From the NCBI GenBank assembly GCA_965221955.1, contig CBDCTA010000010.1, positions 1-12,356 on the forward strand: a DNA stretch of 12,356 nucleotides. Direction: 5' to 3'. This DNA comes from Gammaproteobacteria bacterium. Its GTDB lineage: Bacteria > Pseudomonadota > Gammaproteobacteria > UBA4575. The notes beneath the pieces are model-generated. The model ran no database searches, had not been told where the DNA came from, and saw only the letters and a program-made list of their open reading frames with translations. The translations under genes were made by a program, and so were the position numbers. Below, piece after piece: positions 1-12,356 of the stretch (position 1 is its first letter; every line of letters starts with the position of its first letter).

Positions 1-280
1 TTTTACCGCGTTTTAACGCAACAGTCCCTAGCAGAATATAAATTAGTAAGGCAACTATTTTTGCGTTGATCCATGTTGCTGGACCCGGATATTGCCCGCT
101 CAAAATTACTAATATTATTGCTGCCGTTAATAAAACAGTGTCATTTACATGTGGCACTACTTTTACCCACCTGTTTTCTAATAGACTAGACGAGCTCATC
201 ATCCATATTCCTCTAATCACAAATCCACTAATCGAAAAGATAGCAGTAGCAACATGAATGGCTTTTATTAATTCATACAT
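1..280 (-). CDS. SirB2/YchQ family inner-membrane protein (5' part; runs off the window edge)
   Basis: Not in the ORF track. My manual translation from ATG at 280 gives MYELIKAIHVATAIFSISGFVIRGIWMM...WVKVVPHVNDTVLLTAAIIL...WINAKIVALLIYILLGTVALKRGK with no stop. The K..H, PH..DT.LL and W...K...L..YI.LG..A motifs are typical of SirB2. Confidence 0.85.
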   Translation of the reverse strand, partial: MYELIKAIHVATAIFSISGFVIRGIWMMSSSSLLENRWVKVVPHVNDTVLLTAAIILVILSGQYPGPATWINAKIVALLIYILLGTVALKRGK

Positions 281-352
281 CGATATTTTTTACATTTAAT
301 ATTCGTTTAATTTTTCAAACTTAAAACATCGTCTACTCAACATAGCAACAAC

Positions 353-374
353 GTAACTGATATGCATCAGTTAC
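353..374. promoter_or_regulatory. Palindrome with FNR/DNR (CRP-FNR family)-like core CTGAT-N4-ATCAG
   Basis: GTAACTGAT-ATGC-ATCAGTTAC has perfect 9-bp arms. The core matches the FNR consensus TTGAT-N4-ATCAA at 8/10. It lies in the divergent sirB2/ompW intergenic region. Confidence 0.55.
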
Positions 375-469
375 ATCTATTTTTTCTGCTGTAATGACTT
401 TCTTTAGGATTAAATTGTTCTAGCTACCGCCCTTCCTATTTAGATATAAAAGCCCATAAAGTGTTTCAA

Positions 470-485
470 GCTGACACAAGTCAGC
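470..485. promoter_or_regulatory. Second FNR/DNR-like palindrome CTGAC-N4-GTCAG
   Basis: GCTGAC-ACAA-GTCAGC lies about 96 bp upstream of the ompW start and has the same geometry as the site at 357-370. Confidence 0.5.
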
Positions 486-581
486 AAAACATATGACTAG
501 CTTTGTTACGTTTTTAATCGAATATTAAATTCATAGAGTAATTAATTTTAAATCTTTAACAAAAAAAGCATGAAATAAATA

Positions 582-1256
582 ATGATCCAAATAGCACACT
601 TAAATAATTATAAATTTTTATTGTTAATAGTTTTCATTTCTATCACACCAGCAAGTTATGCCTATGATCAAGGCACTTGGTTTGCCAGAATCGGCCCCGC
701 ATTTATAGAGCCCAACGACAGTAGTAATGATGTGGATGGAATACCTAACACCGAAGTGGGTGTTGATAATGACGTCACATTAGGTTTCACAATCGGTTAT
801 ATGCTGACTTCGAGATTTGCAATTGAACTCTTAGGTGTTACCCCATCTACACATGACTTAAAAGGCAAGGATGGTCTAGGCGCATTAGGAAAAATTGCAG
901 ATGTAGATGTGTTTCCACCTACTTTATCACTACAGTATCATTTTAATGGATCCGCAAAATTCCATCCTTATATTGGAGCAGGATTTAATTACACACATTT
1001 TCCAGATGAAGACGTTTCTTCCTCGCTCGAAACCGCGCTTGGCGGTGACACAAAACTTGATATTGATGACTCTTGGGGGCTAGCTGCCCAAATCGGCACA
1101 GATATTTCTATAAATGAAAATTGGTTTTTTAACACTGCACTTTGGTATGTAGACATTGATGCCGATGCTACATTGAAAACCAATGGCGTACGCAGAGACG
1201 TGGATATCGATATCGACCCATGGGTATTTTTTGTAAGCATAGGTAGGAAGTTTTAA
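582..1256 (+). CDS. ompW: OmpW/AlkL family outer-membrane beta-barrel protein
   Basis: Signal peptide ending in AYA. OmpW motifs G.WFARIG...I.P, IELL...P..H, PPTLSLQYHF, PYIGAG.NYT, SWGLAAQIG.D and IDPWV are present, with a C-terminal Phe. Confidence 0.92.
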   Translation: MIQIAHLNNYKFLLLIVFISITPASYAYDQGTWFARIGPAFIEPNDSSNDVDGIPNTEVGVDNDVTLGFTIGYMLTSRFAIELLGVTPSTHDLKGKDGLGALGKIADVDVFPPTLSLQYHFNGSAKFHPYIGAGFNYTHFPDEDVSSSLETALGGDTKLDIDDSWGLAAQIGTDISINENWFFNTALWYVDIDADATLKTNGVRRDVDIDIDPWVFFVSIGRKF

Positions 1257-1340
1257 TTCTATTCAACCTATGTCTATTTTAGATAGAAGTTAACTCAAAA
1301 ATTCGACTTATTAATTTAACTTTATAGAAAGAAAAGAATA

Positions 1341-1709
1341 ATGGATCAAACCCTTTATGATGAACTTGGCGGGAAAGAAACTGTTGAAAAGGCAGCATAT
1401 TATTTATATGTGCATATATTAAATGATGACCGCATTAAGGATTTTTTTGAAAAAACAGATGTTGAATCACAACAAAGAAAAATGACTGCTTTTTTAACCT
1501 ACATTTTTGGCGGCCCATCTTTATATTTGGGAAAAGATATGCGTCGAGCGCACAAAGGGGCAGTAGAAGAAGGACTTAATGATGAACATGTTGATGCCAT
1601 GATGGAATGTGTAAAACAGTCCTTATCTGACCTTAATATTGGTAAAAATCAGACCACAAAAGTTATCGATGCTATCGAAAAGCATCGTGATGATGTGCTC
1701 TGCAGGTAA
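1341..1709 (+). CDS. Group I truncated (2/2) hemoglobin, trHbN-like
   Basis: LYDELGG, Tyr B10 (LYVHILND), CD1 Phe (DFFE), GGP..Y.G.DM..AH with proximal His; 122 aa. Confidence 0.9.
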   Translation: MDQTLYDELGGKETVEKAAYYLYVHILNDDRIKDFFEKTDVESQQRKMTAFLTYIFGGPSLYLGKDMRRAHKGAVEEGLNDEHVDAMMECVKQSLSDLNIGKNQTTKVIDAIEKHRDDVLCR

Positions 1710-1740
1710 TTAACTCAATTTGAATTGAAAAGGATTAATC

Positions 1741-1857
1741 ATGAGTGGAAAACATTTAGAAAATAGCCACACAAATCCAATAGTAACCGCATTTTGGGTA
1801 GTATTTATTATAGCGGCTGCTATTACTGTATTTGTAAATTTTCTTATCAGTTTATAA
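1741..1857 (+). CDS. Small single-pass membrane protein (38 aa), unannotated
   Basis: MSGKHLENSHTNPIVTAFWVVFIIAAAITVFVNFLISL*. An AAGGA Shine-Dalgarno lies just upstream. It fills the gap between the globin and the DsrC-like gene on the same strand. Confidence 0.6.
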   Translation: MSGKHLENSHTNPIVTAFWVVFIIAAAITVFVNFLISL

Positions 1858-1895
1858 CTTTAAATTCTAACTAATCCCAGCCAAAGGCATTTCAA

Positions 1896-2234
1896 ATGTC
1901 TCAGCAGATATCCTCAATGCCTATTAACATTGATAATGAAGGCTATCTAATTGACCCAGAAGAGTGGAATGAGGCATACGCTAGAGTTCTTGCTAGCAAG
2001 GAAGAGCTAGATCTTTCACCTGAGCATTGGAAAATCATTCAATTCATGCGTGATTATTACAATGATCACTTAACCGCTCCAGACTCTCGCTACGTAATTA
2101 AATATATTTCTGATGAGCTTAGTTATGGAAAGCAAGCAAAAAAACAGTTATTTAAATTATTTCCATATGGGTACGTCAAACAAGCTTGCAAAATTGCAGG
2201 AATGAAAAGACCAAGATCGTGGAGCACTGGATAG
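1896..2234 (+). CDS. TusE/DsrC/DsvC family sulfur-relay-like protein lacking the terminal Cys
   Basis: D.EGYL.DP.EW, L...HW.II.F.R.YY and LF.LFPYG..KQACKIAG are DsrC/TusE signatures. The C-terminus is RPRSWSTG instead of KP..CV. Confidence 0.88.
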   Translation: MSQQISSMPINIDNEGYLIDPEEWNEAYARVLASKEELDLSPEHWKIIQFMRDYYNDHLTAPDSRYVIKYISDELSYGKQAKKQLFKLFPYGYVKQACKIAGMKRPRSWSTG

Positions 2235-2268
2235 ATATATAACACAGGTTAAAATAGGAGATGTAAGT

Positions 2269-2298
2269 AATGTCTGCTTTCGGCCAATAGCGGACATT
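2269..2298. repeat. Palindromic site R1 (type A, core CGGCCA)
   Basis: AATGTCTGCT-TTCGGCCAAT-AGCGGACATT. It overlaps the TAA stop (2297-2299) of the 84-aa ORF. Confidence 0.9.
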
Positions 2299-2551
2299 AG
2301 GACTTATTTGTATTTCTATATTCAAACGAATCTAGCATGTAGTAAATACCTCCACCTATCCAGACTAAAGAAACTACCACAAACCAAAATGGATGTTCTT
2401 GAAAACAATGCAACCTATCAAATTCCCATCTTGGCAGTCGAACACATAAATCCTCATATTTATTTATTGAGTCACTAACTAAAATTATGTAGAAACCCAG
2501 AAACAAAACAGACCAAAATAAATTTTTTTTTGGTTTGAATTTGATATTCAT
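2297..2551 (-). CDS. Cassette ORF 4: hypothetical 2-TM membrane protein (84 aa)
   Basis: Two hydrophobic segments flank a loop with two Cys. The ORF is bounded by R1 (stop overlaps it) and R2 (ATG 7 nt away). Confidence 0.7.
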   Translation of the reverse strand: MNIKFKPKKNLFWSVLFLGFYIILVSDSINKYEDLCVRLPRWEFDRLHCFQEHPFWFVVVSLVWIGGGIYYMLDSFEYRNTNKS

Positions 2552-2558
2552 GAATTAT

Positions 2559-2588
2559 TATGTCTACTTTGGGTCGTTTGCGGTCATC
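2559..2588. repeat. Palindromic site R2 (type B, core GGGTCG)
   Basis: TATGTCTACT-TTGGGTCGTT-TGCGGTCATC. Confidence 0.85.
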
Positions 2589-2735
2589 TTATTCAGCAGG
2601 AACAACCTTGTAATATTTACCATCATCTGGAATTTGGAGCGGCATCAAGTCTCTTCCATAATAAATTACAAGTGCTAACCCAATCAAAGCTATACCAAGA
2701 ATTAAAATCCACTTTCTAGTTACTTTAATGCTCAT
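2589..2735 (-). CDS. Cassette ORF 3: 48-aa single-pass membrane protein, absent from the ORF track
   Basis: My manual translation is MSIKVTRKWILILGIALIGLALVIYYGRDLMPLQIPDDGKYYKVVPAE*. The TAA at 2589-2591 directly abuts R2 and the ATG is 15 nt from R3. Confidence 0.65.
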   Translation of the reverse strand: MSIKVTRKWILILGIALIGLALVIYYGRDLMPLQIPDDGKYYKVVPAE

Positions 2736-2750
2736 TTTTTGATGACTAAA

Positions 2751-2780
2751 AATGTACGCTTTGGGTCGTTAGCGGCCATA
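2751..2780. repeat. Palindromic site R3 (type B)
   Basis: AATGTACGCT-TTGGGTCGTT-AGCGGCCATA. Confidence 0.85.
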
Positions 2781-2832
2781 TTAAGTCTGATATTTTGAGA
2801 TTCCAACCAGATTTCCCTTTAGCGGTTTAATT

Positions 2833-2862
2833 TATGTCTGCTTTCGGCCAATAGTGGACATC
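2833..2862. repeat. Palindromic site R4 (type A)
   Basis: TATGTCTGCT-TTCGGCCAAT-AGTGGACATC. Confidence 0.9.
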
Positions 2863-2867
2863 CATAT

Positions 2868-3197
2868 CTAGAAATAACTTAGCCAAATCCCAGAGACAAC
2901 TAACAATATAAAACAAACGATAGCCCTTACAAGGTTCTTTCTTGTGTTTGATGCAATGGCCTTTATATTCTCATCCTTGGAGATCAGAAACTTTTTAGAT
3001 AGTAAATATTGAGACATTTGAAACGACCCTTGCCCAGTATTTATAAGGCTTGGAGGGCAGCCAAATTCTGCCCACGTTTTTACATCATGTTTTTTTAGGT
3101 GGCTTGATAGTTCTCCTGTCCCTTTCCCATATTGATAGGCAAAAATAAAAATCCCAATTAAGAAGGCTAAAAATAGTATGAGAGCAATAGTTTCCAT
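2868..3197 (-). CDS. Cassette ORF 2: 109-aa 2-TM membrane protein, possible remote UspB-like
   Basis: N- and C-terminal TM helices with a soluble middle (L...LKKHD...W...G......GQ....Y.....F....D). The stop is 5 nt from R4 and the ATG is 29 nt from R5. Confidence 0.72.
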   Translation of the reverse strand: METIALILFLAFLIGIFIFAYQYGKGTGELSSHLKKHDVKTWAEFGCPPSLINTGQGSFQMSQYLLSKKFLISKDENIKAIASNTRKNLVRAIVCFILLVVSGIWLSYF

Positions 3198-3226
3198 CCT
3201 AATTAAATAACTTTTAGTTTTGAGCG

Positions 3227-3256
3227 AATGTCCGCTTTGGGTCGGAAGCAGTCATT
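3227..3256. repeat. Palindromic site R5 (type B)
   Basis: AATGTCCGCT-TTGGGTCGGA-AGCAGTCATT. Confidence 0.9.
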
Positions 3257-3299
3257 TTCCTATTGTATGTAATTGATTCCACCCTATTTGATCCTATTT

Positions 3300-3329
3300 T
3301 ATGTCTGCTTTCGGCCAAAAGCAGTCATT
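3300..3329. repeat. Palindromic site R6 (type A)
   Basis: TATGTCTGCT-TTCGGCCAAA-AGCAGTCATT. It contains the TGA stop (3325-3327) of the 97-aa ORF. Confidence 0.9.
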
Positions 3330-3618
3330 CTAATTTCAGCGATATGAGTTTTTTATAAACAAAAATCGTGACAATACAGGTAAAAAATAAAGTGAAAATA
3401 AAAAATAGAGTTTCCGACCTGAAAACGTTTCCAAAAATTGCTCCAAATATCATCCATACAAGTGGAAAACCAATAAAAATATAAAGCGTAGAGTAGAAAT
3501 CACTATATCTTTTTACAAGCTTTGAGTTACAACTAGGACATGTAATTCTGTCTTTATATTTGTCGTCCTCAGTTTTATTTTCCCAAGTAACTTTCAAAGA
3601 ACAATTTGGGCACTTCAT
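3325..3618 (-). CDS. Cassette ORF 1: CxxC-x20-CxxC zinc-ribbon protein with two TM helices (97 aa)
   Basis: CPNC (aa 3-6) and CPSC (aa 27-30) are exactly 20 residues apart and are followed by a long hydrophobic region. This fits the cxxc_20_cxxc family description. Confidence 0.75.
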   Translation of the reverse strand: MKCPNCSLKVTWENKTEDDKYKDRITCPSCNSKLVKRYSDFYSTLYIFIGFPLVWMIFGAIFGNVFRSETLFFIFTLFFTCIVTIFVYKKLISLKLE

Positions 3619-3651
3619 AATGTATTTTTTATAAATAAATCTTGGGAAAAA

Positions 3652-3681
3652 AATGTCTGCTTTGGGTCGTAAGCGGACATT
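3652..3681. repeat. Palindromic site R7 (type B)
   Basis: AATGTCTGCT-TTGGGTCGTA-AGCGGACATT. Confidence 0.9.
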
Positions 3682-3745
3682 CTAATAAAAGAAATATTGA
3701 ATCTGAAGCAACCTCCTTGTTGCACCTCATATTCGCCCATCCATG

Positions 3746-3775
3746 GACTCACACTTTGGGTCGTAAGCGGATATC
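3746..3775. repeat. Degenerate or half site R8 (type B core plus right arm; left arm replaced)
   Basis: GACTCACA-CTTTGGGTCGTAAGCGGA-TATC. Positions 3754-3771 are identical to R7 over 18 bp. Confidence 0.75.
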
Positions 3776-3809
3776 TTAAAATTAGGTATTTCTAATTTTT
3801 TCGCAAAAT

Positions 3810-4544
3810 TCATGACCATTCCATGCTTTCAATATGTCTTCGTAATTGGCCTGCAGTTTTAAATTTTTTTAAAATTAAATTTGATTTTAGGCCACAGCAA
3901 ATATACTTGATTGGATCAGGATGCTTTGCATAGTGCTTAGCTCCACCTAATGACTCATGAAACACTTGAATCAAAGTTAAAATATCAAATCTACGGCTTT
4001 CATGTTTAGGTTCTTTTGCAGAAAACAAATCAACTAATTTCAAATCAAATTCTAAGCCAAATTTATTGACGATGACATTATCGGAATGCAAATCTCCGTG
4101 ATATTCATTCAGGCTATGTATGCACTCGATACCTTGAGTTAATGCATAGAGCAAATGCAATGCTTGATAAGGGGTAAGACGTTTACCGGGAAAGCTTTTA
4201 ATAAATTCAGAAAGCAGTTGTCCCTCAACATACTCAGAGATTAGAACTGTAACTGGAGTTCTTTTAAAAACAAAATTCTCTTTTGTGTGGTACTGAATCA
4301 GTATTGGACATTGTCTGAGTTTATGCAGCTTTTGTGCATTAAACTTTACCGCTCGATCCTTTTCATTGCGATTGGGATAAAATAATTTGGCTGCGCGCTC
4401 AATCCCTGTGCTAATTTCACGTATTTTATACACTTCACCTTCAAACCCGCCACCTAGCTTAGAAAGCACCTCATACTTCTTTGCAATAATGCGACCAGCA
4501 GGTAAATTAAATTCAGTAAATTTTGCTTTGGTAGGTCGAGGCAT
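3810..4544 (-). CDS. Minimal eukaryotic-like (Hanks-type fold) protein kinase
   Basis: Gly-rich loop LGGGFEGEVY, AAK catalytic Lys, SEYVEG hinge, HGDLHSDN catalytic loop, and DLF in place of DFG. Confidence 0.8.
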   Translation of the reverse strand: MPRPTKAKFTEFNLPAGRIIAKKYEVLSKLGGGFEGEVYKIREISTGIERAAKLFYPNRNEKDRAVKFNAQKLHKLRQCPILIQYHTKENFVFKRTPVTVLISEYVEGQLLSEFIKSFPGKRLTPYQALHLLYALTQGIECIHSLNEYHGDLHSDNVIVNKFGLEFDLKLVDLFSAKEPKHESRRFDILTLIQVFHESLGGAKHYAKHPDPIKYICCGLKSNLILKKFKTAGQLRRHIESMEWS

Positions 4545-4574
4545 TTTTTATAATTTTCTTATTCATACTTATTG

Positions 4575-5066
4575 TTATTTTTTTGGATAATCAAAATCCA
4601 AAAGCTTACCTGAATGTTCTGTTATGGATTCCCAACTATTTATATCAAACTGAATCTGTGCAATTGCGCAGGTCGGCATATTATCTATTTCAGCGTTAGA
4701 TAGATAGTTGCATAAAACCGTAAAGCCTGGATTATGACCAACTAACATCACACGATGTAAATTATCGTCCAAACCTGCAACCAGGTCTATTAATGTATTC
4801 AAACTTGCTTCATAAATTTTTTCATTACGATCAACCTTTTGAATATTAAATTCAATTTCACTTGCAATAAATTCTGCAGTGGTAATCGCTCTCACAGCAG
4901 GGCTTGAAATAATACTGTCCACCAAATAATTTTCATCAGCAAGGCGCTTACCCATCTCTGGCGCATTTTTTAACCCTCGGCTATTTAAAGGCCGCTCGAA
5001 ATCGCTCAAGTTCGCATCGTTCCAGCTTGACTTAGCATGGCGCACTAAAGTTAATACACGTTTCAT
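4575..5066 (-). CDS. sixA: SixA-like phosphohistidine phosphatase (histidine phosphatase superfamily)
   Basis: LVRHAKSSW, D.ERPL..RG, SSPA.RA..TA and LVGHNPG motifs. I prefer the ATG at 5066 over the TTG at 5072. Confidence 0.85.
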   Translation of the reverse strand: MKRVLTLVRHAKSSWNDANLSDFERPLNSRGLKNAPEMGKRLADENYLVDSIISSPAVRAITTAEFIASEIEFNIQKVDRNEKIYEASLNTLIDLVAGLDDNLHRVMLVGHNPGFTVLCNYLSNAEIDNMPTCAIAQIQFDINSWESITEHSGKLLDFDYPKK

Positions 5067-5068
5067 CT

Positions 5069-5992
5069 TCAAATATCTAGCTTATTGGGACGTAATTTTA
5101 ACGTCATACAGCGCCCCACAAAAAATAACCAAATGAACAAAACACAAGCTAATCCAAACATGGAAGCAAAATCTCTAAATCGAGTATGTACATGATACCG
5201 CTCAACTTGAATGGTGTGATTGTCAGTAAATATTCCTTGTAGTGAAATCAGCGAACTACTCTCTACTTCAGCATCAAAACCTTGCAAGTTTATGATTTCA
5301 CCGTACGAAGTTTTAATTTTATGCTCGTTATAAGTTTGTAAATAAATATTTCTATCAATTTCAATCTTTTTGCCTGTTCTATTTTCCAAATCTTTTAATG
5401 TTGCGATGAAGTGATTGTCCGCAGCATATACAGATTGAGTAAAAACAACTGGCGACATTAACCAAGCGGATAGCAAAACGGCACTCAAAATAATAGTTTT
5501 GATCGATATATTAAATTCTTCGCAATTTGCTTGAATTGACTTTTTGAAATTAAAAATAAAATAAATTAAACCTAAAATAGTTAAGACATAAGTTGCAAAA
5601 CTCTCTGGCCAAAAGAGATCAAACCTTAGTAACTCCCAATTTACTGGAGCCAATAATTGCGCACCATTGGCCCATTTGATTTGTGTCGCATCTAATAATA
5701 AATGCAACAAAGACCCAATCAACAAAATAATAAAAACTTTACTACGTTGTTTGGCCAACATAGAAAAGCTCATGCATAGCAAAATGCAAAATAAAAGTGA
5801 TGATTGTGTAATGCAGTACGCACGCAGATCATATAAGTCTATGGAGAGAGGTAACTTTTTAATAATACGTTGCACTATCCAAGGTAAATCAGGAATTACA
5901 CAAGCTAGATAAATCCATTTAAAATCTGCATGTGTAAAAACTGTCCTCGTGGATAGACCATTTATAGCAAAATGTGCAATCGTGTTTGGCAT
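5069..5992 (-). CDS. Membrane-bound metal-dependent hydrolase (YdjM-like) with C-terminal extension
   Basis: N-terminal His (PNTIAH), PDLPW and HLLLD motifs, multiple TM helices, and a soluble beta-rich segment before the last TM. Confidence 0.65.
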   Translation of the reverse strand: MPNTIAHFAINGLSTRTVFTHADFKWIYLACVIPDLPWIVQRIIKKLPLSIDLYDLRAYCITQSSLLFCILLCMSFSMLAKQRSKVFIILLIGSLLHLLLDATQIKWANGAQLLAPVNWELLRFDLFWPESFATYVLTILGLIYFIFNFKKSIQANCEEFNISIKTIILSAVLLSAWLMSPVVFTQSVYAADNHFIATLKDLENRTGKKIEIDRNIYLQTYNEHKIKTSYGEIINLQGFDAEVESSSLISLQGIFTDNHTIQVERYHVHTRFRDFASMFGLACVLFIWLFFVGRCMTLKLRPNKLDI

Positions 5993-6019
5993 TTATCTCG
6001 AGCACACTTACGCTTTGCG

Positions 6020-6586
6020 CTATTTCCCTAATAACTCATTTTTTAAGTTCTGCTGTACTGGCACATCGCCTAACCAAATACCAAATAACGCAGAAGAAAA
6101 CGCTTTGTTTTCAATCACTCCAAGCTCATCACCGTTTTTTAAAACATGTGTGACATTATGTGGAATAAAGGCAAATTCAAATACGTCGCCTTTTTTAATT
6201 GGTTGCTTAAGCCATGACAAAAATGTTTCGATTTCAGCTTCTATTGGTGCTGTATTGCCCTGTGTTGAGCTTTCAAAGCCTTCTCGCGTAGCTTTGATCA
6301 TTTTCTTCGATGTGATTTTTGAAGAAGTAATATATAAGCGCATACATGAAGCTTGGGACATTTGAAGAAAATGGCTCGCATCCGTTGTTTTTTCTTGCAC
6401 ATATAATGACGCGGTATAAAGCTTGATGAATAGTTTTTTTCGTATACCAAAACCATTCAATTGTAGTTCTTGGTCAGCACATGTAGCCGTTTGCGAAATG
6501 ACTACTTTATTTGCGTCAGCTGCAAACGAAACCGAAAAACTAGATAGTGCAATTAAAATGATTAGTAAAAGAATTCTATGCAACAT
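6020..6586 (-). CDS. Secreted/periplasmic chalcone-isomerase-fold protein
   Basis: Signal peptide (SFA|A), L.LNG.G.R.KLFIK.Y.A.LY and F..ALF.IWLGD.P....LK..LLG motifs. The ATG at 6586 has an AGGTGG SD-like sequence upstream; the GTG at 6595 is an alternative start. Confidence 0.85.
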   Translation of the reverse strand: MLHRILLLIILIALSSFSVSFAADANKVVISQTATCADQELQLNGFGIRKKLFIKLYTASLYVQEKTTDASHFLQMSQASCMRLYITSSKITSKKMIKATREGFESSTQGNTAPIEAEIETFLSWLKQPIKKGDVFEFAFIPHNVTHVLKNGDELGVIENKAFSSALFGIWLGDVPVQQNLKNELLGK

Positions 6587-6686
6587 GATAAACACCCACC
6601 TGATTAACGATTGCTAACGTTACCCATGACAAGAATATCCTAGCATGAATAATCATCAGTAATTATGATGATGGGAATACACAAAT

Positions 6687-7277
6687 TTAGCTACTTGCGC
6701 GTGCTTTTTTACCTAAATATCCACCATGATGGCGCTTTCCAAAGTCTTCCGCGCTGAAGCCTTTCAGTTCCATTAGCAGTAAAGCAAGTGCATCACTCAT
6801 CGCTAACATCACTGCCATACTTGAAGTCGGTGTAAGACCTGTTTGGCAAGCCTCTTTTATAATGCCCATATCCAATACGACATCACTGAGCTCACGTAAT
6901 TCAGAATCGGGATGTGAAGTAATTCCTATTACAGTATGCAGACCCAATCCACGTCCTGCAGCTAGAGTATCTAAAACTTCTTTCGTTTTACCGCTGGTAG
7001 AAAACGCTACAATGGCATCATTCTCTTCAATTAGACCTAAATCTCCATGCGCAGCTTCGCCAGGATGAAGAAATGATGCTGGGGTTCCAGTGGAGCATAA
7101 TGTTGCAGAAAACTTATGCGCAATATGGCCCGCTTTACCCATACCCGTAGTGAGCACCTTGCCTTTACAACCCTGAAGAATATGCACTGCACGCTCAAAT
7201 TCATCATTCACTGGTATGGATGAAATTGCTTTTGCCTCTTGTGCAAAAATTTCTCTAACTCTGTCTTTAATATCCAC
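6687..7277 (-). CDS. SIS-domain sugar-phosphate isomerase, KdsD/KpsF/GutQ-like, without CBS domains
   Basis: TGMGKAGHIA.K..AT..STGTP..FLHPGEA.HGDLG, STSG.T.E, PTSS...MLA..DALA and F...H.GG.LG motifs. The protein ends right after the SIS domain. Confidence 0.85.
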   Translation of the reverse strand: MDIKDRVREIFAQEAKAISSIPVNDEFERAVHILQGCKGKVLTTGMGKAGHIAHKFSATLCSTGTPASFLHPGEAAHGDLGLIEENDAIVAFSTSGKTKEVLDTLAAGRGLGLHTVIGITSHPDSELRELSDVVLDMGIIKEACQTGLTPTSSMAVMLAMSDALALLLMELKGFSAEDFGKRHHGGYLGKKARASS

Positions 7278-7414
7278 TAATTCGCTATTCTCTATTGGCT
7301 AATACTATAAAATCCGGTCATAAAGCTAAGGAATACTTAACAAACTATCCTGTTTTGCAATTTTTCAACTATAGCAAATAATTGTGTATACGATGAAATA
7401 ACATATATATTTTT

Positions 7415-8233
7415 ATGTTTATTAAATTATTTTTAGCCATCACGTTATTTTACTTGGCTGCAATGATAGCAATTTATTTTGCTCAGGCGATGTTTATCTA
7501 TGCACCACATATGCCAACTCGAGACATTGTAGCCAGCCCTAGTGATATTGGACTTAATTATGAGAATCTAAACTTAATAACGTCTGATAAAGAAAAAATT
7601 CATGCTTGGTACATTCCTGCATCTACTGAAACATCTTTAACAGTATTATTTTTACATGGCAATGCGGGTAATATTTCACATCGTTTAGAAACAATAAAAA
7701 TTTTCAACCACTTGGGTTTAAATTTTTTAATCTTTGATTATCGTGGTTTTGGAAAAAGTACTGGCAAACCAAGCGAACAAGGCACATATCTTGATGCGGA
7801 TACCGCTTGGCAATACTTAATTGAGGAAAAAAATTTACGTCCTGACCAAATCATTATTGCAGGACGTTCTCTTGGAGGAGGTGTAGCAGCAGAATTAGCC
7901 AAAGAAGTGCAACCTGCGATGTTAATTCTAGAGTCTACTTTTACTTCGATGACTGAAGTATCTGCAAAACATTATCCTTTCATGCCCACAAGTTTAATTG
8001 TTAAGCATGAATATGAAACATTTTATAAATTAAAAGATATTCACTGCCCAATTGTAATCGCACATAGTAAAAGTGATGAAGTAATCCCCTACGAGCATAG
8101 TCAGCGCAACTTTACAATCGCAAATGAACCAAAAAAATTTATAGAGTTACAGGGTGGACATGGTAATGGATTTTTGTTTTCCATAAATAATTATATAGGC
8201 GGTTTACAACAGGCTCTACGAGAAATGCTTTAG
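7415..8233 (+). CDS. Membrane-anchored alpha/beta hydrolase (ABHD13/Bem46-like)
   Basis: N-terminal TM, HGNAGN, DYRGFG.S.G.PSE.G, nucleophile GRSLGG, D.VIP and GGH. Confidence 0.88.
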   Translation: MFIKLFLAITLFYLAAMIAIYFAQAMFIYAPHMPTRDIVASPSDIGLNYENLNLITSDKEKIHAWYIPASTETSLTVLFLHGNAGNISHRLETIKIFNHLGLNFLIFDYRGFGKSTGKPSEQGTYLDADTAWQYLIEEKNLRPDQIIIAGRSLGGGVAAELAKEVQPAMLILESTFTSMTEVSAKHYPFMPTSLIVKHEYETFYKLKDIHCPIVIAHSKSDEVIPYEHSQRNFTIANEPKKFIELQGGHGNGFLFSINNYIGGLQQALREML

Positions 8234-8239
8234 GATTAT

Positions 8240-9130
8240 TTACTTTCCCTGTATTGGGTTAGAGATTTTCCCAATTCCTTCTACCTCACATTCCACTACA
8301 TCACCTGGCATTAAATATTCAGGCGGATTACGCACATACCCTACACCACTTGGTGTGCCGGTAGCGATAATGTCACCAGCTTCTAATGTCATTCCTTTTG
8401 AAAGGGTCTCGATTACGGTCGCCACATCAAAAATTTGATATTTAGTATTAGAATCTTGTTTTAAATCACCATTGACCCAACTTTTTAAATCTAAATTTTG
8501 TGGGTCCGCTATTTCGTCCTTGGTTACAATCCATGGTCCCATTGGACAGGCACCCGTAAAACTCTTGCCCACGAAAAATTGTTTATGACGCTTTTGATAA
8601 TCACGTGCTGAAATATCGTTAATAATGCTGTAACCAAATACATGATCCAAAGCATTTTCTTTACTGATTCCATCCCCATCTTTGCCAATGATCACTGCTA
8701 ATTCCACCTCCCAATCCATTTTATTAGAAACCTCTAAATCAACCGAAATTGCAGAAAATGGACCGTTCATACTCGATGCAGCCTTGGTAAAAATAATGGG
8801 GTATTTAGGTAATTTTGGTGCTTCCAGCGCTTTGCCACTAGTTTCCTCGACATGTTCGATATAGTTCCAACCCAGACACATAATATTCTGCCGTGGTCGC
8901 GGAATTGGTGATATAAGCTCTACCTTTGACAGTGGCAACCATTGCTGAGAATCGGTATCTGCAACTAATTCTTGTAGCGCCTGTAAGGATTTATCGCCAG
9001 CATCGATCAACTGTAGCATGCTATTGACTTGTCCAGACCAATCTTTGTGCTTGGCTGGAAGGAATACTGAATCATCTTGCACAACAGCAAGATACGTTTG
9101 ATCATTGTATTTACATGTAGCGATACGCAT
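8240..9130 (-). CDS. Fumarylacetoacetate hydrolase (FAH) family protein
   Basis: CLGWNY.EH, P.IFTK, DWEVELAVIIGK, ND.SARD.Q, GKSF...CPMGP and GDIIATGTPSGVG motifs. The ATG at 9130 (MRIATC) is more plausible than the track start at 9187. Confidence 0.9.
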   Translation of the reverse strand: MRIATCKYNDQTYLAVVQDDSVFLPAKHKDWSGQVNSMLQLIDAGDKSLQALQELVADTDSQQWLPLSKVELISPIPRPRQNIMCLGWNYIEHVEETSGKALEAPKLPKYPIIFTKAASSMNGPFSAISVDLEVSNKMDWEVELAVIIGKDGDGISKENALDHVFGYSIINDISARDYQKRHKQFFVGKSFTGACPMGPWIVTKDEIADPQNLDLKSWVNGDLKQDSNTKYQIFDVATVIETLSKGMTLEAGDIIATGTPSGVGYVRNPPEYLMPGDVVECEVEGIGKISNPIQGK

Positions 9131-9220
9131 TTTAATAATGAAAAAGGAAGTTTGAAAAATATATTGTAGCGATAACCAACACCGCAAACTAGCAATATAT
9201 TTAGCCTAACTTATTTAAAA

Positions 9221-11350
9221 ATGAAAAAAATAATTATCTTATTTGTTATTTTAATTTTAGCTGCCTGTTTTTTTATTTTTGACTTGCATCAGTACTTAGA
9301 CTTCTCATACATAAAATCAAAACAACTGGCAATTGCTGATTATTACCAAGCCAACCCCACACAAAGCATTTTATTATTTTTTATAATTTATATATTAGTT
9401 ACAAGTTTTTCGATCCCTGGAGCAAGTATTTTATCTTTGCTTGCTGGAGCGATATTCGGATTGTTGTTGGGAAGCATTCTAGTAATATTTGGCGCTACAA
9501 TTGGAGCCACCATCGCTTTTTGGCTAGCACGATACTTATTGGGAAATAGTATTCAAGAAAGGTACGCAGATAAATTAAAAACAATCAATGCGGGAATAGA
9601 GAAAGACGGTGCATTTTATTTATTAACACTTCGACTCATCCCAATATTTCCGTTCTTTGTGATAAATGTGTTGATGGGACTCACACCCATGCGCACTATC
9701 ACATATGTGTTAACAAGTTTTTTCGGAATGCTTGCCGGCACAATAATTTACGTAAATGTTGGCACCCAACTCGCGAACCTTGAATCAGTTAGCGGAATTT
9801 TAACCCCCAAAATTTGGGGTGCTTTTATTCTACTTGCGATTTTTCCTTGGGTTGCAAAACTCATTATCAATATCATTAAGTCAAAACGTATTTATAAAGG
9901 CTTTAACAAACCAAAAAGTTTTGACTACAACCTCGCCGTCATCGGCGCGGGTTCTGCTGGCTTAGTGTCCTCTTATATAGCCGCTGCAGTAAAAGCCAAG
10001 GTAGTGCTGATTGAAAAACATAAGATGGGCGGTGACTGCTTAAACACAGGTTGTGTTCCTTCTAAAGCATTAATACGCTCAGCAAAATTTGTGTCACATG
10101 TACATAAAGCACAAAAATATGGCTGTAAAACTGCCAATGTAGAATTTGATTTTAAAGATGTTATGAACCGTGTTCAAAACGTTATTAAAGATATCGAACC
10201 ACATGATTCAATTGAACGATACACCGACTTAGGCGTTGAATGCATTCAAGGAGAAGCTAAATTATTAGATCCTTGGACCATTGAGGTAAATGGCCAGACA
10301 CTTACAAGTAAGAATATTATTCTTGCAACAGGCGCCGAACCTTTTGTTCCACCCATTCCAAGTTTAGACCAAGCTCCATTCCTTACTTCAGATACGATTT
10401 GGAATTTACAAGAGCTGCCTAAAAATATGGTTGTGCTAGGAGGCGGCCCTATCGGTTGCGAACTTGCACAAAGCTTTGCTCGACTAGGCGCAAAGGTAAG
10501 CTTAGTCGAAATGGCACCGCGCATTATGCTAATGGAAGATCCCGAAATAGCAGAAATGGTAGAACAGAGTTTAAGAAGTGATGGCGTTAATCTATTAACT
10601 AACCACACTGCGAGTGAAGTTCAACAAAACGCAGGAGCTTATACGCTGGTATGTAAAAGTGATAATAATGAATTATTGTTACCATTTGATACTTTATTAG
10701 TTGCTGTCGGGCGTAAAGCACGAGGAAGTGACGTTTGGACAGAAAACTTAAATCTTGAACTGCGCAAAAACGGAACCATAGAAGTGAATGAATATTTACA
10801 AACAAATTATCCAAACATTTATGCTTGTGGCGATGTAACGGGTCCTTATCAACTTACCCACACTGCAGCGCACCAAGCTTGGTATACCAGCGTGAATTCT
10901 CTATTTGGCTGTTTTAAAAAGTTTCGTGTTGACTACTCAGTTATTCCATGGTGCACCTTTACAGAGCCAGAAGTAGCACATGTTGGGATAAACGAAACTC
11001 AAGCCCAAGCAGAGAACATTGAATACGAAGTAACACGTTTTGATATAGCAGAATTAGATCGGGCCATTGCAGATGGTGAAGCACACGGTATTATTAAGGT
11101 GCTTACAATACCTGGAAAAGATAAAATATTAGGCGTCACCATTGTAGGTGATCATGCAGGTGACTTAATAAGTGAATATGTGAGCGCGATGAAACACGGT
11201 TTAGGATTAAATAAAATATTGGGCACTATTCATATCTACCCCACTCTTGCTGAGGCGAATAAATATGCTGCGGGGGAATGGAAACGTGCGCATGCGCCAA
11301 AACGTTTATTGGAATGGGTGCAAAAGTTCCATGCTTACATGCGTAAATAA
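9221..11350 (+). CDS. DedA/TVP38 (VTT) membrane domain fused to an FAD-dependent pyridine nucleotide-disulfide oxidoreductase
   Basis: The first ~215 aa form a TVP38/SNARE-associated domain (PGA..L.L.AGA.FG, LRLIP.FPF..IN). It is followed by GAGSAG, redox-active GGDCLNTGCVPSK, GGGPIGCE, GD, FTEPE and HIYPTLAE. Confidence 0.9.
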   Translation: MKKIIILFVILILAACFFIFDLHQYLDFSYIKSKQLAIADYYQANPTQSILLFFIIYILVTSFSIPGASILSLLAGAIFGLLLGSILVIFGATIGATIAFWLARYLLGNSIQERYADKLKTINAGIEKDGAFYLLTLRLIPIFPFFVINVLMGLTPMRTITYVLTSFFGMLAGTIIYVNVGTQLANLESVSGILTPKIWGAFILLAIFPWVAKLIINIIKSKRIYKGFNKPKSFDYNLAVIGAGSAGLVSSYIAAAVKAKVVLIEKHKMGGDCLNTGCVPSKALIRSAKFVSHVHKAQKYGCKTANVEFDFKDVMNRVQNVIKDIEPHDSIERYTDLGVECIQGEAKLLDPWTIEVNGQTLTSKNIILATGAEPFVPPIPSLDQAPFLTSDTIWNLQELPKNMVVLGGGPIGCELAQSFARLGAKVSLVEMAPRIMLMEDPEIAEMVEQSLRSDGVNLLTNHTASEVQQNAGAYTLVCKSDNNELLLPFDTLLVAVGRKARGSDVWTENLNLELRKNGTIEVNEYLQTNYPNIYACGDVTGPYQLTHTAAHQAWYTSVNSLFGCFKKFRVDYSVIPWCTFTEPEVAHVGINETQAQAENIEYEVTRFDIAELDRAIADGEAHGIIKVLTIPGKDKILGVTIVGDHAGDLISEYVSAMKHGLGLNKILGTIHIYPTLAEANKYAAGEWKRAHAPKRLLEWVQKFHAYMRK

Positions 11351-11375
11351 ATAATACATTCAATAAAAATCTATA

Positions 11376-12338
11376 ATGCATGAAACTATACACTTATTAA
11401 AAAAGACTGATTTCCCAAGCATTGTTCGTAACAGACTAGAAACATTGCAAGTCAATCTGGGCTATAAATGCAATCAAACCTGCACACATTGTCATGTCAA
11501 TGCAGGACCAAAGCGCAAAGAAATGATGACAGCAGACAATGTTGCAGTTGTTATTGATTATTTACGTGCACAAGAAATACGTATCTTAGACCTTACGGGT
11601 GGTGCACCTGAGTTACATCCACAGTTTAGAGAAATTATTCAATCAGCTAGAACTTTAGGCGTTCACGTGATGGATCGATGCAACTTAACTGTATTGGAGG
11701 AACCAGACCAAGAAGATACAGCACAATTTTTAGCTCAACACCAAGTTGAAATTGTCGCTTCTCTACCCTGTTATTTAGAAGAAAATGTGGATAAACAACG
11801 TGGTAAAGGTGTATTTGAAAAAAGTATCCGCGGCCTTAAAGCACTCAATGTACTGGGTTACGGAAAAGGTAATAAAAATTTAAAGCTTACTCTTGTGTAC
11901 AACCCACAAGGACCACAATTACCCCCTTCTCAGCAGAGCTTAAAACAAGATTACCGCAAATTTTTAACTGATAATTTTGATATCAGTTTCGATGAACTTT
12001 ACACCATCACTAACATGCCTATTCAACGCTTTGGCAGCATGCTTATTAGCAAAGGAAAATTTGAGGAATACATGCAATTACTGCGTGATGCGTACAGCAC
12101 AGAAAACCTTGAGTTTGTCATGTGTCGTTCTATGATCAGCGTGGATTGGCAAGGTTATACATATGATTGTGACTTTAACCAAATGTTAGGTCTTACTCTC
12201 CCTCATAATGATCAAATTCGCACACATTTATCAGAGCTAATTAATATTGATTTAAAAAATAATGCCATTACTGTGGCAGATCATTGTTATGGTTGTACCG
12301 CAGGGCAAGGGAGTAGCTGTGGTGGTGCATTTAATTAA
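11376..12338 (+). CDS. arsS: ArsS-like radical SAM protein (arsenosugar biosynthesis / Cys-rich C-terminal family)
   Basis: CNQTCTHC (CxxxCxxC), DLTGGAPE, ASLPCY, MC...ISVDW.G..YDCDFNQ and C-terminal HCYGCTAGQGSSCGG. Confidence 0.85.
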   Translation: MHETIHLLKKTDFPSIVRNRLETLQVNLGYKCNQTCTHCHVNAGPKRKEMMTADNVAVVIDYLRAQEIRILDLTGGAPELHPQFREIIQSARTLGVHVMDRCNLTVLEEPDQEDTAQFLAQHQVEIVASLPCYLEENVDKQRGKGVFEKSIRGLKALNVLGYGKGNKNLKLTLVYNPQGPQLPPSQQSLKQDYRKFLTDNFDISFDELYTITNMPIQRFGSMLISKGKFEEYMQLLRDAYSTENLEFVMCRSMISVDWQGYTYDCDFNQMLGLTLPHNDQIRTHLSELINIDLKNNAITVADHCYGCTAGQGSSCGGAFN

Positions 12339-12356
12339 ATTCTTGGGCTAATCCTT

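Follow-up and report, generated by a model that had tools for sequence, protein, structure and literature searches.

Between a DsrC/TusE-like gene and a Ser/Thr protein kinase gene of a gammaproteobacterium, imperfect palindromes bracket a run of small ORFs, and the question that this locus raises is whether the palindromes are sites at which single genes are gained, lost, and exchanged. A preliminary description of the 12,356-base stretch of DNA analyzed here (the window) had proposed a site-delimited cassette array. Our analysis supports that view: the best explanation of positions 2270–3809 is a four-cassette array belonging to a widespread family of site-bounded single-gene units. The full account that we favor, in which such arrays turn over at their sites by site-specific recombination and the cassettes have promoters of their own, is a tentative one whose chances we place just short of even.

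Results

Two Types of Site Bracket Four ORFs

As had been described, the block lies between two convergent gene ends, that of the DsrC-like gene at 2234 and that of the kinase gene at 3810. Between them, seven imperfect 28-bp palindromes and one half-site bracket four minus-strand ORFs (window 2270–3774). Hydrophobic segments in the following list come from a simple hydropathy count, and mismatches are to the site consensus.

1896–2234, plus strand: DsrC/TusE-like gene, conserved left flank (PF04358, E 5.7e-34)
2270–2297, plus strand: site R1, type A, center CGGCCA, terminal site of the array (0 mismatches)
2297–2551, minus strand: ORF84, 84 aa, 2 hydrophobic segments
2560–2587, plus strand: site R2, type B-like (2 mismatches)
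2589–2735, minus strand: ORF48, 48 aa, 1 hydrophobic segment, putative coding
2752–2779, plus strand: site R3, type B, upstream of ORF48 in the ORF sense (2 mismatches)
2834–2861, plus strand: site R4, type A (site scan)
2868–3197, minus strand: ORF109, 109 aa, 2 hydrophobic segments, at the N- and C-terminus
3228–3255, plus strand: site R5, type B (1 mismatch)
3301–3328, plus strand: site R6, type A, overlapping the ORF97 stop codon (0 mismatches)
3325–3618, minus strand: ORF97, 97 aa, 2 hydrophobic segments
3653–3680, plus strand: site R7, type B, leader-proximal (site scan and allele comparison)
3747–3774, plus strand: R8, degenerate B half-site that forms the outer limit of the leader (6 mismatches)
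3810–4544, minus strand: Ser/Thr protein kinase gene, conserved right flank (PF00069, E 6.1e-15)

A scan allowing up to 5 mismatches to ATGTCYGCTTTSGGYCRWWAGCRGWCAT found exactly seven sites in the window (at 2270, 2560, 2752, 2834, 3228, 3301, and 3653, with 0–2 mismatches each) and no further copy elsewhere in its 12,356 bases, in agreement with the earlier claim that the palindromes are confined to this block. Eight related palindromes had been counted; seven of these stand, and the eighth (3747–3774), which matches the consensus only at 6 mismatches, is a half-site that retains one arm and the center, the other arm having been replaced. The sites had also been treated as a single type, and here the description needs correction, as there are two: A (center CGGCCA; 2270, 2834, and 3301 in the window) and B (center GGGTCG; 2560, 2752, 3228, and 3653). 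Both are direct and co-oriented within arrays, and they alternate; in the ORF sense the order is B′-ORF-A′-spacer-B′-ORF-A′, with spacers of 45–55 nt between neighboring units. R3 and R4 are 82 nt apart (start to start) and form a B-spacer-A junction unit (2751–2861) that recurs at 76–86% identity at many loci and in many genomes; the R5–R6 unit (3227–3329; 73 nt start to start) also recurs in many genomes. In the ORF sense, R1 follows the ORF84 stop codon, and R2 stands alone between ORF48 and ORF84, without an A partner.

The four ORFs, which had been credited with transmembrane helices, were confirmed, with one or two hydrophobic segments each by the simple hydropathy count, and so was their closeness to the sites: stop codons overlap the downstream site or lie 1–6 nt from it, and ATGs lie 8–34 nt from the upstream site. 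Mononucleotide shuffles reached the length of ORF84 in 10, of ORF109 in 3, and of ORF97 in 4 cases out of 2000; the length of ORF48 was reached in 213 of 2000, so that this ORF is not significant on its own. ORF84 has no Pfam match. The N-terminal part of ORF97 contains a zinc-ribbon-like CxxC...CxxC pattern, and its Pfam matches to zinc ribbons are weak and under the curated cut-offs. Three distant homologs of ORF97 of similar length were found among 1.84 billion representatives (best E 7.6e-14), and a word-indexed search with ORF109 and ORF97 returned only the queries themselves.

Cassettes Are Gained, Lost, and Replaced at the Sites

The preliminary description had suggested that the interval between the dsrC-like and kinase genes be compared across strains, and this comparison was informative: near-identical alleles differ in their cassettes, with breakpoints at the sites. 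The window contig (C10) has a second allele at C29:123675-138671, in which the DsrC-like flank is 98.7% and the kinase flank 99.7% identical to those of the window, and the arrays between them are unrelated (1.4 vs 4.0 kb). The two alleles diverge exactly at the ORF-side edge of R7; at the terminal R1 the point of divergence lies beyond the site, about 12 nt away, and the two alleles have different A variants. Contigs C14 and C23 have common flanks and one common cassette, the remainder being different, and at one point they differ by the insertion of a single cassette with duplication of the site, the outer arms being consistent with crossover in the site center. At these two loci, every one of the 12 internal homology ends is no more than 12 nt from a site, and 11 are no more than 10 nt away (about 1% of ends would be so near by chance); because all sites resemble one another, BLAST ends cannot locate a crossover inside a site.

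Three pairs of loci carry one cassette in differing contexts, with homology bounded by the sites (78–97% identity), and the cassettes of contig C5 recur singly in relatives. The kinase gene was found in 14 of 14 congeners, and the locus beside it is empty in one relative (G003), holds one degenerate solo site in a second (G013), and holds an A site, two ORFs, a B site, and a leader in a third (G010). These comparisons show that the 28-bp sites are points of cassette gain, loss, and replacement. A further, weak hint comes from a low-depth contig (X1 record 3, depth 2.6) in which the ORF97 cassette is retained and the 365-nt ORF109 interval gives way to 367 nt of different sequence, which may represent a cassette replacement. 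No circles or excision junctions were seen in the Logan contigs of four public runs; the Logan "joints" with sides of 24–32 nt are other arrays that match only in the 28-mers, and are thus not evidence of excision or of circles.

A serious rival explanation is that the palindromes are REP-like elements reshuffled by homologous recombination. According to this reading, they would be REP/BIME-like extragenic elements with no dedicated recombinase and a role in expression or chromosome biology: each gene would be followed by a 3′ stem-loop, each transcript would begin at a 5′ stem-loop or an operator, and the spacer would supply a promoter. The cassette differences would be secondary, the product of RecA/AddAB homologous recombination or of replication slippage among the numerous, nearly identical 28-bp and ~100-nt repeats once DNA had been taken up. 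We regard this as a substantial possibility, although on the whole an improbable one. Homologous recombination in the 28-mers would leave a pattern no different from the one seen, and AddA is present in this genome. A length of 28 bp would be marginal for RecA-dependent exchange. Neither the clean single-cassette insertion with duplication of the site nor the site-bounded copies of one cassette in unrelated loci is typical of REPs.

The Sites Are Numerous and Cross Phyla

About 178 copies of the site, forming 47 clusters, are present in this genome, and a reversed-pattern control gave 0 matches genome-wide against 83 for the real pattern. Genome-wide, 80 of the 90 co-oriented intervals have a main ORF that runs against the orientation of the sites. 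B-to-A spacing is 73 or 83 nt in this genome and 45/91 nt in Alphaproteobacteria, head-to-tail in both; in the Alphaproteobacteria one base separates the A and B centers, which have the same orientation. The exact 28-mer is found in Alpha-, Beta-, and Gammaproteobacteria and in other phyla, in genomes of 38–65% GC. Five distant genomes (Alpha- and Betaproteobacteria) contain 30–289 strict-core copies, dispersed and often between ordinary genes, and in distant taxa the protein most often encoded near sites is an ABC substrate-binding protein of an ordinary kind. In the distant genomes the orientation rule holds less well (49 vs 27 intervals, with 46 more that have no dominant ORF). The junction unit had no match in plasmid and phage collections, and Rfam had none in window positions 1800–4000 at E values up to 1.

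A motif scattered through the genome in ordinary intergenic positions had been named in advance as evidence against a cassette system. Such scatter is seen in part, as 47 clusters here and as dispersed copies in the distant genomes, and it keeps the REP-like reading alive. That reading is favored by dispersed, high-copy extragenic palindromes beside ORF ends, by sites between ordinary genes, such as those for ABC substrate-binding proteins, and by the ordinary functions among the cassette genes (HSP20, OsmC, a Na+/H+ exchanger, and an M48 peptidase), some of which have homologs in site-free G013 (its degenerate solo site aside). The start of the site stem, AT..CCGC, resembles the dRS3-type stem. 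Like REPs, BIMEs, and REPINs, the sites are short imperfect extragenic palindromes, present in tens to hundreds per genome, near ORF 3′ ends, and often paired (PMC3733652, PMC2817692). There is a parallel with REP superfamilies tagged with CGTC or sometimes TGTC, which according to the text of the survey are mostly from Alphaproteobacteria, span several phyla, have no transposase, and lie within 20 bp of ORF 3′ ends (PMC3733652); the preponderance in Alphaproteobacteria, the phylum span, the lack of a transposase, and the location at 3′ ends are shared with the sites. In the same text, CGTC REPs have an 8–9-bp stem, a 4–5-nt loop, a CCA tail, and the tag outside the stem (PMC3733652). By comparison, the sites have neither a GTAG or CGTC tag outside the stem nor a CCA tail, and their asymmetric center of 12 nt replaces the 4–5-nt loop; the consensus figures of PMC3733652, which are outside this comparison, might hold a related family. 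The Br-REP1 and Br-REP2 sequences of Bradyrhizobium, as given in the source text, are different from the 28-mer.

Several other features of the family do not fit REPs. The pairs are head-to-tail and combine two types, and are not inverted as in BIMEs, REPINs, and head-to-head dimers; the two types alternate strictly around ORFs; individual ORFs are bracketed, with cassette turnover at the sites; no RAYT and no stem covariation accompany them; and the persistence of one 28-mer in genomes of differing phylum and GC content requires a conserved partner that recognizes its sequence.

Site Structure Suggests Protein Half-Sites

In B sites, arm pair 4-25 is T·T in 50 of 84 copies and arm pair 6-23 is C·A in 35 of 84, in both cases without compensation. 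We found no stem covariation between the site arms; the variable positions (4/25 and 6/23) change independently, which suggests that the arms are protein half-sites rather than the strands of a hairpin. Single-strand folds of the sites are weak (−1 to −7.7 kcal/mol), and a generic scan of the region found terminators at chance (2 vs 1.1 expected) and 7 promoters vs 6.4 expected. In the site flanks neither a tag nor a tail is conserved; TGTC is part of the paired arm, and the center measures 12 nt. Systematic mismatches without covariation, weak folds, and chance-level terminator-like matches all argue against a REP-like element.

A different possibility is that the arrays are CALINs (clusters of attC sites without an integrase), in which the composite A′-spacer-B′ (73–119 nt) would be one atypical attC and IntI would be encoded elsewhere or in other hosts. 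We consider this very improbable, despite real similarities: an imperfectly symmetric element of ~100 nt follows the ORF, and the next ORF starts shortly beyond it; the arrays are co-oriented and consist mostly of orphan ORFs; in the consensus, the outer arm of A′ is complementary to that of B′ (each 28-mer is also self-complementary); and spacer length varies by lineage, like the attC center. attC sites are conserved in structure; a cassette has one such site, an imperfect palindrome roughly 57–141 bp long that can fold into a single hairpin and is bounded by the boxes RYYYAAC ... GTTRRRY, in which AAC/GTT marks the crossover. The 28-mers and the A′-spacer-B′ composite end in ATGTC...GACAT (ATG...CAT) and have no AAC/GTT triplets there, and the earlier statement that the sites do not have attC ends is thus borne out. 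Of two composites tried (101 and 110 nt; fold z −3.3 and +0.38 vs shuffles), one folds no better than shuffles. Single A or B sites, such as R2, separate ORFs, and the last cassette closes with A′ alone. The genome has no integron integrase; the IntI models score far under their cut-offs (TIGR02249, 130 bits vs 265; NF011946, 98 bits vs 435), which supports the earlier suggestion that a recombinase of another kind would be involved.

The sites might instead be Xer substrates, recombined by the host XerC and XerD in the manner of the pdif modules of Acinetobacter plasmids. The 28-bp sites can be read as 11-6-11, their arms differ systematically, as expected for a heterodimer, and XerC and XerD are the only recombinases common to all site-bearing genomes examined. 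Arrays adjoin xerD in this genome and G010, where the adjacency is a conserved genus locus; it was not seen in G019. Agreement of the A and B sites with the dif consensus is limited to 8–9 of 28 positions, whereas the one canonical dif of the genome matches at 24 of 28, which upholds the claim that they are not dif and is the reason why we rejected Xer as the enzyme. Moreover, G013 has both XerC and XerD yet only 1 site, and the junction unit has no plasmid matches. In pdif modules, the flanking sites are in opposite orientation; the sites described here are direct and do not alternate in orientation, and they are chromosomal and dispersed, with two center types. The resemblance to pdif extends to 28-bp sites with two arms around a 6-nt center, to one- to few-gene modules that are bounded by sites and recur in different contexts, and to the lack of a dedicated recombinase gene beside the modules. 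Overall, an Xer origin seems scarcely likely.

Promoter-Like Sequences Abut Many B Sites

Three further features belong to the spacer and the leader.

2778–2806, minus strand: predicted sigma-70-like promoter in the B-A spacer (TTGGAA, 17 nt, TAATAT; 4/6 per hexamer)
3679–3707, minus strand: predicted sigma-70-like leader promoter (TTCAGA, 17 nt, TAGAAT; 9/12 matches)
3681–3746, minus strand: conserved leader module (13 copies in this genome)

The −10 element of the spacer promoter overlaps the first two bases of R3 and points at ORF48, and the leader promoter-like site abuts R7 and points into the array. Among ORF-proximal sites, a predicted sigma-70-like promoter lies in a fixed position directly against 39 of 84 B sites, compared with 3 of 76 A sites, and shifted controls for the B-site arrangement gave 2%. 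The cassettes had been described as promoterless, which is probably wrong, given the promoter-like sequence at 39 of 84 B sites, in the leader, and in the spacer at 2780–2806. The fixed promoter abutting B′ also favors the REP-like reading. In a cassette system, sigma-70-like promoters in the spacers and leader would have their −10 elements abutting B′, and because of this placement each cassette is probably expressed on its own, to judge from the predicted promoters.

The leader (~125 nt) consists of the half-site, a conserved hairpin module, the promoter-like sequence, and a B′ site. Its hairpin, GCAAC-AAGGAG-GTTGC at 3708–3723, shows compensatory changes at two stem positions among the 13 copies, which also conserve a −10 sequence TA[GA]AAT and TCAGAT. 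The junction of half-site and module seen at R8 occurs in all leader copies. The module is present in 13 of 14 congeners; it was absent from the other genera searched and has no Rfam match.

Candidate Enzymes

Four genes in this genome match PF00589: two for XerD, one for XerC, and one for a phage-type integrase (XerD, TIGR02225, 402 bits; XerC, TIGR02224, 367 bits; both above cut-offs). The closed genome of G010 likewise encodes only XerC, XerD, and one phage-type integrase. A recombinase that co-occurs with the motif had been proposed as a check, and none could be tied to the sites, a result that favors the REP-like reading.

The best candidate in this lineage is a divergent tyrosine recombinase family of ~378 aa. 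In G019, paralogous 378-aa members (47% identical) bracket an array, one of them lying 176 nt upstream in divergent orientation, and in G002 a distance of 8 nt separates the end of one copy from a B site. The family was detected in 10 of 21 motif-bearing genomes, and 20 motif-free genomes gave one weak match only. It is intact only in G019 and G002; this genome has only fragments, and the family was not found in the site-rich genomes G010, G014, and G015 or in five distant motif-bearing genomes.

Two candidates of other kinds were rejected. A large serine recombinase (C26:85307-86926) has strong matches in only 4 of 21 motif-bearing genomes, and its neighbors, DUF2924 and a terminase, identify it as a prophage integrase; on IMG/VR contigs its homologs lie directly beside sites, which may therefore be what it targets. 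Small tyrosine recombinases (~200–235 aa, at least two subfamilies, absent from this genome) lie near sites at 3 of 80 genome loci and on 4 of 13 viral contigs. That different recombinase families lie beside the sites in different lineages is expected if the sites are common intergenic landmarks or integration targets.

An HUH or RAYT enzyme acting in trans had been suggested, and searches of this genome and of five relatives found none. PF01797 (RAYT/IS200-type Y1) had 0 matches in this genome, which is 96.6% complete, and in 0 of 5 relatives (G019, G010, G014, G004, and G013, three of them closed), and control genomes gave matches. That A′ and B′ are the ends of HUH mobile units (IS200/IS605- or RAYT-type), forming same-strand hairpins on the lagging-strand template, is accordingly hard to credit. 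The left and right end hairpins of IS200/IS605 elements have the same polarity, as A and B do at both ends of a unit, and site orientation flips along the closed G019 chromosome and around dif on C4; the orientation bias of the clusters (28/41) shows no excess over the gene-strand bias of 62%, and there is no hairpin covariation.

Discussion

The sites mark a gene-swapping system that resembles integrons and has different sites. As in integrons and CALINs, arrays are co-oriented, with mostly single, small, often orphan ORFs, each bounded by sites; their content is hypervariable between close strains, with constant flanks; a leader with promoter-like sequence stands at one array end; and in G019 a divergent tyrosine recombinase gene lies upstream of the array. 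Unlike in integrons, there is no IntI and no AAC/GTT core triplet, each junction has two discrete 28-bp sites rather than one folded attC, single sites can separate ORFs, ~47 loci per genome take the place of a single platform, cassettes appear to have promoters of their own (those of integrons are promoterless and transcribed from one promoter of the array), and the site sequence itself is conserved across phyla.

The most likely mechanism would be conservative site-specific recombination, in which a recombinase, probably a tyrosine recombinase provided in trans, would act as a dimer, binding both arms of each site and exchanging strands in the asymmetric center between them. Because the A and B centers differ, the sites would be heterospecific (A with A, B with B). 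Insertion would then duplicate a site, excision would take out an ORF together with its junction, and a cassette between A and B could be exchanged for another, while adjacent sites could not delete single ORFs. Recombinase-mediated cassette exchange (RMCE) is an engineering method that uses heterospecific lox or FRT sites, with identical arms and different centers, to permit replacement and block deletion. A cassette here is likewise placed between two sites with identical arms and different centers; RMCE is artificial, whereas this arrangement is natural and its function only inferred.

A broader proposal is that this is an undescribed cross-phylum cassette system in which a sequence-specific recombinase inserts, excises, and exchanges single genes at heterospecific A and B sites. 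We think this unlikely, if worth stating: it would be a natural counterpart of RMCE at dozens of chromosomal loci per genome rather than at one integron platform, its promoter spacers and leader modules would be lineage-specific, and genomes like this one would hold orphan arrays, the counterpart of CALINs among integrons.

Word and sequence searches of the literature, in which supplements and figures were outside the search, found no description of the site family; four 14-nt site cores were absent from the literature text, and 11-mers occurred only in unrelated papers. Current tools would miss such a system, because IntegronFinder needs attC or IntI and REP surveys seek GTAG or CGTC tags. 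If these are true recombination sites, bacteria would have a second means, independent of integrons, of storing and exchanging single genes, one that extends through the Alpha-, Beta-, and Gammaproteobacteria of soil and water to other groups; it would also provide a new recombinase-site pair in which heterospecific sites are built in. Loci that are hypervariable between strains and disrupt metagenome assembly would find an explanation as well; in the present assembly, two loci were each assembled twice. Even a REP-like family would be undescribed in the literature searched, as a 28-mer that crosses phyla and GC contents without a known partner protein and comes with fixed promoter spacers and a structured leader module.

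Small ORFs Bracketed by Palindromic Sites in the Window

Between positions 2270 and 3774, the window contains seven 28-bp imperfect palindromes (R1–R7), each with 0–2 mismatches relative to ATGTCYGCTTTSGGYCRWWAGCRGWCAT, and a degenerate half-site (R8); the rest of the window holds no further copy of the 28-bp site. The sites are of two types, A and B, and ORFs occupy the long intervals between them.

Features of the array (window coordinates)
2270, 2834, 3301 (starts): type A sites, centre CGGCCA
2560, 2752, 3228, 3653 (starts): type B sites, centre GGGTCG
3747-3774: eighth copy, centre and one arm only
Long intervals between sites, minus strand: four ORFs of 84, 48, 109, and 97 aa
2778-2806: predicted sigma-70-like promoter in a spacer
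3681-3774: leader, with a further predicted sigma-70-like promoter

Each ORF stop overlaps the next site or lies no more than 6 nt from it, and each ATG is 8–34 nt from the previous site. Among 2000 shuffles, 84 aa was reached in 10, 109 aa in 3, and 97 aa in 4, and these three ORFs exceed chance length; the length of the 48-aa ORF was reached in 213, and it does not. A word-indexed search with the 109- and 97-aa ORFs returned no matches beyond themselves, and a search of 1.84 billion representatives gave three distant homologs of the 97-aa ORF (best E 7.6e-14). A DsrC-like gene lies on one side of the array and a Ser/Thr kinase gene on the other, both converging on it. As the sites, the ORFs, and the convergent flanking genes were all found, the array of small ORFs bracketed by palindromes reported in the preliminary description is confirmed.

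A Genome-Wide Family of Sites

The source genome (G000; 2.69 Mb, 38.6% GC, 29 contigs, 96.6% complete) contains 83 exact matches to the 18-nt site core, versus none for a reversed control. At ≤5 mismatches there are 178 sites (84 A, 92 B, and 2 untyped), grouped in 47 clusters. Arrays hold up to 24 sites of uniform orientation, in which A and B alternate, with B-to-A pairs mostly 73 or 83 nt apart (start to start). The main ORF is oriented against the sites in 80 of the 90 co-oriented intervals, so that in the ORF sense (sites A' and B') the order is B', ORF, A', spacer, B', ORF, A'. The window and the two largest arrays together supply 36 ORFs of such cassettes (single ORFs bounded by sites), all mutually unrelated; their Pfam matches, each family having one member, include M48 peptidase, M23 peptidase, Na+/H+ exchanger, HSP20, globin, OsmC, HAD hydrolase, GNAT, TPR/Sel1, Rieske, and Macro. 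No recombinase was found among them with Pfam.

The architecture of these site-bounded arrays resembles that of integron and pdif arrays, and the copy number of the 28-bp sites resembles that of REP sequences. The main rival to site-specific recombination is that the sites are REP-like elements with a role in expression or chromosome biology, and that the repeats mediate homologous exchange. We consider this a substantial possibility, if short of probable: the sites are dispersed and numerous, and passages of PMC3733652 describe a CGTC/TGTC REP superfamily that likewise has no transposase, but the 28-bp sites are arranged head to tail and come in two types. In the article texts searched, we found no description of these sites or of their 14-nt cores; Br-REP1 and Br-REP2 differ from them in sequence.

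Cassettes Are Gained, Lost, and Replaced with Breakpoints at the Sites

The entire window contig and C29:123675-138671, a region of a 669-kb contig in the same assembly, are alleles of each other. The flanks are 98.7% and 99.7% identical, and the interiors, from the leader-proximal B site to the terminal A site, are wholly different (1.4 kb with four ORFs in the window versus 4.0 kb with ten sites in C29). On the ORF-upstream side the divergence starts precisely at the R7 edge; on the other it starts ~12 nt outside R1, and the A variants differ. Contigs C14 and C23 form a second allelic pair, which has the flanks and one cassette in common and differs in all other cassettes. These pairs indicate that the assembly mixes at least two strains, which the assembler split at arrays. 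The histidine-phosphatase-family gene downstream of the kinase (window 4575-5072) is one 165-aa ORF in the window and two ORFs of 75 and 90 aa in the C29 allele, a difference that points to a frameshift or an assembly error in the latter.

Taken together, the allelic contig pairs of the assembly show 28 internal homology ends. All 12 at these two loci lie ≤12 nt from a site, and 11 of them ≤10 nt, where ~1% is expected; the remaining 16 belong to unrelated 1–5-kb repeats. Three cassettes recur in other contexts with 78–97% identity, the homology running from site outer edge to site outer edge, and single cassettes of the C5 array recur in relatives. At the kinase locus, one relative (G003) has no array and the convergent stop codons overlap; G013 has one degenerate solo site, G010 has A, two ORFs, B, and the leader, and G014 and G011 have other contents. 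The cassettes are thus gained, lost, and replaced with breakpoints at the sites; the preliminary description had proposed a comparison of the interval between the dsrC-like and kinase genes as a check for this.

One difference between C14 and C23 is the insertion of a single cassette with site duplication, and its outer arms are distributed as predicted for reciprocal exchange in the site centre. So clean an insertion speaks against the REP-like alternative. Our preferred reading, which we hold tentatively and at slightly less than an even chance, is that a trans-acting recombinase would carry out conservative site-specific recombination at heterospecific A and B core sites.

The Site Family Crosses Phyla

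The strict core occurs in 21 of the 41 genomes of the class sample, among them 13 of 14 congeners, members of five other genera in the family, and members of a second family. The full 28-nt pattern was found in at least 117 stretches of a species-level genome collection; the matches listed include many Pseudolabrys and other Xanthobacteraceae and Hyphomicrobiales MAGs, as well as Sphingomonas, Rhizobium, Maricaulaceae, Lysobacter soli, Thiotrichales, a betaproteobacterium, Udaeobacter, Binatia, and Flavobacteriales, with GC contents of 38% to 65%. Five distant genomes carry 30–289 strict copies each. B and A are spaced 45 or 91 nt apart in the distant genomes, where two ABC substrate-binding genes (verified with Pfam) form tight A-ORF-B units; the ORF orientation rule is weaker (49 versus 27, with a further 46 intervals lacking a dominant ORF). 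The 28-bp, two-type sites form a genome-wide, cross-phylum family that brackets single genes, and the constancy of their sequence across phyla is a further point against REP-like elements.

In these distant genomes a third site type follows B past a conserved 17-nt spacer. It has the same arms and the centre ACCCCCG, and the spacer contains TGCAGTGCA (L060:1219-2118, L146:2627-2720, L148, L153, and L147; Alphaproteobacteria-like contigs).

G013, a 2.5-Mb genome of the same genus, has a single site at ≤3 mismatches, versus 166 in G010 and 88 in G014. In addition to this site it has the degenerate solo site at the kinase locus and three copies of the leader module (examples among these features, L138:6557-6591 and G013:C7:89482-89581). 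It looks like a lineage that lost the site family, and it provides a natural control in the search for a partner protein.

Nature of the Site

Among the 84 B copies, 50 have T.T at pair 4-25 and 35 have C.A at pair 6-23; among A copies, 26 of 76 have T.G at pair 6-23. The arms vary independently, with no compensatory changes in the A and B copies of G000, and the 28-mers fold weakly as single strands (-1 to -7.7 kcal/mol). Recognition of the duplex by a dimer, with two half-sites and an asymmetric centre, would therefore fit better than a selected hairpin, and the lack of stem covariation also weighs against the REP-like alternative. In Alphaproteobacteria the A and B centres are one base apart in the same orientation (GGGCCA versus GGGTCA), which would make A and B, judged by sequence, heterospecific versions of one site in direct orientation.

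No Rfam family matched the window array region with E values up to 1. Of the 28 positions of the dif consensus, the A and B sites share only 8–9, in keeping with the earlier statement that they are unlike dif. That they are Xer substrates is very improbable; the genome has one canonical dif. This dif-like site lies at G000:C4:59807-59834, with a canonical pair of XerC (contig C22) and XerD (C23 and C14). Passages of PMC9765430 describe Legionella and Coxiellaceae as lacking XerC/D and using XerL, and the dimer-resolution system of the present lineage thus differs from theirs. One related MAG record (L019) is labelled Coxiellaceae.

Predicted Promoters and a Leader Module

The spacer beside B contains a predicted sigma-70-like promoter at a fixed position, its -10 overlapping the first two bases of B' (commonest hexamers, TTGGAA and TAAAAT). 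Both hexamers matched at ≥4/6 at 39 of 84 B sites; the corresponding figures were 3 of 76 for A sites and 2% for shifted-anchor controls. This fixed promoter would suit the REP-like alternative.

The leader is a conserved module found at 13 loci in G000 (e.g., C23:10753-10853, C23:23304-23385, and C17:16413-16536), with a core of ~75 nt (window 3681-3746). It begins at a half-site that retains the left arm and centre, and it ends with TTCAGA, 17 nt, and TAGAAT abutting an intact site. Within it lies the hairpin GCAAC-AAGGAG-GTTGC, two stem positions of which show compensatory changes from copy to copy. It always lies between the half-site and the intact site, and it carries a conserved short ATG...TGA frame. 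On C23 there is one copy per array end, both facing inward. The module is genus-specific: it is present in 13 of 14 congeners, G013 included, and was not found in the other genera searched. It has no Rfam match, and its candidate roles are promoter/operator, small RNA, or accessory recombination sequence.

Given the predicted promoters fixed beside B sites and in the leader, the cassettes are probably not promoterless, contrary to what the preliminary description implied.

Candidate Recombinases

The tyrosine recombinases of G000 are XerD, XerC, and one phage-type integrase (xerD-dsbC is present twice because of the allelic contigs); there is no integron integrase, and atypical attC sites, despite the similar architecture, are a remote explanation. 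The closed relative G010 has only three tyrosine recombinases. HUH elements, named earlier as one possible source of a nuclease acting in trans, are highly unlikely: the RAYT family PF01797 was unmatched in G000 and five relatives. The sole serine recombinase of G000 is a prophage gene and does not track the sites; it is a 540-aa large serine recombinase (C26:85307-86926; L141) adjoining DUF2924 and terminase genes. Its close homologs on IMG/VR viral contigs (L147, L146, and L142) adjoin 28-bp sites. On L147 the end of the gene is ~105 nt from a B site, and an inverted composite of B and the third site is found towards the opposite end of the contig. This phage group may use the sites as attachment targets.

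A divergent family of ~378-aa tyrosine recombinases lies beside the sites in two genomes. In the closed genome G019, two paralogs (47% identical; PF00589, 39–54 bits) bracket an array: one gene lies 176 nt upstream and is divergent from it, as in an integron platform, and the other starts 9 nt past the terminal A site. G002 carries an intact copy whose end is 8 nt from a B site. Of the 21 motif-bearing genomes, 10 gave matches to the family, two of them with intact copies; the G011 matches are weak (25–27% identity), the G004 copy is broken across reading frames, and only fragments or pieces with stop codons occur in G000, G001, G003, G005, G007, and G021. Neither of the two G000 fragments adjoins a site.

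Fragments of the ~378-aa family with stop codons in G000
C4:24722-25062
C4:43252-43485

The 20 motif-free genomes gave one weak match. The family was not found in the site-rich genomes G010, G014, and G015 or in five distant motif-bearing genomes. A large protein collection contains only 15 clusters of it, and those with a named source all derive from similar gammaproteobacterial MAGs; by sequence, the solved protein closest to the family is XerC-like (E 1.3e-6). That we found no enzyme correlated with the sites favors the REP-like alternative. A distinct cassette system with its own recombinase is less likely than not.

In other lineages other recombinases occur near the sites, which may therefore also serve as frequent targets of integration. 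On Alphaproteobacteria-like contigs, genes for small (~200–235 aa) tyrosine recombinases, belonging to at least two subfamilies, adjoin composites of B and the third site, and in L060 one such gene is flanked by inverted composites. The G019 chromosome has ~ten tyrosine recombinase genes within 100 kb (C1, ~1.93–2.03 Mb; L156), including identical copies of a 375-aa type that is also present at 1257606; this cluster resembles a multi-copy mobile element or an integrase island.

Follow-up and report, generated by a model that had tools for sequence, protein, structure and literature searches.

The arrangement described here has its closest described counterparts in integrons, in plasmid pdif modules and in families of extragenic palindromes. 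Integron attC sites are bracketed by R''/R' motifs of the form RYYYAAC...GTTRRRY and have been described as two simple sites. In Acinetobacter plasmids, pdif modules are bounded by 28-bp sites with an 11-6-11 organization, each module holding a single gene between sites of alternating orientation and type. The BIMEs and REPINs of E. coli combine two palindrome types in doublets with a conserved linker.

The window (the whole stretch of DNA that we analysed, 12,356 nt, contig C10) belongs to a 2.69 Mb assembly of 29 contigs that is 96.6% complete. It contains eight 28-nt near-palindromes, labeled R1 to R8, with inverted 11-bp arms around a 6-bp centre (Table 1). R6, at 3301-3328, reads ATGTCTGCTTT-CGGCCA-AAAGCAGTCAT, with pairing between the arms at 10 of their 11 positions. 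The centres fall into two classes: CGGCCA (class A) in R1, R4 and R6, and GGGTCG (class B) in R2, R3, R5, R7 and R8. R8 retains only the centre and the right arm; its left arm reads ACTCACA. An earlier sequence-only reading had described these eight sites, the sequence and arm complementarity of R6, and the two class lists, all of which we confirmed. The 11-6-11 geometry that it assigned to them also held, with one qualification: the split is not unique in class A, because the palindromy of that class extends into the centre (GGCC).

The sites are real and lie far beyond chance expectation. The pattern GCTTTSGGYCR, with up to one mismatch, matched the window ten times against 0.76 expected, a number reached in 0 of 200 shuffles; eight of the matches were the sites, one was the opposite strand of R6 and one was unrelated. 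Four small minus-strand ORFs lie between the sites, and a Pfam search with these four returned no family above cut-off. The R3-R4 doublet segment is 76-86% identical to doublets in other genera. The R7-R8 terminal doublet stands at the array end and adjoins the 3' end of the kinase gene; its unit of about 118 nt recurs at C14:4198, C23:23274, C22:167005 and C29:609583 with 89-93% identity, giving five distinct loci. By coordinates, R2 and R3 flank the 48-aa ORF, and each of the pairs R3xR5, R4xR6 and R5xR7 encloses an ORF together with a linker, in agreement with the excisions that the sequence-only reading had proposed. Against all Rfam families, with E up to 10, positions 2100-3950 gave a chance leader match only. 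Promoter-like signals (8 against 7.4 expected) and terminator-like signals (2 against 1.0 expected) were not enriched, and none of them lay at the 28-nt sites.

Table 1 Sites, cassettes and conserved flanking genes in the window
Feature	Position (nt)	Strand	Remark
DsrC-like gene	1896..2234	+	conserved left flank, 98.7% identical to C29
R1, class A (ATGTCTGCTTT-CGGCCA-ATAGCGGACAT)	2270..2297	+	left edge of strain-variable segment; C29 allele diverges right after R1
cassette ORF, 84 aa, no Pfam family	2297..2551	-	stop abuts R1
R2, class B, centre GGGTCG	2560..2587	+	
cassette ORF, 48 aa, no Pfam family	2589..2735	-	two B sites flank the ORF
doublet R3 (B, 2752-2779) + 54-nt linker with TTCCAACC + R4 (A, 2834-2861)	2752..2861	+	
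cassette ORF, 109 aa, no Pfam family	2868..3197	-	
doublet R5 (B, 3228-3255) + 45-nt linker + R6 (A, 3301-3328)	3228..3328	+	
cassette ORF, 97 aa, zinc-ribbon matches weak, below cut-off	3325..3618	-	stop within R6
terminal doublet R7 (B, 3653-3680) + 66-nt linker + R8 (B*, 3747-3774)	3653..3774	+	right edge of variable segment
protein-kinase-domain gene	3810..4544	-	conserved right flank; co-directional with cassette genes

We scanned the whole genome with two consensus 28-mers, one for each class, and found 163 loci at up to eight mismatches and 149 at up to six. Among the 163, the centre was GGGTCG in 71, CGGCCA in 48 and another sequence in 44, mostly one-letter variants. Conservation per centre position was 87-99% (class A, n = 67; class B, n = 82). 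The centres are strongly conserved, not invariant: the claim of a core invariant within each class stood as strong conservation over 149 copies and failed in its strict form, and the free variation in a larger sample that would have spoken against recombination sites was not seen in these copies. The TTT at positions 9-11 was fixed in 149 of 149 copies, a figure to which the scan contributed by partly selecting for TTT.

The sites build at least eight cassette arrays, on C5, C23, C11, C26 (two), C29, C14 and C10, with a common grammar: read in site orientation, an A site is followed by a gene of 300-1500 bp, a B site, a short linker and the next A site. There are 25 such B-linker-A doublets, with linkers of 31 nt (2), 43-45 nt (13) or 54-55 nt (10), and in 23 of the 25 the motif CCAAC lies at a fixed distance of about 23 nt after B. 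The array-end doublet has the form B, 66 nt, B* (left arm ACTCACA), and adjoins a conserved upstream gene. The arrays are polar: the cassette gene ran antiparallel to site orientation in 63 of 69 ORF-bearing inter-site intervals (binomial p = 4e-13), and A-then-B flanks were present in 41 of 70 inter-site intervals. Variants of linker-facing and cassette-facing arms did not differ significantly (p = 0.1-0.2). The cargo includes GNAT acetyltransferases, OsmC, HSP20, M48 and M23 peptidases, SnoaL, DUF1428, Rieske, HAD and cyanase proteins and many ORFans, with no transposase and no recombinase among the genes of this genome's arrays. At C3:18089, C17:40236 and C22:41244, B sites are split exactly at the centre by inserts of 45-95 nt, each bordered by GGTCG at either end, the trace that a conservative insertion into the centre should leave.

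Two loci are each present in two versions in the assembly, as pairs of allelic contigs. At the first locus, C29 shares 98.7% identity with window positions 1-2258 and 99.7% with 3652-12356, and in place of the four cassettes at 2259-3651 it has 4036 bp of cassettes unrelated to them; the alleles part just after the A site R1 and rejoin at the first base of the B site R7. At the second locus, between lptFG and xerD, C14 carries three cassettes in 1.5 kb where C23 carries 11 kb, and this variable segment runs from a shared terminal doublet to a shared A site. The flank of that A site is identical up to the site, the alleles diverge 3 nt beyond it, and the whole 28-mer lies in opposite orientation in the two alleles. 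An inverted site with an identical flank marks the 28-mer as a discrete unit, and a crossover confined to the 6-bp centre cannot account for that boundary. The expectation that strain-to-strain breakpoints map to the core was thus borne out at the level of sites, in two independent allele pairs, and not at the level of the centre: the breakpoints are resolved to the 28-mer, coarser than 6 bp, and one boundary site is inverted.

Comparisons beyond the allele pairs also pointed to the sites as edges. An M23-peptidase cassette is present in two arrays (C26:69643-70422 and C5:1534-756) with 85.6% identity over 780 nt, and this homology begins at the first base of A and ends inside B. The window locus differs among related species: G010 has a single cassette there, G014 and G011 have just a degenerate B adjoining the kinase gene, and G001 has nothing. 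Among the matches listed in a search of 56 family genomes, none fell in the cassette DNA of the window array; all lay in its three doublets, with 72-93% identity, in 27 of the 56. In Logan contigs of runs X4-X7, the joints on the window represent repeat cross-mapping with unknown sequence between, and the homology of other site copies begins and ends at the edges of the 28-mer. No excision circle, empty site or recombinant junction came to light, and no product of AxA or BxB exchange was directly visible.

To describe the distribution of the sites we used a strict 21-nt pattern and an exact 22-mer. The strict pattern matched 18 of 24 other family genomes and 13 of 14 genomes of the genus, at 4-109 copies and with 0 control matches, and 6 of 400 genomes sampled across the phylum. 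The 22-mer, ATGTCCGCTTTGGGTCGTTAGC, occurred in at least 118 stretches of a species-representative collection, on contigs of many classes with a local GC of 38-63%. Contig labels included Woeseiaceae, Nitrospina, Caulobacteraceae, Xanthobacteraceae and alphaproteobacterial MAGs, among others, bearing in mind that MAG bin labels can be wrong; the isolates Lysobacter dokdonensis, Billgrantia saliphila and Oleiagrimonas sp. also carry it. In L. dokdonensis about 25 sites are packed into 25 kb, and both centres occur there in either orientation; in one alphaproteobacterial MAG we counted 146 palindromes of the wider family, which keep the arms but have different loops. Contigs labelled Nitrospinota carry single sites. 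Among viral contigs, 23 stretches contain the strict pattern, many of them at contig ends. In a plasmid collection, blastn with a doublet returned two 27-nt matches in Xanthomonas, with nothing annotated. Full-text searches for literal 13-16-mers and keyword searches of the openly accessible literature, at the level of listings, abstracts and passages, gave no description of such sites; passages of the classification paper PMC8138268 mention neither such sites nor a catalytic-domain-only recombinase flanked by palindromes.

The suggestion that class A is an inverted relative of class B was strengthened from two sides. Within this genome, arm polymorphism is a mirror image between the classes: A sites vary in the left arm, B sites in the right. 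In the Lysobacter doublets, the partner centre reads CGACCC, identical to GGGTCG on the opposite strand.

The Lysobacter cluster also contains a gene for a 204-aa protein that consists of a phage-integrase catalytic domain only (PF00589, 3e-20), which we named SXR. Its best named-profile matches were partial, to Xer models, and far below cut-off; against the tyrosine-type DNA invertase model it scored about 22-23 bits, far below the cut-off of 222. A family search yielded at least 8000 scored candidates, all with E <= 1e-10. Among the best 120, nearly all are 201-209 aa long and 68-90% identical, with two that are shorter or less similar. SXR is a widespread, uncharacterised family of proteins of about 200 aa with the catalytic domain only. 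A 55%-identical copy adjoins a palindrome cluster in an alphaproteobacterial MAG, and SXR was not found in three genomes with only 0-2 family palindromes.

We then examined the flanks of SXR genes, reading 43 metagenome loci and scoring all 78. Upstream of the gene, 46 of 73 loci carry a motif composed of a variable outer arm (often ATGTCCGCTTT-like), TGGCCG or GGGTCG, and GTTAGCGAC, at a fixed distance from the gene (mode 82 nt). On the downstream side, 57 of 73 loci have the motif in inverted form 25-60 nt from the gene, and 40 of 68 have the upstream and the downstream copy together; of the control windows taken from these loci, 163 of 2811 matched. The centre pairs, given as upstream and reverse complement of downstream, were TGGCCG/TGGCCG (16), GGGTCG/TGGCCG (5), GGGTCG/GGGTCG (2) and TGGCCG/GGGTCG (2), and the remaining pairs were one-letter variants. 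The SXR-flanking centres are the two classes of the window, and at five SXR loci their order, GGGTCG then CGGCCA, is that of the B-linker-A doublet. Sites with a TGGCCG/CGGCCA or GGGTCG/CGACCC centre between ATGTCCGCTTT-like and TTAGCG-like arms are found both around SXR genes and in this genome. The inner arm travels with the SXR gene and the outer arm varies. A position-weight matrix built from this genome's sites gave 17 matches in 12 of the 78 SXR loci and 0 in reversed controls. This link emerged from reading the flanks, not from a strict palindrome scan, which found a full family palindrome (up to one arm mismatch) in only 9 of the 78 loci within the sequence fetched.

In the sample of 400 genomes, SXR was present in 58, and family palindromes occurred in 17 of these 58 against 29 of the 342 SXR-negative genomes, a co-occurrence (odds ratio 4.5, p = 4e-5) for which GC, genome size and kinship are confounders. 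Large GC-rich genomes in this sample are matched by the reversed control pattern as well. A palindrome lies within 4 kb of an SXR gene in G333, G465, G303, G318, G340, G240 and G095, and sites occur in genomes of several lineages that lack SXR (G377, G374, G449, G147, G220).

The genome under study is itself of this second kind. A hidden Markov model built from 120 SXR members, run against all of its ORFs of at least 60 aa, retrieved only XerC, two XerD copies and a phage-type integrase. Single-protein searches with SXR covered 24 of the 56 family genomes, 18 of these 24 being site-bearing, and returned weak matches at best (E 1e-8 to 1e-5, 25-30% identity), as they did in five site-rich marine MAGs; the weak matches, among those listed, lie at loci of XerC/XerD size. 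The SXR gene may be missing from the assembly here, given its completeness, and it is unlikely that the same holds across all relatives. Because SXR was found neither in this genome nor in the family genomes searched, we refer to the sites here as orphans. From its linkage to the sites in other taxa, SXR is the most likely candidate for the cognate enzyme family.

Sites with the same two centres thus flank a recombinase gene in other taxa and here bound cassettes in a genome in which that gene was not found. The explanation we favour, to which we give an even chance, is that the 28-nt elements are orphan recombination sites of a gene-cassette system that is integron-like but integron-independent. 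Each site would be a protein-binding near-palindrome that takes its polarity from a few asymmetric positions, namely the centre (CGGCCA or GGGTCG) and positions 6, 10, 18-19, 23 and 25. Single accessory genes lie in the same orientation between A and B sites; B, conserved linker and A together form the junction of neighbouring cassettes, and the doublet of B, 66 nt and B* marks the array end beside the conserved upstream operon. Cassette gain, loss and exchange would, we infer, proceed by breaking and rejoining DNA at the sites, and it is this process that would make the arrays hypervariable between strains. With SXR as the presumed enzyme elsewhere, the orphan sites may be served in trans or by another enzyme such as XerC/XerD; alternatively, they may be a legacy that is turned over partly by homologous recombination. 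The sites behave as discrete, polar units of a double-strand type at the edges of cassettes. This supports the core of the sequence-only reading, polar recombination sites with two centre classes around excisable cassettes, as does the occurrence of the same centres around tyrosine-recombinase genes in other taxa.

The constant inner arm and variable outer arm at the flanks of SXR would fit sites of hybrid origin. Two symmetric partners, a target of the form ...CTTTT-GGCC-AAAAG... and an element site of the form ...CTAAC-GGCC-GTTAG..., may have recombined at their GGCC centres, which would give TGGCCG on one side and CGGCCA on the other. A more ambitious account, which we put forward tentatively and consider doubtful as a whole, would join these elements into an undescribed cassette system of Pseudomonadota. 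It would comprise an Xer-like recombinase of about 200 aa with the catalytic domain only and 28-bp sites of two classes that resemble attL/attR hybrids of a symmetric attB and attP; here the sites would have multiplied into chromosomal arrays that turn over with no resident recombinase, which would imply trans supply or co-option of XerC/XerD.

The strongest alternative, unlikely in our view yet deserving serious weight, needs no dedicated enzyme. The sites would be extragenic palindromes of the REP/BIME kind with a structural or regulatory role, such as binding of a nucleoid protein or gyrase or the marking of gene boundaries, and the shuffling of cassettes would be a by-product of homologous recombination between repeats of 28-110 nt and of allelic replacement through the flanks. 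High-copy, intergenic, imperfect palindromes of two types, in doublets with a conserved linker, are what such families look like, and no dedicated recombinase was found in this genome or in the family genomes searched. Whole arrays and the inverted boundary site differ between identical flanks exactly as flank-mediated allelic replacement gives, and the doublets, 75-86% identical across genera, are similar enough for RecA-type exchange. REPs, however, are lineage-specific, whereas here the same 22-28-mer and the same two centres recur across classes in hosts of 38-63% GC, and around a recombinase gene family at fixed distances. No RAYT gene was found in the genome. The inserts placed exactly at the centre with GGTCG on both sides, the strict polarity of genes relative to sites and the lack of promoter-like or terminator-like enrichment at the sites also argue against this explanation.

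Could the host's own Xer recombinases act on the sites, as in the pdif modules of Acinetobacter plasmids? XerC and XerD would then recombine 11-6-11 sites of which A and B are two orientations, a scenario that we find improbable. A PF00589 search of the genome returned XerC, XerD (two allelic copies adjoining dsbC) and one 437-aa integrase, and XerC and XerD are the only recombinases, and the only tyrosine recombinases, common to the lineage. The single-gene modules between alternating 28-bp site types fit such a scenario, the largest array lies 1 kb from xerD, and SXR is itself Xer-like by its best partial profile matches. Against it stands a canonical dif-like site at C4:59807, ACTTCGCATAATATATATTATGTTAAAT, with arms unrelated to ATGTCCGCTTT or AAAGCGGACAT, so that the identity with dif/pdif that had been suggested is not upheld. 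In G010, moreover, xerD lies at 1.265 Mb with no doublet match nearby among the matches listed. Two other recombinases of this genome were considered as the cognate enzyme and set aside: the 437-aa integrase (C29:2595), which is present in only 2 of 56 family genomes, and the genome's only large serine recombinase (C26:86 kb), which adjoins a terminase-like gene. The IS110, rve, DDE_Tnp_1 and Transposase_31 families had no match in the genome.

The sequence-only reading had offered a single-stranded hairpin with a conserved loop, recognised by a HUH enzyme, as the alternative to a recombinase site. With RAYT or IS200/IS605-like proteins as the enzyme, this is very improbable, even though the doublets resemble REPINs in architecture and R6 and R7 form DNA hairpins of modest stability (-6.1 kcal/mol, z = -3.7, and -6.5 kcal/mol, z = -4.7). 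R5, at -2.5 kcal/mol (z = -0.77), folds no better than shuffles. The Y1/RAYT/IS200 family (PF01797) had 0 matches in this genome, and control genomes matched in 6 of 14. Many copies pair poorly: among the 82 class B sites, the stem carries T-T at 4/25 in 47, T-T at 11/18 in 73 and C-A in 34. At the pair 6/23, class A has C-G in 33 copies, T-G in 24 and T-A in 4, and class B has C-G in 35, C-A in 34 and T-A in 4, the last being the number expected under independence. We found no compensatory covariation in the arms of A and B copies, and neither strand keeps both classes paired. A long B:A hairpin across the doublet was also rejected: B-A pairing within doublets is no better than pairing within each site, and doublet folds are not consistently above shuffles. 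With sequence-conserved arms and no compensatory pairing, binding of a protein to the duplex is favoured over a hairpin, and we predict that the sites are bound sequence-specifically as duplex DNA. The covariation check that had been suggested for telling these two apart thus came out on the side of double-stranded DNA.

The integron integrase (TIGR02249) exceeds the cut-off in 6 of 41 relatives, with no correlation to the sites: it is absent from this genome and from 12 other genus members, all 13 of them site-bearing, and present in G013, the one genus member without the strict site pattern. That the doublets are unusual attC sites, and the arrays integron cassette arrays without an integrase (CALINs), is the least credible reading, bordering on negligible: the co-oriented, mostly promoterless single genes are of typical cassette types (GNAT, SnoaL, DUF1428, OsmC, many ORFans) and the build of a doublet, two simple sites in inverted orientation with a variable centre, resembles attC, but in G013 the 3 kb downstream of intI contain three classical attC-like brackets and none of the 28-nt sites, and the arrays of this genome have one such bracket in 47,206 nt.

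If the 28-nt elements are true recombination sites, they would provide a second, integron-independent route by which bacteria store single accessory genes and trade them at many places in the chromosome, and would explain part of the strain-level variation in gene content of this marine lineage. The link to SXR, if true, would give a function and a defined 28-bp target to a very abundant family, with more than 8000 proteins of 204-208 aa and high identity, to which no function has been assigned, and would make the two a compact pair of site and enzyme. Cassette arrays of this kind would probably escape annotation pipelines based on IntI or attC.

Compared with known systems, the arrays share with integron arrays their co-oriented, mostly single-gene and often ORFan cassettes, composite separators of about 90-110 nt, hypervariability between strains and a distinct site at the array end beside the upstream gene. 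They differ in having no correlation with IntI, no RYYYAAC...GTTRRRY brackets (1 in 47 kb) and no resident integrase or attI-intI platform that we could find, in conserving sequence rather than fold, and in occupying many arrays per chromosome. As in pdif modules, single-gene modules lie between 28-bp 11-6-11 sites of two alternating types or orientations; here, however, the arms bear no relation to the genome's dif, the arrays occupy multiple loci in the chromosome, the linkers between modules are conserved, and there are two classes of centre rather than one site in two orientations. SXR recalls the FimB/FimE-type tyrosine DNA invertases in its size of about 200 aa, its catalytic domain without further domains, the position of its gene between inverted sites and its weak match to the invertase profile, whereas its best partial matches are Xer models and its sites are 28-bp near-palindromes in tens to hundreds of copies. 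With the REP/BIME and REPIN-RAYT systems the sites share their nature as high-copy, intergenic, imperfect palindromes (149 copies) and their inverted doublets with a short linker (25), and in other taxa the enzyme gene is likewise flanked by inverted copies of the repeat. Unlike in those systems, the flanked enzyme belongs to the phage-integrase family (PF00589) rather than to the HUH Y1 transposases, and the repeat shows no pairing covariation, is conserved across classes and bounds strain-variable cassettes.

At least two loci are present as two haplotypes in the source assembly (G000), as seen by contig-to-contig comparison. Both pairs combine flanks of 98.7-99.7% identity with wholly different cassette arrays. 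The bin, whose contamination estimate is 4.3%, is therefore a mix of closely related strains. At the second locus, the lptFG to xerD interval, the boundary A site (centre CGGCCA) lies at the same flank position in both alleles and is fully inverted between them (G000:C23:12285-12312 versus C14:5857-5884). A crossover at the centre only leaves this full inversion unexplained. The C23 allele has lptF as a single 355-aa ORF (C23:24991-26058); in C14 (G000:C14:1530-2598) the gene is represented by two ORFs, of 171 and 138 aa. The formate-tetrahydrofolate ligase gene elsewhere in the genome is broken into two ORFs, of 230 and 318 aa (G000:C26:76526-78228; L144:8530-10229); the gene may be frameshifted or a pseudogene, or the assembly may be wrong here.

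The B sites (centre GGGTCG) can themselves carry an insert: a further small repeat, acagaaaattgctcc...ccatccatgg, of 45-95 nt, sits exactly at the site centre with GGTCG on either side. These inserts are nested in some cases, and the repeat is in part similar to the linker (66 nt) that joins the two B sites of the terminal doublet at the array end.

Coordinates of features in the window and the source assembly
Feature	Position	Remark
Haplotype pair 1	window 1-12356 vs G000:C29:123675-138671	
Haplotype pair 2	G000:C14:4100-7345 vs C23:10824-23489	
B sites with small-repeat insert	G000:C3:18089, C17:40236, C22:41244, C29:609572	
709-aa ORF	window 9221-11350	translation read by eye
320-aa ORF, next after 709-aa ORF	window 11376-12338	CxxxCxxC radical-SAM-like motif, read by eye
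Canonical dif-like site, ACTTCGCATAATATATATTATGTTAAAT	G000:C4:59807-59834	minus strand

The 709-aa ORF of the window looks membrane-embedded in its N-terminal part and pyridine-nucleotide-disulfide oxidoreductase-like in its C-terminal part.

In the metagenome loci L153-L230, inverted 28-bp sites lie on both sides of genes for SXR, a family of ~200-aa, catalytic-domain-only Xer-like recombinases, and a conserved hairpin, AGCGACGGTC-loop-GACCGTCGCT, lies just before the downstream site. The host flank that L157 and L158 share adjoins one end of the element in one locus and the other end in the other; the element therefore either inserts in either orientation or inverts.

A 6.5-kb viral-collection contig, IMGVR_UViG_3300009177_000849 (L245/L246), has the strict 21-nt site pattern close to each end, oppositely oriented at the two.

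A small cluster of 28-mers is found ~5 kb from the canonical dif-like site of the source genome. A genome of the same genus that lacks the strict site pattern (G013) encodes an integron integrase (L150, G013:C20:36000-48005); classical attC-like sites lie downstream of it, near positions 6682, 7617 and 8612 of that locus.
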